In this document: positions 1 through 64,000 of the stretch, one piece after another
Position numbering within the stretch: the stretch's first letter is position 1
Layout of the letters: each line of letters starts with the position of its first letter
Assembly (NCBI GenBank): GCA_963731375.1
Contig: CAVSUW010000008.1
Location: 82,920 to 146,919 of the forward strand
Origin: Bryobacterales bacterium
Lineage (GTDB): Bacteria; Acidobacteriota; Terriglobia; Bryobacterales; Bryobacteraceae
DNA: 64,000 nucleotides
Reading direction: 5' to 3'
Position numbers and translations under genes: made by a program
The notes under the pieces: model-generated
The model's input: the letters and a program-made list of their open reading frames with translations, nothing else
Told to the model about the DNA's origin: nothing
Databases searched by the model: none

Positions 1-1628
1 CTCCTATCTCATCGGCAGCGACGATGTCATGCAGTAGGGCGCGCCCGGGCTCGCTCAGGCGGGCGTCGAGGGCGGCAAAATTGACCGGACCGGCTTCGGC
101 CATCTGGCGCAACGCATCGATTACTTCGTGACTTACGAAGCCTGCGGTCAGCTCCGCCGGCAGCTGCGGCAAAATTTGCTCGCGGGTCGCTTCGCTCGAC
201 AGCAGCGCATTCAATAAGATCCGTTCGACCGCCGGGACTTGGACGCGGGCGGCGCCGTTGGACGCGGGCCGGAGGCCGGTTCGACGCGCGCGCCGACCTG
301 CCCGGGAGCGTGCCGGTCCGTCGCGGCCCTCTTGAATTGGTCCAGGACCAGTCCCGGCTCGACGCCCAGATAGCCGGCCAGGTCGCTCGCCACCGCGGCG
401 CGTTCCAGCTTATCGGAAATCTTCTGCACCGCGGGCAGCAGAAACTTGAAGGCATCCATGCGGCCGTCGGCGCCGCGCATGTCGAACTTGGCGCGCGCAC
501 GATCCGCCAGCCAATGGAAGTAGCTGCTGGCCGCATCGAGCTGCGCGCGATACGCCTCCGCGCCAAACCGCTTCACATATTCGTAGGGATCCAGCTTTTC
601 GTTGGTGGCGTCGCCCGCTCCGCCGCCGAACGCGAGCACCTTCACGTGCAGGCCTTCGTCGAGCAGCAACTGAATGGCGCGCTCGGCCGCATTCGCGCCG
701 GCGTCGTCGGGATCGAAATTGACCACCACGGTATCGGCGTGGCGGTGGAGGGCCCGCACCTGCGTGTTGGTAAGCGCAGTGCCGCAACTCGCCACCACTT
801 CCTTGACTCCCGGCGGCATACACGCCGATCACGTCCATGTAGCCTTCCACCAGCACGGCGCGATTGGTCTTACGCATCGCATCGCGCGCGCGATGGAGGT
901 TATATAAGGTGGACGTCTTGCGATAGATGGGTGTTTCCGGCGAATTCAGATACTTGGGCTGATCGTCCGGACGCATGGCACGCGCGCCGAAGGCGATCAC
1001 TTTTCCGGATTCATTGTGAATGGGAAACATCAGGCGGCCGCGAAAGGCGTCGTAGAAGCCCGATCCTTCGTTGCGGCGCCGCACCAGACCGGAGGCTTCC
1101 ATTTGCTCCGGCGAAAAACGCTCCTCGGTTAACTTCCGCGTCAAAGCCTGGCCTTGCGGATCGGAAAAACCGAGCTCGAAGGTTTCGATCAGTTCGGCGC
1201 TCACGCCGCGCTGGTCGAGATACGCCCGCGCCTCCGCGCCTTGCGGGCCGTTCAGCGCCGCCCGATAGAGCTTGCGCGGCGATGGCGTGCATGTCGTGCA
1301 GAGCGCCGCGCAGCCGGGAATCGGAATCGGAATACTCGGGGCGCTGCGGCATGGGGATGCCGTGGCGCTCGGAGAGCAGCTTCAGGGTCTCCGGAAAAGT
1401 GAGGCCGTCGACCTCCATCACGAACTTGAGCACGTCGCCGCCGGCGCCGCAGCCGAAGCATTTGTAGAACTGCCGCGTCTGATTGACGTTGAACGACGGA
1501 GTCTTTTCCTGATGGAACGGGCACAGGCCCAGATACCGGCCGGTGGCGCCAATGCGGCGCAGGCGCACGTACTCGCCGACCACCTTGACGATGTCGATCG
1601 AGGATTTCAGCTGCTCGACAAAGTCCAT
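1..1628 (-). CDS. dnaG: DNA primase DnaG, frame-disrupted as sequenced; 3' end beyond window
   Basis: Minus-strand fragments 1011-1628, 410-1204 and 211-819, plus an unlisted frame reaching base 1, read consecutively as DnaG. Zn-ribbon: CPFHQEKTPSF...CFGCGAGGD. Core: RLMFPIHNESGKVIAFGARA. TOPRIM: LVEGYMDVIG, NFDPDDAG. C-terminal region: ILPQLPAELTAGFVSHEVIDALRQ. At least 3 frame switches (e.g. ~815-825, ~1200). Confidence 0.9.
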
Positions 1629-1683
1629 TGCTAGGTTTCAGGGTAGCGCTTTCGCGGCAGCGGGAGGATAAAACAAATTCATG

Positions 1684-1971
1684 TTAAAATGGTTTTGTGA
1701 GTCCGGCCGCCACGGAGCGCAGTTCCGCGTCGAGCAGGTAGAGGATTTCAGGGAACGCACCGCGCAAAAGGTCCGCGACTTGCGCTGCCCGGTCCACGGC
1801 CAGCCGCCCCGCCTGCGTTTCCAAGGTTCCACGCTGCGCGATGTCACCATCCAGATGAGCGGGTGCTGCGATACGCTGCTGAGCCTGGCAAACCAGCGGA
1901 TCGCGAATCGCGGCTAGGATCTGCGCAGATAACACGGATGGACACGGATAAAGCGTACCGGCTCGTGCCAT
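1684..1971 (-). CDS. hypothetical small protein, or C-terminal extension of the upstream PP2C gene
   Basis: 95-aa ORF with no recognisable domain. The distal two-thirds has GC-rich third codon positions like real genes here. All three frames are open locally, so the call is weak. Confidence 0.25.
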   Translation of the reverse strand: MARAGTLYPCPSVLSAQILAAIRDPLVCQAQQRIAAPAHLDGDIAQRGTLETQAGRLAVDRAAQVADLLRGAFPEILYLLDAELRSVAAGLTKPF

Positions 1972-3666
1972 CTGCGAGCCATCGCGGCGCGTATTCGATC
2001 ACCAGCGCGGTGATGTCGTCGCGAATCGTGCCGCCTTCGGTGAACTGATCCACCGCTTGCAGCAGCGCGGCGTGCAATCCGGCGGCATCCAGCGCGGCGT
2101 TTTCGCGCAGGCACAGCGCGCAGGCGCTCGGTATCGAAGAAGGCGCCGTCGGCATCTTCCGCTTCGGTCAGGCCGTCGCTATAGATCACCAGTTTGTCGC
2201 CGGGCGCCAGCTCGCGCTGCAGCATTTGGAAAGGCGCGTCTTCCAGCATGCCGACCGGCATGGAAGTGGTGTTCAGCGTGCGCAGACGGCCGTCCGGGCT
2301 CACCAGGAACGGCGCGCAATGACCGGCGTTGCTGTAGCTCAGCAGGCCCGACGCGTCCAGAATGCAGTAGAACACCGTCGCGTATTTTTCGCCGCGCGTG
2401 CGCTCCAGCAGGAATTCGTTCAGGCGAGCCATGCGCGGCGCGATGTGCGTCGGGATCGCCGGACGCCATCAGGAAAGTGCCCTGCAGCAGACTGGCGAGC
2501 AGCGCGGAGCCGACGCCTTTGCCGGATACATCGGCCACTACCGCGGTCCAGGAAGTCGGGCGAGTTCTGGCGGACATCGAAATAGTCGCCGCCCACCTGC
2601 GTCGAAGGCGAACTGGAACCGGCCGCGCGGAACCATCCGGTTTGCGGCATGGACGACGGCTGCAGTCCCTGCTGAATTTCGCGCGCCAGTCTGCAGCTCG
2701 TCTTCCATGCGGAGCTTGCCGCGCTCTTCTTCAATCAGGCGGGCGTTTTCGAGAATGGTGGAGGCTTCGATCGCCAGCGTCTGCAGCAGTTCGCGATTGC
2801 CGGAGGAAAGGTCGGCGGGCGTCGCGCGCGAGTCCATGTAGATCAGCCCGACGGTGTCTTCCATGGCGTTGATCGCGCGCGTGTCGTCGGGAGCGCCGCT
2901 GCGCAGCCGGATCAGCGGCAGGCACACCACGCTGCGCAGCTCCAGTTGCGCCACCGTCATTTCGGGACGCACGCCCTGCTCCTCGAAGGGATCGAAGGAC
3001 ATCGAGAGCAGATCGCGCCGCGAGGTCAGCGCCTGGCGGATCAGATGCCGCGGGAACGCGCAGATCGTCCGGCTGCGAGTTCGCGGCCGGCGTTGTCGCG
3101 GGCCACCGAAACGTCCAGGTCGGCATCCTTGTCGCCTTCCGGGCGCAGCAGCAGAAAGCCGCGCTCGCAGCCGGTGACCGCCAGCGCAGCGTCCACCACG
3201 GCCGTCAGCACCTCGTTGGTGGATAGCGAATTTTGCAGCGCGCGCGCCACTTCCACCAGCGAACGCAGCTTGATCAGATTGCCGGCGCCGGCCGCTTCGC
3301 CCGCAGGGGCGCGCAGCCGAGCCGAACTGTTCCAGCAGCCGCTGAATGTCCTGCTTCTCCGACGGAAAACGTGAGCTGATAGGAATCGCGTACGCCGAAT
3401 TCAATGCGATCCGAATTGTGCAGGACGTGCCGCGCGATCTGCTTGCCGTTCACCCAGGTGCCGTGGCGGCTGTTCAGATCCTCGATCACATAGCTGCCGT
3501 TCTCAAAGACGATGCGGCAGTGATTGCGCGAGGTGCGATTGTCGCGCAGCACCAGGCTATTGCCGGACTGGCGGCCGATGCTGAAAGGCATGGTATCCAG
3601 CGCCACGCGGCTGCGCTGACCGGATGGCGCGAGAACCAGCAGTACCGCCGCAGGACGTTCCGCCAT
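1844..3666 (-). CDS. FHA-GAF-PP2C (SpoIIE-type) Ser/Thr phosphatase, frame-disrupted as sequenced
   Basis: FHA: FSIGRQSGNSLVLRDNRTSRNHCRIVFENGSYVIEDLNSRHGTWVNG. GAF: ALQNSLSTNEVLTAVVDAALAVTGCERGFLLL, VGLIYMDSR. PP2C: AREIQQGLQP, VADVSGKGVGSALLASLLQG, NAGHCAPFLV, VIYSDGLTEA, DDITALVIEY. Spread over fragments 3274-4146 (C-terminal half), 2538-3404, 3041-3256, 2420-2734, 2179-2577, 1914-2432 and 1844-2155. Candidate start is ATG at 3666 inside a TAATG junction. Confidence 0.8.
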
Positions 3667-4146
3667 TACCCGAGCTTGTCCGGCGCGCGCCTTCTCGGCC
3701 GATTCCTGCGCCAGCTGGGACTGGCAATCCGGGCAATAGCCGCCCATCTCGGTGCGCGCCGTCACGATCTTGAAGCCCAGGCTGCTCTCCATTTGCCGGC
3801 GCATCTTCTGCAGCGGCTCGCCGAAAAATTCTTCGACCTTGCCGCAGCGCAGGCAGATGAGGTGCGCGTGCTCCTGCTTGAGGCGGCTCTCGTAGTAATG
3901 CTGGTCGCCTTCGAAGTGCAGCAGATCGAGCTCGTCGATCAGGCCGCCGACTTTCAGGAGCTTGAGCGTCCGATAGACCGTGACACGATTGAGCTTGGGA
4001 TCTTTCTCCTTGGCCAGCTGGTACAGCGCTTCGGCGTTCAGGTGTTTGCCGGAGCGGTCCAGCAGATCGAGCAGAATGCGGCGCTGGCGCGTAAGCCGTA
4101 CTCCGCGTTCGCTGAGCGAATTCTGAATTCCGGCGGCTGGCATCAC
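3666..4146 (-). CDS. Fur-family metalloregulator (read in-frame into the FHA domain in this assembly)
   Basis: Winged helix: LTRQRRILLDLLDRSGKHLNAEALYQLAKEKDPKLNRVTVYRTLKLL. Two CxxC pairs: CLRCG, CPDCQ. As sequenced, the ORF continues to 3274 with no stop. A TAA overlapping the downstream ATG (TAATG, 3664-3668) exists in another frame. Confidence 0.8.
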
Positions 4147-4317
4147 TGTCTTGAGAGTAGCAAATCGCGAGTCACAGCAGACCTCAAAAGGCTATGTGGT
4201 GCACACCACGGAGGTTAATCCGATTGGCGTGGCGCGGTTTGTTGCGCGCGGCCGCTTACAATCGAACCGTATGACGAAACGTTTTCACTGTATTGGCTGA
4301 GAGAGTCGGGTTGCGAT

Positions 4318-5232
4318 TTGGGGACGCCGCTGGATGCGGATGAATTGGACGCGGTCATCCGCGCGCGCGTGGTGGAATTGGCCGGCGGCGACGATCGCCC
4401 GCTCGACGCTGTATCTTCCGTTTCTGGATGGCCGGGAATCGCGCCGCCGCGCCGAGGCTTTGCGCGCCGTGACGCTGGTGCGCGAGGGCGACGCGATCCG
4501 CAGCGTTCCGCCGACTGCCGGCCGCAGCACTGCGCGATCAGCGCCGCCATGCTGCTGGCGACGCATCCGGCGTGGACCGGCGCGCCGCACGAACGCCAGC
4601 CGCGGATATTTTCGACCTGGCAAGCAGTCTCGCTGGCGCTGCAGAAGGCGCTGCGCCGCTGGATTCCGGAAATCTATTTCCGCGATCCGGCGCGCTACGA
4701 GGATCGCGACGCGGCCTTTCCACTGCTGGTGTATGCGGCCAGCCGCCCTTGCCGCGGACGGCCGCGCACGGAATTCACCTACGACGTGGTCGATGAGGAG
4801 GTGCTGCCGCGCGCCTTGCATCAGATCGGAGCGTCCCTGCAGAGCGTATTGGGAACAGTGGAGCGCCACCTGTACGAGTGCGGCCGTCCGGAACTGGCCC
4901 GGCGCTACGCTCCGCGCTGGCATCAGGACGTGCTGCGCGCGGTGCAGAGAAAGCCCCGGCCATTGCTCGGTTTGCTGGGGGATGAAGCGGCGGTGGTCAA
5001 TGCCGTGATCGATCTGGGCTCGGGACGCGGGATGCAAGCCGTGAAGCCGTTTGCGAGATCGGCCAGGATGGCGCTCCGCACCATGTATGGCGAAGATCTG
5101 CGGCCACTGGCGCTCCGGTTGTTGGAGGAAGCTACGCGGACGCTGGAGGGTAGACGCTATTTCACAATCTCAACTTGCAGCGAAACATCCAGCGTCTTGG
5201 GCGGCAGACACATGGAGTTGTTGCAGGCCTGA
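4318..5232 (+). CDS. hypothetical protein, probably frame-disrupted near the N-terminus
   Basis: 304-aa ORF. From ~aa 90 onward (WIPEIYFRDPARYEDRDAAFPLLVYAASRP...ELARRYAPRWHQDVLRAV) it looks protein-like. Overlapping frame 4334-5008 reads better for ~4400-4520. No domain recognised. Confidence 0.5.
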   Translation: MGTPLDADELDAVIRARVVELAGGDDRPLDAVSSVSGWPGIAPPRRGFARRDAGARGRRDPQRSADCRPQHCAISAAMLLATHPAWTGAPHERQPRIFSTWQAVSLALQKALRRWIPEIYFRDPARYEDRDAAFPLLVYAASRPCRGRPRTEFTYDVVDEEVLPRALHQIGASLQSVLGTVERHLYECGRPELARRYAPRWHQDVLRAVQRKPRPLLGLLGDEAAVVNAVIDLGSGRGMQAVKPFARSARMALRTMYGEDLRPLALRLLEEATRTLEGRRYFTISTCSETSSVLGGRHMELLQA

Positions 5233-5660
5233 TAGCGCAGTTTGCCGGTCAGCGTCGCGGGTCCCGGCGCGGCGTTGGCGGGCACTTTGAAGTGCGTCAC
5301 GATCTGGAAATCGCCGGTGAACACCGACAGCGGTTTTTCCGAAAAGCTGTACTTTTCCATGCGCGGTTGCGGAAAGGCGAAGCCGGAGGCCTCCAGCGGT
5401 CCGGGATTCCAGGTGAGCCGCAGCGGAATCAGGTATTCATCCGAGGGCGTGTTGCTGTTGACGTGGTAACCCGGGCGCAGATCCAGCGGCAGCACGGAAT
5501 CCACCGCCGCGCCTGGCTTCGCAACCACTTTACGCGGAGGCGTGAAGTTAAGGACGTTGCCCTGCGCGAACGCCTGCGCCCGTAAGGCCGGCGAGCACGC
5601 CAGCGCCAGCGTCACGCACAGCAGAGTTCTTGGGAGCCTCAAGAAGTTTGACAATCTCAT
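5157..5660 (-). CDS. secreted DsbD N-terminal-domain-like (thiol:disulfide interchange) protein
   Basis: Signal peptide MRLSNFLRLPRTLLCVTLALACSPALRAQA. The body (HVNSNTPSDEYLIPLRLTW, TGKLRYQACNNSMCLPP) resembles the DsbD alpha domain. The internal Met at 5660 is preferred over the ORF-track start at 5759. Confidence 0.6.
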   Translation of the reverse strand: MRLSNFLRLPRTLLCVTLALACSPALRAQAFAQGNVLNFTPPRKVVAKPGAAVDSVLPLDLRPGYHVNSNTPSDEYLIPLRLTWNPGPLEASGFAFPQPRMEKYSFSEKPLSVFTGDFQIVTHFKVPANAAPGPATLTGKLRYQACNNSMCLPPKTLDVSLQVEIVK

Positions 5661-6156
5661 TCTGGTAGTCCACTTTGTCGACGAGTCCCACATGGTTGGA
5701 CGCAATGCGCCCCTCGCGGTCCAGCACAAACGAAGTGGGCAGCGACTCGATCTCGCCAAATTGCTGCGAGACCACTTCCGAGCCGATCATGATGCGGTAG
5801 TTGATCTTGTGCGACGCGACGTAAGGCCGCACCGACTTCCATCCGTCATCGTCCATGGAGACTCCCAGGACGGCGAATCCCTGATCTTTATACTTTTTCT
5901 CGAATTCGATGAACCACGGGATCTCCGCCTCGCAAGGTCCGCACCAGGTGGCCCAGAAGTTGACCAGCACGACTTTGCCGCGATAATCGGCAAGATTCAC
6001 GGCGTTACCGTCGGCGTCCTTCAGGGAGAAGTTGGGGGCCGGCTTGCGTTGGCCTTCGGATTTAAGCTCGCCGGTGGGCAAACTCGATGGTCTGGAACAA
6101 CTCGCGAGAAGGAAAGCGAGCGCGGCCGACGCCGCTGCTACATGGATTCGGCTCAT
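5548..6156 (-). CDS. TlpA/ResA-like periplasmic thioredoxin (redoxin family)
   Basis: Lipoprotein-like leader (AFLLASCS). Redoxin motif: VVLVNFWATWCGPCEAEIPWF. The last ~37 codons overlap the next gene by 112 nt, so the true stop is probably lost to a frame error. Confidence 0.8.
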   Translation of the reverse strand: MSRIHVAAASAALAFLLASCSRPSSLPTGELKSEGQRKPAPNFSLKDADGNAVNLADYRGKVVLVNFWATWCGPCEAEIPWFIEFEKKYKDQGFAVLGVSMDDDGWKSVRPYVASHKINYRIMIGSEVVSQQFGEIESLPTSFVLDREGRIASNHVGLVDKVDYQNEIVKLLEAPKNSAVRDAGAGVLAGLTGAGVRAGQRP

Positions 6157-6193
6157 CTCACTCTTAAAGTATCATGCCCGGCTCAAGCGGCTA

Positions 6194-6675
6194 TCAGACC
6201 GCGACCGGACGGCTCTCCGAAAACTGCTCCGTGAACCAGCGCCGGCGCACGCGGCGGGAAGCGGCGGCGAGCGTGAACTCATCGTGCGCGCGCAGCCCGG
6301 CAAACATCCAGGCGGCGGAGTCGCAAAAACTTTCGCAGGCATAGCGGCGCCATCTCGGCGTGCGGAGGCGGGCGTCGGCGAGCGTCAGCGTCTCCTTGCG
6401 CCACTCGGCGCTCCAGCCCAGTTCACCCTTGACCCGTGCCCGCAACTCGCGCGGCCAGCACCTGCTCCCAGGCGACGGCGCTTCTGGTTCGAAAGACGCA
6501 CCCACACGAAATGAAACAACTCGTGGATCAGAATGCGCTCAAATTCGCCGCGCCGCGCCAAGACCGCCGCGTCGAGCAGAATCAGACGCCGTGGAATCGA
6601 GGCGCCGGCCAGGTGCGATCCCAGCGAGCGCCGGATCTCCACGCGAATGGGGTCACCCACGAACCGGGGGAGCAC
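6194..6675 (-). CDS. hypothetical HExxH (SprT-like) metalloprotease-motif protein, one frame switch
   Basis: Fragments 6385-6675 (ILIHELFHFVWVRLS) and 6194-6505 join across a frame switch near 6500. GTG start lies directly after the upstream stop. Confidence 0.5.
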
Positions 6676-6678
6676 AAT

Positions 6679-7666
6679 CTATTTGGCCGGAGGCGCGGGC
6701 GCGGGGGATTGCCCGGCCCAGCCGCACCCGGAAGCGCCAGCTTCGGCTGCGTGAAAAACTCGACGCTTTTCACCGTCGGCTCAAAACGCTTGCCCACCTC
6801 GGCGAGCCATTGGTTCAGATGCGCCCCGCGTATTTCCTCGCTGATCGAGTCCGTTACTTCGCCCATCGGCTGTATGGTTTTCTCTTCCACGCGAATGATG
6901 TAGAACGCGTTGGACTGCCGCAGCGGGTCGGTTACCTCGCCGACCTTCAGAGCAAGCACCGCCTTCTTGACATCCGCCGAGTAAGAACTGTTGATGTTCA
7001 CGACACCGAAGTCGCCACCCGCGGCTTTCGAAGTGGGGTCTTCGGAGTACTCGCGCCACCAGTTTCGCGAAATCCGCGCCGCCGCGAATTTGCTTCACCA
7101 GATCCTCGGCCAGCTTGCGGGCGTCCGCTTCCGTGCGCTGCGTCTGGCTCGATCCGCCTTCGGAAATCGCGCGCGCGACATCTTCCAGAGACTTACCGGA
7201 GGGCACCTGTCCCATCACCGGCGCGGACGGCTTGAAGGCGATATAAATCACCTTGATTTTGGCCTGCTGGTAGCGCGCCTGATTCTTGTCGTAAAACTCT
7301 TTGATCTGCTGCGTTCGGCACCGGATAGAAGTTGTGCTCGTGGCTGACCATCGCGGAAGCCATGCTGTTGGCGCGCAGGAAAGCCAGTTGCTCCTTGAGC
7401 GGGCTTTGCTCGCCCAGTTTGGCCTTCTCCGCCTCGTCCGACAGGTAGCGCAGCATGAACAACTGCTGCACCGCGTACTTGGGATTCTGCTGAAAGAGCT
7501 GGATGAACTCGTTGGGCATGAACGCCATACTTTGCCGAATTTCGCCGGCGGTTACGTCTTTTCCGTCTACGTTCGCAACCACGGTGTCGTCGGGGACCGC
7601 GCCGGTGGGCAGGGTCTGGGCAACCAGCGGCGTACAGGCAAGCGCAAGGATAAAAAGATATTTCAT
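6679..7666 (-). CDS. secreted parvulin-type peptidyl-prolyl isomerase (SurA/PrsA-like), frame-disrupted
   Basis: ATG at 7666 preceded by GAAGGGGA. Signal peptide MKYLFILALACTPLVAQ. Parvulin core: ADFAKLV..., VKKAVLALKVGEVTDPLRQSNAFYIIRVEE. Pieces lie in 7193-8248 (tail), 6781-7251 and 6582-7001. The inferred native end PAPAPPAK-stop at 6679 needs one more frame switch. Confidence 0.8.
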
Positions 7667-7753
7667 GGTGTTCCCCTTCAACTTAACATGACGTGTCGTC
7701 CCACCGAACGTACCGGCTAAGCCGCCGCCTAAGTTCGCTATAGTAACTGGGAA

Positions 7754-8319
7754 GTGACTCTCCGTTTGGGTTTGCTCGGCGCGATGTGCGGACTTCTGTG
7801 CGGCTGCGGCAACCTGCCGGAGCCCTATGCTCCGCCGCGCGCAGCGCCCGTTTTTCGAGGCTCCTCCCGAAGCCGCGCGCATCATCAACATGGCGGACGC
7901 CGACGCCGAGAGCCACTTCGTCCAGGACATTTCGCCGGAACTGCGAAGGCAATACCTGGCGCTGGACCGGCAAGCGCCCCACCATTCGGCTGCGTACCCG
8001 GTGCGAATCAAAAGCTGGTGTATTCGATCGATTTCGCGATCGCAGGATCTACCCTCGAGCACACCGGTCCGGTGACGCTTTCGTTTTTCGTGAACGATCA
8101 TCTTCTGGACCGCGTCCGCTATGCCGTCGCCGGGCCGGCGGCGCGCTCGAAAAGCCGGTTCCCGCGGAGTGGCTGGAGCCGGACGAGAACGCGACGCTCG
8201 CCGCCGAGATCGACAAGGTGTGGACGCCTCCTCAGCCAGGCGCCACACCGCTGGGTTTCATTCTGGTGGCTCTGGGGTTGGAACAGCAGAGTTGGAACCG
8301 CAGGAGCCGGGAAAAATGA
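7754..8319 (+). CDS. hypothetical lipoprotein, frame-disrupted
   Basis: Lipobox LLGAMCGLLCGCG at the N-terminus. Reading continues through frames 7754, 7827 and 7786 (FVQDISPELRR, LVYSIDFAIAGSTLEHTGPVTLSFFVNDHLLDRVRY, LGFILVALGLEQ). Its stop overlaps the next ATG (ATGA). Confidence 0.5.
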
Positions 8320-10544
8320 AAGCCCTCGCGGCACTGGCCGGTGCGGCATTCACCGTCGCGGCCTGTTACGGATTGGGATCGCTGCTCGCCGCGCGGCTGG
8401 GAGCGCGCCTGCGGCGTGACGAAAAGTTCCCGCTGGCCTTCGTGCTGGGCGCCGCCGTGTTGCATCTGGCGATCTTCGCGGTCATGGCTCTGCACATTGC
8501 ATACCGGCCTGTACTGATCGCGCTGCTGGCCGCGTGCGTGGCGGCCGCCCTGGTCACGGGTGACTGGCGATTGCCTGCGGCGGAGGATGCCGAGCGCGAG
8601 AGGTCGCTGCCCTGCGCCATCCGCTACCTGTTCGGCGTCATCGCGGCCGCGTTCACCGTGCTCTATCTGTTCAACGCCTGGGCGCCGGAGATCAGTCCGG
8701 ATGGCTCCAGTTACCACCTGAGCCTGGTCGCGCGTTATTTGCGCGCTCACGGATTCGAGCCGGTACTGACCAACATCTACTCGACGCTGAGCGAGGGCGT
8801 CGACATGTTATTTGTGCCGGCCTTTGCCATTGGCAGACATTCGGCTGCCGCGTTGATGCATTTCGCGTTTCTCATCGCACTGGCGCTGGCGGTTTTGTCC
8901 TACGGCAGGCGGATCGGCAAACCGCTGGCCGGCGCGGCGGCCGCGCTGCTGGTGTATCTGAGCCCGATCGTTGGAATCGACGGAACCTCGGCATATATCG
9001 ACGTCGCCGTCGCCGCGATTGTGTTCTCGGTCTTTTACTGGATCCAGATTTGGGATAGCCAGCGCGAAGGGCGTATCCTCATCGCGATCGGTTGCTGGCG
9101 GGTTATTGCTATGCGGCGAAGTACACCGCGTTCGTCATGCTGTTCTACGCCGTGGGCTTTGTCACTTGGCGCACGCGAAGGATGGCGCCTGCCATGCTGG
9201 TAGTGGCATGCTCGCTGGTCATGGTCGCGCCGTGGATCGTCAAAGACTGGATTTATGTCGGGAACCCGGTGGCTCCCTTCGCCAACCAATATTTTCAGAA
9301 TCCCAACATTCACATTTCCTTCGAACGCAATTGGACCGCGTTCCTGCGCACCTACGGCTTGAAAATCTGTGGACCCTGCCGCTCGAAGTCACGATTCGCG
9401 GGGGGCCGACGGGGGGTCTGTTAGGCCCGGTCTTTCTGGCCGCTCCGCTGGCTCTGCTCGCGCTGCGGTCCCGCAACGGGCGCCGGCTGCTGGTGCCCTG
9501 CGCGCTGATTCTCGCCACCTATTTCGGCAATGTGGGGACACGCTTCCTCATCCCCGCCTGCCGTTTGTCGCGCTGGCGATGGCTCTCGCCCTGGAGCCAG
9601 CCGATGCCGCTGCTGATCCTGCTGGTCACGCTGCATGCGGCAGCTTCCTGGCCGTCGTTGATGCAGCGTTACACGCTAGCTTGGTCGCTGCGAGGAATCC
9701 CTTACAAAGCCGCCCTCAGAATCATTCCCGAGGATCGCTACCTCGCCGATTTCATCGAGTATCGCTGGGCCCGCATGATCGAAGACCACGTCCCGCCGGG
9801 GGCGCGCGTGCTGGTTCGCAGCGTGAGTCGCCAACCGCGTACACTTCGCGCGATGTTCTGATCGGTTACGAAGGAGCGTTCAACGAAGAAATGCAGGACC
9901 TGCTGGATGTCGGCTGGGATTCATTCATCGCAACCGCGCAAGCAGTGGATTTACTCGTTTCCCGAGCGCCGCGTGCGCCGGCTCCGTGTAGTTCAGACCG
10001 GAACGACCACAATTCCGGAAGATACAGTGGGATGTTCACGAGTTGAGGTTCTTCCACGCAGGCGTCGAATTGCCGCGCCTTCCCGAGTGGCGCTTGCAGG
10101 CCCATCCCAATCCGTGGGGCGTGCAAATGGCGTTCGACAATTCCGAAGCCACCCGCTGGAGAAGCTGGGAGACGCTGCGTCCGGGTATGTGCATCGAAGT
10201 GGACTTCGGCCGCGAGCAGCCGGTGGATCAGGTGCGCGTCGAACTGTCGGACCAGGATTGGACTGTTCGCATGCGCGTGGAGGCGATGGACGCGAACGGG
10301 CGTGTGGACGCCGCTGCCTGCTCGCGAAGAGCTGCGCCAGCAGCAATACGTGGGGTCGGTGCGCCGAGCCGCCGCATTTGAACTTCACGCGCACGGAGTG
10401 GACTACGTGCTGCTCAAGGATACCGATTTTGGCGCGAAGGACCTTGCAGACGATCCGGCGCGTTGGGGAATGACGAGATTGGTATATGCGTCGGGCGCCA
10501 GCCTTTATCGGGTAAACCCACCTGAGGTGAATCCACAGAGGTAA
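8316..10544 (+). CDS. large polytopic membrane protein with C-terminal F5/8 type C (discoidin)-like domain, frame-disrupted
   Basis: MKALAALAGAAFTVAACYG followed by more than 10 hydrophobic helices (fragments 8121-9203, 9092-9424, 8971-9861). C-terminal: AFDNSEATRWRSWETLRPGMCIEVDFGREQPVDQVRVE (10043-10381), tail 10302-10544. At least 4 frame switches. Confidence 0.6.
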
Positions 10545-10571
10545 ACCAGTGACGGCCGCTGGTTTCTGGGC

Positions 10572-11498
10572 GTGGACGGCGGCCAGTCCAGCACGGCGGC
10601 GCTGATCGGCGACGAATCCGGCAAGGTGGTGGGCGTGGGCCACGCGGGACCTTGCAATCACGTCAGCACCGCCGAAAGCCACGCGCGTTTCAGGGACGCC
10701 ATCGGCGGAGCGGTCAACGCCGCGTGCCAGGCCGCCGGGATTGACGGAAGCGCGTTTCGCCGCCGCCTGCCTGGGCTTGAGCGGCGGACCCGCACGACAA
10801 GGAAGCGCTGGTGCGCGAGATCGTTGTCGGCGGAACACTATCGCATCACCAACGACGCGGTGATCGCGCTCCTGGGCGCGACGGCGGGCGAACCCGGTGT
10901 GATCGCCATCGCGGGCACCGGCTCCATCGCCTACGGCCGCAACGCGGAAGGCCGCACCGCGCGCGCCGGCGGCTGGGGATATGTGTTCGGCGATGAAGGC
11001 GGCGCGTTCGACCTGGTGCGGCAGGCCGTCCGCGCCGCGTTGCGGAAGGAAGAAGGCTGGGGACACGCCACTGCGCTGCGCGAAGCGTTGCTCGAAGCCA
11101 CCGGCGCGTCCGATATGAACGACTTGCTGCATCGCTTCTACACGCCGGCTTATCCGCGCGCGCGAATTGCTTCCTACGCGCCGCTGGTGGATGAAGCCGC
11201 GCGCAACGGCGACGCCGCCGCCCGCGAGATTCTCCAAAATGCGGCCCAGGCGCTGGCAACCTATGCGGCCGCGGTGCGCCGACAGCTGTTTCATCGCGGC
11301 GAGCTGGCGCGGACTTCCTATATCGGCGGCGTCTTTCGCAGCGACATCCTGCGCGAGCGATTCGCGATGCTGGTGCAGCTCGAGAGCGACGCGCCGGTTC
11401 ATCCTCCGGCGATGGGCCCCGCCGCGGGCGCGCTGATCGAGGCTTACCGGCTGGCGGGACTGAAGGTTCTACCTTCGAATGCTCCGCCCGGCGTGTGA
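10572..11498 (+). CDS. BadF/BadG/BcrA/BcrD-type ATPase (N-acetylglucosamine kinase-like)
   Basis: LGVDGGQSSTAALIGDESGKVVGVGHAGPCN, VIAIAGTGSIAYG, AGGWGYVFGDEGGAF. A local compensated frame excursion near 10760-10830. The true start is probably a few codons upstream. Confidence 0.7.
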   Translation: MDGGQSSTAALIGDESGKVVGVGHAGPCNHVSTAESHARFRDAIGGAVNAACQAAGIDGSAFRRRLPGLERRTRTTRKRWCARSLSAEHYRITNDAVIALLGATAGEPGVIAIAGTGSIAYGRNAEGRTARAGGWGYVFGDEGGAFDLVRQAVRAALRKEEGWGHATALREALLEATGASDMNDLLHRFYTPAYPRARIASYAPLVDEAARNGDAAAREILQNAAQALATYAAAVRRQLFHRGELARTSYIGGVFRSDILRERFAMLVQLESDAPVHPPAMGPAAGALIEAYRLAGLKVLPSNAPPGV

Positions 11499-11517
11499 CG
11501 CGTAGCATAAAGGAATC

Positions 11518-12374
11518 TTGGAACCCATTTCTCACTTCTTCTATTCCGACCGGCTGAAGCTCCAATTCTGGGATTGGGGCACCGAAGGCAAGCCGGCCCT
11601 GATCCTGGTGCACGGCGGCCTGGACCACGCGCGCAACTGGGATTGGGTGGCCAAGGCGTTGCGCGACGACTACCATGTGTATGCGCTCGATCTGCGCGGC
11701 CACGGCAACAGCGCCTGGGCGCCGGGAGCGCTCTATAGCGTCGCCGAGCATGTGCTCGATCTATCCGTGCTGGCGGACATCATCAACCGGTTTCCGGTGC
11801 GCATCATCGGACATTCGTTAGGCGCCATCACGACGCTGTTCTATGCGGGCGTGTATCCGGATCGCGTCGCACAAGCTGGTGGCGATTGAAGGCCTCGGAC
11901 TGCCGATTCAGGAAGCGCTTTACTCGGCGCCGGAACGCATTCGCCGCTGGATCGAGAAAGTGCGCGCGCTCGAAGAATCGCACGCAGCACAGCTATCCCA
12001 ATCTGGCCGCCGCGGTGGCGCGCATGAAGGAAGCCAACCCGTTTTTATCCGACCAAGTGGCCGAGCATCTGACCCTGCACGGCACCAACTGGAACGCCGA
12101 CGGGTCCATTATCTGGAAGTTCGATAACTACGCCCGCGTGTTTCCTCCCTATGGCGCGAACCTGCAGGAAGCCGCCGAGATTCTGCGGCAGATTTCCTGT
12201 CCGGCGCTGCTCTTCTGGGGACGGCAAAGTTTTGCCAAGGACCCGGAAACCGATCCGCTGGCGCAGGAAGTCGCCAATCGACGCATCGTCAAAGTGGATC
12301 AGGCCGGCCACTGGCTGCATCACGACCAGCTCGAAATCTTCTTGCGCGAGACCAAGAAGTTTCTGGCGGATTAG
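11518..12374 (+). CDS. alpha/beta-fold hydrolase, frame-disrupted
   Basis: LILVHGGLDHARNW, nucleophile elbow IIGHSLGA, C-terminal VDQAGHWLHHDQ. Three fragments: 11518-11889, 11843-12127, 11886-12374. Confidence 0.8.
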
Positions 12375-12384
12375 CGCGTAAGCG

Positions 12385-12885
12385 TCAGCGGGCGTAAGCC
12401 GCAATGCGGCGCTCGGAAGCCACTCCCTGCGTCACGCCGATACGCGGAGTTTTGCGGCCGCAGGGGCAAGGCGCGTCCTCGACGGATTCGTTCTCGAGCG
12501 GCAACGCGGGCGATTCAACGTGCAGGCCATCGTGGGCCTCGCATTCGGCGGCTAGCCGTTTGCCCGACTTCCCAATCACCTGCTCAAACACCGGCACGCG
12601 AAACGCGGACCACAGAGTATCGCGATCGGCCTCGCTCAGCCGCGGCTCCCCCGCCCTCCACAAGACGATGACGGAGTGCGTCAAAGAAGGAATGCCGCTG
12701 CGCGCCAGCTCCCTCAATTGTTCGAACGTGCCGGCGACCGCGGCGGGCGCGAACGCCGCAGCGTCCGTCACTCCACCCGTCGCGAAAAACACGCAGGGGG
12801 CGGTTCTCGAAAGCGTTCTCATGAAACCAGGGCACCAGGATCGCCGTACGGGGCGCGGGATGGACGGGGTACACAAACGAGTCAC
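12385..12885 (-). CDS. hypothetical protein resembling the C-terminal part of PaaK/CapK-type adenylate-forming enzymes
   Basis: 166-aa ORF. ECEAHDGLHVE and APCPCGRKTPRIG recall phenylacetate-CoA-ligase-like proteins, but it is only about one-third of their length. Confidence 0.35.
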   Translation of the reverse strand: MTRLCTPSIPRPVRRSWCPGFMRTLSRTAPCVFFATGGVTDAAAFAPAAVAGTFEQLRELARSGIPSLTHSVIVLWRAGEPRLSEADRDTLWSAFRVPVFEQVIGKSGKRLAAECEAHDGLHVESPALPLENESVEDAPCPCGRKTPRIGVTQGVASERRIAAYAR

Positions 12886-12932
12886 TCCGTCCGCTTGCGG
12901 AATAAAACGCCAGTCACGAATAAATCGTTGGA

Positions 12933-13867
12933 TCAGGCGGCCATTATTCTCAGCAGATTTTCGCCGAAGATGGCGCGCGCGTCGGCCAGGCTCACGCCCA
13001 GCTCATACAGCGCCGTAGCCTGTTCCTCGAAAATCTGATAGTGCCAGCCCCGCGGAAAGTACGACGAATCGCTGCCGAACAGCAGGCGCTTCGGCCCCAC
13101 CACGTCCAGCGCGTGCCGGAACACCTGGCGCAGATCCATATGCGATTCCTGGTAGCGCATCCAGCGGTTGCTGCTGGAGGTATCCAGGTACACGTTGGGG
13201 CAGAGGTCGGCCAGCATCAGCGCCTCGCGGAAATAGCCCGCCCCGAAGTGCGGAACGATGAAGGGAACCTGCGGATGGCGCGCGGCCACCGCATGCAGAT
13301 CGATGGGGTTCGAGAAGCGCAGATCGAACGGCGAGGGCAGCCCCAGCTTCTGGCGAACGCCGACACTCAGCGCGCCGCAATGGACGAAGACGGCGCGATG
13401 GCCTTCGGCGGCCCACTGCAAGACCGGTTCGACCAAAGGGTCATGAATCGAGTAGCCGTGCATGGCGGGAAACAGGCAGGCGACGCGGATGTCCGGAAAA
13501 TGTTTCGGGTTTCCAGGTGCGCGGATTCACCATGGCGAAGGCAAAGAAACGGTCGGGATGGGCGCGCACAGCGGCGGTGACGGATTCATGATCGCCGGGA
13601 AGGCTGGCGATCAGCGCGGCGCGGTCGACGCCGTGGCGGTCCAGTTCGCGCGCCCACACCTCGGCCAGTTTTTCGGGCTCGGCGGGCGGAAACTGCCACT
13701 CGAGCTTGCGCCTGCATGGCTTCGAGCGTCAGCCCGGGCTTTTGCGCGGCTAGCAGCTCAAAGAAATGGTGCGAGAAAAAATGCACGTGGGCGTCGGCCA
13801 CCAGCAACGGTCCCCAGGGGACTGGCGGGCGATGCGTTGATCGGCGATCCGTCGACGGTTCACTCAT
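12933..13867 (-). CDS. amidohydrolase-2 family metal-dependent hydrolase, frame-disrupted
   Basis: N-terminal [59 protein letters not shown]. Fragments 13586-13867, 13441-13659, 12933-13463. Confidence 0.75.
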
Positions 13868-14546
13868 GTGCGCCGTGCGCGCCGTCGTTGGACGCCAACT
13901 GGGTCAGGCCGCTCGACAGCGCGAGTTGCGTCAGGCCCGCGACATTATTGATGCCCAGTTTCTTCATCATGGTCTTGCGGTAGCTGCGGACGGTCTGCTC
14001 GCGAAGATCCAGCAGGTTGGCGATTTCCTTGCTGGTCTTGCCCTCGGCCACCATGCGCAGCACTTGCACTTCGCGCGGCGAGAGCCCTTCCAGAACCGAG
14101 GACTGCTGCTTGGATTCGAGGTCGCCTTTTTGGATGCGGTTCAGCAGGCGATCGGACACTTGCGGACTCAGGTACGCGCCGCCCCGCGCCACCACGTGCA
14201 GGGCTTCCAGCAGATCGCTGTCGGAAACTTTCTTCAGAATGAAGCCGCGAGCGCCGGAGCGCACCGCGCCCACCACCGAGTTCTCGTCGTCATACATGGA
14301 GAGGATCACGACCTTGCATTCCGGGTGATAGCGCAGGATTTCAGCCGTGGTCTCGACACCGTTCAATCCCGGCAGGCCGATGTCCATGAGCACCAGCTCG
14401 GGATGGTGCAGCTTCACGAACTGCAAGGCGTCGGCGCCCGATTCGGCTTCGCCGACCACGCGAAATTCGGGATCGCGCTCCAGAATGGCTTTGATGCCAT
14501 CCCGCATGATCTTGTGGTCATCCACCAGCAGGACGTCGACCGGCAT
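13860..14546 (-). CDS. NarL/LuxR-family response regulator
   Basis: Intact 228 aa. Receiver: VLLVDDHKIMRDG...LVLMDIGLPGLNG. LuxR HTH: LSPREVQVLRMVAEGKTSKEIANLLDLREQTVRSYR. Confidence 0.95.
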   Translation of the reverse strand: MPVDVLLVDDHKIMRDGIKAILERDPEFRVVGEAESGADALQFVKLHHPELVLMDIGLPGLNGVETTAEILRYHPECKVVILSMYDDENSVVGAVRSGARGFILKKVSDSDLLEALHVVARGGAYLSPQVSDRLLNRIQKGDLESKQQSSVLEGLSPREVQVLRMVAEGKTSKEIANLLDLREQTVRSYRKTMMKKLGINNVAGLTQLALSSGLTQLASNDGAHGAHE

Positions 14547-15162
14547 ATTGGATCACAACGATTGTACCCTGATTTGTTTTATTCTGCCGTGTCTTTCGGG
14601 CTTTGCCGCTATTTCGAAGCTCAGTCCGGAATGGCGGGCCAGCAGCGCGGCGGCGGCCAAGTCCTTGCCCGCGCCGCGCAAACGGCCATTCCATGCGACC
14701 CGCGCCGTCACCGACCGGGACCCGGAGACGGAGATGGCAATGCGCGTGACTCCGGGAGCAACCGATGCCGCCGCGACCGACGCTGGCGATGGCGCGATAC
14801 ACCGCGTCGACCGCCACCGGAGCCAGAACCGCCGTCGCCGTGTAGCGCAGGGTGACGCCGCCGAATGCTTCGGCGAGATCCAGCAGCGCGTTCTTCAATC
14901 CGGTGCGGCGGACCGGCGAGGGCTCCAGCTGGCGGCTGAGTTTGCGCACCTGCTCCATGACGCCGTCGAGGGCTTCGGCCACCTCCGCGACGCGCGCGCC
15001 GGCTTCGGGGAAATCCATGCTGAGCAGTTGCAGGCGCAGCCCAGCCACCGCCAGCAAAGCAGCCAACTTCGTCATGCAGCACGCTGGCGGCGCGGCGCAA
15101 TTCGGTGTACAAGCGCGAACGCATTCCCGCGCCAGTTCATCGGCCGGGGACTTTTTGGACAT
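14543..15162 (-). CDS. small cytoplasmic HisKA_3-type histidine kinase (partner of the NarL-type regulator), frame-disrupted
   Basis: The H-box region LHDE is in frame 14708-15124, and the dimerisation/ATPase remainder is in 14518-15162. At most ~210 aa fit between the neighbouring genes, so there is no room for a sensor or TM domain. Confidence 0.55.
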
Positions 15163-15183
15163 GGCGTGGCTACAGGATGCGTT

Positions 15184-16153
15184 CTAGCGCTTGCGGGCGA
15201 TAGCGCGGCGGGCCGCGGCGACAACATTCGACGGCGCGCAGACCATATTTGTCGAGCAACTGATCGGGCGTGGCCGATTCCGCGTAGGTATTGTTGATGC
15301 CGACGAACTCCATCACCGCGGGATGCGTTTCGGCCACCACCTGGGCCACGCGCACGCCCAGGCCGGCGTCCAGCCAGATGCTCTTCGGAAACCACGATGG
15401 CGCCGGTTTCCGCGGCGGCGCGGGAGATCGCGTCGCGGTCCAGCGGCTTGATGGTGTGCATGTCGATCACGCGCGCGGAGACGCCTTCGGCTTCGAGCGT
15501 CTCGGCGGCGCGAATGGATTCGGCCACCATCAGGCCGGTGGCGATCAACGTGACGTCCGAGCCGTCGATCAACTGGATGGCCTTGCCGATCTCAAACACC
15601 TGGTCCGCCGCATAGATCACCGGCACCTTCAGGCGGCCGGTGCGGATGAACATCGGCCCGAAGACTTCGGCGGCGCGCTTCACCAGCGCCATCGTCGCGA
15701 CTTCGTCGGCCGGCGACATCACCGTGAAGCCGGGCAGCGAGCAGGCCAGGCTCAGATCCTCGACGCTCATCTGCGAAGGCCCGTCTTCGCCGATCGAAAT
15801 ACCGCTGTGCGTCCCGACGATCTTCAGATTCACGTTGGGATAACGCGGCGGTCACGCGAAGTTGCTCGAAACCCTTGTTCAGCAGGAACACCGAGAAACT
15901 GGACGCGAAAGGAATCTTGCCCGCCCATGGCCAGGCCCGCGCCGATCGCGACCATGTTGGCCTCGGCGATGCCGCATTCGAAGAACCGGTCGGGAAATGC
16001 GTGGCCGAATTCAGCAGTGTAGGTGGATTTCGAAAGATCGGCGTCGAGCACCACCACGTTCGGGATTCACGCGGCCCAGTTCGGCCAGGGCCTTGCCGAA
16101 GGCCTCGCGCGTCGCGAGACCGGCTTCAATTCGAATTTGGTTTTGGCGGGCAT
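15184..16153 (-). CDS. transketolase, C-terminal (pyrimidine-binding) subunit of a split enzyme, frame-disrupted
   Basis: MPAKTKFELK..., VVLDADLSKSTYTAEF, FFECGIAEANMV, IVGTHSGISIGEDGPSQMSVEDL, IDMHTIKPLD. The inferred native end RRAIARKR-stop is at 15184. Confidence 0.9.
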
Positions 16154-16171
16154 GATCGGCGGTGTCCTTTC

Positions 16172-16998
16172 CTATGCCAGCTCGGCCAGAGCGCGGGCTT
16201 CTTCTTCGACCGTGGGAGCCGTCCCATGGAACTTTGGATTGTTCTCCATGAACGACACACCCTTGCCTTTGATGGTGTGCGCGATGATCACGCGTGGGTT
16301 GTTCCTTCATCGCGGCGGCCTCGGCAAACGCTTTCTGCAGCGCGCGCGATATCGTGGCCTTCCACTTCGATGGTGTGCCAGCCGAAGCTGCGTCCACTTT
16401 TCCGCCAGCGGGCTCTCGTCCATAATGTCCTTCACGAAGCCGTCGAGCTGAATGCGATTGCTGTCGACGATCGCCACCAGATTGTCCACCTTGTTGAAAG
16501 CCGGCGAACATCGCGGCTTCCCAGATCTGGCCCTCTTGAATTTCGCCGTCGCCCAACATCACAAACGTGCGCGATGGACTCTTGTCGAGCCGCGCCGCCA
16601 GCGCCATGCCGATACCCAGCGACAGGCCCTCGCCGAGCGATCCGGTCGACGCTTCGAGCGACGGCAGGAAGCGCACATCGGGATGCCCCTGATAGATCGA
16701 ACCCAGCTTGCGCAGCGTGTTGAGCTGATCCTTGGGGCAGTAGCCGCACTCCGCCATCACCGCGTAGAGGATCGGACAACAGTGGCCCTTCGAAAGAATG
16801 AAGCGGTCGCGGTCCTTCCACTTGGGGTTGGCCGGATCGTGGCGCATCACGTCGAAGAACAGCGTCACGATCGATTTCGACCGCCGACAGCGATCCGCCC
16901 GGATGGCCGGATTTCGCTTCGGTGATCATTTCGATCACTTCGCGGCGCATGCGTTTCGAGATCGCCGCGAGTTCGGTCACATTGCTCGTGGTCTGCAT
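16172..16998 (-). CDS. transketolase, N-terminal (TPP-binding) subunit of a split enzyme, frame-disrupted
   Basis: [87 protein letters not shown]. At least 4 frame switches. Confidence 0.9.
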
Positions 16999-17033
16999 GT
17001 GTTTTTACTTTAGCATCGCGCTAAACTAAGCGA

Positions 17034-18318
17034 ATGTCTCTGGTGGCGCGCCTCGAAGCGTGCAAGGGAAAATTCGGCGCCGACGCCGCGCGCGAAGTGC
17101 TCGCGCTGCTGAAACGCATCGAGCGAACACGGTTTCGCGATCCACAAGAACTGATTCAACTCCACGAGACAGTGATGTTCCTGCGCGCCTACCCGCAAAG
17201 CGCTCGAAGTTTTGCGTCACGCGGATCGAATTCTGTTTTCATTCGGCGAACGCCTGCGCGGATTGCCTCGCGAAGACTTCGAATACTCCGACGTTTCGGG
17301 CATCGCCGGCACCGGCTTAACCACCAACTTCAGTTATCCATTCGCCAAGAGCCTCGCCGAGCGGCACGCCGGCGACGTCAGCATCGATTGGGAACAATAC
17401 CAGCATGCGGATCGCCTGGGTCCGATTCTCGCGCGCCTGATCCCGGAGTCGTTCGAGGACTGGGCCGTGGCCCCGCATCCCGACTGGCGGCGCTGGTACG
17501 AAAACGCGGGCGGCACTCTGCCGTGGCTGATCCGCGGCGTCACGCCCGAAGTGTACGACCTGCTGGAGTTGCCGATTCGCTGGGATTTGCGCGATTCACC
17601 CGCGTCCCGTTCGCGCGCGCGCATTCCGCGGAAGAAGATCTTCTATCACGACGGTCCGTTCCTGACCCGCAAAGACGTGTCCATCGAGGCCGAATTCGCA
17701 GCGCCGAAGATCGCCGTGCAGCGCTTGCCGCGGACCGAGGCGCAGCGAATGATCGACATCATCGTGGACGCCTCCGCCGTGCGCTATCGCGAGTTGTACG
17801 GATTCCTCTACCCGGACGCCGCGAACGTATTTCACGCCGACCTCGGCCGCGGCATGGACTTCTACTTCTTCGGCGTAGCCCGCAAATGGCGACTGCCGAA
17901 ACGCGACTATAGCTGCGGCATGTACTTCAAGAACGGCGTGCCGATCGGTTACGTCGAAGTGCTATGGCCCCGCGAGCCCAAGGGCGGACGCATGGAAGTG
18001 GGCTTCAATCTGTACTACACGTTTCGCCAGGGCGAGACGGCGTGGCTGTACGCGCGCTTGCTGAAGCTGTACCGCGAACGCTATCGCGTGACGTCGTTTT
18101 TGGTCGATCCCTATCAGTTGGGACACGAGAACGAAGAAGCCATCGAATCCGGCTCTTTCTGGTTCTATTACAAGCTAGGCTTCCGTCCGGAATCGCCCGA
18201 AGCGGCGCGCCTCGCCGAACGCGAACAGCAAAAGATTGCCTCGCAACCCGGCTATCGCACGCCTCCCGCGACATTGCGGAAACTGGCGGTGTCGCCGGTC
18301 GTATACGGATGCAGGTGA
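17034..18318 (+). CDS. conserved hypothetical protein with GNAT-like C-terminal fold, one frame switch
   Basis: Fragment 17034-~17215 joins 17212-18318. C-terminal: GVPIGYVEVL...VGFNLYYTFRQGE...AIESGSFWFYYKLGFRP resembles acyltransferase (GNAT) ends. Confidence 0.55.
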
Positions 18319-18339
18319 ATTGTAAGCTTCTTGACTAAT

Positions 18340-18357
18340 GTTCGCATATATGCGAAC
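18340..18357. promoter_or_regulatory. perfect 18-bp palindrome, candidate HigBA operator
   Basis: GTTCGCATATATGCGAAC equals its own reverse complement. It lies 8 nt upstream of the higB ATG and 3 nt downstream of a TTGACT hexamer (18331-18336). Confidence 0.5.
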
Positions 18358-18365
18358 GTTAATCG

Positions 18366-18734
18366 ATGCCTCTCACAGAGGTCGTCTTCTACTCGGAAGA
18401 CGGAAAGGCACCGGTCCGAGAGTGGCTGAAAACTCTTCCGGTGAAGGCACAGATAAAATGCCTTGCCTATCTGAGTCAATTGGAGAATCGCGGACACGAA
18501 CTGCGGAGGCCGATCGCCGATTCGCTGCGGGACGGTATTTACGAATTACGTCCGTCTTGTGCCGGCGTGCATTATCGAATCCTGTACTTCTTTGCGGGAA
18601 AGGACGTCGTGGTCGTATCTCACGGGATGATCAAAGAGGCGGCGGTACCTGCTGCGGACATCCAACGCGCAATTGCGCGGCGAAAGAAGTTCATGGCAAA
18701 TCCTGGCGCGCACTCCACGATAACGGAGCGATAG
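18366..18734 (+). CDS. higB: type II toxin, HigB/RelE superfamily (Gp49-like)
   Basis: Intact 122 aa. VREWLKTLPVKAQIKCLAYLSQLENRGHELRRPIADSLRDGIYELRP...YRILYFFAGKDVVVVSHGMIKE. Toxin-first order, followed 4 nt later by an HTH antitoxin. Confidence 0.8.
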   Translation: MPLTEVVFYSEDGKAPVREWLKTLPVKAQIKCLAYLSQLENRGHELRRPIADSLRDGIYELRPSCAGVHYRILYFFAGKDVVVVSHGMIKEAAVPAADIQRAIARRKKFMANPGAHSTITER

Positions 18735-18738
18735 CAAT

Positions 18739-19074
18739 ATGACCAAACGATTTCAGTCCGCGGCGCTGCAAGAGGTCTACCAGGAGATCGTGGGTCAGGA
18801 CGGTGCCAAGCAAGAGGTGTTCGAACAGGAACTGGTGAATGTCGAAGCGGCTCAGTTGCTGTATGACATGCGCACCAAGGCAGGACTGAGCCAGCGGGCG
18901 CTTGCGAAACGGGTCGGCACCACCGCCAGCGTCATTTGTCGGTTGGAGGACGCTGACTACCAGGGGCACACGCTCGCCATGTTGCACAGGATTGCGGCGG
19001 CTCTGGAACGGCGCCTGGAACTGCGCGCAGTGCCCCTTACTCCTCGGCGACCACGGAAGGCGCGCGCCCGATAA
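18739..19074 (+). CDS. higA: type II antitoxin, XRE/HigA-type HTH protein
   Basis: Intact 111 aa. HTH: LYDMRTKAGLSQRALAKRVGTTASVICRLED. Confidence 0.8.
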   Translation: MTKRFQSAALQEVYQEIVGQDGAKQEVFEQELVNVEAAQLLYDMRTKAGLSQRALAKRVGTTASVICRLEDADYQGHTLAMLHRIAAALERRLELRAVPLTPRRPRKARAR

Positions 19075-19882
19075 TCGCCAGCGCGTTCGTTGAATGTTCT
19101 TCGAACCCATACCGTTGAAACTGACGCCCGGCAAGCGCAGCAGGTGGATCCAGATACTCGTCGGCCAATAGCATCTGTTCCACGTAATTGTAGATAGCGT
19201 CAACATCCTCGGCGTCGTTGATGGATTGAAGCCAAACCGTTTGACCGTGAAATTGAAGCAAGACCACATTTGCAAGCGCACACGGCCCCAGACATCCTGA
19301 GACCGTCAAATGAAACCGGCGACGAATTCCGCGTTTCTTCCACTGAGTCTTGAACTCTTCGAGAGGCAGCGCCGGGAAACCTTTGTCTGTCCTGCCGCAG
19401 CAACAACCCTGGCAGACGAATAAGTGGCCGTCCAGAATGCGAATTCGCTTGGAGGCGCCGTCCGCGCGGATGTACTGTCGCATCGGACTCCGCTCGAACG
19501 GTGACAGGTCTGTTCTTCGCTCCAGGAGCTCCACCGGTTTGCCGTGCGGCGTGTGCCAGTAGGCGTCGGCCCAAGCCTCCTTGCGTTCGCGGAGGGCCGC
19601 GCTGTCCGTCAAGCCTTTTCCCGTGACGAGCCGTTCGAGTGCAGCCAGCCAATGGTGATAGTAGCGCGAGCCATCGTCAGGCTCGCCCCGGTTTGCCGCC
19701 ATTTTGAGCTCATTCGCGAGCGTGGCTGCCCATTCCGTCCAAGTGAAATGCCCCTGCCCTGACAACTGCACCGCCAGCGCGAACGCCTGCGCTTCCCAAG
19801 GTTCGGCGAATACCGGCCCCCCGGTGTCACATGGAATTCGGGGCAGTGCAGTCAGAAGGTCGTCCGCGTGGAGGCAGATCAT
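19037..19882 (-). CDS. nitrile hydratase accessory (activator) protein fused to a Cys-rich thioredoxin-like ferredoxin domain
   Basis: Intact 281 aa. N-terminal half: PVFAEPWEAQAFALAVQLSGQGHFTWTEWAATLANEL...YYHHWLAALERLV, as in NHase activator proteins. C-terminal half: HLFVCQGCCCGRTDKG...TVSGCLGPCALANVVLL. Confidence 0.7.
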   Translation of the reverse strand: MICLHADDLLTALPRIPCDTGGPVFAEPWEAQAFALAVQLSGQGHFTWTEWAATLANELKMAANRGEPDDGSRYYHHWLAALERLVTGKGLTDSAALRERKEAWADAYWHTPHGKPVELLERRTDLSPFERSPMRQYIRADGASKRIRILDGHLFVCQGCCCGRTDKGFPALPLEEFKTQWKKRGIRRRFHLTVSGCLGPCALANVVLLQFHGQTVWLQSINDAEDVDAIYNYVEQMLLADEYLDPPAALAGRQFQRYGFEEHSTNALAIIGRAPSVVAEE

Positions 19883-20538
19883 GCCGGCTCAAGGTAGTCA
19901 TCCCACATATCGATATAAACCGAATCCCTTGGCGATGCCTGTTCGCCCCACAATTCGCGAGCGGCAAAACGAACCGAATAGACGTGCTGCGGCTTCTCGC
20001 CCGATCCTGCGACGTTAGTGTCTGGGAAGATAAAGACACCGTGGTCGCGATCCACCGTGCCCACTTTTCCGCGCGCGTATCGAGGCAGCCGCGTGTGCCC
20101 AAGGGGATTGATATTGCGGCCGCGCACCGCCTGCCCGACCTTAAACATCGGCGCCACAACCACGTCCCTGCGCGACGGTGCGCCCTTGGCTACGAAGTCC
20201 GGCACCTGCTCCGCCTTCAGCAGCGGCACGGCCTTGGGCGAGCGCTGCGCCGGCTTGCCCTTCAGGATCTCCTCGGTGGTAACGAATCCGCCCTCCACCA
20301 GAAGTTCGCTGAACGCGACCACAAATCTTGCGTAATAGCTAAGACGCAGTTGCTCTTCAGGTGGAATCAACTCGACGTGATAACGATTGGACTTGCCGTT
20401 AAACTTGGGCCACGGCCGCATCGCGCGCCGCAGCGCAAAGATCCGCGATTCCCAGCGCGCGTGGAACACTGGCTCGTTTTTCTCGCGCTCAATCGGGCCC
20501 ATTCCCTGCATGCCGCCCATGTCGTGGATTCCGTTCAT
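19879..20538 (-). CDS. nthB: nitrile hydratase beta subunit
   Basis: [16 protein letters not shown]...[15 protein letters not shown]; C-terminal [10 protein letters not shown]. Internal Met at 20538 chosen; it overlaps the alpha-subunit stop (ATGA). Confidence 0.9.
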
Positions 20539-21245
20539 GCCCGTTCTCCCGCCTCCGCAAGCACGACCTTGGCCACGCCGATCATGGCATCGCGCGTAAC
20601 CAGTGCGGCAAGCGCTTCTTCGCTCAGCGTCTCGCTGCCCGCGGGGCGCTCCGGCAAAACCAGGTAGCGAACCTCGGCGGTGCTGTCCCAAACACGCACC
20701 TCAACATCTTCGGCAAGCTCGAGCCCAAACTCGCGCAATACACCACGCGGGTCTATGACCGAGCGCGACCGATAAGGCGCCGATTTGTACCACACAGGCG
20801 GCAGACCGAGCACTGGCCACGGATAGCAGGAACAGAGAGTACACACTACAAGGTTGTGGATGTGCGACGTATTCTCGAGGACCACCATGTCTTCGCCCTG
20901 GTCGCCGGTGTAACCCAATTCCGCGATTGCCGACGTGGCATTGGTCAACAGACGCTGCTTGTAAGCCGGATCGGTCCATGCCTTTGCAACTACGCGAGCG
21001 CCATTACGCGGGCCGATCTTGTGCTCGTACGTATCGACTAAGGCATCCAGAGCCGCCCGGTCAACCAACCCTTTGTCCACCAAGAGCGATTCGAGCGACT
21101 TGACTCGTAGAGCTGGGTCGGAAGGAACCACCTGATGGTTGTGATCGTGGTCTTGAATCTTAGAGACGTCTTGCGCCTTAGCGAGGTCTTGCGCCACTAC
21201 CGCCCCCGTCGTTGCCAGGAAGCCGCGTCGAGTCGAATCCATCAA
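20535..21245 (-). CDS. nthA: nitrile hydratase alpha subunit, cobalt type, with N-terminal twin-arginine signal-like extension
   Basis: Metal-binding claw [22 protein letters not shown] (Thr in VCTLCSC is the Co-type signature). About 35 extra N-terminal residues: [26 protein letters not shown]. Confidence 0.9.
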
Positions 21246-21282
21246 GTGCTCCTTCCCGTACCGTCTGGGTCAAGCCAATAAT

Positions 21283-22670
21283 CTACCATGGCTGATCACT
21301 CCCGGCGGCCACGAAAGGCGCGCGCCCGATAAGCCCCATCGCATCTTCCATCGCGGCCGCAGCGTGCAGCAGAAGGTCTTCTTGCCTGGCGGCGGCGATG
21401 ATTTGCAGACCGATGGGCAGCCCGCTCCGGCTGAAGCCGCACGGAATCGATATCGCCGGCAAGCCCAGTGCGTTCATGCCGCGCGTGAACCGCGTAGCGG
21501 CGGCGCGGACTTCTTCGGCCACTCCGCGAATTTCCAAGGTCGTTTGCCCGATCTTCGGCGCGGTGCATCGGCGTAGTGGGAGTGAAGATGCAGTCCACCT
21601 GCTTCAAACAGTTTGGCGAACTGGCGGCCGATGCGGCGGCGCGTGCGCTGCGCTTCGATATAGTCGATGGCGGGAATGGCTTTGCCCTGATCGAGCATCG
21701 CCAGCACGTCGGCGCCGAAGTCCGCGCGGCGATCGAGAAATGGCCGGAGCGCCGAGGCGGCTTCGACCAGCAGACACGTCGCCGCCGCGGAGCGCAGCGC
21801 TTCCATGTCCGGGACTTTGATTTCGACCACGCGTCCGCCGACGCCGGCAGCGGTATCGAACGCGGCGCGAACCGAAGCCTCCACTTCGGGATCCACATGC
21901 TCCATGAAAAAGTTCTCGGGCAAGCCAATGCGGAGTCCGGTCAGATCCGAATCTGCCGGCGGGACGTAATCGGTGGGATCGTCGACCATCGCCTGAAACG
22001 CGATCGCCGCGTCGCGGACCGTGCGCGTGAGCGGCCCCACATGATCCTGCGAAAAACCGAGCGGCAGCACGCCACTGACGTTGACTCGCCCAAAGGTCGG
22101 CTTCAGACCCACCACGCCGCAGAACGACAGCCGGTACGCGAATCGATCCGCCGGTATCGGTGCCGGTCGCAAACGGCACCATCCCCGCCGCCACCGCCGC
22201 AGCCGATCCGCCGCTCGACCCGCCGGGAATGCGCGTGAGATCCCACGGATTGTGGATCGCGCCGAAGTGCGGGTTATTGGACGTGATCCCGTACGCCAGT
22301 TCGTGCAGTCCGGTCTTGCCTACGAGACACCGCGCCGGCTTCGCGCAGCTTGGTGACGATGGCGGCATCGCGCTGCGGAACATAGTCCGCGAAGATCTTC
22401 GACCCGGCCGTCGTGCGGACGCCTTTGGTCCGCATCAGATCTTTGTGAGCGATGGGAATGCCATGCAGCGGACCGCGATCGATGCCGCTGGCCAGTTCCT
22501 CGTCGCGCTGCCGCCGCCTCGGCCAGCGCCGCCTCGCCGGTCACCGTGATGAAGGCGTTTAGTTTCGAATCCAGCCGCTCGATTTCGCGCAGCGACTGCG
22601 TCACCAACTCCCGCGACGACACCTTGCGCGCCCGCAGCGCCGCGGCCAGACCTTGAAGATCGTCCATCAC
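21283..22670 (-). CDS. amidase (amidase-signature family), frame-disrupted
   Basis: [66 protein letters not shown]. Spread over 22320-22670, 21604-22383, 21474-22172 and 21283-21537. About 5 frame switches. Confidence 0.85.
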
Positions 22671-22730
22671 TTGAGTGTAAATCCAGGTCAGTGTAAAGCC
22701 CGGCCGCTACGCAGCCGGTTAAACTGAGGT

Positions 22731-23873
22731 ATGCAGCCCCTCACCCGCCTCAGCGACGAAGAGGAGCTGTTCCAAACCACAGTCGGGCAGTTTGCGCGCG
22801 AGCGCCTGGCGCCGCACGTGCGCCAGATGGACGAATCGGGCGTGTTCCGCAAAGAATTGCTGGATGAGCTGTTCGAGCTCGGGCTGATGGCCGTCGATAT
22901 CGCCGAAGAATACGGCGGGCAGGGCGGCAGTTTCTTCCAATCGATTCTCGCGATCGAAGAGCTGGCAAAAGTGGACCCGGCGGCCGCCGTGATCGTCGAC
23001 GTCCAAAACACTTTATGCAACGCGGCGCTGCAGCGCTGGGGGAGCGACGACCAGAAGCGCCGCTTTCTGCCGCGTCTCGCGCGCGACACGGTCGGTTCCT
23101 ATGCGCTCTCCGAAGCCGGCGCGGGCTCGGACGCCTTTGCGATGTCGGCGCGCGCCATCGAAGACGGCGACAGCTACCGGCTCACCGGCCGCAAGCTCTG
23201 GATCACCAACGCAGCCGAAGCGGGCTTGTTCCTGGTCTTCGCCAACGCCGATCCCGCCGAAGGCTATCGCGGCATCACGGCCTTTCTGGTCGAGCGCGCG
23301 ACGCCCGGCCTGGCCGTCGGCAAGAAGGAAGACAAGCTGGGCATCCGCGCGTCGTCAACTTGTGAAGTGGTTCTCGACGACTGCCGCGTTTCGAAAGACA
23401 ACGTGCTGGGCGAAGTCGGCAAGGGCTACAAGGTGGCGATCGAGACGCTGAACCAGGGGCGCATCGGCATCGCCGCGCAGATGACCGGCCTCGCGCAAGG
23501 CGCGCTCGATCACGCGCTCGCGTATTCCAACCAGCGCAAGCAGTTCGGCAAACGCATCGCCGAGTTTCAGGGCGTGCAATTCGACCTGGCCGAGATGGCG
23601 GTGGACGTCGAAGCCTCGCGGCTGATGACGTATAACGCCGCGCGCCTGCGCGATGCCGGCCTGCCGTTTGTCACCGAAGCCGCCATGGCCAAGTACTTCG
23701 CGTCGCAGGTGGCCGAGCGCGTGGCCTCGCGGGCCGTCGAAGTCTTCGGCGGCGTGGGATTCACCAAGGATTATCCGGTCGAAAAGCTGTACCGCGATGC
23801 CAAAATCGGCCGTATCTACGAGGGCACCAGCAACATGCAGCGGCTGACCATCGCGAAGGGAATTTTGGGGTGA
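22731..23873 (+). CDS. acyl-CoA dehydrogenase (short/branched-chain type)
   Basis: Intact 380 aa. GSYALSEAGAGSDAF, WITNA, ERVASRAVEVFGGVGFTKDYPVEKLYRDAKIGRIYEGTSNMQ. Confidence 0.95.
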   Translation: MQPLTRLSDEEELFQTTVGQFARERLAPHVRQMDESGVFRKELLDELFELGLMAVDIAEEYGGQGGSFFQSILAIEELAKVDPAAAVIVDVQNTLCNAALQRWGSDDQKRRFLPRLARDTVGSYALSEAGAGSDAFAMSARAIEDGDSYRLTGRKLWITNAAEAGLFLVFANADPAEGYRGITAFLVERATPGLAVGKKEDKLGIRASSTCEVVLDDCRVSKDNVLGEVGKGYKVAIETLNQGRIGIAAQMTGLAQGALDHALAYSNQRKQFGKRIAEFQGVQFDLAEMAVDVEASRLMTYNAARLRDAGLPFVTEAAMAKYFASQVAERVASRAVEVFGGVGFTKDYPVEKLYRDAKIGRIYEGTSNMQRLTIAKGILG

Positions 23874-23913
23874 GGACCCCGCACCCCGGAAACCTCCGCC
23901 CCAGCCGCGTCGT

Positions 23914-23947
23914 CAGGATTATAGTGAAGACAGGACTATAGTGAAGG
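23914..23947 (+). repeat. tandem direct repeat (2 x 17 nt) carrying duplicated TATAGT boxes
   Basis: caggatTATAGTgaaga followed directly by caggacTATAGTgaagg. It sits just upstream of, and overlaps the RBS of, the ATG at 23953. Confidence 0.6.
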
Positions 23948-23952
23948 TAGCT

Positions 23953-24762
23953 ATGCGCACAGCAATTGGAATTTCCGGCTCGATCCTGATGTTGGCCGCC
24001 GCCGCGCTGGCCGCCGACAACAAGTACGATCTTTCGCAGGCGCAGATCGACGACATCATTCAAAAGTTCGCGGCCAAGGAGGCCCAGTTCTCCAAAGCGC
24101 GCGAAGTCTACACCTATCGCCAGACCGCGCGCATCCAGGAACTCGACGACAGCGGCGCCATCACCGGCCGCTGGGAAACCGTCTCCGACATCATATTCAG
24201 CCCCGAGGGTAAACGCACGGAACACGTGGTCCGCTCGCCGGTGCCCACGCTGCAGAACATCACGCTGACCCCGGAAGATCTGGAGGACATGCGCAGCGTC
24301 CAGCCCTTCGTCTTAACAACCCCGGACTTGCCTAAGTACCTGATCCGCTACCTGGGCCACCAGAATGTGGACGAGATCGGCTGCTACGTTTTCGCCGTGA
24401 AGCCCGTCAAAATCGAGGGCACCCAGCGCTACTTTTCGGGCGAAGTGTGGGTGGACGATCGGGATTTGCAGATCGTCAAGAGCTACGGGCGCGGCGTGGG
24501 CAACGCCAGCCGCAAGGGCGATAACCAGTTCCCCAAGTTTGAAACCTATCGCGAACAGATCGACGGGAAATACTGGTTCCCCACCTACACCGTCGCGAAT
24601 GACACGCTGCATTTCAAGAGCGGCGACCAGCGCATCCGCCAGACCATCCGCTACGAAGATTACAAGCAGTTTGGCGCGGAAACCAAGATCACCTTCGGCG
24701 ACGAAGCTAAAGGACGACCCCAAACCCGCTCCGCCCGCGCCTCCGAGCCCGGCGCCTCCTAA
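23953..24762 (+). CDS. secreted LolA-like / outer-membrane lipoprotein-sorting family protein (hypothetical)
   Basis: Signal peptide MRTAIGISGSILMLAAAALAA. GCYVFAVKPVKIEGTQRYFSGEVWVDDRDLQIVK, GKYWFPTYTV. ATG at 23953 (RBS GAAGG) preferred over the ORF-track GTG at 23941. Confidence 0.5.
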   Translation: MRTAIGISGSILMLAAAALAADNKYDLSQAQIDDIIQKFAAKEAQFSKAREVYTYRQTARIQELDDSGAITGRWETVSDIIFSPEGKRTEHVVRSPVPTLQNITLTPEDLEDMRSVQPFVLTTPDLPKYLIRYLGHQNVDEIGCYVFAVKPVKIEGTQRYFSGEVWVDDRDLQIVKSYGRGVGNASRKGDNQFPKFETYREQIDGKYWFPTYTVANDTLHFKSGDQRIRQTIRYEDYKQFGAETKITFGDEAKGRPQTRSARASEPGAS

Positions 24763-24894
24763 AAAGCCGTAGCGCCAGACCTCAGACGAAGCCCTCAGAC
24801 GAACACCCTAATCCCCGAGCCCAACTCAACCGATGGACTAAGGGCATGGGGACAGTTTCGATCACGCGACACCGAACGCACCGAAATCGACCGC

Positions 24895-25985
24895 TTGAAG
24901 GGCACTTTCCTCGCGAACCTAAACCACGAAGTCCGCACGCCCCTCAGCGGCATCCTGGGCATGACGGATCTGCTGCTCGAAACCCAGCTCGACGAGGAAC
25001 AGCGCGACTATGTCTCCACCGTCCGCCTGTGCGCCGAGAATCTGTTTCACCTGCTGAACGCCACCCTGGAATATTCCGCTCTCACCGCCGGCCATCTGAA
25101 GCTCGACGAAACCGAATTCGTGCTTGTCGGAGATGGTGGATTCGGCGCTCTCCATGGAGCGTGAGAAGGCTCGAGGCCAAGGGGCTGAAACTGACCGCGA
25201 CACTCGACGCCGCGCTGCCGCAGACGATCATCGGCGATGCCGCCCGCATCCAGGATCTACTTGGCCATCTATTAGATAACGCCATAAAGTTCACCCATCA
25301 CGGGAGCGTCGATCTCAAGCTTGTCGCGCGAAGGCCAGATCTTGAAGATCGAGGTGCGCGACACCGGCATCGGCATCGCACCCGGACCGGCAGGCCCGCA
25401 TCTTCGAGTCCTTCCATCAGGTCGACAGCGGCTTGTCGCGAAACTATCCTGGACTGGGCTTGGGCCTGGCGCTGGTTCAAAAGTTACTCGCCCTGATGGG
25501 TGGCGAGATCACAGCGGAAAGTGAGCCGGACAAGGGCTCTACTTTCACGGTGCGTCTTCCGCATCCGGCTGCCGCGCCGCCGCGCGCGAGAAAACCGCTC
25601 GCGCATCCAACGGCGCTCCGGCGATTCTGGCGGTTGAAGACAATCCGGTGGGCTTAAGGGTGCTGCGCCACTCGCTCAAAGGTCGCCCGTAGACGTGGAC
25701 ACCGCCACCGATGGCGCCGAAGCGGTCCGGGCCGCAGCCGCGCGGCACTACGATCTGATTCTGATGGACCTGCAGATGCCCCAGATGGACGGATTGGAAG
25801 CCACCGCTGCCGTTCGCCAGCTTCCCGGCTACGAGAACGTTCCCATCCTTGCTCTTACCGCCAACTACTCTGACGAAATCCGCCAGCAGTGCCAGCAGCA
25901 CGGCATGCAGGACTTCCTTTCCAAACCCGTCACGCCGCCTGCGCTGTGGAGCGCGGTTTCGCGCTGGCTGAACCTGCCCGAGTAG
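24895..25985 (+). CDS. hybrid histidine kinase (HisKA-HATPase-REC) without recognisable sensor domain, frame-disrupted
   Basis: H-box [20 protein letters not shown]-box [10 protein letters not shown]-boxes [17 protein letters not shown]. Receiver: ILAVEDNPV..., [18 protein letters not shown]. About 4 frame switches. Confidence 0.8.
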
Positions 25986-26047
25986 ACGTCGTCGCTGCCG
26001 TTCAGTGGTGGCGAAATGCACGCGCGGCAACTTACAATAGTCCCTAC

Positions 26048-27213
26048 ATGTCACCTCGTCGAATTGCGATCCTCACCGGGGGCGGTGATGTTCCCGGTCT
26101 CAACTCAGTCATCAAAAGCGTGGTTTACCGCGGCGCGGAGAACGGTATTGAAGTCACCGGCATCCGGCGCGGCTGGGAGGGATTGACGCACGTCAACCTG
26201 AACGATGCCGATAGCCGCAAGCGCTATATTCTTCCGCTCGACCGCGATAATACCCGCACCATCGACCGCGACGGCGGCACCATGCTGCACACCAGCCGCA
26301 CCAATCCGTCGAAGATGAAAAAGCTGCCGGATTTCCTGACCGGCGACAGCTTTCCGCAGCAACGACGGCCGCTAGGATATGAGCGCGCAGGTATTGGCGA
26401 ACCTGGAGAGCCTCGGCATCGACGCGCTTGATCGCCATCGGCGGCGACGACACGCTCAGCTTCGCGCACCGCTTGAATCAGCTCGGCATGAAGGTGATCG
26501 CCGTGCCGAAGACCATGGACAACGATGTCCATGGCACCGAATATTGCGTGGGCTTTTCCACCGCCATCACGCGCGCGTCCGACGCCATCGACCGCCAGCT
26601 CACCACCGTCGGCTCGCACGAGCGCATCGGCATCTTCCGCGTATTCGGCCGCGACGCCGGCTACACCGCGCTCTACACCGCGTGGGTCACTTCCATCCGC
26701 TGCGTGATTCCGGAATACAAAGTGAATCTCGAAAAGCTGATCGATCTGCTGATGACCGACAAGCGCCGCAATCCCAGCAATTATGCGCTGGTGATCCTCT
26801 CCGAGGGTGCGCAGTGGGAAGGCTACAAGGTGCAGGAATACGGCGAGCCCGACGCCTACGGCCATCGCAAGAAGGCCAGCATCGCGGAGACTCTCAGCAC
26901 TGAGATCCAGCAGCGCACCAAGCGAAGAGACCGTGGTCAGCGATCTGACCTACGACCTGCGCGGCCGGCGCGCCCGATTTCATGGACAAACTGATCGCCT
27001 CCACGTTCGGCACCATGGCTTACGAGGCTACGCTATGCGGGTCAGAGCGGCTTGATGGCCGCCATTCACGAGGGATGCTACGCCATGGTCCCGCTGCCCG
27101 ATCCGAAGCTCGGCCCCCGGCGCCTGGATGTGGCGACCATGTATAACACCAACCGCTACCGGCCCAACTATTCGGGCAAACTCGGCCTGCCGGTCTTTCT
27201 CACGCGGGCGTAA
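26048..27213 (+). CDS. pfk: 6-phosphofructokinase, frame-disrupted
   Basis: RIAILTGGGDVPGLN, IAIGGDDTLS, VPKTMDNDV, RVFGRDAGY. Fragments 25889-26431 and 26428-26994 plus tail frames to the TAA at 27211. Confidence 0.9.
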
Positions 27214-27229
27214 ACGCAGGAGGCACGCC

Positions 27230-28009
27230 GTGCCGTATTCTCATCTCACCCTCGCGTTCGAGGGCGCGACCGCTATCGTCACGCTGAATCGGCCCGCGCA
27301 GCGCAATGCGTTGTCGCTCGCCTTGATGCGTGAAGTGATCGAGTGCCTCGGCGAGCTGGAGCGTAACCGCGAAGCCCGCGTCGATCATTCTCGCCGCCGC
27401 CGGACCGGCATTCTGCGCCGGGCACGACCTGCGCGAAATGACCGGCCTCGGCGCGGATGCGTATCGCGAAATCTTCGCGGTGTGCACCGAGATGATGACC
27501 AAGATTCAGTCGGTCCCGCAGCCGGTGATCGCGGAAGTGCAAGGCATGGCGACCGCGGCGGGCTGCCAGTTGGTGGCCACCTGCGATCTCGCGATTGCCT
27601 CCGAAGCGCGCCACCTTCGCCACGCCGGGCGTCCGCATCGGATTGTTTTGCTCGACACCCATGGTGGCCGTCAGCCGCGCGCTGGGACGCAAGCGCGCCC
27701 TGGAAATGCTGCTGACCGGAGACGCCATCGACGCCTGTACCGCAGCGGACTGGGGCTTAGTGAACCGCGTAGTCCCGCGAAGCGGAGTTGCGGGCGGCCA
27801 CACTGGCGCTCGCCGAGCGCATCGGCCACGCCAGCGCCTTCACCATCAAAATCGGCAAGCAGGCGTTCTACCGCCAGGCCGATTTGCCGCAAGCCGAGGC
27901 CTACGCTTTCACGCAAGAGGTGATGACCGAGAATGCGCTGGCGGCGGACGCGCAGGAAGGCATCTGCGCTTTTCTCGAAAAGCGGCCGCCACACTGGCAG
28001 GGGCGCTAG
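27230..28009 (+). CDS. enoyl-CoA hydratase/isomerase (crotonase) family protein, frame-disrupted
   Basis: [60 protein letters not shown]. Four fragments. Confidence 0.85.
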
Positions 28010-29635
28010 GCAGTCTTACTCTGCGCGATTTTTTCCAGACCCTGCTCCTGGATCTCGATCTCGCGCATGCGGAACTTCTGAATTTTTCCGCTCAGCGTCG
28101 TCGGGAACGAATCGACAAACCGGATCGACTCCGGAATCTTGAACTTCGCAATTTGCCCGCAGCAGAACTCGCGGATCTCCTCGGCGGTCGCCGTTTCGCC
28201 GGGCTTCAGGCGGATCCACGCCAGCACCACTTCACCGAGGCACTCGTGGGGCAGCCCAGTGATCTGCACCTCGGCGATCTTGGCGTGCGTGTACAGGAAC
28301 TCCTCGATCTCGCGCGGATAGATGTTCTCACCGCCGCGAATGATCATGTCCTTGGCGCGGCCGGTGATGTTCAGATAGCCGTCCTCGCGCATCACGCCCA
28401 GGTCGCCGGTGCGGAACCAGCCATCGCGATCCACCACCCGCGCGGTCGCGTCCGGGTCGCCGTCGTAGCCTTGCATCAGCATGTAGCCGCGCGCGCAGAT
28501 TTCACCCTGCATGCCCCGCTCCAGCGTTTCGCGGCTCTCCAAGTCCACCACTTTGAGCTCCGTGCAAGGCATCGCTTTCCCGACGGTAGAGACGCGGTGG
28601 TCGAGGTCGTCGTCCACTTCCGACATCGTGACCAGCGGCGCAGTCTCCGTCAGCCCGTAGCCGATGATCATCTCCGAGCAGTGCATATCCGCGATCACCT
28701 GCTTCATCACTTCGATGGGACAAGGCGCGCCCGCCATCACGCCCGTGCGCAGGCTGGTGAGATCGAAGCGCGAAAACTCCGGATGGCGCAGCTCCGCGAT
28801 AAACATCGTCGGCACACCGTAAATCGCCGTCGCCCGCTCTGCTTCGACGGCTGCCAGCACCGCCTTCGGGTCGAAAGTGTCATTCGGCAGAATCAGCGCG
28901 CACCCGCTCGCGAGCGCCGACATGGTGCCGATCACGTTGCCGAAGCAGTGCGCGAAGGGCACCGCCAGGCAGATGCGATCGCGTTCGGTATAACGCAGCA
29001 CGCGCGCGCTCAGGAATCCGTTGTTGAGGATATTGCGATGGGTCAGCAGCACGCCTTTGGGAGAACCCGTGGTGCCGGAAGTGTACTGAATGTTGGTGAC
29101 GTCGTCGATATCGATACGCGCCGCCGTCGCTCGAGGCTCTTCGGCCAGCAAGCCCTCCCAGCCAGGAGTATCGAAATAAACCGCGTTGCGCAGCGCGAAA
29201 TCATCGCCGTCGTTGACTCGTCGAGCACTTCATCCAGCACCGCGGCATAATTCGCCTTTGCGTCGCGCTCCCGCAGAAACAAAACCTTCATGCGGGACTT
29301 CGCAGGATGAAAGCCAGCTCATGAGCGCGGCACGAAGGATTGACGTTCACCAGAATCGCGCCGGCGCGCGCACACGCCATGTGCACCACCAGCCACTCCC
29401 AGCAGTTCATGGCCCACACGCCGACGCGGTCCGTAGGTTCGACGCCGAGTTTCGCCAGCCCGTGCGCCACGCGATCCGCCGCATCCAGCAATTGCGACCA
29501 GGTGAGCCGCTTCCGCTGGTGACACGACACCACCGCCAGTTCATCCGGCCAGCGCTTGGCGTTGATCTCCAGTTGCTCGCCGATGGTGCGGTCGAGCAGC
29601 GGGATCTCCGGTCCTTTTGAGTAGCTGAGCAGCGT
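28006..29635 (-). CDS. AMP-dependent acyl-CoA synthetase/ligase, frame-disrupted near the N-terminus
   Basis: [65 protein letters not shown]-terminal part in 29043-29291 and 29288-29533. No canonical ATG after the GGAGG at ~29640 (ACG/CTG at 29635/29632), so the start is approximate. Confidence 0.85.
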
Positions 29636-29843
29636 GCGCCTCCGTGTAGATCAGAATGATTCTACACCGGCGGAGGTTCACAGGCTATACACTGAGCGCA
29701 TGCAGCGTCCGTTGGTCACAAGCGCGTCGATCCGAAAATCGCTTCGTGAAGCCGAAGAGGAACGGATGCGAGAAGCGTATCTCGCGCAGCCCGATTCCGA
29801 GGCCGACGCAGACGACTGGACGAACCCCGAGGAATGGAAGCCG

Positions 29844-30584
29844 CTACTTCCCGCTGCCAAATAACCTGGCGATGGGATCGAAGAACACGTCCACCACGCG
29901 TTCCTTCAGCGGAATAATGGCGTTGTCGGTGATCTTGATTTCTTCCGGACACACCTTGGTGCAGCACTTGGTGATGTTGCAGTAGCCGATGCCCAGGTCT
30001 TCCTTGAGAGCCTTGCGCCGGTCGCCCGCGTCGATCGGATTCATCTCCAGTTGCGCGGTGTAGATCAGGAACCGCGGACCGATGAACTCCTCGTGCAAGT
30101 CGTGATCGCGCAGCACGTGGCACACGTCCTGGCACAGGAAACACTCGATGCACTTGCGGAATTCCTGCGGCCGGTCGACGTCGGCCTGCTGCACGCGCCA
30201 CGATCCATCGGCGGCGTCCGGCTTGCGCGGCTTGAACTTCGGGATCTTCATCTTGACGCGGTAATTCCAGGAAACGTCCGTCACCAGATCCTTCACGTGC
30301 GGGAACGCCTTCATCGGCTCGACCGTCACCGGCTGCGTCAGATCCAGAGTGTTCAGGCGCGTCATGCACATCAGCCGCGGCTTGCCGTTGATTTCGGCCG
30401 AGCACGATCCGCACTTGCCGGCCTTGCAATTCCAGCGCACCGCGATATCGTTGGCCTGCTTTTGCTGAATGCTGTGCACGGCGTCGAGCACCACCATGCC
30501 GCTGGAGATTTCCGTGGTGTAATCGACGAACTTGCCGCCGCCGTTGTCGCCGCGCCAGATGCGAAAGGTCGCTTGATCGGCCAT
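29844..30584 (-). CDS. sdhB: succinate dehydrogenase/fumarate reductase iron-sulfur subunit
   Basis: Intact. CKAGKCGSCSAEING, CIECFLCQDVC, CTKCCTKVCP. Start is MADQATFRIW at 30584. Confidence 0.95.
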   Translation of the reverse strand: MADQATFRIWRGDNGGGKFVDYTTEISSGMVVLDAVHSIQQKQANDIAVRWNCKAGKCGSCSAEINGKPRLMCMTRLNTLDLTQPVTVEPMKAFPHVKDLVTDVSWNYRVKMKIPKFKPRKPDAADGSWRVQQADVDRPQEFRKCIECFLCQDVCHVLRDHDLHEEFIGPRFLIYTAQLEMNPIDAGDRRKALKEDLGIGYCNITKCCTKVCPEEIKITDNAIIPLKERVVDVFFDPIARLFGSGK

Positions 30585-30585
30585 G

Positions 30586-32403
<1,818 letters not shown>

Positions 32404-32405
32404 CG

Positions 32406-33202
32406 CTAAAGAATTCTCCAATCGTGCCAGACGCCCATCGCGCACAGGCGCACGTAAACATCCGCGAAGCCCACGAAGAACATGCTGACCCAGGCCCACT
32501 TCATGTGGCTGCGGTTCAGGCAGCTCACGCAATCGTAAGCCTTCTTGCGCACCGGCGATCCCGACAGAACGTCCTTGATTCCGCCCACCAGGTGACGGAA
32601 CGAGTGGCAGCCGAAGGTGTAGCCGCCCAGCAGAATCGGATTCAGGATCAGCACCAGCGATCCCACGCCGATGCCGAAATGTTTGACACCATCCGGCGCC
32701 CGTGAACCACAGCGACCGGTAGCCGTCAAACAGCAGGATGAACACGAAGATGATCGCGAAGTACAGGAAGTAGCGATGGACGTTTTGCAGAATCAGCGGA
32801 AACTTCTTTTCGCCGCGATAGGTCTTGCGCGGCTCCCCAACCGTGCAGGAGATCGGATCCACCCAGAACGCCTTGTAGTAAGCGCCGCGATAGTAGTAGC
32901 AGGTGAAGCGGAACAAACCCGGAAACGGCAGGATCAACATCGCCGCCGAGAACGGCAGAAACGCCGGCCACCAGGCAGGCGCCGAAGTGTAGCAGCAGCG
33001 GCGAGTACATCGGCGACAAATAGTCCGCGCCGCCGCACTGCGTCGTGCACAAATAATTGTTGCCCTGCAGCGCGGCCCACGTCGCGTAGACGATGAAGGC
33101 CATGTAGCCAAGAAACACCAGAATGGGTTCTACCCACCAATTGTCGGTACGGCGCGTGCTACCGAATCCCCCGTCTTTTAGGGGGACATCAATCGAAGAC
33201 AT
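32406..33202 (-). CDS. sdhC: succinate dehydrogenase cytochrome b subunit (single large membrane anchor), frame-disrupted
   Basis: MSSIDVPLKDGGFGSTRRTDNWWVEPILVFLGYMAFIVY, FRFTCYYYRGAYYKAFW, GGYTFGCHSFRHLVGG. Three fragments. No separate sdhD. Confidence 0.8.
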
Positions 33203-33514
33203 GTGAGTCGGACTCCTGCGGCTGGAAAAGGTGGGGCAAAATTCAAGGATAGCGCCGAGGATCACGTATATCAAGCACGGCAGCGGCCGAGGTCGAGCTA
33301 TCTGTCAGTCTGATCGGAGAGCCTGCGATCGCGACGGCATCTGGCTCGAACGCAGCGTAGATGCCCGCCTCCAATTTCGATCTCAATACTTGGTAGACCA
33401 TCCTTCGTTTCGTTCTTATAGACGGGCGGAGTGTCTTTGGGAAGACAGACCTTTTCTTTGACTCGTCTGGTGACCGGGCGACGGATCAGGCGCAAGAAAA
33501 AACGATCGAACGTA

Positions 33515-33799
33515 TTACCGATCGGTCGATCCACCTCCGCTAATTTCGATCCTGATTTCGTCGGTGACCCGGAAAACATAAGTGACCGAGAGCGCAATCG
33601 CTGACGCATAAGGAACTGCCCATTTTTCGAGATTGCTCCTCGCCGCAGGCTGCAAGCACGGTCGTGCCCCGACAAAAGTTTGAATGCCGTCAGAAGTCAC
33701 CACGAACTGAACTGTCCCTCCGATTCTGGCGGATCGAGCCAGCGCCGGATACTTGAATCCATCCAAGTTGGGTTGGACAGGTTCCTGCGCGCTCATCAT
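33515..33799 (-). CDS. small TonB C-terminal-domain-like protein (possibly continuing in frame 33298-33675)
   Basis: YPALARSARIGGTVQFVVTSDG matches the TonB_C core. No N-terminal anchor or Pro-rich spacer. Lies in a lower-GC stretch. Confidence 0.35.
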   Translation of the reverse strand: MMSAQEPVQPNLDGFKYPALARSARIGGTVQFVVTSDGIQTFVGARPCLQPAARSNLEKWAVPYASAIALSVTYVFRVTDEIRIEISGGGSTDR

Positions 33800-34066
33800 G
33801 AGCAGCCGCGCAAGACGCGAGCATGGACAATTTCAGCATCATCCGGTCAGCCCTCTGTTGATTATCGAACGTTTGGGCCAGTACCCGCGTCAGCGCCGCG
33901 TATCTCCATAGCCTGCAACAAGTTGCCTGCTGTCCCGTTCAATCCCGCTAAACCCCATCCAATGCCCCTAACGCCCTTCGCTTCAATAATCTAGCCCTCA
34001 CTTCCCGGCGCCCTATACTGAAACTTCTTTAATTCGCACTCACTCTAATTCCCTGGAGATCGCCCC

Positions 34067-36172
34067 TTGACTAAGCCGATCAAGCACGTTGAAAAAGCAG
34101 TAGCCGTGGCCGCCAACGCGGCCTGGTTTGTTTTTGACAAGCTGAATTCGATCAACCCGAACCCTTCCTTCACGCCGAAGTGGTCCGACAAGCCCTTGCT
34201 CAAGAGCTGGGAAAAGCAGAAGCCCAAGCTGGGCTGGCCGCGCGAGACCGATTCGCTCTGCCCCAAGTGCATCCCCGACATCCGCCAGCAGATCCTCGAC
34301 GGCAAGCTGCCGGTCGAGATCCTGAAGAACGAAAAGCTGGGCGAGATCAAGGCCAAGATCATCGAGAAGGACGGCAAGATCGTCATGGTGAAGGAGTGCG
34401 CCATCCACGGCCACTTCGAAGACCTGATGTCGATCGATCCCGCCTTCAGCCAGCACCTGGAAGACGTGTTCCCCGGCCGCGACATCCGCGCGCACAACGA
34501 CGAAAAGCTGCACGATCACGGTTCGAGCACCATCACGCACGGCCGCGGCTCGGTTCTGACCATCGATCTCACCAACCGCTGCAACATGATGTGCGATCCG
34601 TGCTTCATGGACGCGAACCAGGTCGGCTTCGTGCACGAGCTGACGTGGGAAGACATCAAGACGCTGCTCGACAACGCCATTTCGATCAAGCCGCGCCGCC
34701 AGCTCTCGGTGCAGTTCTCCGGCGGCGAGCCGACGCTTTCGCCGTACTTCCTGGACGCCATCCGCTATTGCCGCAAGCTCGGCTATCAGAGCGTGCAGGC
34801 CGCGACCAACGGTATCGAGTTCGCCAAGCGCCCCGAGTTCGCGAAAGAAGCCGCCGAAGCCGGTCTGCGCTACGCGTATCTGCAATTCGACGGCATCGGC
34901 AACGAAGCCAACTCGCATCGCGCCGTCGGCAACCTGTTCGACGTGAAACTGCGCGCCATCGAGAACCTGTATAGCGCCGGCGTCGACATCGTCCCGGTGA
35001 TCACGCTGATCAACGGCGTGAACAATGAGCAGGTGGGCGCCGTGGTGCGCTTCGCCCTCGACAATCCCAAGAAGATTCCGTTCCTCAGCTTCCAGCCGGT
35101 GTCCTTCACCGGACGCGACGAAGCCGTCACTCCGGAACGCCGCAACGCCCAGCGCTACACGCTGGCCAACCTGGCGCACGACGTGAAGAATCAGACCGGC
35201 CTCGGCGAGCCGGTGCGCGACTGGTTCCCGATCTCCTTCATGAGCACGTTCTCCGACTTCGCCGATCTGGTCCACGGACCGAACGCGGATTGGGGCCAGT
35301 TGAGCTGCGGTTGCCATCCCAACTGCGGCATCGGCATGGCCGTGATGTGCGACAAGGAAACCAAGGAATACCGCCCGGTCACCGCGTTCCTGAACGCCGA
35401 TCAGTTGGCTCGCGACGTCGCCAAGATCAACGATGGCGCGCGCAGCAAGAAGATGTCGGTGTTCGGCGTGTCGCTCGCGCTGCTCCGCAACTACAATCCC
35501 TACGAAGCCCCCACGCACTTCCGCCTGAGCGATCTGATCGCCAAGTTCGACAAGTGCTTCGGCATGACCGGCAAGAAGTACGGCAAGGTCACCGGCGACC
35601 GCACCATGGACGACATCGAAATGCGCCGCAAGGACCGCTGGAACTTCCTGTTCATCGCCGGCATGTGGTTCCAGGATCTGTTCAACTACGATTTCCGCCG
35701 CACCGAGCAGTGCATCATCCCCTACGCCACGCAGGAAGGCGAGATTTCCTTCTGCGCGTACAACACCGGCGTCGGCTGGCGCAACATCATCGAGAAGATG
35801 CACATGACCGCCACGCTCACCAAGTGGTACGAGGAGAAAGGCCGTCACGAAATCATCGCCGGCGGCAAGAACGTCAACCTGCCGAGCACCGAGCACAACC
35901 TGGTGCTGCGCGCCGATGACGTCAACAAGCTACGGCAGCACGATCTCGACGACCTGGGCATCGCCAAGACCGCCCGCGAAGAGAAGAAGCGCGCCCGCGA
36001 CGCCAAGCAGAAGGAAGCCGCCGAAAACGCTCACATGCTGGCGATGTACAACGAGCACGTGCTGGGCGTGAAACCGACTCCCGGCATCGTCCCGCTCAGC
36101 GCCATCGCCCCGCCGCCCCCAAGCCGGCCGCAACGCAGGAAGAAGTCGGTTCCTTCGGCGATTAGTTTCTGA
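34067..36172 (+). CDS. radical-SAM protein with auxiliary Fe-S/metal sites, tetraether lipid synthase (Tes/GDGT-MAS)-like
   Basis: Intact 701 aa. TTG start 10 nt after GGAG. N-terminal C65-x2-C68...C111-x2-H114. Radical-SAM CNMMCDPC (C172/C176/C179, nt 34580-34603). SAM motif FSGGEPT. Later Cys cluster SCGCHPNCG...C428, plus C497, C549, C563. Basic and Pro-rich C-terminal tail. Followed by a terminator hairpin. Confidence 0.8.
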   Translation: MTKPIKHVEKAVAVAANAAWFVFDKLNSINPNPSFTPKWSDKPLLKSWEKQKPKLGWPRETDSLCPKCIPDIRQQILDGKLPVEILKNEKLGEIKAKIIEKDGKIVMVKECAIHGHFEDLMSIDPAFSQHLEDVFPGRDIRAHNDEKLHDHGSSTITHGRGSVLTIDLTNRCNMMCDPCFMDANQVGFVHELTWEDIKTLLDNAISIKPRRQLSVQFSGGEPTLSPYFLDAIRYCRKLGYQSVQAATNGIEFAKRPEFAKEAAEAGLRYAYLQFDGIGNEANSHRAVGNLFDVKLRAIENLYSAGVDIVPVITLINGVNNEQVGAVVRFALDNPKKIPFLSFQPVSFTGRDEAVTPERRNAQRYTLANLAHDVKNQTGLGEPVRDWFPISFMSTFSDFADLVHGPNADWGQLSCGCHPNCGIGMAVMCDKETKEYRPVTAFLNADQLARDVAKINDGARSKKMSVFGVSLALLRNYNPYEAPTHFRLSDLIAKFDKCFGMTGKKYGKVTGDRTMDDIEMRRKDRWNFLFIAGMWFQDLFNYDFRRTEQCIIPYATQEGEISFCAYNTGVGWRNIIEKMHMTATLTKWYEEKGRHEIIAGGKNVNLPSTEHNLVLRADDVNKLRQHDLDDLGIAKTAREEKKRARDAKQKEAAENAHMLAMYNEHVLGVKPTPGIVPLSAIAPPPPSRPQRRKKSVPSAISF

Positions 36173-36186
36173 TTTAGTCTGGGCTC

Positions 36187-36220
36187 AAGGCTGCTCGCAA
36201 TGCGGGCAGCCTTTTTCATT
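36187..36220 (+). terminator. rho-independent terminator after the radical-SAM gene
   Basis: Perfect 8-bp stem AAGGCTGC/GCAGCCTT with an 11-nt loop, followed by TTTCATTT. Confidence 0.7.
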
Positions 36221-36268
36221 TGGGGGTAGAATGGCCAGATTGCGATAGGGAAATCAATAGGAGGGGAT

Positions 36269-36897
36269 ATGACGCCGACAGCAACGATCACACACTGGGC
36301 ACTCAAAGGCCAAGGTTACGAATTTTGCAACTGCGATTTCGGCTGCGGCTGCAACTTTGGAGGCTTCCCGAACTCGAAGGACGGCAGTTGCCGCGCTCTG
36401 GTGGGCGTGGATGATTGAGAGCGGCTCGTGCGGCGGCGTCGATCTCTCGGGCGTAAAGTGCGCGGGAATCTTTCGCCTGGCCGAAAGCCATTCATGAGGG
36501 CAGCGGCAAGTGCGTCTTCGTGGTCGAGCCTGGCGCGACCGACAAGCAGATCGAAGCACTCGCCCAAATCTTTACCGGAAAATTAGGCGGCATGCCTTGG
36601 GAGATTCTTGGAACCACCTTTGAAGTGACCGGACTTGTGAAAGCCAAGATTACGATTGAGGGCAGCGGCCCCAAGAGCGTGTTCAAGGCCGAAGGTATCG
36701 CTGAGGCGATCGGCGACACGTTCAAGAACCCCGTCACCGGTGAGGACCATTTCGCCAATATCGATCTTCCAGATGGATTCATCTGGAAGAAGGGCCAATG
36801 CGGTCAAGGGACTTTCAAGGCCAGCGCGGCCGGCCTGTCCGTGGGAGCCGAGAAGTCCAACTGGATTCTGTATAACTTCGACTGGTCCAACGGATAG
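36269..36897 (+). CDS. DUF1326-family protein, two frame switches
   Basis: ATG at 36269 after AGGAGGGG. WALKGQGYEFCNCDFGCGCNFGGFPNSKDGSCRAL. Then IESGSCGGVDLSGVK in a second frame. Then WPKAIHEGSGKCVFVVEPGATDKQIEALAQIFTGKLGG... to 36897. Confidence 0.65.
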
Positions 36898-36919
36898 ATC
36901 TTTTCCGAGACAACCTTTT

Positions 36920-37744
36920 TTGGAGACCATCTTTCGAAAAGAACGGCTGATCGTCGGCGGCTGCCTCGCCGTCATCGTGCTGGCCGCCTGGTGGTACCTT
37001 TTTCACACTCGCGGGTCGATGTCAAACATGAACATGTCCGATATGGACATGCGTGCGATGAACATGCCCGGCATGGATATGTCTAACATGAACATGCCGA
37101 ACATGAACATGTCGGGCACGGATCAATGGGGGCCGTCGGCCGTCCTCCTGCTCTTCGTGATGTGGACAGTGATGATGGTCGCCATGATGGTGCCCTCCGC
37201 GGCTCCGATGGTCCTCGCTTTTCTCAGCGTCAACCAACGCCGCCAAGCCGCCGGTCGAGCGTTCGTGCCGGTCGGCATCTTTCTCGCTGGATACCTGGCG
37301 ATTTGGACCGCATACTCCGCCGTCGCGACTCTAGCTCAGTGGGGATTGCATAAAGCCGCACTCCTCTCGCCTGCGATGACCGCCACCAGCCCGGTCCTGA
37401 ACGGCGGCCTGCTCATCGCGGCGGGCATCTTCCAATGGACCCCGCTCAAGCGCGGGTGCTTGAAAGGTTGCCGCTCGCCGCTCTCCTTTCTGATGAGCGA
37501 ATGGCGCGACGGCTGGTCAGGCGCCTTCATCATGGGATTGCGGCACGGTTCCTATTGCGTTGGCTGCTGCTGGATATTAATGGCCCTGCTCTTCGTCGCA
37601 GGCGTCATGAATCTGCTCTGGGTGGCCGTGATTACGATCTTCGTGCTGGCTGAGAAAACGGTGCCGCGCGGCGAATTGCTCGGTCACGTCGCAGGCGTGG
37701 CGCTAGTGGCCGCCGGTATCGGACTGATGGCGCGCGTCTGGTAA
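36920..37744 (+). CDS. DUF2182-family predicted metal-binding membrane protein with Met-rich N-terminal loop
   Basis: TTG at 36920 in the frame of ORF 36656-37744. One TM helix, then MSNMNMSDMDMRAMNMPGMDMSNMNMPNMNMSG, then helices with MWTVMMVAMMVPSAAPM and GSYCVGCCW. DUF1326/DUF2182 are commonly adjacent. Confidence 0.65.
   Translation: METIFRKERLIVGGCLAVIVLAAWWYLFHTRGSMSNMNMSDMDMRAMNMPGMDMSNMNMPNMNMSGTDQWGPSAVLLLFVMWTVMMVAMMVPSAAPMVLAFLSVNQRRQAAGRAFVPVGIFLAGYLAIWTAYSAVATLAQWGLHKAALLSPAMTATSPVLNGGLLIAAGIFQWTPLKRGCLKGCRSPLSFLMSEWRDGWSGAFIMGLRHGSYCVGCCWILMALLFVAGVMNLLWVAVITIFVLAEKTVPRGELLGHVAGVALVAAGIGLMARVW
37019..37116 (+). repeat. imperfect ATG-AAC-ATG-type coding microrepeat (Met-rich tract)
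   Basis: 14 Met codons in 33 codons, built from atgaacatg / atggacatg / atggatatg units. Confidence 0.9.
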
Positions 37745-37793
37745 ACCGCCGCGAATTTGGCAGCCGTGCGAAACTAGACTCGAATCCGAGCTC

Positions 37794-38258
37794 ATGCGGC
37801 AACTTTCGAAACGCACACAATACAGCCTGCGCGCGCTCTACGCGCTCACTCGCCACTATGGCGAGGGCCCGCAGTTGATCACCAGCCTGGCGCACGACGA
37901 AATCATTCCCAAGAAGTTCCTGGAGCAGATATTGGTGGCCCTCAAAAGCGGAGGCTTCGTGGCCAGCAAGAAGGGTAAAGGCGGCGGCTATGTGCTGGCG
38001 CAGCCACCCGAAAAAATCACCATCGGCGCTGTCATCCGAGCCATCGAAGGGCCGCTCGCGCCGCTGCCCTGCGCCAGTGAAACGCGCTTTCGCAAGTGCG
38101 ATGAGTGCCCCGATATCCAAACCTGCGGAACGCAGCATGTGATGCGCCGCGTGCGCGACTCTATCGCAGCCATTCTGGACGAAACCACTCTAGCGATGGT
38201 GTGCAGCGAAGTCGAGCAGGCTCAGCGCCAGCGAAATAGGGAGCTTATAAACCTTTAG
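37794..38258 (+). CDS. Rrf2-family transcriptional regulator
   Basis: Intact 154 aa. [20 protein letters not shown]..., [10 protein letters not shown]. Three Cys: C-x8-C-x2-C...C ([20 protein letters not shown]). Confidence 0.9.
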
Positions 38259-39188
38259 TGTCTTCGCGACTCGCCACATCCCTGTGCGGAATTCCGCTGA
38301 AGACGCCGGTACTCGCGGCCTCCGGCACCTTCGCTTACGGCGTCGAGTTGCAGGAGGTGGTGGACCTGGCCGAACTCGGCGGCATCATCACCAAGGGACT
38401 GTCGCGCGAACCGATGGACGGCAATCCGGCGCCGCGGCTCTACGAAACCGAAGCCGGGATGATGAACTCAGTAGGCCTGCAGAACATCGGCGTGCGGGCT
38501 TTCGTGAGCGACAAGCTGCCGGCGCTGCGCGCGATTCCAACACCGGTCTTCGCCAACGTATTCGGCTACGCGGTGGAAGATTACGTCGAAGTCGTGAAGG
38601 TTCTGGAGGACGCCGAAGGCCTGGCGGGCTACGAGCTGAACGTCTCCTGCCCCAATACCAAGCACGGCGGAATGGTGTTCGCCTGCGACCCGGGACTGCT
38701 CAGCGAAGTGGTGTCCGCGGCGCGCGCGGTGATCAAGCAGCGGCCTCTGCTGGTGAAGTTGTCTCCCAACGTGACACGCATTCAGGAGGTGGCGAAAGCC
38801 GCCGCGGAGGCTGGCGCGGATGCATTATCGCTAGTGAATACGTTCGTCGCGCTGGCGATCGACGCGCATACCCGCACAGCCGCGACTGGGCAACGGCTTC
38901 GGCGGACTCTCGGGACCGGCCATCAAACCCATCGCGCTGCGCATGGTCTACGAAGCGGCGCAAGCGGTGAAGATTCCGATTGTCGGGCTGGGCGGAATCG
39001 CCACCGGCACCGATGCGGCCGAGTTCCTGATCGCCGGAGCGAGCGCCGTCGAAGTCGGCACCGCCAATTTCTGGGACCCGCAAGCCCCGCTGCGGATTGC
39101 CCGCGAGCTAGACCAGTTCCTGGAGCGCGAAAAAGTGGCGCGAGCGGCCGATCTCACCGGCACGCTACGATTCTCAAGAGACTTATGA
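38258..39188 (+). CDS. pyrD: dihydroorotate dehydrogenase, class 1 (catalytic Cys), one frame switch
   Basis: [42 protein letters not shown], then after a switch near 38880: [25 protein letters not shown] start. Confidence 0.9.
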
Positions 39189-39565
39189 AAAAAATCATTT
39201 CGACGGAGCGGGCCCCGAAAGCCATCGGGCCCTATTCGCAAGCGGTGATCTCGAATGGCTGGGCGTTCCTGAGCGGGCAGATTCCGCTCGACCCCGCAAC
39301 CAATCAGATCGTCGAGGGCGGAATCGGCGTGCAGACCGAGCGCGTGATCGAGAATCTGAAGAGTGTGCTGGAAGCCGCCGGTTCGTCATTGGACCGCGTG
39401 GTCAAGACCACCGTCTATCTGAAAGACATGGGCGAGTTCGCGATCATGAACGAGGTCTACGGGCGATATTTCGCAAGCAACGCCCCAGCCCGTGCAACCG
39501 TCGAAGTAGCGCGGCTGCCGAGAGACGTGAGAGTCGAGATCGATTGCATCGCAGGCGTGGACTAA
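39185..39565 (+). CDS. ridA: RidA/YjgF-family reactive-intermediate deaminase
   Basis: Intact 126 aa. [12 protein letters not shown]...[43 protein letters not shown] overlap with pyrD. Confidence 0.95.
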
Positions 39566-39586
39566 AGCGCGTCCCCGCCGCTCACA

Positions 39587-40705
39587 TCATTTCTTCGGCT
39601 TCCCGTATCCCTGCCACAGATATTCCAGCGCCTCCGGCAGCGTTTGCTGTTTCACGGTGCGGTCGGTGTGCCCGGCGTTGCGCGCAAATACAAATTGATA
39701 ATGATAGCCCTTGGCCGCGAGCACCTTGGCCATCTCTTCGTTCGCCACGACCCAGTCGTGCATTTCGTCGCGCATGACATTCGGATTGTACAGGTCCCGG
39801 TCGCCCACTTCCATCCACAGCCGAATCGGCTTGACTGGGCTCTCCGGGATCAGGTGTCTATGAAATTCCCATGCGCCGCCGGGAGTCTCAGGATTCGGCG
39901 GCCACTGCTGGTTCACATACGTGCCCGAGTACGTCAGAACGCGGTGATAGAGTTCCGGGTGATACCACGCCATGATCAACGCGCAGGAACCGCCGGAACT
40001 GCCGCCCATGGTCGCGCGGCCCTCGGGATCTTTCGTCAATTTCACGCTGTATTGTTTCTCGACCAGCGGCAGCACTTCGGTTTCGACGAACTCCGCGTAG
40101 CGTGGCGACATGGTGTCGTATTCCAAGCCGCGCTCGCTGCCTTGCGCGTCGCCGCTGCCGTTGCTGATGGAGATCGCGATCATCGCGGGCACTCGTTTCT
40201 GGGCGATCAGATTATCCAGCGCCGCGAACAGCAGCGGATCGGGTCCGTCCGCACCGACAATGAACGGCGCGGCGCTGCCGGGGACGTATTGCTTCGGAAC
40301 ATACACCGCGACTCGGCGCGTGTAGGGCGCTGGATGACTGGTGGTCACGATCAGCTTGGCCGGATCGTTGGGATCGGCCGTGCCGAAGGTGCCCGGTTCG
40401 CGCGCGATGCCGGGATAAAGTTTGCTGTCCGCCGAATTCATCGTGAAGTTGTAGATGGTTCCCTGCGGCACGCCTTCCTGGACCGCCATCTCCGGCGCAG
40501 GGTTGTGCGTCGGCCCGATGATGAAATTCCCATCGGCGTCCGCGGGAGCGTTGGCCCCGTCAGGCAATTCTTTCGCGGTGACATAACCGGGAGTGTGCGG
40601 ATCGCGCGTCGGCGGCGTCGGACGTGCCGGCGGCGCTGGCGGCGGAGTTTGCGCGAAGGCAGTGGTCAGGGAGATCAGGGTTGCGATGCTGAGAAGACGG
40701 AACAT
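39587..40705 (-). CDS. secreted esterase (enterochelin-esterase-like alpha/beta hydrolase)
   Basis: Intact 372 aa. Signal peptide MFRLLSIATLISLTTAFAQ, Pro-rich linker, RVAVYVPKQY, nucleophile elbow MGGSSGGSCA, GHTD. Confidence 0.75.
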   Translation of the reverse strand: MFRLLSIATLISLTTAFAQTPPPAPPARPTPPTRDPHTPGYVTAKELPDGANAPADADGNFIIGPTHNPAPEMAVQEGVPQGTIYNFTMNSADSKLYPGIAREPGTFGTADPNDPAKLIVTTSHPAPYTRRVAVYVPKQYVPGSAAPFIVGADGPDPLLFAALDNLIAQKRVPAMIAISISNGSGDAQGSERGLEYDTMSPRYAEFVETEVLPLVEKQYSVKLTKDPEGRATMGGSSGGSCALIMAWYHPELYHRVLTYSGTYVNQQWPPNPETPGGAWEFHRHLIPESPVKPIRLWMEVGDRDLYNPNVMRDEMHDWVVANEEMAKVLAAKGYHYQFVFARNAGHTDRTVKQQTLPEALEYLWQGYGKPKK

Positions 40706-40723
40706 GGGACGTCCTTTCGTGAA

Positions 40724-42618
40724 CTACTTCGCCGCGTATGAAAGAGCGATCGAAGCCATCGCCGTCCCCGCCTGCGAAATCCATTGGTCGTGTTCGTAGG
40801 GAAATCCGCTCTGGAAATACGGCTGGAATCCCAAGCGCTCGCGTGGCCACGTGCCAGGTGCCGTCTTCCTGCTGCGTGCGGAGCAAGAATTCGACGCCCC
40901 GCCGATAAACCGGGTCGGACGCGCTCATTCCAGTTTCGTGGAGCGCCCACAGTGCTTCGCCGGTCGCATAACCGTCCGAAGCGAGATTGTCAGTTTGCCC
41001 CCAGCCACCATCGGCGCCCTGTTTTGCGATCAGCTGTTGGCTATATTTCGATGGCGCTTTGCGTCCGGCCCACGCGATACCCAGAAGCTGCATGCTGCGA
41101 TCCTCCGTGCTGCGCGGCTCGGCCGCTTCCAGCCACTTCGCGGCGCGCTCGACACGCTCGTCAAACTCAGCCTTGCGCCCAGCGATAGCATACTGGCGCA
41201 AGACACGGATGGCCTTCGCAGTTTGCGTGAAGCTGCCGTCTTCGAGCGGAGGCCGGACGGCGCCGAAGAGCGGCCAATCGCCTTCTTTGCGCTGCAAGGC
41301 GGCAGTGTAGTGAACCATCGAATCGGTGGATAGAGTCGGAGGCACGTTCGCAGCAGCTAACTGCATGAGTGAGAACTCCATGCCATCGACGCCGGGCGGG
41401 GGATCCTGAAGCTGGAACATCTCCTGATCCAAAAGTCCTCGCAGAGTAGCGGTAGCAGCGGCCCTGCGATCCTCCAGCGGGTAATCGGCCGGAATGCCAA
41501 GAGGCTTGGCGCTAGAGACTGCGATGCCGTTGAGATGGTCGGCATGGCAGGAGACGCAGCCGCCCGTCATGACAAAATTGGCTGCGGCGGGCTGGCATAC
41601 GGCCAGCGCTTTGGCGATTGCCTCGCGCGGTGTGCGGCGCGGCGAACCTGCGGGCGCTCGGTCCTCAAGCTTCGCGGGCGAGAGACCCAGCAGCGGAAGA
41701 ATAGCCGGATCCTGGTAGCGGCGCGCCCACTCGAGAGCCGGTTCGCGGTCCGCGCCCTTGTCCAGAAGCAGCTTCACGATTTTCGGATTGGGACGGTCCG
41801 TCGCCACGGCGAATACCAAAGGCGTCGCGTTGCGAACGTCCTTCGCGTTGACATCGGCGCCGGCCTTGAGAAGCGCTTCGGTAGCTTCGATAGTTGGCCT
41901 GCGCAGCGAATTGCAGAGGAGTCAGGTGGCCCAGCTTAATGGCGCCGTTCTTGACCATCTCTATGGTGTCGCCGCTCTTCGCATTGACCTTGGCGCCGTG
42001 CTCGATCAGCAGCTTGACCATCGCCGCGTTGTGGTCGCCATTGCCTGCGGCATCCAGCAGCGGGGTGAAGCCGAGCTCATCCGCGTTGTTGACGTTAGCA
42101 CCCTTGGCGATCAGGATCCGAGCGAGTTCGATATTGTTCGCGGCCGCCGCGAGTTCGAGAACACTAGTACCGCTCTTGTCGCGAGCATTGACGTCCGCGC
42201 CCTTTTCAAGCAATAGGCGAGCGGCTTCGATGGCGCCATCGTTGTAAGCGTTGATGAGGAGCGGAGTGCGGCCAAGCTTCGAGCGCGCATCGGTTTTCGC
42301 GCCTTTGGAGAGCAGCAGCCGGACCTTGGCCGCGTCTCCGGCGCACCACATAAGAGGCGTCGCGTCGAAATTGTTGGCGACGTTGGGATCGGCGCCGGCG
42401 TCGAGCAGCAGGCGCATGCTTTCCAGGCTGCCCAGCGCGGCGGCGTACATCAGCGGTGAGTTGCCGCGGGCGTCACGGGCGGCAGGTCCCGGTTCGCGGA
42501 TAAGCTGGCGCAGAGCGGCCAGATCGTTGTTGCGGATCGGCAGATAGAAAGGGCTGACTTCGGCCGCCGGGCAAAGCGCGGCGACTGCCATAGCAAGGAG
42601 CACGATGCGTATTTTCAT
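40724..42618 (-). CDS. secreted ankyrin-repeat / CxxCH haem-motif / prenyltransferase-squalene-cyclase-like toroid-repeat protein, frame-disrupted
   Basis: Signal peptide MKIRIVLLAMAVAALCPA. At least 7 ankyrin repeats (GNSPLMYAAALGSLESMRLLLDAGADPN ...). GGCVSCHADH. Toroid repeats QRKEGDWP, KQGADGGWGQ, RTQQEDGTWH. The inferred native end FQPYFQSGFPYEHDQWISQAGTAMASIALSYAAK-stop is at 40724. Confidence 0.65.
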
Positions 42619-42733
42619 GTTCTCTCCAACATTGGTCCCCGGTAACTGGGCGGTAAGGATTAAGTCGAGTCTACAACAAAGACATGTCCGAAGTGTTTTC
42701 AGGTCATCACGCTATAATAGGGCTGGGGATATT

Positions 42734-43718
42734 ATGAATATCGTTCGATTCCTCCGGATGTCCGCGCACCTGCAGATGATGCCGGTGTTGGAGAGCGGCG
42801 AAGAAACGCTCGTCGGCGGGCAGGCCGTGATGGAAGGCGTGATGATGCGCGCACCGCACAGCTATTGCGTGGCCGTGCGCAAGCCCTCGGGCGAAATCGT
42901 CACCGAAGAGCAGCCTATCGAGCGGATGTCCGAAAAATACCCGCTGTTCAAGAAGCCGATTCTGCGCGGGTTTGGGCATGCTGGGGCAGGCGATGACGCT
43001 GGGTTATCGCGCACTCAAGTTTTCGGCCAACGCGGCGCTCGACGACGGCACCGCGAAAGAAGGCGCCAAGCCCGCTGAACTTTCTTCCTGGCTGATGACC
43101 GCGAACCTGGTGTTCTCTCTCGGGTTCTTCATCTTTCTCTACAAATTCGTCCCGCTGTTCCTGGCCACCAGGCTGGGCCATGCGGTTCCGTCGCTCTCCG
43201 GACGCTTCGCCACCAATATGACCGACGGCGTCATCCGCATGGCGATTTTCCTGGCGTTTCTGTTCCTGATCTCGCGCCTGAAAGAAATTCGCCGCGTGTT
43301 TGAATACCACGGCGCGGAGCACAAAGTGGTCTTCAACTTCGAATCGCGCCAGCCGCTGACCGTCGATAACGCACAGAAGTTCGTGACCTTTCATCCGCGC
43401 TGCGGGACCAGTTTCCTGCTGGTGGTGATGGTGATCTCGATGATCGTTTACGCGCTGCTGCCCTTCGATTCGTTCACCGCGAAATTCCTGGCGCGTATCG
43501 CGCTGCTGCCGCTGATCACAGGACTCAGCTATGAATTGATCCGCTTCGCCGCCAAGCGCCAAGGGACTGCAATGGGCCTGCTGACCGCTCCCGGCCTGTG
43601 GCTGCAGCGCATCACGACGAAGCCGCCGGACGATCGCGAAGTCACCGTGGCGATCCATGCTCTGGAAGGCGCGATGGCGCTCGAAGCCAAGCAGGGCGGC
43701 GAGCTGGTCATCGCTTAA
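42734..43718 (+). CDS. DUF1385-family membrane protein (commonly linked to prfA-prmC), one frame switch
   Basis: [56 protein letters not shown]. Switch near 42970. Confidence 0.8.
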
Positions 43719-43741
43719 GCGCTGCGCGACGGAGTCGACCC

Positions 43742-44827
43742 ATGCAATACCAGCAAAAACTCGACGACATCGAACGCAAGTTCGAAGACCTGAACGGCCA
43801 GATGGCCGATCCGGCGGTCATCAGCGATTCTGCGCAGTATCGCAAGGTCAGCAAGGCGCACAACGAGCTGGCGGAGATCGTGAGCAAGTATCGCGACTGG
43901 AAGACCGCCACCCGGAATCTGGCGGAAGCGCGGCCGATGCTGACGGAGTCCGATCCCGAATTGCGCGGCATGGCCGAGGAAGAAGTGGCGCGCCTGGAGC
44001 CGGAGATCGCGCGCATCGAAGACGACCTGAAGATCCTGCTGCTGCCCAAGGACCCGCTGGACGAGAAAGACGTGGTGCTCGAAATCCGCGCCGGCACCGG
44101 CGGCGACGAAGCCACGCTGTTCGCCGACGAGATTTTCCGCATGTACTCGCGCTTCGCGGAAACGCGCGGCTGGAAGGTGGAAGTCACTTCCACCAGCGAA
44201 TCGGCGGTCGGCGGACTGAAGGAAGTGACGGCGCTGATCAGCGGCACCAAGGTTTACAGCCAGCTTAAATACGAAGCCGGCGTGCATCGCGTGCAGCGCG
44301 TGCCGGCCACCGAAACGCAGGGCCGCGTGCACACTTCGGCGGTGACGGTGGCGGTGCTGCCCGAGGCCGACGAAGTGGAAATCAGCGTCGAGGCGAAGGA
44401 CATTCGCATCGACACGTTTTGCTCCTCCGGGCCGGGCGGGCAGAGTGTGAACACCACCAAGTCGGCTGTGCGGCTCACGCACCTGCCGACGGGCACCATC
44501 GTTTCCTGCCAGGACGAGAAATCGCAAATCAAGAATCGCGCGCAGGCCATGCGCGTGCTGCGTTCGCGGCTTTACGAGATGGAACTCGAAAAGCAGCACG
44601 AAAAAATCGGCGCGGAGCGGCGCAGCATGGTCGGATCCGGCGACCGCAGCGAGAAAATCCGCACCTACAACTTCCCGCAGAATCGCGTGACGGATCACCG
44701 CATCGGCTTCACGCTGCATCAACTGGATCAGGTGATGGAAGGCAAGCTGGAGCCGTTCGTCGAGGCGCTCACCACCCACTTCCAGACGGAAAAGCTCAAA
44801 GAACAAGGCGCCGAGCAGGCGGCTTAG
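43742..44827 (+). CDS. prfA: peptide chain release factor 1
   Basis: Intact. PAT-type recognition region [21 protein letters not shown] motif [12 protein letters not shown]. Start is [11 protein letters not shown] at 43742. Confidence 0.95.
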
Positions 44828-44857
44828 GTCCAGCCGGTTGACGGCTGGCAACCGACC

Positions 44858-45676
44858 ATGACCGTCCGCACGGCCCTTCTCCAAGGCCAGCAACTTCTCG
44901 AACAAGCTAATGTTGGCGATGCCGCGCTTAACCGCGGAAGTGCTGCTGATGCGGGCCACCGGTCATGACCGGGCATGGCTCTACGCACACGGCAATGACG
45001 AGCTGATCGAAGTCTGGTGGATCCACTACGGGCGCTACCTGCACCAGCGGATCAAGGGCGAGCCCACGCAGTACATCACCGGACGCCAGGAATTTTACGG
45101 CCGCGAGTTCCGGGTGACGCCGGATGTGCTGATTCCCCGCCCCGAGACCGAACATCGTTGTAGAAGCCGCTCTGGCTCACGCCAGCGCGACCACGATCCT
45201 CGACATCGGCACCGGTTCGGGCGCGATTGCGGTGACGCTGGCGCTCGAAACCAAAGCGCGCGTGATCAGCCACCGACATTTCGCTCGCCGCGCTGCGGAT
45301 CGCTCAACAGAATGCCCAGGCGCTGGGTGCGCAGGTCGCCTTCATGGCGTGCGATCTAGGCGCGCGCCTTCGCGGATGGATCGTTCGATCTGGTGGTTTC
45401 GAATCCGCCGTATATCGCGGTGCGCGATCGCGCGTCGCTTCAACCAGAAGTCCGCGACCACGAGCCTGCGCTCGCGCTCTTCGGCGGCGACGACGGGCTC
45501 GCGATTTATCAGCGCTTGATCCCCGAAGCGGCACGGCTGCTGCGGCCCGGCGGCTGGCTTATGATGGAACTCGGCGACGCCGTCGCGGTGCGCGAAATGT
45601 GCGCCAATTGGACCGGTGTGGAAATCTGAACGACCTGGCGGGTATCCCGCGGGTGCTCATCGCAAGAAAGCCATGA
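44858..45676 (+). CDS. prmC: release-factor glutamine N5-methyltransferase, frame-disrupted
   Basis: GEPTQYITGRQEFYGREFRVTPDVLIPRPETE, ILDIGTGSGAIAV, catalytic VSNPPYI, GGWLMMELG. At least 4 frame switches. The end overlaps the dinB start (ATGA). Confidence 0.85.
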
Positions 45677-46933
45677 GAACGTACTTTCACCTCGACATGG
45701 ACGCGTTCTTCGTCTCGGTGGAAGAGCTGTTCGATCCTTCGCTCAAAGGCAAGCCGGTGGTGGTCGGCGGCAAGTCCAACGAGCGCGGCGTGGTCTCGGC
45801 CGCATCTTATGCGGCGCGCAAGTTCGGCGTACATTCGGCCATGCCGCTGCGGACCGCATACAAATTGTGCCCGCAGGCGATCTTCGTCGAGGGCCATCGC
45901 GAGCGCTACGTCGAATACTCGGGCAAAGTCTACGAGGTGCTGCAGAAGTTCTCGCCGCGGGTCGAGATGGCCTCGATCGACGAAGCCTATCTGGATCTGA
46001 CCGGCACCGAGAGGCTGCTGGGACCTCCGCTGGCCGCGGCGCACGCGCTGCACAATGCCGTCCGCGGCGCCACCAAATTGAACTGTTCGATCGGTGCGGC
46101 GTCATCGCGCTTGGTCGCCAAGATCGCGTCGGATCAGGCCAAGCCGCACGGCATTCTGTGGATCTTCCCGGGCTGCGAGGCGCGCTTTCTGGCTCCGCTC
46201 GACGTGCGCAAGATCCCCGGCGTCGGCAAGGTGACGGAGCGCAATCTGCACGACTGCGGCATCCGCAAGATCGGCGATCTGGCGCGGCTGGAGCAGTCGT
46301 TCCTCGAAGAACGCTTCGGGAAATGGGGACTGGCACTCGCCGGCAAGTCTCGCGGCGAAGACGCCGGTGGCTGGTTCGACGGCGAGATCGGCGAGGGCGA
46401 CGATCCCGAAATCCATCAGCCATGAGCACACGTTCTCGGTCGACACGGCCGACGCGAGTGCGCTCGACGCGATGCTGGTGCGGCTTTCCGAAATGGTCTC
46501 GCGCCGCCTGCGCGATCACCATTTGCATGCGCGCACGGTGCAGATCAAGCTGCGCTATACGGATTTCTCCACCTTCACTCGCGCGCGCACGCTGGATCAC
46601 GCGACGCAGATCGACACGGAATTCGCCGCCGCGGTGCGCGATCTCTTTCACAAGAACTGGACCGGAAAACCGATCCGCCTGCTGGGCGTCTACGCGCAAT
46701 CGCTCGAAAGCGGCGAGGGGCAGACCAACCTGCTCGACGAAAACAAGACCGAGCGCTGGCGCAAAACGCTGGCGGCGGTGGACAAGATGCGCGAAAAGTA
46801 TGGCGACACCACGGTCTCGCTCGCCGCCGGTCTGAAGGCGGCGTTTCGTGCTAGAGTGCATGAAAATCCGGAGAATCTGCCGGGGAAGGACCCGCGAAAA
46901 AAAGATTCGGAGAAGGAATCGAAGCATGAGTGA
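45673..46933 (+). CDS. dinB: DNA polymerase IV (Y-family), one frame switch
   Basis: HLDMDAFFVSVEE, GVVSAASYAARKFGVHSAMP, ASIDEAYLD, SIGAASSRLVAKIASD, IPGVGKV. Switch near 46400. Lys/Glu-rich C-terminal tail. Confidence 0.9.
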
Positions 46934-47454
46934 CGACATTCGCTATCCGGTAGGCCCATGCGTCTGGTCCCCTGAATTGACCGCCGAAGAAAAGCGGCAG
47001 CATCTTCGCGACATCGCCGAAATGCCCGCGAAGTTACGCGCGGCCGTGGCGGGACTCGCGCCGCAGCATCTCGACATTCCCTATCGCGAAGGCGGCTGGA
47101 CCATCCGCCAGATCGTGCATCACATCCCGGAAAGCCACATGAACAGCTACGTGCGCTTCAAGCTGGCGCTGACGGAAGATCAACCCACCATCAAGCCTTA
47201 CGATGAAAGGCTGTGGGCCGAGACGTCCGGATGCCCTCACCGGGCCCATCGAAATGTCGCTGGATCTGGCGGACGCGCTGCACAGCCGCTGGAGCCTGGT
47301 GCTGAACAACATGACCGACGCGGACTTCGAGAAATCGATCCGTCATCCCGAGATCGGCGTGCTGAAGCTGAAGAGCATGCTCGCAGGTTATGGCTGGCAT
47401 TGCCGGCATCACGTGGCGCAGATTGTGGCCACGCGCCAGCGCATGGGCTGGTAG
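46926..47454 (+). CDS. DinB/YfiT-family metal-dependent (thiol transferase-like) protein, one frame switch
   Basis: GGWTIRQIVHHIPESHMNSYVRFKLAL, then after a switch near 47220: LAGYGWHCRHHVAQI (His triad typical of the family). Confidence 0.7.
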
Positions 47455-47498
47455 GGGAGGATCGGGCGACGGCTGGGTATCAGCGATGACGACGGCAA

Positions 47499-48017
47499 TT
47501 ACAATAAGCGAAGTTCCTTTCCGTCGCAGCTCCTCACCGTCACCTGTGCGAGCTTACCGTCCTTGAATTGAAACCTCACATCGGGGTGGCGTGCGTCAAA
47601 CCACTCGCGCACATTCGTGACGGATTCCGAGCAGTAATGAATCCCGGACCAGTAATGCGGACCGACGAAATGAGTTTTTCGTTCAAGCACTTTTCCGTGG
47701 AGATCTCTAATCCAGAACGCATTCTCGGAACCACGATTCGATAGACCGACAATATATAGACCGTCGTCAGATGCCGTGACGTAATCTGCAAAATCATCCA
47801 CCGCAAAAAGCGTTTTGCCCCCTCGGTTGCAACTCAGAGTCATCCTCGTGCATCCAAGGACAGTCTGACGACAAGTTAATTGACCTGAATGGAAAATTTG
47901 GGGCGCTCCGTACCCGCATCCCCAAAAAACTCGGTCTGCCAATACTGACGATGGCAGCAAACCTAGAAAGAGCACGGCGGCGACACGTCTCTGGTAGTTG
48001 GATATCATTCGCGGCAT
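47499..48017 (-). CDS. hypothetical secreted Cys-containing protein in a lower-GC patch
   Basis: Intact ORF. Signal-like RRVAAVLFLGLLPSSVLA. No recognisable domain. AT-richer codons than the neighbours. Start chosen at an internal Met. Confidence 0.45.
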   Translation of the reverse strand: MPRMISNYQRRVAAVLFLGLLPSSVLADRVFWGCGYGAPQIFHSGQLTCRQTVLGCTRMTLSCNRGGKTLFAVDDFADYVTASDDGLYIVGLSNRGSENAFWIRDLHGKVLERKTHFVGPHYWSGIHYCSESVTNVREWFDARHPDVRFQFKDGKLAQVTVRSCDGKELRLL

Positions 48018-48356
48018 CCCCTTAGGATGCGTCCATCGACCATGGTAGCTCCGCGCCTTATAGTAAGTCAGCATCGCCTTGGGATCAAACTAAATAGCCA
48101 CCGAATATCGCCTGTGTTAAGGCACGACTGCATGGGGATGGTGGCATCCAAAGCGGCGACAAGGCTGGCTGACATAGCTGGGAAGCATCTTGACGAAATG
48201 GCTGCTTATAAAACGGCCTCGAAGCTGGCAGCTGTTAGGGCTATTTTCGATATCCGCGAGTCTCGCTCCGATACCTAGGTACCGCATGGGCTTGGTAGGC
48301 AGCGGCGCCATGCTAACTTGAAAGTACATGCGGACCATCGGAGCGCACCACCGCGG

Positions 48357-48980
48357 ATGAAGTTGCGCGCGGTTATTTTTGACTATGGCAACGTGATCTG
48401 CCGCCCGCCCTCTGAGCAGCAAATCGGCGAGGCGGCCGCGCTGTGCGGAATCACCGTCGACGAATTCCTGGAAGCTTTCTGGCGAAAGCGCCGCGAGTAC
48501 GATCGCGGGATCGATGCCCGGGAATACTGGAAGGAATTCGCCGAATACGTCGGGCGCGATTTCGACGACGCCCTGATCGACGAACTGATACGGCGCGAGG
48601 TCGATTTCTGGACCGTCTTCGACATGCGCGTGCTGAATTGGACGAAGGATCTGCGCCGCGCGGGCCTCAAAACCAGTATCCTTTCGAATCTGCCGCGTAC
48701 GCTCGGCGAACGACTGCGCGCCGAACAGGGTTTCCTCGATCACTTCGACCAAGTGACGTTCTCCTACGAGCTCGGCGTGATCAAGCCGGAGGCCGAGATT
48801 TACCACGATGCGATCCGCGGCTTGGGCGTCGAGCCCGTCGAAGCATTGTTCCTGGACGATCGTCCCGAGAACGTGGAAGGCGGACGCGCCGCCGGTATCC
48901 ACGCGGAAATCTTCACCACCTGGGAAGATTTTCTGGAGCGCGATCGGGCGCGCTACGGCCTGCCGGAACCGCGCGAATAA
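48357..48980 (+). CDS. HAD-superfamily hydrolase (subfamily IA)
   Basis: Intact. Motif I: VIFDYGNV. ILSN. Motif IV region: LFLDDRPENVEGGRAAG. Start is MKLRAV at 48357. Confidence 0.85.
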   Translation: MKLRAVIFDYGNVICRPPSEQQIGEAAALCGITVDEFLEAFWRKRREYDRGIDAREYWKEFAEYVGRDFDDALIDELIRREVDFWTVFDMRVLNWTKDLRRAGLKTSILSNLPRTLGERLRAEQGFLDHFDQVTFSYELGVIKPEAEIYHDAIRGLGVEPVEALFLDDRPENVEGGRAAGIHAEIFTTWEDFLERDRARYGLPEPRE

Positions 48981-49027
48981 ATCGCGCCCAGGCACCCTGA
49001 TACAATCCGGGTAGGACCAACGGCCTC

Positions 49028-50505
49028 ATGACTTATCCTTCCGGTCTTCCTCATACCCTTGGCAGTCTTCGCGCTTCCAACAAATATCAAGATACCCGCA
49101 GCGTCAAGGATGAGCTGCGCGAGAACCTGATCTGCAAGCTGGAAAAAAAGCAGGCGCTGTTCCCCGGCATCGTGGGCTACGAAGACACGGTGGCGCCGCA
49201 GGTGGTGAACGCGGTGCTCTCCAGGCACAACTTCATCCTGCTGGGCCTGCGCGGGCAGGCCAAGACCCGCCTGATCCGCATGCTGACGACGCTGCTCGAT
49301 GAATACGTGCCCTACATCGCGGGATGCGAGATCCACGATCATCCGTTCGCTCCCATCTGCAAGCCTTGCCGGACGCTGGTGCATGAGCGCGGCGACGCCA
49401 CGCCGATCGCATGGCTGGGCCGCGAAGAACGCTACGTCGAGAAGCTCGCGACGCCCGACGTGACCATCGCCGACATGATCGGCGACATCGATCCCATCAA
49501 GGCCGCGCGCACCGGCGAGACCATGGGCAGCGAGCTGACGGTGCACTACGGACTGCTGCCGCGCGCCAACCGCGGCATCTTCGCCATCAACGAACTGCCG
49601 GATCTGGCGGGCAAGATCCAGGTCGGCCTGTTCAACATCATGCAGGAAGGCGACGTGCAGATTAAGGGCTATCCGGTGCGCCTGCCTCTCGATGTGATGC
49701 TGGTGTTCACCGCCAATCCGGAAGATTACACGGCGCGCGGCAAGATCATCACGCCGCTCAAGGACCGCATCGGCAGCGAAATTCGCACGCATTATCCGGC
49801 GACGCTCGAACACGGCATCGAGATCACGGAGCAGGAATCCTGGACCGAGCGGAAGTCGCCTGCCGAGCTGCGCATTCCGGATTACATTCGCGAGGTCATC
49901 GAACAGATCGCGTTCTCGGCGCGCGAAGACAAGCGTGTGGATAAACGCTCCGGCGTCAGCCAGCGCCTGCCGATATCGGTGCTCGAAAACGTGACTTCGA
50001 ACGCCGAGCGCCGCGCGCTGATGGCCGGCGAGTCGGTCGCAGTGCCGCGCGTGCTGGATGTCTACGCCGGGCTGCCGTCGATCACCGGCAAGCTGGAGCT
50101 CGAATACGAGGGCGAACTCAAGGGCGGCGACGCGGTGGCGCGCGAATTGATCCGCTTGGCCGTGGGCAAGGTCTTCAACACCTATTTCGAAGGCGAGAAT
50201 CTCAACAACGTCGTGCAGTGGTTCGAGCTGGGCGGAACGCTGAAGCTGGATGAAGGCGTGTCATCGGAACAGATGGTCGAGCAGCTTGTCGGGAATCCAG
50301 GGCCTGATGGAGAAAACCAAGCAGCTGGGCCTTGAGCGCGAGCGAACCTGACGCCGTGCGCGCCGGCGCCGGCGAGTTCATTCTGGAAGGCCTGTACGCG
50401 CACAAACGCATCAGCCGCAATGAAGAGGCGGGCTTCACCGCGGGCGAGCGCCGCCGCGAGCCGCCCGACGAAGGCAAAGCCAAACCCAAAAGGCAATATC
50501 AGTGA
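49028..50505 (+). CDS. ChlI/Mg-chelatase-like AAA+ ATPase, one frame switch near the C-terminus
   Basis: Degenerate Walker [12 protein letters not shown]. Cys/His knuckle: [15 protein letters not shown]. Walker B/sensor: [21 protein letters not shown]. Inferred end KAKPKRQYQ-stop at 50505, overlapping the next GTG. Confidence 0.75.
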
Positions 50506-51722
50506 AGTCCATTCGCTACGGGCGCTACACCGGGGAGGACTTCGGTCTCAGCACCGAAGACCTGCTCAAAGCCCTGGCGGATTTCTTTCTCAACAGCGGG
50601 TTCGACAACCCGTACATGCGCTTCAGCGAGTTCAATCAGCACACGCTCGAAGACCTGAAGCGCGCGCTCGAAGACGCGATTTTGAACGGCGAGATGTTCG
50701 ATCCGGAGCGCGCCGAGCAGATCCGCAAGCAACTGGAGAACATGTCGGGTGAGGAGATCGATCAGCTTCTCAATCGCCTGGTGCAGAAGCTGGTGGACGA
50801 AGGCTACATCAATACCGAGCCGCAGAATGGCGGGCCCGGCGGCGAGGGCGACGGAGAAGTCGAGGTCCAGATCACCGACAAGAGCATCGACTTCCTGGGC
50901 TACAAAACGCTGAAGGATCTGCTGGGATCGCTCGGACGTTCGAGTTTCGGCGCGCACGACACGCGCGACATGGCCACCGGCGTCGAAGCCAGCGGCGCAT
51001 CGAAGGTCTACGAGTTTGGCGATTCGATGAATCTGGACGTGAACACCACGCTTGTTCTCCGCGCTCAGCCGCGAGGGACTGAAGCTGCCGATCAATCTCG
51101 AGTATCGCGACCTGCACGTGCATCAGTCGGAATACCAAAGCTCCTGCGCGACGGTGCTGATGCTCGACTGCAGCCACAGCATGATCCTCTACGGCGAAGA
51201 CCGCTTCACGCCGGCGAAGAAAGTGGCGATGGCCTGGCGCATCTGATCCGCACCCAGTATCCCGGCGATTCGCTGCGCTGCGTGCTGTTCCACGATTCGG
51301 CCGAGGAGCTGCGCATCGAGGATCTGGCGCGAGTGCAGGTGGGCCCGTATTACACCAACACTCGCGAAGGCCTGATTCTGGCGCAGCGGCTGCTGGCGCA
51401 AGAGAAGAAAGACATGAAGCAGATCATCATGATCACCGACGGCAAGCCCAGCGCGCTGACGCTCGAAGACGGGCGCGTTTATAAGAATGCGTTCGGCCTC
51501 GACCCGCTGGTGATCAGCCGCACGCTCGAAGAAGTGAGCCGCTGCAAGCGCCAGGGGATTCTGATCAACACCTTCATGCTGGCCAGCGATTACGGGCTGG
51601 TGAACTTCATCCAGAAGGTGACCGAGCTGTGCCGCGGCAAGGCGTATTTCACGACGCCGTACACGCTCGGGCAGTATCTATTGATGGACTACATGAATCG
51701 CAAGACGCGCACGATTCATTGA
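50502..51722 (+). CDS. von Willebrand factor A (CoxE-like) domain protein, frame-disrupted
   Basis: MIDAS DxSxS: [10 protein letters not shown] (middle fragment 51052-51246). [10 protein letters not shown]. Translationally coupled to the AAA+ gene. Confidence 0.75.
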
Positions 51723-51734
51723 GCTCGACACCAG

Positions 51735-52349
51735 TTATTCGTCCCTCATCTCGTGCATCCACTCATTGACGTCTTGCTTGCCCCCGGGAAACGTCCCCAG
51801 CACACCGGCATATTTCTTAAACTGACTTTCCCGTACTCGCAGCGCCTTGTTCCACTCGCGCAATCCCATCACGCACAGCAGCAAAAATACGAAGTACAGC
51901 CCCGAAGTCAGCCACAGGTGCTTATAGATGTAGAGCGGGATATAGATCATGTCGGCCACGATCCAGATCCACCACGACTCCAGATATTTCTTCGTCTGTC
52001 CGTAGATGGCGGCCAGAGAGAGCGCAGTGGTAAAGCCGTCCCAGCCGGGCACGGTCGAATCCGTGAAGCGGCGCAAGAAAAGTGCGAGCGCGAAGGCCGC
52101 GGCGATGGTCGCGGGCGTCAGCCAGATCCACGTGGCGCGCTGAGTCCGCGTGACGCTCAGCTCGGCGCGCGCACCGGGATGCGCCCAGGTCCACCAGCCG
52201 TAGATCCCCAGCGTGATGTACACCAACTGCAACCCGGCGTCGCCATAGAGGCCGGCCGTGACGAATACCGCGACATAGAGAGCATTGTTGGCCAGCCCCA
52301 CCGGCCAGTTCCAGATGTTCTGCCGGGCCAGCAGCCACACATTGACCAC
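51735..52349 (-). CDS. pnuC: PnuC-family nicotinamide riboside (or related vitamin) transporter
   Basis: NVWLLARQNIWNWPVGLANNALYVAVF...GLYGDAGLQLVYITLGIYGWWTW, WIWIVADMIYIPLY. The native start is probably ATG at ~52391 (MS-LTEILGFLTGV), reached by removing one base. Confidence 0.8.
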   Translation of the reverse strand: MVNVWLLARQNIWNWPVGLANNALYVAVFVTAGLYGDAGLQLVYITLGIYGWWTWAHPGARAELSVTRTQRATWIWLTPATIAAAFALALFLRRFTDSTVPGWDGFTTALSLAAIYGQTKKYLESWWIWIVADMIYIPLYIYKHLWLTSGLYFVFLLLCVMGLREWNKALRVRESQFKKYAGVLGTFPGGKQDVNEWMHEMRDE

Positions 52350-52921
52350 GCCGGTGAGGAACCCCAGTATCTCAGTGAGGAGACATCCTCACTTGAGGAT
52401 CGCAGATCAGCGGCCGAACACGCCTTCAACGGCGCCGACCAGCGTGCAGATGAAAATGTGCGCGAAGAGGCCGTAGTGGATCCAGCGGCGAGTGTAGCGG
52501 ACAACCAAAGCGACGTCGCTCATAAGCCACGTCTACTGTGGCTCACGATGGGCCTTAGTACCAATAGGCTAGGTCCGCCGATTTCAGGGAGTACAGGTGG
52601 GAAAAGTTTTAGTACGGAGGCGTGGGGCCTGCCAAACAAAAAACCCCTCTGTTGCAACTTGCCCAGACGATCAAACAAGCGGCGGAAACTTTCGGACAAC
52701 TACTTCCCGCAAGCACACTGCAAAAATACCGCTTATCTCTCGTCCGCACCCGTTGCAAGCAGAGGGCAGGTGTTCAAGAGTTACTGCATCAATTCGTTTT
52801 CTAGGGTAGCACGCACATCGCCAGCGCCGCCACCGTCTGGTTTCAAAGACATAGGGCCTTTCGGCGGCTGCTGATTGGGTGGGGCTGCCCCAGGGGTGTG
52901 TCGCTATGACACAATTGGGCC

Positions 52922-54344
52922 GTGGTGCGGATTCCACTCGCCATCCTGCTGTTCGCGGCCCCCCTTTTCGCCCAAAGCGACGAGTTCCGGGTGTATACCG
53001 ACGCGCCGCGCCTGCTTGCTGACTCCCCAGCGCCTGCGCCTGCTCCAGCGCGAGCACCAGCGCGATTCGCTGCGCTGGAACATCGTGGACGCGCTGATTT
53101 CGGGCGGCGCGGTCCTGCCGGAACCAGGATTCGCCTGGGCCCTCTACTACCGGGCCACCGGGGACCTGTCTTGGGGCAAGAAGGCTGTCGATTGGGCGCT
53201 GGGAGCGAGCGCCACCGATCTGCGTCAGCTCGCCCTGGTCTACGATTGGTGCGGCCCCGCGATGACCGCCGAGCAGAGCACCAGCCTGGCCGCGAAGCTG
53301 CAGCGCGCGCTATCGGCAGCGGCTCCAACCGACATACGACAGCAGCGCTCGCGGGTGTTCGCGACGATCGCATTGGCCGACCGTCTTCCCGATCGCGGCG
53401 AGTCCGTCATGAAGCCTCTAGTCGAGCAATGGTGGCGCGGCGACATCGCCAAGAAGCTCAAGGCCGGAGTGCCCGCCATTCCGCGGGACCAGACTTACGC
53501 CTTTATGGAATTGCTGCATGCCGTGCGCGACAGCCTGAACATCGACCTGCGCGAAGACGCACCGGATTATTTCAAGGCGCTGCCGACCGAACACCTGGAA
53601 GGCCACTACCCCGCCCCCTATCCGACACCCGAAAACGACTTCCGCATACCGGTCTATGTACGCGACGGCGAGCCTGATCTCAACGAAGCCGCACTTTCGC
53701 GCGCCGCCGAGTTCGCCATGGTGGCCTACGATAGCAACGCGCTCGAAAACCAATACCTGCAAGGATGGCTGATGCAGGATCGCTTCCTGATGCGCGGCGG
53801 CTTCGGCGTCCCTTACGAATTCCTGTGGGCCAATCCGTATCAGCCGGGCCTGAGTTATTTCCGGATGCCGCTGGTGTATCACGATGCGCTCACCGGCCAC
53901 TTCTTCGCGCGCACCAGTTGGGATGAGGACGCGACCTGGCTGGGCTACTTCGACGGGCACCTGCAAACCTTCAACGACGGCAAGATCGAGACGCTGAAGG
54001 CCGGCGCCGCCACCGAGCCGGTGCATGTGGGCGAGGCCGTCATCTTGAGCGCGCGCGCGAAAGACGCCACCCGTTTTCGCGCCGACTCCGAGGCGGTGTT
54101 CGTGCTGAATCTCACGCCGCGCGCCCACTACGATGTCGAGATCGACGACCAGGAACTGAGCGAAGGAGAGACCGACAACGGAGGCACCATGGTGCTCACG
54201 CTGCCGGAAGGGATCGAGACCGGGATTCGTGTGAAAGCAGCGCGCGCAGTAGCTGCTAGAGCGGCCGGTCCGGCGTCGCAATCGAGCGCCACATGTGCGC
54301 CACCGGGCTATTGTCGAATCCCAAGCCCTCTTTCGGCTGCTTGA
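52922..54344 (+). CDS. hypothetical secreted protein, one frame switch after the signal peptide
   Basis: GTG start. VRIPLAILLFAAPLFAQS in frame 52922, the rest in frame 52875-54344. No domain recognised. Its 3' end overlaps the convergent gene by 88 nt, so the stop is probably misplaced. Confidence 0.55.
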
Positions 54345-55110
54345 AATGGCGACCGATGATGTCGGTGAATTCCTCAAGCTGCGGATTCACGCCGGGCTCG
54401 AACGAATACAGATCGTTCACCGTCACCATGCGGGTTTCGAAATACCACTTGTGATTGCGAACCATCTGGTAGGCGGCTTCGATGTACGGCTCCGGCTTAT
54501 AATCCTCACCGAAAAACATTCGATAGATCTCAGGGTATTCGTAGCCGTACTCCTTGTCTTCATAGAATCGCAGGGCCTGATGATAGCGGATCGCGAAGGC
54601 GACCTTCTCGGAAACATACGGCTCATAAAGCTGCGCGCTCCACCAGCCGTGATCGACCTTGATCAATTCCTGAATGGTGTCGTGGAGCAGGCACGCCAGG
54701 ATAATCTCCTCCGACAGTCCATTCTTCATCGCAAGGTTCGCGCTTTGCAGCACGTGATTGCCTGTGAAAGTGAAGCGCTGTTTGAAATAATCGGCCAGCG
54801 TCGGCCGGGCCGGCATAGGCGGCAGTTTCGGCACGTTGCCGGTGTGCGATAGAAACAGGTTGCCCACGCCGCGGCGGTAGTCGCGAGTCTCAATCTGCGC
54901 TTCGATTTCAGCCATGGTCGGATACTTGCCCGACGCATCCAGCGCAATCCCCGGCTCGTTCAAGCCCTTCAGCGCGAGGCCGAACTTCTGCTGGTTCAGC
55001 CTCTTCATCATGAAATCTTCGATCGCGTCCGCCTGGGCTTCCGGGTTCATGGAATCTACAGCGGAGGGGCCGCCCAGACTTGCGATAAATTCTTTTTTGT
55101 CGATTTTCAT
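54256..55110 (-). CDS. HD-domain-like metal-dependent protein (function unknown)
   Basis: Intact 284 aa. H...HD signature (NHVLQSANLA...ILACLLHDT), with further His in VDHGWW and IRYHQAL. No signal peptide. Confidence 0.5.
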   Translation of the reverse strand: MKIDKKEFIASLGGPSAVDSMNPEAQADAIEDFMMKRLNQQKFGLALKGLNEPGIALDASGKYPTMAEIEAQIETRDYRRGVGNLFLSHTGNVPKLPPMPARPTLADYFKQRFTFTGNHVLQSANLAMKNGLSEEIILACLLHDTIQELIKVDHGWWSAQLYEPYVSEKVAFAIRYHQALRFYEDKEYGYEYPEIYRMFFGEDYKPEPYIEAAYQMVRNHKWYFETRMVTVNDLYSFEPGVNPQLEEFTDIIGRHFKQPKEGLGFDNSPVAHMWRSIATPDRPL

Positions 55111-55122
55111 GGGCGTCTACCC

Positions 55123-55845
55123 CTATTTTACGCTCTGCAGATACGCCACCAGATTGGCCACATCTCCAGCGGTGTAATTTTCCAGCAGCGCACCATGCCG
55201 CTGGCGGGCAGCAGCAGTCTTGGCATCATTCAGCCGGTCGACCTTCCATGACGGCGCGGCCTCCAGAGCTTGCGGTTTCAGGATCTGCGCCTTCAAGGCA
55301 GCGGCGTCGTACTTCTTTGGTAGCGTCGCGTGGCAGGAACTACACTTCTGTTCGAAATAGCTTTTCCCGCCGCGGCTTGTCCCGGAGCCAGCGTCCTTGG
55401 CTTCCATCACTTCCTTGTAGCGGCCTTGCTGCCGCGCATAGTGAATCCATCGGACCAGATCCGCGATCTGCCCGTCGCTCAAATCGGAAAATTGCGGCAT
55501 CGGCGATAGCTTCGCAGTCTGCGGAATTCCGCGGCGCAGAAGAGGGCCGATCACATTGCCGTTCTCATCGCTACCCACCAGGCGCGAGTGCATCAGATCC
55601 GTGGCTTCGCCGCGCGCTACCAGATACAGGCCGTGGCAATAGCTGCACCCAAACAATACGTAGGTCTCTTTGCTGTGCTGCATCACCGGGTCCGCCATGG
55701 GAGGCCCGATATAGTTAATGTCGTAGCCGGGTCTCGCCGGCGTTTGCGCCACGGCGAAACCCGCTAAGATCACTCCGCAAAAAAGCAAGCACAGGTGTTG
55801 GCTATGCGAGCATGTTCTTGATCCTAGGCCAGGGCCCGCTTGCAA
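55123..55845 (-). CDS. dihaem c-type cytochrome, exported
   Basis: Two CxxCH motifs (GCSYCHG, KCSSCHA). Hydrophobic leader LCLLFCGVILAGFAVAQ. Start codon uncertain (TTG at 55845 or downstream). Confidence 0.8.
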   Translation of the reverse strand: MQAGPGLGSRTCSHSQHLCLLFCGVILAGFAVAQTPARPGYDINYIGPPMADPVMQHSKETYVLFGCSYCHGLYLVARGEATDLMHSRLVGSDENGNVIGPLLRRGIPQTAKLSPMPQFSDLSDGQIADLVRWIHYARQQGRYKEVMEAKDAGSGTSRGGKSYFEQKCSSCHATLPKKYDAAALKAQILKPQALEAAPSWKVDRLNDAKTAAARQRHGALLENYTAGDVANLVAYLQSVK

Positions 55846-56732
55846 TAGTCCAACATCAACTGCACTTCGTCAACCGCCGGCGCAGGGTCCCGTGCTCGAA
55901 CTCCAGCAGCGCGGTGATGGGCCACTGGTTGTCGCGGATCAGCCGGAGAATCTCGATAATCGGCGCGTCACCTTCGCCAAACGGCGTGCTGCGCCCGTTG
56001 TTCTTCCGGCGGTCTCCCAGATGAACGGCGGACACACGCTGGTGGTGTCTTTCGAGGAACCCCAGCGCAATCGCCATTTCCCGGCCGTGAAGTGCCGAAC
56101 GTCCAGAGTCGCCGTGAGATCGGGCGAATACGCCAGGCCCTTCACGATGCTCGCCTCGTTGCTGAACGCATCCGGATCCGACAGATTGTCGTGGTTATGC
56201 AGACTCGCATACATCCCGTGTTTGCCCGGGAACGCACTCAGCCGATGCGCCACGGCCAATCCGTAAGAGCCAACGATACCCTTCGCGCCGATGGCTTTTG
56301 CGCCCTCAAACGTCGCGTCGATCTCGGCGTCAGTGAAGCTGTCGCCTACGTTTATGTAGACCGTGCAAATCGTAATCCCGTTGTCGTCAAATTCTTTCTT
56401 GATGTCGCGGAAGTAGCCCGCGGGAGGGTTCAACCGCCAACTTCGCAACTTCTCCCGCGCCTCTTCCGCACTCACGCCGGGACCAGCAAAATTGGGCTCA
56501 TACCAGACCGCATGCAGTTCAACCATGCCCAGCCCGTTCTGCGACCAGCCGCTGAATCAGGATCGGGCGGTTCTCTCGATTCATCGCCAGATCGTGATAG
56601 CAGAACGGCTGCAGACCAAACTGCACGCCGTTGATATAGAGATCGATTCGGCTTACGCGCGGGTTGCGCCAGGGCCAAGCTCGGAACACCGGCCACAGCA
56701 AGTTTGCCAAAATCCCGCCTCGTCAAAATCAT
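55824..56732 (-). CDS. xylose-isomerase-like TIM-barrel (sugar phosphate isomerase/epimerase family) protein with Tat signal, frame-disrupted
   Basis: MILTRRDFGKLAVAGVPSLALAQ. Barrel pieces: VELHAVWYEP, GAKGIVGSYG, ASLHNHDN, AVHLGD, ALLEFEH. Inferred end LDYCKRALA-stop at 55824. About 4 frame switches. Confidence 0.7.
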
Positions 56733-56743
56733 GAATCGTTCAC

Positions 56744-58275
<1,532 letters not shown>

Positions 58276-58320
58276 GTTTTGATTGGATTCTAAACCGCAT
58301 GGACGCCTTACGCTCAAGAT

Positions 58321-59072
58321 ATGGTGGTAACTGAAATGGGATCGGAGAGTTCCAACGCGTCGGTGCTGCATCGCGTTAGCGGGATTGTAAGTTCCCCGCT
58401 TTCTTTAGATGAGATGTTGGGTGAGATTGTCGGACTGGCGGCGCGGGTGACCAGTTGCGACGCCTGCCTGGTTTATCTGGCGGAAGCGGAAACCGGCGAA
58501 TTCGTGTTGCGGGCGTCGCTCCTGCCGCACGTTTCGGATTTGGGAAATCTGCGCGTGAAGATGGGCGAAGGCGTGACGGGCTGGGTGGCCGAACATCAGT
58601 CTCCGGTGGCGTTGAGTTCGAAGGCCGCAGCCGACCCGCGCTCGAAGATTTTCCCGACCCTGGTCGAAGACACCTATCAGGCATTTCTTTCGGTGCCTTG
58701 GTGACCAAAGGCAAGGCCATCGGCGTCATCAACATTCATCATCGCGATAAGCACGAGCATGAGCCCGAGGAGATCGCGACCATTTCCTTCATCGGCGAGC
58801 AGATGGGCAGCGCCATCGCCAAGAGCCTGCTGGAAGAGGAGAATGCGCGCCTGTCCGAGGAAACCGCGGAGATGAAGCGGCAACTGGAGACGCGCAAGTC
58901 GGTGGAGCGCGCCAAGGGCATTCTGCAGAAGCGCCACGCACTATCGGAAGAAGAGGCGTATCTGCGCATGCGCAACGAGAGCCGCCGCTTGCGCCGCCCG
59001 ATGAAGGATCTGGCGGACGCCATCATTCTTTCGGAAGAATTGAGCCGCAAGGACAGCAGCGCGCCGGCCTAG
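58321..59072 (+). CDS. GAF-ANTAR RNA-binding antitermination regulator, one frame switch
   Basis: GAF: LDEMLGEIVGLAARVTSCDACLVYLAE...GEGVTGWVAEH...AFLSVP, GKAIGVINIHH. ANTAR: LETRKSVERAKGILQKRHALSEEEAYLRMRNESRRLRRPMKDLADAII. Confidence 0.8.
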
Positions 59073-59091
59073 GCCTGGCAGGACTGCGGCT

Positions 59092-59634
59092 CTAATCTTG
59101 CGCGATCCAGCGCGCCAACTGCGCGGTGTGGTCCGCGCTTCTGAAAACGCCGCACATCGGCAGTCCGATGCGGTGCTCCGCTTCCACCTCCGGCATGCCG
59201 CCCGGCGTCGGCACCAACAGTAACCCGCACGCGTCGTCCCGTTGCAGAGAGCGCATCACGTAGCGCAGCCACGCTGCCTGCGCGCAAGCATCTTCGACGG
59301 AAGCAGGATCGGTTGCGGATACCAAAAAGACGGCTTCGGAAACCTTGATGGCTTCAGTGGCTTCCGCGGGGTCGGCATCCGACAGATCCTTGCATACGAT
59401 CGATGATCTCGGATTGCTTTGAGAGTTCGAAAAATCGGCCAGCAGGACGGTACGGTCGTCGCCCGCATCCGCCAGGTAAGCTCCGATAGCCTCCAAGAGC
59501 TGCCTGACGGCACGGCGTGATTCGCTACGGGCGCCTTCCGCGCCGCCTGCTGGCACAAAGGAATAGATCGCCGCGGCTGGCGCCTCCGCCCTCACCGCCC
59601 AATCTACTGGGGAAATGGTCTGTGATGCTGTCAC
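59092..59634 (-). CDS. hypothetical protein (possibly a degenerate ParA/MinD-fold protein lacking a Walker A lysine)
   Basis: Intact 180 aa, GTG start after GAAAGG. IYSFVPAGGAEGARSES sits where a deviant Walker A would be; VLLADF and VFLVSATDP resemble the later beta strands. Weak. Confidence 0.35.
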   Translation of the reverse strand: MTASQTISPVDWAVRAEAPAAAIYSFVPAGGAEGARSESRRAVRQLLEAIGAYLADAGDDRTVLLADFSNSQSNPRSSIVCKDLSDADPAEATEAIKVSEAVFLVSATDPASVEDACAQAAWLRYVMRSLQRDDACGLLLVPTPGGMPEVEAEHRIGLPMCGVFRSADHTAQLARWIAQD

Positions 59635-59646
59635 GCCTTTCTAATT

Positions 59647-59662
59647 TGCACGTCGCGTGCCA
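59647..59662 (-). promoter_or_regulatory. sigma-54-type -24/-12-like motif (weak)
   Basis: The minus strand reads TGGCACGCGACGTGCA (GG-N10-GC spacing, one mismatch to TGGCAC-N5-TTGCA). It sits only ~12 nt upstream of the GTG at 59634, which would imply an almost leaderless mRNA. Confidence 0.25.
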
Positions 59663-59806
59663 AGCAACGCAATGGCGGAGAATCAAGAGCTTCGCTGCGG
59701 AACGCAGCCGGCGACGGAGACGATGTGTCCCCGCGCGGAGACACTTTGGCTCAATGTCCGACGAGGTTCGCGGTGATCGGGCGCTGGTACGAACGCGAAG
59801 CGAGGA

Positions 59807-60695
59807 CTAGCGGCCGCCGGCCATCTCGCGCTTCATGATCGCGGCGTTGTTGGACGCCTGGCCTTGCATGGGTCCGGCAATGCCCGCCGCCTTCTCGGTG
59901 TACTGAAGGCCGGTCGCCATTTTAGACTTGTCAGTGGTCAGCTTGCCCATCTGATAGTTGGAAACACCCAGGTAGTAGTAAATGTAGCTGGTCGAAGCGC
60001 CGCCTACCAACGGCAGCGCGGCTTTCAAATTACGATCCGCGTCGGCATAGCGGTTCGAACCGGCTTGGATAATGCCTGCGGACATATAGGCGTTGCCCAG
60101 CATGTCATTCCGGGTTTTCTGCCAGTCCGCGTCGCTCATTCCTTCCGGCTTCTTCTTCCTGCCCATCACGCCGATCAGGCGATTCGCCGCCGCCAGGGCG
60201 GGGCCAGGAGAGCCCCAATTCCGCGCCACTGCATCCAGGGCATATTCATCATCCGGACGCCCCACCAGAATCTTGCTGGCCGCCGCGTTCGCCTTGGCCG
60301 GACTCTGTCTTGCTCAGCGCCGCCAGATACTGCGGGGTGGCGATATCGATCTGCTCGCTCTTGGGATCCTGCGCGATCAGCTGCTCCGTCAAATCGATGG
60401 TGACCGCCGGATCCCCCGCCTGCGTGGCCGAAACCGCGAGGGCATATTCGGCGTATTCCTCGGCGTCCTTGGCGAACGCCTGGCGGCCTTTCCAGGCCTC
60501 CACCTCACCCGCATCGGCAGGCTGCTTTTCCTTCGCCAGCTCCCGGGCCTCTTTGGCGGTCTCCGCCGACAAGGCTTTCACTTGGGCGTAGTCCTTCTTT
60601 TCGAAGGCATCCTTCAGGCCCTTGTAAGAATCATTGAGGTCGGCCGACCAGACCAAACCACTGAACGCCAGTAAACCGATCACAGCAAATCGCAT
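59807..60695 (-). CDS. secreted TPR-like/helical-repeat protein, one frame switch
   Basis: Signal peptide MRFAVIGLLAFSGLVWSA. Helical repeats with YYYLGVSNYQMGK. Fragments 60249-60695 and 59807-60265. Confidence 0.55.
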
Positions 60696-61175
60696 GTTTC
60701 AAACGCCTCCACAAGAGGTTCATTATACAGGACGGGCGGGCTGCGCGCGACCAATGGCCCAAATCGGTCAGCTGCGTCGGTATGCCTGTGGGCGGTCGGG
60801 GGAGTCGGCGTTTTGTAATCGTCAACAAAGCGTCGGTACATCGCACCAATGGAAGCTCGTATAGCCACTTCGCGAAAGTACCTGACCGTTGCGCAATCGC
60901 TTCAAGTGGCTCATATATCGCGCTTACCAAACGCGTGGGGATCACCGAGATCCGACTCGGTACATGACAGCAAATGCCACCCCGGATGAAAAGACGTACG
61001 AGGTCGCATGCTAGCACAAGGATTGCCGCATTTTTGCTGGCGACATGTCTCCACTACTATTGCACGAACCTCATTCTAGGTAGACATTTCAAAGGATCCA
61101 CGACCCCAAATCGGCGCCTATGCATCCCAGGTAACAACGCGGGTTGCCGCCCGCCGGCCATGCGAAAGTAAGAAG

Positions 61176-63595
61176 GTGCCCGGCGATCCCCTCTTCTGCG
61201 ATGTCAGCCTGCCGGTGCCGCTCGACCAGGCGTTCACCTACCGCATGCCTGAAACCTTGCGCCATCGCGTGCAGGCCGGCTGCCGGGTGCTGGCGCCGCT
61301 GGGAACCCGTACTCTCACGGGCTTGGTCCTAAAGACGCACACCGATCCGCCGCAGGGTCAGGCGCGCGAGATCCTGCGCTTGCTCGACGAAGAACCCGCC
61401 CTGGATGACGAGTTACTCCAATTAGGAAAGTGGATTGCCGAGTTCTACTGCGCTCCCCTGGGCGAGACCCTGCGCGCCATGACGCCGCTGGCGGGCGAGA
61501 TCCGCCGGGGCAAAGTCTACTCGCTGACGAAAACGGGTCGCGACGTCGCGCGGCAGTTGCATCTGGGCTCGGACGATGACAACGATCCGGCGGCGACGGC
61601 ACTCCGCATGTTGGACGCACGCCCGCTCTCGGCGTCCTATCTCAAGCAGAAAATTCAGAACGCGGCGGCGGTTTTGAAGTCGCTCGAGAAAAAGGGATTC
61701 GTCGTAGCGGAAGACGTGGCCGCGGAGCGCGATCCCCTGCGTGCTTCGGCGGCGCGGCTGCGGATCGAATTTGTGGCGCGAGCGGAGAAGCTTCCCAAAG
61801 CCGAGCGCGAGCTGCTCTCCTATCTGGAACTGCATCCCGGATCGCACAACGTTGCGGATCTCGAAGCCTTCGTCGCCAAAGCCAGCACCGCCGCGCGAGC
61901 GCTGGCGCGCCGCGAACTGGTGCGTCTCACGATCGAGCCGATGGCCGAAGTCCACGGGCCGATTCGCACGCCGCACGCCTTGAATCCGCACCAGCAGGCG
62001 GCGTTCGATTGCATCCGCGGCGCTCTCGACCGCAAACAATACCACACGTTTCTGTTGCAGGGCGTCACCGGATCGGGCAAGACCGAGGTGTATCTCAAAG
62101 CCATCGAAGCCGCGCTGGCATTGGGCCGCAGCGCGCTGATGCTGGTTCCGGAGATCGGACTGACTCCCGCCGTCGCCGGCCAGTTCTACCAGCGCTTCCC
62201 GGGACGCGTGGCGATCCTGCATTCGGCGTTTCACGACAGCGAGCGCGCCCAGGAATGGCGGCGCATCCGCTCGGGCGAAGCGGCGGTGGTGGTGGCCACG
62301 CGCTCCGGCGTGTTCGCGCCGGTCCGCAATCTGGGCCTGATCATCGTCGACGAAGAGCACGACCAGAGCTACAAGCAGCAGGAAACGCCGCGCTATCACG
62401 GCCGCGATGTGGCGGTGATGCGCGCGCTGCACGCCAAGGCGCGTGGTGGTGCTGGGCTCGGCGACGCCCAGTCTGGAATCGCGCTACAACAGCGAATCCG
62501 GCAAGTACACGCTTGCTCGAATTGCCGGAGCGCATCGAGCGCCGTCCCATGCCGGATGTGCAGTTGATCGACATGCGCCAGGAGTTTCTGGAAACCCGCA
62601 AGCACGCCACCTTTTCGCGCGCGCTGATCGACGCGGTGACGGCGCGCCTCGAAAACGGCGAGCAATCCATGCTGCTGCTCAACCGCCGCGGATTTTCCAG
62701 TTTCGTCGCCTGCCGCGCCTGCGGCGAGCGCGTCGAGTGCGCCAACTGCTCGGTCACGCTGACCTTTCACCGCCGCGACCGGCGCATGCTGTGCCACTAC
62801 TGCAACTATTCCGAGCGCGTCCCGGAGCGCTGCCCCAAGTGCGACAGCGAATACATTCAGTTCATGGGCCTGGGCTCGGAGCGCGTCGAAGCCGAATTAA
62901 ACGGCGCGTTTCCCAAGGCCCGCATCGCGCGCCTCGACCGCGACGCGATCAACGGCAAGCGCGATTACGAAACCATCCTCGCCGGCTTTCGCGACGGCGA
63001 CTACGACATCCTGGTCGGCACGCAGATGATCGCCAAGGGCCACGACATTCCGAACGTCACGCTGGTGGGCATCGTGAGCGCCGACATCGGCCTGGGCCTG
63101 CCGGATTTCCGCGCCGCCGAGCGCACCTTCCAGTTGCTGACGCAGGCGGGCGGACGCGCCGGCCGCGGCGAGACTCCCGGCATCGTGCTGATCCAGACCA
63201 TCAACCCGGATCATTACGCCATCCAGTGCGCCGCCGCGCAGGATTACCAGGCCTTCTACGAAAAGGAAATCCAGTTCCGCCGCGCGCTGAGTTACCCGCC
63301 CTTCACCGCGCTCGCGAATGTCATCGTGCAAGGCCGCAACGAAGAGGAGGCTCTCTCGCGCAGCGCCGCGCTGGGGCGCTTGCTGCAACCGGCTCCCGAA
63401 GGCGTGCGCGTGATGGGACCGGCGGCGGCCGCGGTCGCGCGCATCAAGAACGAATATCGTTTTCAAATGCTGCTCAAAGCGGCCACGCGCAAGCGTCTGA
63501 ACCAGATCCTGGGCGACCTGCGGCGCTTCGCGGCCGCCGAAAAATGGAACGCCACGTCGCTGGTGATCGACGTCGATCCCATGACTTTGCTGTGA
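61176..63595 (+). CDS. priA: primosomal protein N-prime (replication restart helicase PriA), two frame switches
   Basis: FCDVSLPVPLDQAFTY, Walker A LLQGVTGSGKTEVY, DEEH box IIVDEEHD, Zn-binding CRACGERVECANCSVTLTFHRRDRRMLCHYCNY...CPKC, QLLTQAGGRAGR. Switches near 62440 and 62520. Confidence 0.95.
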
Positions 63596-63599
63596 CAGC

Positions 63600-64000
63600 A
63601 TGACCAACGACTTCGCGATCATCGACGAAAACCTGCGCGCCGCCATGCGCTTCTTCGGTTACGCCACCGGCACCGGCGAGATCGCCCCCTTGCCCGGCGG
63701 CATCGCCATGTATTCGGGCCTGGAGTACGGAGTCTTCAACATCGCCATGCTGGACGGCCGCGTCTCTCCTGCGGGTCTGACTCTGGAGCAGCGCCTGGTT
63801 GAGATCGCGCACTATTTCAAGCCCAAGACCGCGCGCTGGTCGCTGTGGCTATGCGACGATCTGCTGGATTACGCCACGCGGCGGCGCGCGCGGCAGGCGC
63901 TGGCCGACTTCGGATTGCGCGCCATCTCGCATCCGCCCGGCATGATTGCCCCCGCATTGTTGCCGCCCACTGGCTCCCTGCCCCCGGTGGACGTGCAGCC
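63600..64000 (+). CDS. hypothetical protein (GNAT-like N-terminus), 3' end beyond window
   Basis: ATG at 63600, open to the window edge, so it is absent from the ORF track. MTNDFAIIDENLRAAMRFFGYA...IAMYSGLEYGVFNIAML. GC-rich third codon positions. Confidence 0.5.
   Translation, partial: MTNDFAIIDENLRAAMRFFGYATGTGEIAPLPGGIAMYSGLEYGVFNIAMLDGRVSPAGLTLEQRLVEIAHYFKPKTARWSLWLCDDLLDYATRRRARQALADFGLRAISHPPGMIAPALLPPTGSLPPVDVQ

Follow-up and report, generated by a model that had tools for sequence, protein, structure and literature searches.

A cobalt-type nitrile hydratase operon with a Tat-type signal on its alpha subunit and a ferredoxin-like domain fused to its accessory protein in a Bryobacterales genome

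The closest described relative of the locus reported here is the cobalt-type nitrile hydratase (Co-NHase) of Pseudomonas putida NRRL-18668, which has P14K as its activator and whose structure (3QXE) is the strongest solved-structure match for both alpha and beta. The P. putida enzyme is described as cytoplasmic, its alpha subunit has no signal peptide, and a beta-like accessory gene lies directly downstream, as it does here; P14K itself is a small single-domain protein. Metalloenzymes that cross the membrane as Tat hitch-hikers, such as E. coli hydrogenase-2 (HybO/HybC) and DmsAB, receive their cofactor in the cytoplasm before export with the help of a dedicated chaperone. To our knowledge the known Tat substrates include neither an NHase nor any other cobalt enzyme of the non-corrin kind. 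A different outcome is seen in NarG, a cytoplasmic enzyme bound by NarJ, which has a vestigial Tat motif that is degenerate and without a peptidase site.

Here we analyse a 64,000-nucleotide stretch (the window) from a Bryobacterales (Acidobacteriota) genome, a soil Acidobacterium. Our overall reading, to which we assign a probability of about 0.55, is that it carries a Co-NHase operon of the P. putida type, with a Tat signal on the alpha subunit that would direct export of the enzyme and, fused to the accessory protein, a six-cysteine domain that would serve cobalt delivery or redox handling. The sequence features that an earlier note had described at this locus were all found in place. We found no published description of a Tat-type signal on an NHase alpha subunit or of an accessory-ferredoxin fusion.

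The operon and its surroundings

The enzyme is a P. putida NRRL-18668-type Co-NHase, encoded on the minus strand in a classical amidase-nthA-nthB-accessory operon, and alpha, beta and accessory proteins alike pass their NCBIfam equivalog cut-offs. The nthA gene (20535-21242) encodes an alpha subunit precursor of 235 aa, counted from the ATG at 21242 (the listed reading frame opens one codon earlier, at TTG 21245). It scores 306.4 bits against TIGR01323 (cut-off 249.85), matches PF02979 at E 2.8e-89, and is nearest among solved structures to the P. putida alpha chain (3qxe_A, E 2.6e-94). The Co-type claw VCTLCSC previously read in this protein is present at 20826-20846 (minus strand), aligned to the 3qxe_A active site and followed by Y, giving the same VCTLCSCY as in P. 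putida. The beta subunit gene nthB (19879-20538, minus strand; 219 aa) scores 241.5 against TIGR03888 (cut-off 152.2) and matches 3qxe_B at E 5.7e-61; its ATGA overlap with nthA and its lack of a signal were both borne out. The beta catalytic residues do not vary: R52, E56, Y68, H147, R149 and Y215, which P. putida shares, as well as Y69, are the same in all of 73 relatives.

The first gene of the operon encodes an amidase-signature amidase (21283-22670, minus strand), which has no signal peptide. A signal-less amidase in an NHase operon is compatible with a single-compartment cytoplasmic pathway. The gene is indeed split into six frame pieces, with 1-bp indels at about 22509, 22330/22323, 22128, 21601, 21565 and 21303, so that six tblastn HSPs in alternating frames were needed to cover the orthologue from the closest MAG (L081), which is intact at 455 aa and belongs to PF01425. 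These breaks are probably sequencing noise and do not mark a truly degraded gene, because frame breaks affect 11 of 20 syntenic genes; housekeeping genes elsewhere in the window (PFK, transketolase subunits) are disrupted likewise.

The earlier note had raised the possibility that the HigBA-NHase block as a whole was recently acquired, but comparison with the closest MAG lends this no support. The operon has the same neighbourhood there, at about 90% nucleotide identity, and the only extra segment is the ~0.77-kb HigBA insert (18311-19084, plus strand), across which the window does not align although it does on both flanks. This insert holds a 32-bp palindrome (18333-18364), a higB-like toxin gene (18366-18734, plus strand; PF05973, 72.2 bits) and an HTH antitoxin gene (18739-19074, plus strand; HTH_31, 29.1 bits). 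At its right-hand junction, 57 bp (19028-19084, minus strand) duplicate the 3' end of the amidase gene, with blastn identities of 89% to L081 9808-9864 and 87% to window 21298-21342; this copy now gives the accessory gene its last ~14 codons and stop. The slightly lower GC noted for the block holds for the insert (0.574) but not clearly for the NHase genes: their GC is 0.599, the mean of the window is 0.619, and 18% of 2.2-kb windows are at or below their value. The block does contain a frame break, since a 1-bp insertion near 19867 gives the accessory protein ~8 N-terminal residues unlike those of homologues, which begin MTTL(S/N)RHDLPP.

The N-terminal signal of the alpha subunit

Preceding an otherwise complete alpha subunit is a Tat-type signal peptide (residues 1-23; 21174-21242, minus strand) made up of TRRGFL, a short A/T/G/V core and a predicted cleavage site, AKA|QD. 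The pattern T-R-R-x-F-L ... A-x-A|Q was found in 116 of the 120 closest alpha homologues (75-96% identity), with A at -3 in 113/115 sequences, A at -1 in 105/115 and H, K or R at -2 in 74/115. Compared with the loci L001 and L002 the signal has solely synonymous changes, the RR codons vary synonymously in L012, L007 and L003, and changes in the core are confined to A, T, G and V. The predicted mature N-terminus is His-rich (DHDHNHQ, 21132-21152, minus strand), a stretch kept in relatives with and without the signal. Signal-less relatives open at this very stretch, with MPAHDHDHHHDHQ (L060, L061, L066) or MSEHDHHHGHQ (L051), and the alpha subunit of P. putida is similarly His-rich (THDHHHDGYQ); their starts coincide with the predicted cleavage point. 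Judged from these sequence comparisons, the signal is translated, under selection and modular. The N-terminal extension that had been singled out earlier is a conserved Tat-type signal, and not the product of a mis-called start.

In the window the signal belongs to a short type: only 12 uncharged residues separate RR from an Asp. This short class, with 11-12 such residues, makes up 83 of the 116 signal-bearing homologues; E. coli Tat signals have 15-21. The window signal scores below cut-off against both Tat models (TIGR01409, 13.1 vs 16.7; PF10518, 13.3 vs 22.7). Of eight N-termini tested, one passed PF10518 and five passed TIGR01409 (19.2-25.4 bits vs 16.7), all five belonging to the long class, of which six were tested. 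Canonical Tat signals were also seen in more distant 50%-identity clusters (P0414, P0434, P0469). Longer-signal relatives pass the Tat model and the window signal does not, which makes Tat export likely across the family but no more than plausible for the window enzyme itself, a less certain case because of its short-class signal. In a rough NJ tree signal-bearing and signal-less forms are interleaved, and the signals of L017, L018 and L031 look degenerate, suggesting that the signal is dispensable in some lineages. Sec-signal amidases, putative periplasmic partners of the enzyme, adjoin signal-bearing nthA genes in L070 and L057.

Neither beta nor the accessory protein carries a signal, so hitch-hiking would be the sole route for beta export. 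The arrangement resembles that of HybO/HybC and DmsAB, in which an RR signal is found on one subunit and none on the partner, but the NHase signal is far shorter and export is here predicted from sequence. The earlier suggestion of a periplasmic, Tat-exported NHase with hitch-hiking beta thus retains the conserved signal and the signal-less beta in its favour, and is weakened by the sub-threshold scores and the signal-less amidase.

The accessory protein and its cysteine-rich domain

The accessory gene (19037-19882, minus strand) encodes a two-domain protein of 281 aa. Its N-terminal domain (19508-19882), already recognised as NHase activator-like, is of the P14K/NhlE type and homologous to the beta N-terminal domain (TIGR03889, 91.2 vs 46 over residues 25-96; PF21006, E 2.5e-10). 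Unlike P14K, it is joined to a second domain (19109-19483) containing six invariant cysteines, C157 and C160-162 (19397-19414) and C197 and C201 (19280-19294), in the motif VCQGCCCG...GCLGPC. The fusion is a real gene and not an assembly indel, being in frame in independent MAGs (L001, L002, L012, L023, L027, L059, L064) and found in more than 100 protein clusters; the best 120 accessory homologues listed are all of two-domain length (239-300 aa).

The proposed likeness of this C-terminal half to thioredoxin-like [2Fe-2S] ferredoxins is supported at the level of fold, by profile matches to 7t2r_B and 5abr_A and by Foldseek matches to 1m2a, 5abr, 9jn8 and HydB (probability 0.97-1.0, target-normalised TM 0.56-0.66, with modest E values of 5e-3 to 2e-2). 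These structures include Aquifex aeolicus Fd4 (1M2A) and Azotobacter vinelandii FeSI (5ABR), and the likeness extends to the N-terminal domains of HydB, HydC and NuoE. Across homologues the signature C-x2-3-CCC-x34-C-x3-C is invariant, and four of the cysteines occupy the C...C-x34-C-x3-C ligand positions of this NuoE/HydC-type group. The accessory domain differs from these ferredoxins in its two added invariant cysteines, which produce the CCC run, in an extra N-terminal beta-hairpin, and in scoring far below the family HMM cut-offs, none of which is reached (NF041613, 24.6 vs 195; DUF1636, 14.7 vs 31.6). DUF1636 (PF07845), which is also found in cobalamin gene clusters, gives a weak match over the domain; membership was rejected at 13-15 bits against 31.6, with 16 of 113 members matching at E<1.

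The genomic context of the domain is cobalt insertion, and not electron-transfer complexes. Among 80 loci with the ferredoxin-like domain, it is fused to the accessory protein in 37 and split from it in 21, and cbtA adjoins it in 15. As a separate gene it follows the accessory gene, as in L086 (nthA-nthB-acc-Fd-cbtB-cbtA), or lies within B12 operons, as in L138 (cobO-Fd-cobQ-cobD). It is also fused to the cobalt-transporter subunit CbtB (P0306, P0340) and to the cobaltochelatase CobN (L157 and L158; PF02514, 1364 and 1257 bits), while in L070 the accessory protein is fused to a NicO-like protein. This range of stand-alone, CbtB-fused, CobN-fused and B12-operon forms points to a cobalt-insertion-associated module. 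Most signal-bearing loci lack the domain, which is therefore not required for the exported form.

Alternative readings and a proposed route

Several other explanations were weighed against this reading. That the signal is an untranslated leader, with the true start near the His-rich stretch where signal-less relatives begin, is very improbable: codons 2-40 contain no ATG and no GTG or TTG preceded by a Shine-Dalgarno sequence, whereas a strong one (GGGAAGGAG, 21249-21257, minus strand) lies 6 nt upstream of the ATG at 21242; the peptide is moreover conserved at the amino-acid level through synonymous codon changes, and nearly all of the closest homologues were called with it. A doubtful but more serious alternative is that the short RR peptide has lost its Tat-targeting function, the enzyme being cytoplasmic and the peptide either tolerated or used as a docking site for the accessory chaperone. 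Such a role would recall NarG/NarJ, where an RR-bearing N-terminal peptide likewise sits on the cofactor-containing subunit and the maturation chaperone gene adjoins. The short core and low model scores, the cytoplasmic operon amidase, the close relatives with degenerate or lost signals, and a QDLA-x-AQ segment conserved beyond a typical c-region all fit this idea. However, unlike NarG, the window alpha keeps RR, F-L and A-x-A intact, as does the majority short class with its A-x-A|Q, and a docking peptide would need none of these; the short signals are also clearly derived from full-length signals that pass the Tat model, and their cores vary freely among small hydrophobic residues, as functional signals do.

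It is improbable, too, that the enzyme is a thiocyanate hydrolase-like protein or another hydratase, although this would account for a periplasmic location. The beta pocket is unusual at G48, N51, R71 and F72: relative to the P. putida and P. thermophila enzymes these are the substitutions L48G, F51N, H71R and W72F, at positions that vary across the clade. The alpha subunit shares its fold and claw with the thiocyanate hydrolase gamma subunit by homology, but fails the gamma model (TIGR03887, 177.6 vs 291.45), and the locus has no third subunit of the thiocyanate hydrolase alpha type; both NHase equivalog cut-offs are passed, alignment to the P. putida alpha is very strong, and the classical amidase partner is present. 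As for the cysteine-rich domain, a tentative alternative is that it holds no Fe-S cluster and serves as a direct Co(II)- or Zn(II)-binding metallochaperone site. Its CCC run, invariant in 80/80 loci, would be analogous to the CxCC of COG0523 proteins, two extra invariant cysteines stand beside the ligand positions, and the CobN, CbtB, CbtA and B12 associations all concern cobalt. Against this, the fold match is to Fe-S ferredoxins, and four cysteines fall on the [2Fe-2S] ligand positions of HydB, HydC and FeSI in the alignment, with a spacing of 34 residues that never varies; the two roles are, in addition, compatible with each other.

Returning to the reading of an exported Co-NHase, we propose that the accessory protein, through its beta-like N-terminal domain, would capture apo-alpha in the cytoplasm; the subunit would then acquire cobalt and its cysteine oxidations and swap into the alpha2beta2 enzyme. 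Tat would carry the folded holoenzyme out with signal-less beta as hitch-hiker, and removal of the signal would leave a His-rich N-terminus like that of cytoplasmic enzymes. Exogenous nitriles might then be hydrated in the periplasm; the amide would re-enter the cytoplasm to reach the amidase, or would meet an exported amidase where some relatives have one. The cobalt-handling link of the ferredoxin-like domain, through CobN, CbtB and B12 operons, lies outside what the earlier note could have seen. Elsewhere the domain accompanies the insertion of cobalt into vitamin B12, and its role is most likely in cobalt delivery, or in redox handling during metal insertion.

The nitrile hydratase operon and its alpha-subunit extension

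The operon runs on the minus strand and comprises an amidase (22670 to 21283, from the ORF listing and family searches), nthA (21242 to 20535), nthB (20538 to 19879, overlapping nthA by ATGA) and a 281-aa accessory gene (19882 to 19037), which directly follows nthB and overlaps its stop codon. Both subunits exceeded the cut-offs of the nitrile hydratase (NHase) models, with TIGR01323 at 306.4 bits against 249.85 for alpha (PF02979, E 2.8e-89) and TIGR03888 at 241.5 against 152.2 for beta, and residues 25-96 of the accessory protein match TIGR03889 (91.2 against 46). Among solved structures the P. putida Co-type NHase, 3qxe, lies closest (E 2.6e-94 for alpha and 5.7e-61 for beta), and the nearest public sequence comes from a Bryobacterales MAG (96% alpha identity), which places the window in Acidobacteriota. 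Residues 133-140 of alpha form the Co-type claw VCTLCSCY, including the Thr and Tyr of the pattern V-C-(T/S)-L-C-S-C-(Y/T). Beta residues R52, E56, Y68, Y69, H147, R149 and Y215 (P. putida numbering) show no variation across the window and 73 relatives; the window has unusual residues at pocket positions 48, 51, 71 and 72, namely G, N, R and F. Thiocyanate hydrolase was rejected as the identity of the enzyme, since the gamma model TIGR03887 reached 177.6, below its cut-off of 291.45, and the operon encodes alpha and beta only rather than three subunits. By its sequence the enzyme belongs to the Co-type NHase family, and it comes with two previously unreported additions, a conserved Tat-type signal on alpha and a fusion of the accessory protein to a ferredoxin-like domain.

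We were not able to find any promoter or terminator exceeding shuffle expectation in a scan of 18.2-23.0 kb. Several alpha homologues (P0002, P0005, P0016 and others) carry a precomputed Pfam match to PF27793.1.

The alpha extension of about 35 residues with a Tat-type signal, proposed in the earlier note, is real. A Shine-Dalgarno sequence, GGGAAGGAG, lies 6 nt upstream of the nthA ATG (21242), no plausible internal start was found in the nthA sequence downstream of that codon, and the 24 signal codons differ from those of two relatives' loci (L001 and L002) by two synonymous and zero non-synonymous changes; together these rule out translation from an internal start. In more distant relatives both Arg codons vary synonymously and the core swaps among small hydrophobic residues. 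When the closest database alpha homologues were surveyed for the extension (75-96% identity), 116 of 120 carried M-x-(S/T)-T-R-R-x-F-L, followed by an A/G/T/V-rich core, A-x-A|Q and a His-rich stretch. The window's own motif, S-T-R-R-G-F-L-A, fits the S/T-R-R-x-F-L-K pattern except for K to A, and some relatives have TRRGMLK or TRRSFLK. Its predicted peptidase site, A-K-A|Q, fits the A-x-A rule of signal peptidase I with a basic residue in the c-region; across 115 relatives A occupies position -3 in 113 and position -1 in 105, and H, K or R stands at -2 in 74, counts made with a regular expression that favours A-x-A.

Relatives lacking the signal (among them L049, L051, L055, L060, L061, L066, L067, L072, L075 and L080) start exactly at the His-rich stretch, as does the cytoplasmic P. 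putida alpha (THDHHHDGYQ), and the extension is therefore a module added ahead of an alpha subunit that is itself complete. The RR motif occurs in 45 of 80 loci taken from species-representative genomes, mainly in Acidobacteriota with some Verrucomicrobiota and Steroidobacteraceae, and three protein clusters only ~46-57% identical to the query (P0414, P0434 and P0469) also have canonical Tat signals. Forms with and without the signal are interleaved in a rough NJ tree. Some alpha N-termini of close relatives look decayed (L017, L018, L031 and L035), with RS for RR, the RR lost or no in-frame start codon; either certain lineages can do without the signal or are losing it, or the assemblies are at fault here.

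An accessory protein with a ferredoxin-like domain

Characterised accessory proteins of the P14K/NhlE type are small, single-domain proteins of about 100-150 aa. At 281 aa and with a second domain, the window's accessory protein is not of that size; unfused forms in relatives have 114-135 aa, and the best 120 accessory homologues listed are all of two-domain length (239-300 aa). An assembly indel joining two separate genes is ruled out by these 120 homologues and by the fusion being in frame in seven independent MAG loci. The activator-ferredoxin fusion put forward earlier is thus genuine, and a split form also exists, with accessory and ferredoxin-like domain as two overlapping genes. A correlation between Tat signal and ferredoxin fusion was sought and none was found; the two features are independent.

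The C-terminal domain has six invariant cysteines (C157, C160, C161, C162, C197 and C201), and every one of the 80 domain-carrying loci has the signature C-x2-3-CCC-x34-C-x3-C. The family profile matches 7t2r_B, a hydrogenase B subunit, in its N-terminal thioredoxin-like [2Fe-2S] domain, and 5abr_A, the Azotobacter FeSI protein. At the cluster-ligand positions of 7t2r_B, 8a6t_C and 5abr_A, C157/C162 align to the C-x-C pair and C197/C201 to C-x3-C, and these four cysteines are invariant in the 80 loci. An AlphaFold (AF2) model of the accessory protein averages a pLDDT of 78, and within its C-terminal domain (residues 140-250) the block means are 79-97. A Foldseek search with it returned 1m2a (Aquifex Fd4), 5abr (FeSI), 9jn8 (a Rhodobacter thioredoxin-like ferredoxin) and HydB N-domains at probabilities of 0.97-1.0, with target-normalised TM-scores of 0.56-0.66 against small stand-alone ferredoxins. 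The domain search suggested in the earlier note thus points, by profile and by structure comparison, to a [2Fe-2S]-type fold, and the modelled C-terminal domain is predicted to be thioredoxin-like. None of the curated family models reached its cut-off on this domain (NF041613, 24.6 against 195; NF041612, E 0.003), and PF01257 gave no match. The domain may hold an Fe-S cluster, bind cobalt through its extra cysteines, or both.

A search with the domain alone returned 390 proteins, many of them stand-alone (136-170 aa) and two fused to CbtB. The stand-alone form occurs in the order nthA-nthB-accessory (114-134 aa)-ferredoxin-like gene, continued in locus L086 by cbtB-cbtA. Among the 80 loci carrying the domain, NHase genes adjoin it in 59, and in 58 of these the accessory gene was also detected, fused to the domain in 37 and separate from it in 21; CbtA is adjacent in 15 of the 80. 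No NHase lies nearby in the remaining 21 loci. One of these, L138, has the order cobO-Fd-cobQ-cobD, and in another, L141, the domain's neighbours are a PduO-type adenosyltransferase and a BtuF-like binding protein. In two more of the 21 the domain forms the N-terminus of CobN, in L157 (4977-9374; PF02514, 1364 bits) and in L158 (4626-9341; 1257 bits), the latter from the cultured strain Acidobacteriaceae bacterium dw_441. Such copies probably explain why small NHase-linked proteins bear the JGI label 'cobaltochelatase CobN'. A literature search on CobN, ferredoxin and DUF1636 yielded nothing relevant.

In L070 (7345-8532) the accessory protein is fused to a NicO-like permease (PF03824, 26.3 bits, just below the cut-off of 27.7), and in L038, L079, L029 and L057 it is fused or directly adjacent to a NicO/NiCoT-like permease, fusion being shown for L070. 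This gives the activator a further fusion partner related to cobalt. In 18 of the 80 loci examined first, the NHase cassette is followed by CbtAB or NicO-like genes. The genomic contexts of the ferredoxin-like domain (NHase accessory, CbtAB, CobN and B12 genes) mark it as a cobalt-insertion-associated module common to Co-NHase maturation and cobaltochelatase.

Frame breaks and the history of the locus

In L081, the closest MAG contig, the genes follow each other as in the window (ACAD, amidase, nthA, nthB, accessory gene and a 425-aa gene), with aligned blocks at 87-92% nucleotide identity. The amidase shows five frame changes against an intact 455-aa orthologue, which bears out the earlier description of it as frame-broken. 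A true pseudogene is unlikely to be the cause: 11 of the 20 genes syntenic with L081 between 10500 and 31100 are broken alike, among them PFK, both transketolase subunits, enoyl-CoA hydratase and an amidohydrolase, and sequencing or assembly noise is therefore the more likely source. Isolated 1-bp insertions relative to L081 are many and scattered through the window, unevenly distributed; nthA, nthB, ACAD and a few other genes are intact. An insertion of this kind near 19867 also changes the N-terminal residues of the accessory protein, which in relatives begins MTTL(S/N)RHDLPP from an ATG within the 3' end of nthB.

Convergent to the NHase operon lie a HigB/Gp49-like toxin gene (18366-18734; PF05973, 72.2 against 23.9) and, after a 4-nt gap, an HTH (XRE) antitoxin gene (18739-19074; PF13560, 29.1 against 27), the toxin gene coming first. 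It had been suggested that the whole HigBA-NHase block, with its slightly lower GC, was acquired recently. The synteny in L081 speaks against this, and so does the GC content, which at 0.599 for the NHase genes is unremarkable beside the window mean of 0.619; what holds is the lower GC of the HigBA insert itself (0.574), and L081 lacks only the segment 18311-19084, which contains HigBA. HigBA alone looks recently inserted.

On either side of the NHase cassette lies a copy of the amidase 3' end, forming a 57-bp direct repeat (19028-19084 and 21298-21342). The copy at 19028-19084 lies at the HigBA junction and provides the accessory gene with its final ~14 codons and its stop, replacing the native C-terminus; this repeat suggests that HigBA either brought along part of another amidase locus or entered through recombination at this sequence. 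An imperfect palindrome of 32 bp (87.5%) at 18333-18364, immediately upstream of the higB start, may be a toxin-antitoxin operator. Two flanking plus-strand genes are also conserved and syntenic in L081, one (23941-24762) encoding a 273-aa protein whose N-terminus is Sec-like and the other (17034-18318) a protein of ~425 aa; Pfam gave no significant match for either.

Possible export, a proposed role in cobalt insertion, and implications

A Tat signal typically needs a core of ~13 or more hydrophobic or uncharged residues (the TATFIND-type rule), and E. coli Tat signals have 15-21 uncharged residues. By the number of uncharged residues after RR, 116 relatives fall into a long class (13-20; n=33) and a short class (11-12; n=83). 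The window belongs to the short class, with 12 uncharged residues followed by Asp, and misses the ~13-residue rule. Eight N-termini were scored against the curated Tat models TIGR01409 (cut-off 16.7) and PF10518 (cut-off 22.7). With TIGR01409, five of six long-class peptides passed at 19.2-25.4 bits, the sixth scoring 15.9; short-class relatives (15.3) and the window (13.1) all remained under the cut-off. With PF10518 a single peptide passed, that of a relative, and the window scored 13.3; PF10518 was nevertheless the top-scoring family for seven of the eight, the window's included. The alpha signals as a family are clearly derived from genuine Tat signals, and the window carries a weak, shortened form that may still direct export.

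Support for a periplasmic pathway comes from elsewhere in the family: amidase-signature amidases with Sec-type signals lie beside Tat-signal nthA genes in L070 (4151-5761, minus strand) and L057 (about 9688-10668, minus strand), which hints that some lineages possess a complete periplasmic route from nitrile to acid. The amidase of the window operon lacks a signal, which counts against such a pathway at this locus, and other Tat substrates, sought within the window for comparison, were none of them convincing. To our knowledge, every NHase studied so far, industrial enzymes included, has been treated as cytoplasmic. Literature searches on NHase together with Tat, periplasm, signal peptide, Fe-S or Acidobacteria found neither a native exported NHase nor an Fe-S accessory. 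The earlier proposal of a Tat-exported periplasmic enzyme is backed by the conserved Tat-type signal and by the long-class relatives that pass TIGR01409, and weakened at the window itself by scores under both cut-offs and an amidase without a signal; overall, the sequence observation is confirmed and its interpretation partly supported.

We tentatively propose, with a probability of roughly 0.3, that soil Acidobacteriota and some Verrucomicrobiota and Proteobacteria export fully assembled Co-NHase through Tat to the periplasm, the enzyme being matured by a hitherto unrecognised six-Cys ferredoxin-like cobalt-insertion factor that also serves the CobN cobaltochelatase of B12 synthesis. If so, it would be the first NHase, and the first non-corrin cobalt enzyme, known outside the cytoplasm. 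Co-NHase maturation is reported not to need a COG0523 chaperone (PMC11672702), and the Cys-rich ferredoxin-like module, genetically tied to the NHase activator, CbtAB and CobN, is a candidate for a common cobalt-handling step. A large environmental clade of NHases with Tat signals would add a new class of Tat hitch-hiker substrate, would open a natural way to NHase biocatalysts that are secreted or periplasmic, and would shift the presumed site of nitrile turnover in soil bacteria.

What the first reader, a model, noticed from the sequence alone, without database searches (positions are those of the whole stretch)
34067..36220. Intact 701-aa radical-SAM enzyme resembling archaeal tetraether lipid synthase (Tes/GDGT-MAS): candidate bacterial membrane-spanning-lipid synthase
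Seen in sequence: one uninterrupted ORF with its own RBS (GGAG) and its own terminator hairpin (36187-36220). It carries an N-terminal C-x2-C...C-x2-H site (C65/C68/C111/H114), the radical-SAM CX3CX2C box (C172/C176/C179), FSGGEPT, and a second Cys-rich region (C414-x-C416-x3-C420...C428, then C497/C549/C563). The tail is basic and Pro-rich. Established knowledge: archaeal Tes / GDGT-MAS is a radical-SAM enzyme with extra [4Fe-4S] clusters and a rubredoxin-like iron site that couples two lipid tails by C-C bond formation. Tes homologues have been noted in Acidobacteria, and Solibacter-type acidobacteria make branched GDGTs, but to my knowledge no bacterial enzyme for that tail-to-tail coupling has been shown biochemically. 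Inference: this ORF is such a homologue. It is also one of the few genes over 2 kb in the window with no frame break. No other lipid genes flank it, so it is a stand-alone transcription unit.
Basis: partly seen in the sequence, partly recalled or inferred. Interest (0 to 1): 0.85.

Follow-up and report, generated by a model that had tools for sequence, protein, structure and literature searches.

The report
Cluster-poor Tes-like lipid radical-SAM enzyme
This intact acidobacterial gene encodes a distant, longer relative of the archaeal enzyme that welds two lipid tails into membrane-spanning lipids; it keeps the catalytic core but has lost one iron-sulfur cluster, and although it is a published yet untested candidate for making bacterial membrane-spanning lipids, it is not the close Tes homologue usually cited for that role.

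Summary
The ORF is 34067-36172 (+): 701 aa, TTG start, GGAG RBS, own terminator, every listed Cys/His in place. It is a real GDGT-MAS/Tes relative: best PDB sequence hit 7TOL (E 1e-59), and the AF2 model matches 7TOM at TM 0.85, 28 orders of magnitude ahead of the next fold. The rubredoxin site, radical-SAM cluster, C-terminal cluster (C420/C549/C563 + Met533), Tyr553 and the SAM loop are conserved. All three Cys of the N-terminal auxiliary [4Fe-4S] cluster are missing (LHDHGSS replaces CPxxCGxC). It scores 309 bits against NCBI's Tes model (cutoff 450) and falls in a clade separate from canonical Tes. It matches the second, "long" S. usitatus homologue (Acid_2410: 714 aa, 30% identity, 4e-62), not the 545-aa Acid_5929 (40%, 1e-139) that drove the brGDGT hypothesis. 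The long class is under strong purifying selection (dN/dS 0.055) and occurs across Terriglobia and Vicinamibacterales, lineages reported to make iso-diabolic acid. No neighbouring genes are conserved. The lipid-coupling idea dates from 2022 and was still untested in the literature I could search (to August 2026). The bacterial enzyme Mss has been demonstrated, but is reported absent from Acidobacteria. Verdict: a real, plausible candidate, with a refined identity and moderate novelty.

The parts
34055..34058 (+). Ribosome-binding site GGAG, 8 nt upstream of the TTG start
   Evidence: Sequence read directly
34067..36172 (+). Complete ORF, 701 aa plus stop: long-class Tes-like radical-SAM protein
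   Evidence: The exact protein is already in public collections as P0391. dN/dS 0.055.
34067..34237 (+). N-terminal extension (aa 1-57), absent from GDGT-MAS. Predicted amphipathic helix at aa 3-26, then a conserved PSFTPKWSDKPLLKS...LGWPRETDS segment.
   Evidence: AF2 secondary structure; hydrophobic moment 1.5; 65-84% column identity; also present in Vicinamibacterales members
34238..34432 (+). Rubredoxin-like zinc-ribbon domain (aa 58-122). Ligands C65, C68, C111 and H114 correspond to C9, C12, C33 and H36 of GDGT-MAS. The spacer is 42 residues instead of 20, i.e. a 22-residue helical insertion.
   Evidence: Pfam PF23545 E 2.8e-12; ligand alignment; 100% conserved
34484..34555 (+). Site of the lost N-terminal auxiliary [4Fe-4S] cluster (aa 140-163). 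LHDHGSSTITH replaces CPYDCGLCPNH. H149 and H151 are 100% and H158 95% conserved in the class.
   Evidence: the model has low confidence here (pLDDT 52-60)
34556..35131 (+). Radical-SAM core (aa 164-355): C172-x3-C176-x2-C179, GGEP at 219-222, and SAM-loop residues Q343/S346/R350 (Q268/S271/R275 of GDGT-MAS)
   Evidence: Pfam PF04055 E 4.8e-21
35132..35806 (+). C-terminal auxiliary-cluster and lipid-pocket domain (aa 356-580). C420, C549, C563 and Met533 correspond to C338, C455, C470 and Met439; Tyr553 to Tyr459. C414, C416 and H417 are also invariant within the class.
   Evidence: fold match to 7TOM across this domain
35807..36169 (+). C-terminal extension (aa 581-701), absent from GDGT-MAS. 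Aa 581-600 are conserved (90% over the 576-600 block); a charged helix spans about 636-664; the basic Pro-rich tail is variable and predicted disordered.
36187..36220 (+). Intrinsic-terminator-like hairpin (12 bp, 8 G-C) followed by a T-run
   Evidence: sequence

Best explanation
The ORF encodes a member of a distinct 'long' class of Tes/GDGT-MAS-like radical-SAM enzymes. This class is found across Acidobacteriota and matches S. usitatus Acid_2410 in length and similarity values.

Shown: it has the GDGT-MAS fold and keeps three of that enzyme's four metal sites. These are the rubredoxin-like Fe site, the SAM-cleaving [4Fe-4S] cluster and the C-terminal [4Fe-4S] cluster with its labile Met ligand. 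It also keeps the invariant Tyr and the SAM-closing loop. It has lost the surface N-terminal [4Fe-4S] cluster and gained conserved N- and C-terminal extensions.

Inferred mechanism, by analogy with GDGT-MAS:
1. Reductive cleavage of SAM yields a 5'-deoxyadenosyl radical.
2. The radical abstracts H from the terminal methyl carbon of an iso-branched C15 chain of a glycerolipid bound in a hydrophobic tunnel.
3. The substrate radical is parked as a C-S bond on the C-terminal cluster.
4. A second SAM activates the tail of a second lipid.
5. The two tails join by a Csp3-Csp3 bond, giving an iso-diabolic-acid-type or brGTGT/brGDGT-type membrane-spanning lipid.

Electron supply must differ from the archaeal enzyme because the N-cluster relay is missing. 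The amphipathic N-terminal helix and the basic C-terminal tail may hold the enzyme on the membrane (speculative).
For: - Superfamily and fold: best NCBIfam hit is Tes. Best PDB sequence hit is 7TOL at E 1.2e-59 over residues 93-578. The AF2 model (pLDDT 79, pTM 0.84) matches 7TOM at E 5.5e-36 and TM 0.85; the next fold is at 1e-7.
- Catalytic residues: they map one-to-one onto the crystallographic ligands and are invariant across long and canonical classes and in 79 orthologous loci.
- Selection: dN/dS 0.055-0.17; 74-97% identity across Terriglobia.
- Distribution: Bryobacteraceae, Acidobacteriaceae, Edaphobacter, Korobacteraceae and Vicinamibacterales. Subdivisions 1, 3 and 6 are reported to make iso-diabolic acid.
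- No competing candidate: no Mss homologue was detected in the acidobacterial genomes screened. E. aggregans makes iso-diabolic acid and brGDGT-Ia, and has a single Tes homologue with long-class values (32%, 4e-61).
- Chemistry: iso-C15 and phytanyl tails have the same terminal structure.
Against: - No experiment exists for any bacterial Tes homologue.
- One of the four GDGT-MAS cofactors is missing, and the protein fails NCBI's Tes equivalog cutoff.
- S. usitatus carries a long-class gene (Acid_2410) but makes no detectable iso-diabolic acid. Its brGDGTs could be made entirely by the canonical paralogue Acid_5929.
- No lipid gene is a conserved neighbour.
- Sahonero-Canavesi et al. found Tes homologues in only 3 of 14 iso-diabolic-acid-producing acidobacteria and proposed an alternative pathway. 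However, their 30% identity cutoff falls inside the long class's 29.8-33.4% range.
- Presence in subdivision 4 producers was not established here.
- The equivalence with Acid_2410 and with the E. aggregans protein rests on length and reported similarity values, not on their sequences.
Confidence: 0.55

Rival explanations
1. It is a functionally diverged paralogue. It is still a radical-SAM enzyme with a Tes-like fold that uses the C-terminal cluster for radical chemistry, but it acts on another substrate or position. Examples would be a different lipid modification (mid-chain cross-link, ring closure) or a non-lipid hydrophobic metabolite. Tail-to-tail coupling in Acidobacteria would then be done by canonical Tes where present, or by an unknown enzyme.
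For: - It forms a separate clade from canonical Tes in the NJ tree and falls below the Tes equivalog cutoff.
- It has lost the N-cluster and gained extensions and a 22-residue insertion in the rubredoxin domain.
- It coexists with a canonical Tes in S. usitatus, which suggests non-redundant roles.
- S. usitatus has it but makes no iso-diabolic acid.
- Related degenerate lineages (P0137, P0146, P0179, P0143) have lost further ligands, so the clade is functionally plastic.
Against: - Every residue tied to the GDGT-MAS coupling mechanism (C-cluster Cys, Met439, Tyr459, SAM loop) is invariant.
- It is the only Tes- or Mss-like candidate reported in E. aggregans.
- Its distribution fits the iso-diabolic-acid-producing subdivisions.
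Confidence: 0.3
2. It is a 7,8-dihydro-6-hydroxymethylpterin dimethyltransferase (HMPTM), as many JGI records and the Pfam zinc-ribbon domain name imply. It would methylate a pterin cofactor precursor.
For: JGI names many family members this way. Pfam PF23545 is named after HMPTM.
Against: The annotation derives from the old assignment of MJ0619. Lloyd et al. could not corroborate that activity and showed MJ0619 is GDGT-MAS. From general knowledge, Acidobacteria are not known to make methanopterin. No pterin genes are nearby.
Confidence: 0.02
3. It belongs to another radical-SAM subfamily, for example TrsS-like (seleno)proteins, SPASM peptide maturases or haem/cofactor enzymes such as NirJ/AhbC/MoaA. 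The Tes resemblance would then be limited to the shared core.
For: TrsS is the second-best NCBIfam hit at 206 bits. NirJ1, AhbC and MoaA hit at E 1e-15 to 1e-21.
Against: - TrsS scores 206 against a cutoff of 490. The other families align only to the RS core, roughly residues 143-365.
- The Tes model and the 7TOL structure cover residues 61-580, including the C-terminal domain.
- No precursor peptide or partner genes are conserved nearby.
Confidence: 0.03
4. It is a decaying or non-functional relic in a window that is rich in frame-shifted genes.
For: Neighbouring genes carry single-base insertions.
Against: - The ORF is intact over 2.1 kb with its ligands intact.
- dN/dS is 0.055.
- The identical protein is recorded in public collections.
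- Orthologues are 74-97% identical in about 600 species genomes.
Confidence: 0.02

Closest known systems
GDGT-MAS / Tes (M. jannaschii MJ0619, PDB 7TOL/7TOM; M. acetivorans MA_1486; NCBIfam NF045702)
   Same: - Whole-chain fold (TM 0.85).
- Rubredoxin-like CX2C...CX2H iron site.
- CX3CX2C radical-SAM cluster and GGE motif.
- C-terminal [4Fe-4S] cluster with three Cys plus the labile Met.
- Invariant Tyr and the Q/S/R SAM-closing loop.
- Probably the same two-SAM, cluster-sulfur-assisted Csp3-Csp3 coupling chemistry (inferred).
   Different: - Lacks all three Cys of the N-terminal auxiliary [4Fe-4S] cluster, so 2 clusters plus 1 Fe are predicted instead of 3 plus 1.
- 31% BLASTP identity, and 309 bits against a 450-bit cutoff.
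- 57-residue N-terminal and about 120-residue C-terminal extensions, plus a 22-residue insertion in the rubredoxin domain.
- Bacterial host; the presumed substrate is iso-C15 acyl or alkyl glycerolipid on glycerol-3-phosphate rather than archaeol.
Canonical bacterial Tes homologues (S. usitatus Acid_5929, 545 aa; Ca. Koribacter versatilis homologue; representative P0178 here)
   Same: Same superfamily and the same proposed role in brGDGT synthesis. Both occur in Acidobacteriota, and both classes coexist in S. usitatus.
   Different: The canonical class keeps the CPxxCGxCxxH N-cluster motif and is about 500-550 aa. It is 35-45% identical to archaeal Tes (E 1e-99 to 1e-149) and passes the NCBI Tes cutoff at 474-593 bits. 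This ORF does none of these and sits in a separate clade.
S. usitatus Acid_2410 (Q025C7, 714 aa) and the single E. aggregans Tes homologue: the 'long' class
   Same: Length of about 700 aa. Their similarity to archaeal Tes (30-32% identity, E about 1e-61) is the same as measured here for 80 long-class members (29.8-33.4%, 199-227 bits). Both are already listed in the literature as possible brGDGT enzymes.
   Different: The window protein comes from an uncultured Bryobacteraceae-like genome.
Mss, membrane-spanning lipid synthase of Thermotoga maritima and Thermoanaerobacter ethanolicus
   Same: A radical-SAM enzyme that couples two fatty-acyl tails into diabolic or iso-diabolic acids. It is the only bacterial enzyme shown to do so. 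Its AlphaFold models are reported to share the Tes catalytic architecture.
   Different: It is a different family: no Tes homologue was detected in those organisms, and no Mss homologue was detected in the Acidobacteria screened. It is known only from anaerobes and was active in E. coli only anaerobically. It was not compared directly here because no Mss sequence was on hand.
TrsS radical SAM (seleno)protein (NCBIfam NF045646)
   Same: Second-best family hit. Shares the zinc ribbon and the RS core.
   Different: 206 bits against a 490-bit cutoff. The match ends at about residue 378, so the C-terminal cluster domain is not shared.

Membership tests
Tes / GDGT-MAS (NF045702 equivalog) | Radical-SAM CX3CX2C cluster and GGE SAM-binding motif | tested here: met
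   C172/C176/C179 align with C98/C102/C105; GGEP at 219; Pfam PF04055 E 4.8e-21
Tes / GDGT-MAS (NF045702 equivalog) | Rubredoxin-like mononuclear Fe site C9-x2-C12...C33-x2-H36 | tested here: met
   C65/C68/C111/H114; PF23545 hit; alignment. The spacer is 42 residues instead of 20.
Tes / GDGT-MAS (NF045702 equivalog) | N-terminal auxiliary [4Fe-4S] cluster ligated by C73, C77, C80 and a His | tested here: not met
   The three Cys positions are a gap, H151 and S154; H158 aligns with His83 in the pairwise alignment but not in the multiple alignment. The local sequence is LHDHGSSTITH. The same holds in all 79 orthologous loci. One representative that passes the Tes cutoff (P0255) also lacks these Cys, so the feature may not be universal.
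Tes / GDGT-MAS (NF045702 equivalog) | C-terminal auxiliary [4Fe-4S] cluster: three Cys plus labile Met439; invariant Tyr459 | tested here: met
   C420/C549/C563, Met533 and Tyr553 align. Cys and Met are invariant across both classes, Tyr553 nearly so and 100% within the long class.
Tes / GDGT-MAS (NF045702 equivalog) | Score at or above NCBI's curated cutoff (450 bits) | tested here: not met
   308.9 bits. Canonical representatives score 474-593.
Tes / GDGT-MAS (NF045702 equivalog) | Whole-chain fold, including the C-terminal lipid-pocket domain | tested here: met
   Foldseek 7TOM E 5.5e-36, TM 0.85 normalised to the target, 557 aligned columns
Tes / GDGT-MAS (NF045702 equivalog) | Catalyses tail-to-tail Csp3-Csp3 coupling of two glycerolipid chains | not testable with these tools
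   Needs expression or knockout plus lipidomics. No bacterial Tes homologue has been tested according to the literature up to August 2026.
Long Tes-like class (Acid_2410 type) | About 650-715 aa; 30-33% identity and E about 1e-60 to archaeal Tes; N- and C-terminal extensions; no N-cluster Cys; CxCHPxCG motif | tested here: met
   701 aa. 31.5% identity and 206 bits to MJ0619; the class range is 29.8-33.4%. Extensions and motifs are conserved. Published values for Acid_2410 are 714 aa, 30.1%, 4.2e-62.
Long Tes-like class (Acid_2410 type) | Direct orthology to Acid_2410 or the E. aggregans protein (reciprocal best hit) | not testable with these tools
   Those sequences could not be retrieved. 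This is inferred from length, scores and the presence of the class in Edaphobacter and Bryobacteraceae.
Mss (bacterial membrane-spanning lipid synthase) | Sequence homology to T. maritima / T. ethanolicus Mss | not tested
   No Mss sequence was on hand. The literature reports no Mss homologues in the acidobacterial genomes screened.
TrsS (NF045646) | Score at or above 490 bits over the full model | tested here: not met
   206.5 bits; the best-scoring stretch covers residues 91-378
HMPTM pterin dimethyltransferase (legacy annotation) | Pterin C-methylation activity | not testable with these tools
   The founding assignment of MJ0619 was not reproducible and has been superseded by GDGT-MAS.

The most novel reading that the evidence does not exclude
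The long, N-cluster-less class would be the missing membrane-spanning-lipid (iso-diabolic acid) synthase of aerobic Acidobacteriota. It would be a third solution alongside archaeal or canonical Tes and the Mss of anaerobes. Loss of the surface-exposed [4Fe-4S] cluster and the new terminal extensions would adapt Tes chemistry to ester-linked iso-C15 lipids and to oxygenated cells. Canonical Tes (Acid_5929 type) would be a separate, diether-condensing brGDGT enzyme. On this reading the published '3 of 14 acidobacteria have Tes' figure is a threshold artefact, and the gene could serve as a marker for iso-diabolic-acid and brGDGT producers in soils.
Probability: 0.35. Interest if true: 0.8.

Novelty: new variant of a known kind. 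Interest (0 to 1): 0.5.

Why it matters
Branched GDGTs are among the most widely used terrestrial palaeotemperature and pH proxies. The enzyme that joins the two alkyl chains in Acidobacteria, their only cultured producers, is still unknown. Tes homologues are the published candidates, but the literature pools two different proteins under that name.

This analysis shows the window's gene belongs to the widespread, highly conserved 'long' class. That class has a different cofactor complement from the canonical Tes-like enzyme. This makes a clear comparison possible: express or delete each class separately. It also suggests that earlier negative surveys may have missed this class because of an identity cutoff.

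If the long class proves to be the iso-diabolic-acid or brGDGT coupling enzyme, it would give a gene marker for proxy-lipid producers. It would also show radical-SAM C-C coupling working with one fewer auxiliary cluster. If it does something else, it would be a new reaction on the Tes scaffold.

Tried and rejected
- Conserved gene neighbourhood: I clustered all ORFs from 80 related loci. Apart from shadow ORFs inside the gene itself, no neighbour is shared by more than 20 of 80 loci, and none is lipid-related (QueG-like, ABC ATPase, MutY and others). Only the closest relative, L001, is syntenic downstream.
- Second Tes-like gene in the window: tblastn with canonical representatives hits only this ORF.
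- RNA regulators and promoter: Rfam found nothing credible. There is no sigma-70-like promoter.
- Source record of the window: the exact protein is in the collection (P0391, 301-kb contig), but two look-ups for its encoding contig failed.
- Table S21 of Sahonero-Canavesi et al. (which acidobacteria were Tes-positive): the supplement is not held. Zeng et al.'s supplement has no species-level list.
- The S. usitatus locus tags do not appear in any searchable main text.
- HMPTM, TrsS, SPASM-maturase and pseudogene readings were considered and rejected.
- The origin of P0255 (it lacks N-cluster Cys but passes the Tes cutoff) could not be decided from its gene context.
Full report
**1. The observation.**
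The ORF is real and as described. It runs 34067..36172 on the + strand and encodes 701 aa from a TTG start. An in-frame stop at 34046 blocks any upstream extension, and GGAG lies 8 nt before the start. The hairpin at 36187-36213 (12 pairs, 8 G-C) followed by a T-run is the best terminator-like site in the region. The gene is under strong purifying selection, with dN/dS 0.055 against the nearest relative and 0.09-0.17 against more distant ones.

**2. What it resembles.**
- Pfam finds a Radical_SAM core (residues 168-330) and the 'HMPTM' zinc ribbon (58-122).
- The best NCBIfam model is tetraether lipid synthase Tes. It covers residues 61-580 but scores 308.9 bits against a curated cutoff of 450. 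TrsS is second at 206 bits (cutoff 490). Other radical-SAM families match only the core.
- The best solved structure by sequence is GDGT-MAS (7TOL), at E 1.2e-59 over residues 93-578. MoaA follows at 2e-5.
- An AlphaFold2 model (pLDDT 79.3, pTM 0.84) matches 7TOM/7TOL at E 5.5e-36 with TM 0.85 normalised to the target. The next fold, HydE, is at 1e-7.

Superfamily membership and a shared overall fold are therefore secure.

**3. Ligand-by-ligand test.**
Lloyd et al. describe four metal sites in GDGT-MAS. I reconstructed the alignment numbering, which reproduces the paper's residue numbers. A multiple alignment with canonical representatives confirms the mapping.

| GDGT-MAS site | GDGT-MAS residues | This ORF | Result |
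|---|---|---|---|
| Rubredoxin Fe | C9, C12, C33, H36 | C65, C68, C111, H114 | conserved |
| RS cluster | C98, C102, C105 | C172, C176, C179 | conserved |
| [4Fe-4S]C | C338, C455, C470 + Met439 | C420, C549, C563 + Met533 | conserved |
| Invariant Tyr | Y459 | Y553 | conserved |
| SAM loop | Q268, S271, R275 | Q343, S346, R350 | conserved |
| [4Fe-4S]N | C73, C77, C80 | gap, H151, S154 | Cys ligands absent |

At the N-cluster site the local sequence is LHDHGSSTITH, where canonical proteins have CPxxCGxCxxH.

Within 79 orthologous loci all retained ligands are 100% conserved. So are C414, C416, H417, H149 and H151. C235, C428 and C497 are not conserved (15%, 35% and 60%).

The protein also differs from GDGT-MAS in three other ways:
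- a conserved 57-residue N-terminal extension beginning with an amphipathic helix;
- a 22-residue insertion in the rubredoxin domain;
- a roughly 120-residue C-terminal extension, ending in a variable, basic, Pro-rich tail that is predicted to be disordered.

**4. Two classes of 'Tes homologue'.**
A search of 1.84 billion representatives returned full-length relatives that fall into two groups.

| Property | Canonical type | Long class (this ORF and relatives) |
|---|---|---|
| Examples | P0178, P0187, P0189, P0191 and others | this ORF, P0121 (59% identical), P0135 (46%) |
| Length | about 500-550 aa (most) | about 600-715 aa |
| N-cluster motif | present | absent |
| NCBIfam Tes score (cutoff 450) | 474-593 bits | 299-414 bits |
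| BLASTP against MJ0619 | 35-45% identity, 309-438 bits | 29.8-33.4% identity, 199-227 bits (80 members) |

P0178 lies in a bacterial context next to obg and coaX. A neighbour-joining tree places the long class, P0121, P0135 and some more degenerate relatives apart from the canonical clade that contains MJ0619. The tree is midpoint-rooted and distance-based, so it is only indicative.

The literature shows the same split. Halamka et al. Table S5 lists two S. usitatus homologues of MA_1486:
- Acid_5929: 545 aa, 40.2% identity, 1.4e-139.
- Acid_2410: 714 aa, 30.1% identity, 4.2e-62.

Zeng et al. give 40-42% identity for the Solibacter and Koribacter 'top hits', and 32% (4e-61) for the single E. 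aggregans homologue. The window's protein therefore corresponds to the long, distant class. It does not correspond to the homologue that led Chen et al. to S. usitatus. This correspondence rests on length, scores and taxonomy. I could not retrieve those sequences.

**5. Distribution and context.**
The best 80 are 74-97% identical. They come from Bryobacteraceae, Acidobacteriaceae (including cultured Acidipila rosea and Granulicella aggregans), Terracidiphilus and Ca. Angelobacter.
- Further searches add Edaphobacter, Korobacteraceae and Vicinamibacterales. The Vicinamibacterales proteins show the full long-class signature.
- So the class spans at least subdivisions 1, 3 and 6, which are reported to make iso-diabolic acid. 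I did not establish presence in subdivision 4.
- No neighbouring gene is conserved across loci. In the window the flanks are a divergent, frame-shifted succinate dehydrogenase on one side. On the other are DUF1326, PpoB2, Rrf2, DHODH and RidA.
- Farther out lie an acyl-CoA dehydrogenase, an enoyl-CoA hydratase fragment, an esterase, ankyrin proteins, DUF1385 and RF-1.
- I found no membrane-lipid biosynthesis genes, no Rfam element and no second Tes-like gene. The stand-alone reading is correct.

**6. Literature status.**
- Zeng et al. proposed bacterial Tes homologues as brGDGT enzymes in 2022.
- Chen et al. used the idea to find brGDGTs in S. usitatus.
- Halamka et al. proposed 'one or both' S. 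usitatus homologues as the enzyme.
- Sahonero-Canavesi et al. showed that Mss from Thermotoga and Thermoanaerobacter makes diabolic acids in anaerobic E. coli. They found no Mss in Acidobacteria, and Tes homologues in only 3 of 14 iso-diabolic-acid producers, and so suggested an alternative pathway.
- Their criteria were E <= 1e-50 and identity >= 30%. The long class sits at 29.8-33.4% identity to a Methanococcales Tes, so that count may well be an underestimate. I could not verify this species by species.
- Papers from 2025-2026, including an August 2026 review, still describe bacterial Tes homologues as bioinformatic predictions only.

**7. Most likely mechanism.**
Shown: the fold, and all residues implicated in SAM cleavage and in the cluster-sulfur-assisted coupling of GDGT-MAS.

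Inferred:
- The enzyme abstracts H from the terminal methyl carbon of an iso-C15 chain.
- It stores the radical as a C-S adduct on the C-terminal cluster.
- It uses a second SAM to activate a second tail, and forms the C-C bond.
- The product is an iso-diabolic-acid-type or brGTGT/brGDGT-type lipid.

Speculative:
- Loss of the surface N-cluster changes the electron-entry route and may reduce oxygen sensitivity.
- The conserved His residues at that site may bind another metal.
- The terminal extensions may mediate membrane association.

I put about 0.97 on membership of the Tes superfamily and the GDGT-MAS fold, and about 0.55 on tail-to-tail lipid coupling as the physiological function. The main rival (about 0.3) is a diverged paralogue with another substrate. 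It is supported by coexistence with canonical Tes in S. usitatus, and by the absence of iso-diabolic acid there.

**8. Verdict.**
The gene is real, intact and selectively maintained, and it is a legitimate candidate. The candidate idea was published in 2022, and the exact protein is already in public databases, where family members carry conflicting names (radical SAM protein, HMPT dimethyltransferase, tetraether lipid synthase). This analysis adds four points:
- the gene belongs to a separate long class;
- that class lacks one of the four GDGT-MAS cofactors;
- it is far more widespread in Acidobacteriota than '3 of 14' implies;
- it should be tested separately from the canonical class.

Interest is moderate at 0.5. 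It bears on a long-standing open question and is directly testable, but it is not a new hypothesis and no function has been demonstrated.

Noticed in passing
window 36412, 36470, 36926, 38878; also 31546-33274 (- strand): The window carries single-base insertions relative to the syntenic locus L001, which has intact genes. They break DUF1326 (two insertions) and DHODH; another lies at 36926, near the start of the PpoB2 gene. None is in a homopolymer run. The succinate dehydrogenase flavoprotein and cytochrome b genes upstream are also split between frames. I could not decide whether these are assembly errors or real pseudogenes. With about one break per kb, an intact 2.1-kb ORF is not in itself significant (P about 0.1).
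   Followed up: partly
window 36980-37744 (about 37020-37130): The PpoB2/DUF2182 gene ('copper chaperone' family) has a Met-rich stretch, MNMSDMDMRAMNMPGMDMSNMNMPNMNMSG. Its length differs from L001 by several indels. It sits in a DUF1326-PpoB2-Rrf2 cluster immediately downstream of the Tes-like gene.
   Followed up: no
L006 and L008 (genome contigs): Two MAG records titled 'Bordetella' carry a gene 87-88% identical to this acidobacterial protein. The bins are probably mislabelled taxonomically.
   Followed up: no
P0143, P0137, P0146, P0179, P0150 (representative proteins): More distant relatives in the same N-cluster-less clade have lost further sites. P0143 has no CX3CX2C box at all, so it is probably a pseudo-enzyme. 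P0137, P0146, P0179 and P0150 lack C-terminal cluster ligands. The clade appears functionally plastic.
   Followed up: partly
P0255 (locus L084): This 510-aa protein passes NCBI's Tes cutoff (584 bits) although it lacks the three N-cluster cysteines. The N-terminal auxiliary cluster may therefore not be universal even among proteins annotated as Tes. Its archaeal or bacterial origin could not be decided from its gene context.
   Followed up: partly
P0178 (loci L081, L082): A canonical Tes (516 bits, N-cluster motif present) is encoded in a clearly bacterial context next to obg, a TrmE/Der-type GTPase gene and type III pantothenate kinase. Full-complement Tes enzymes therefore also exist in bacteria.
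   Followed up: partly
window 40563-42711 (- strand): Two adjacent ORFs encode ankyrin-repeat proteins. One has a weak hit to the squalene-hopene cyclase C-terminal repeat (E 3e-6, just above the gathering score). Its significance is unknown.
   Followed up: no
window 33515-33799 (- strand) and the 790-bp gap upstream of the ORF: The long upstream intergenic region contains only a 94-aa ORF with no Pfam hit. No sigma-70-like promoter and no Rfam element were found. Synteny with L001 ends about 300 bp upstream of the start codon.
   Followed up: partly
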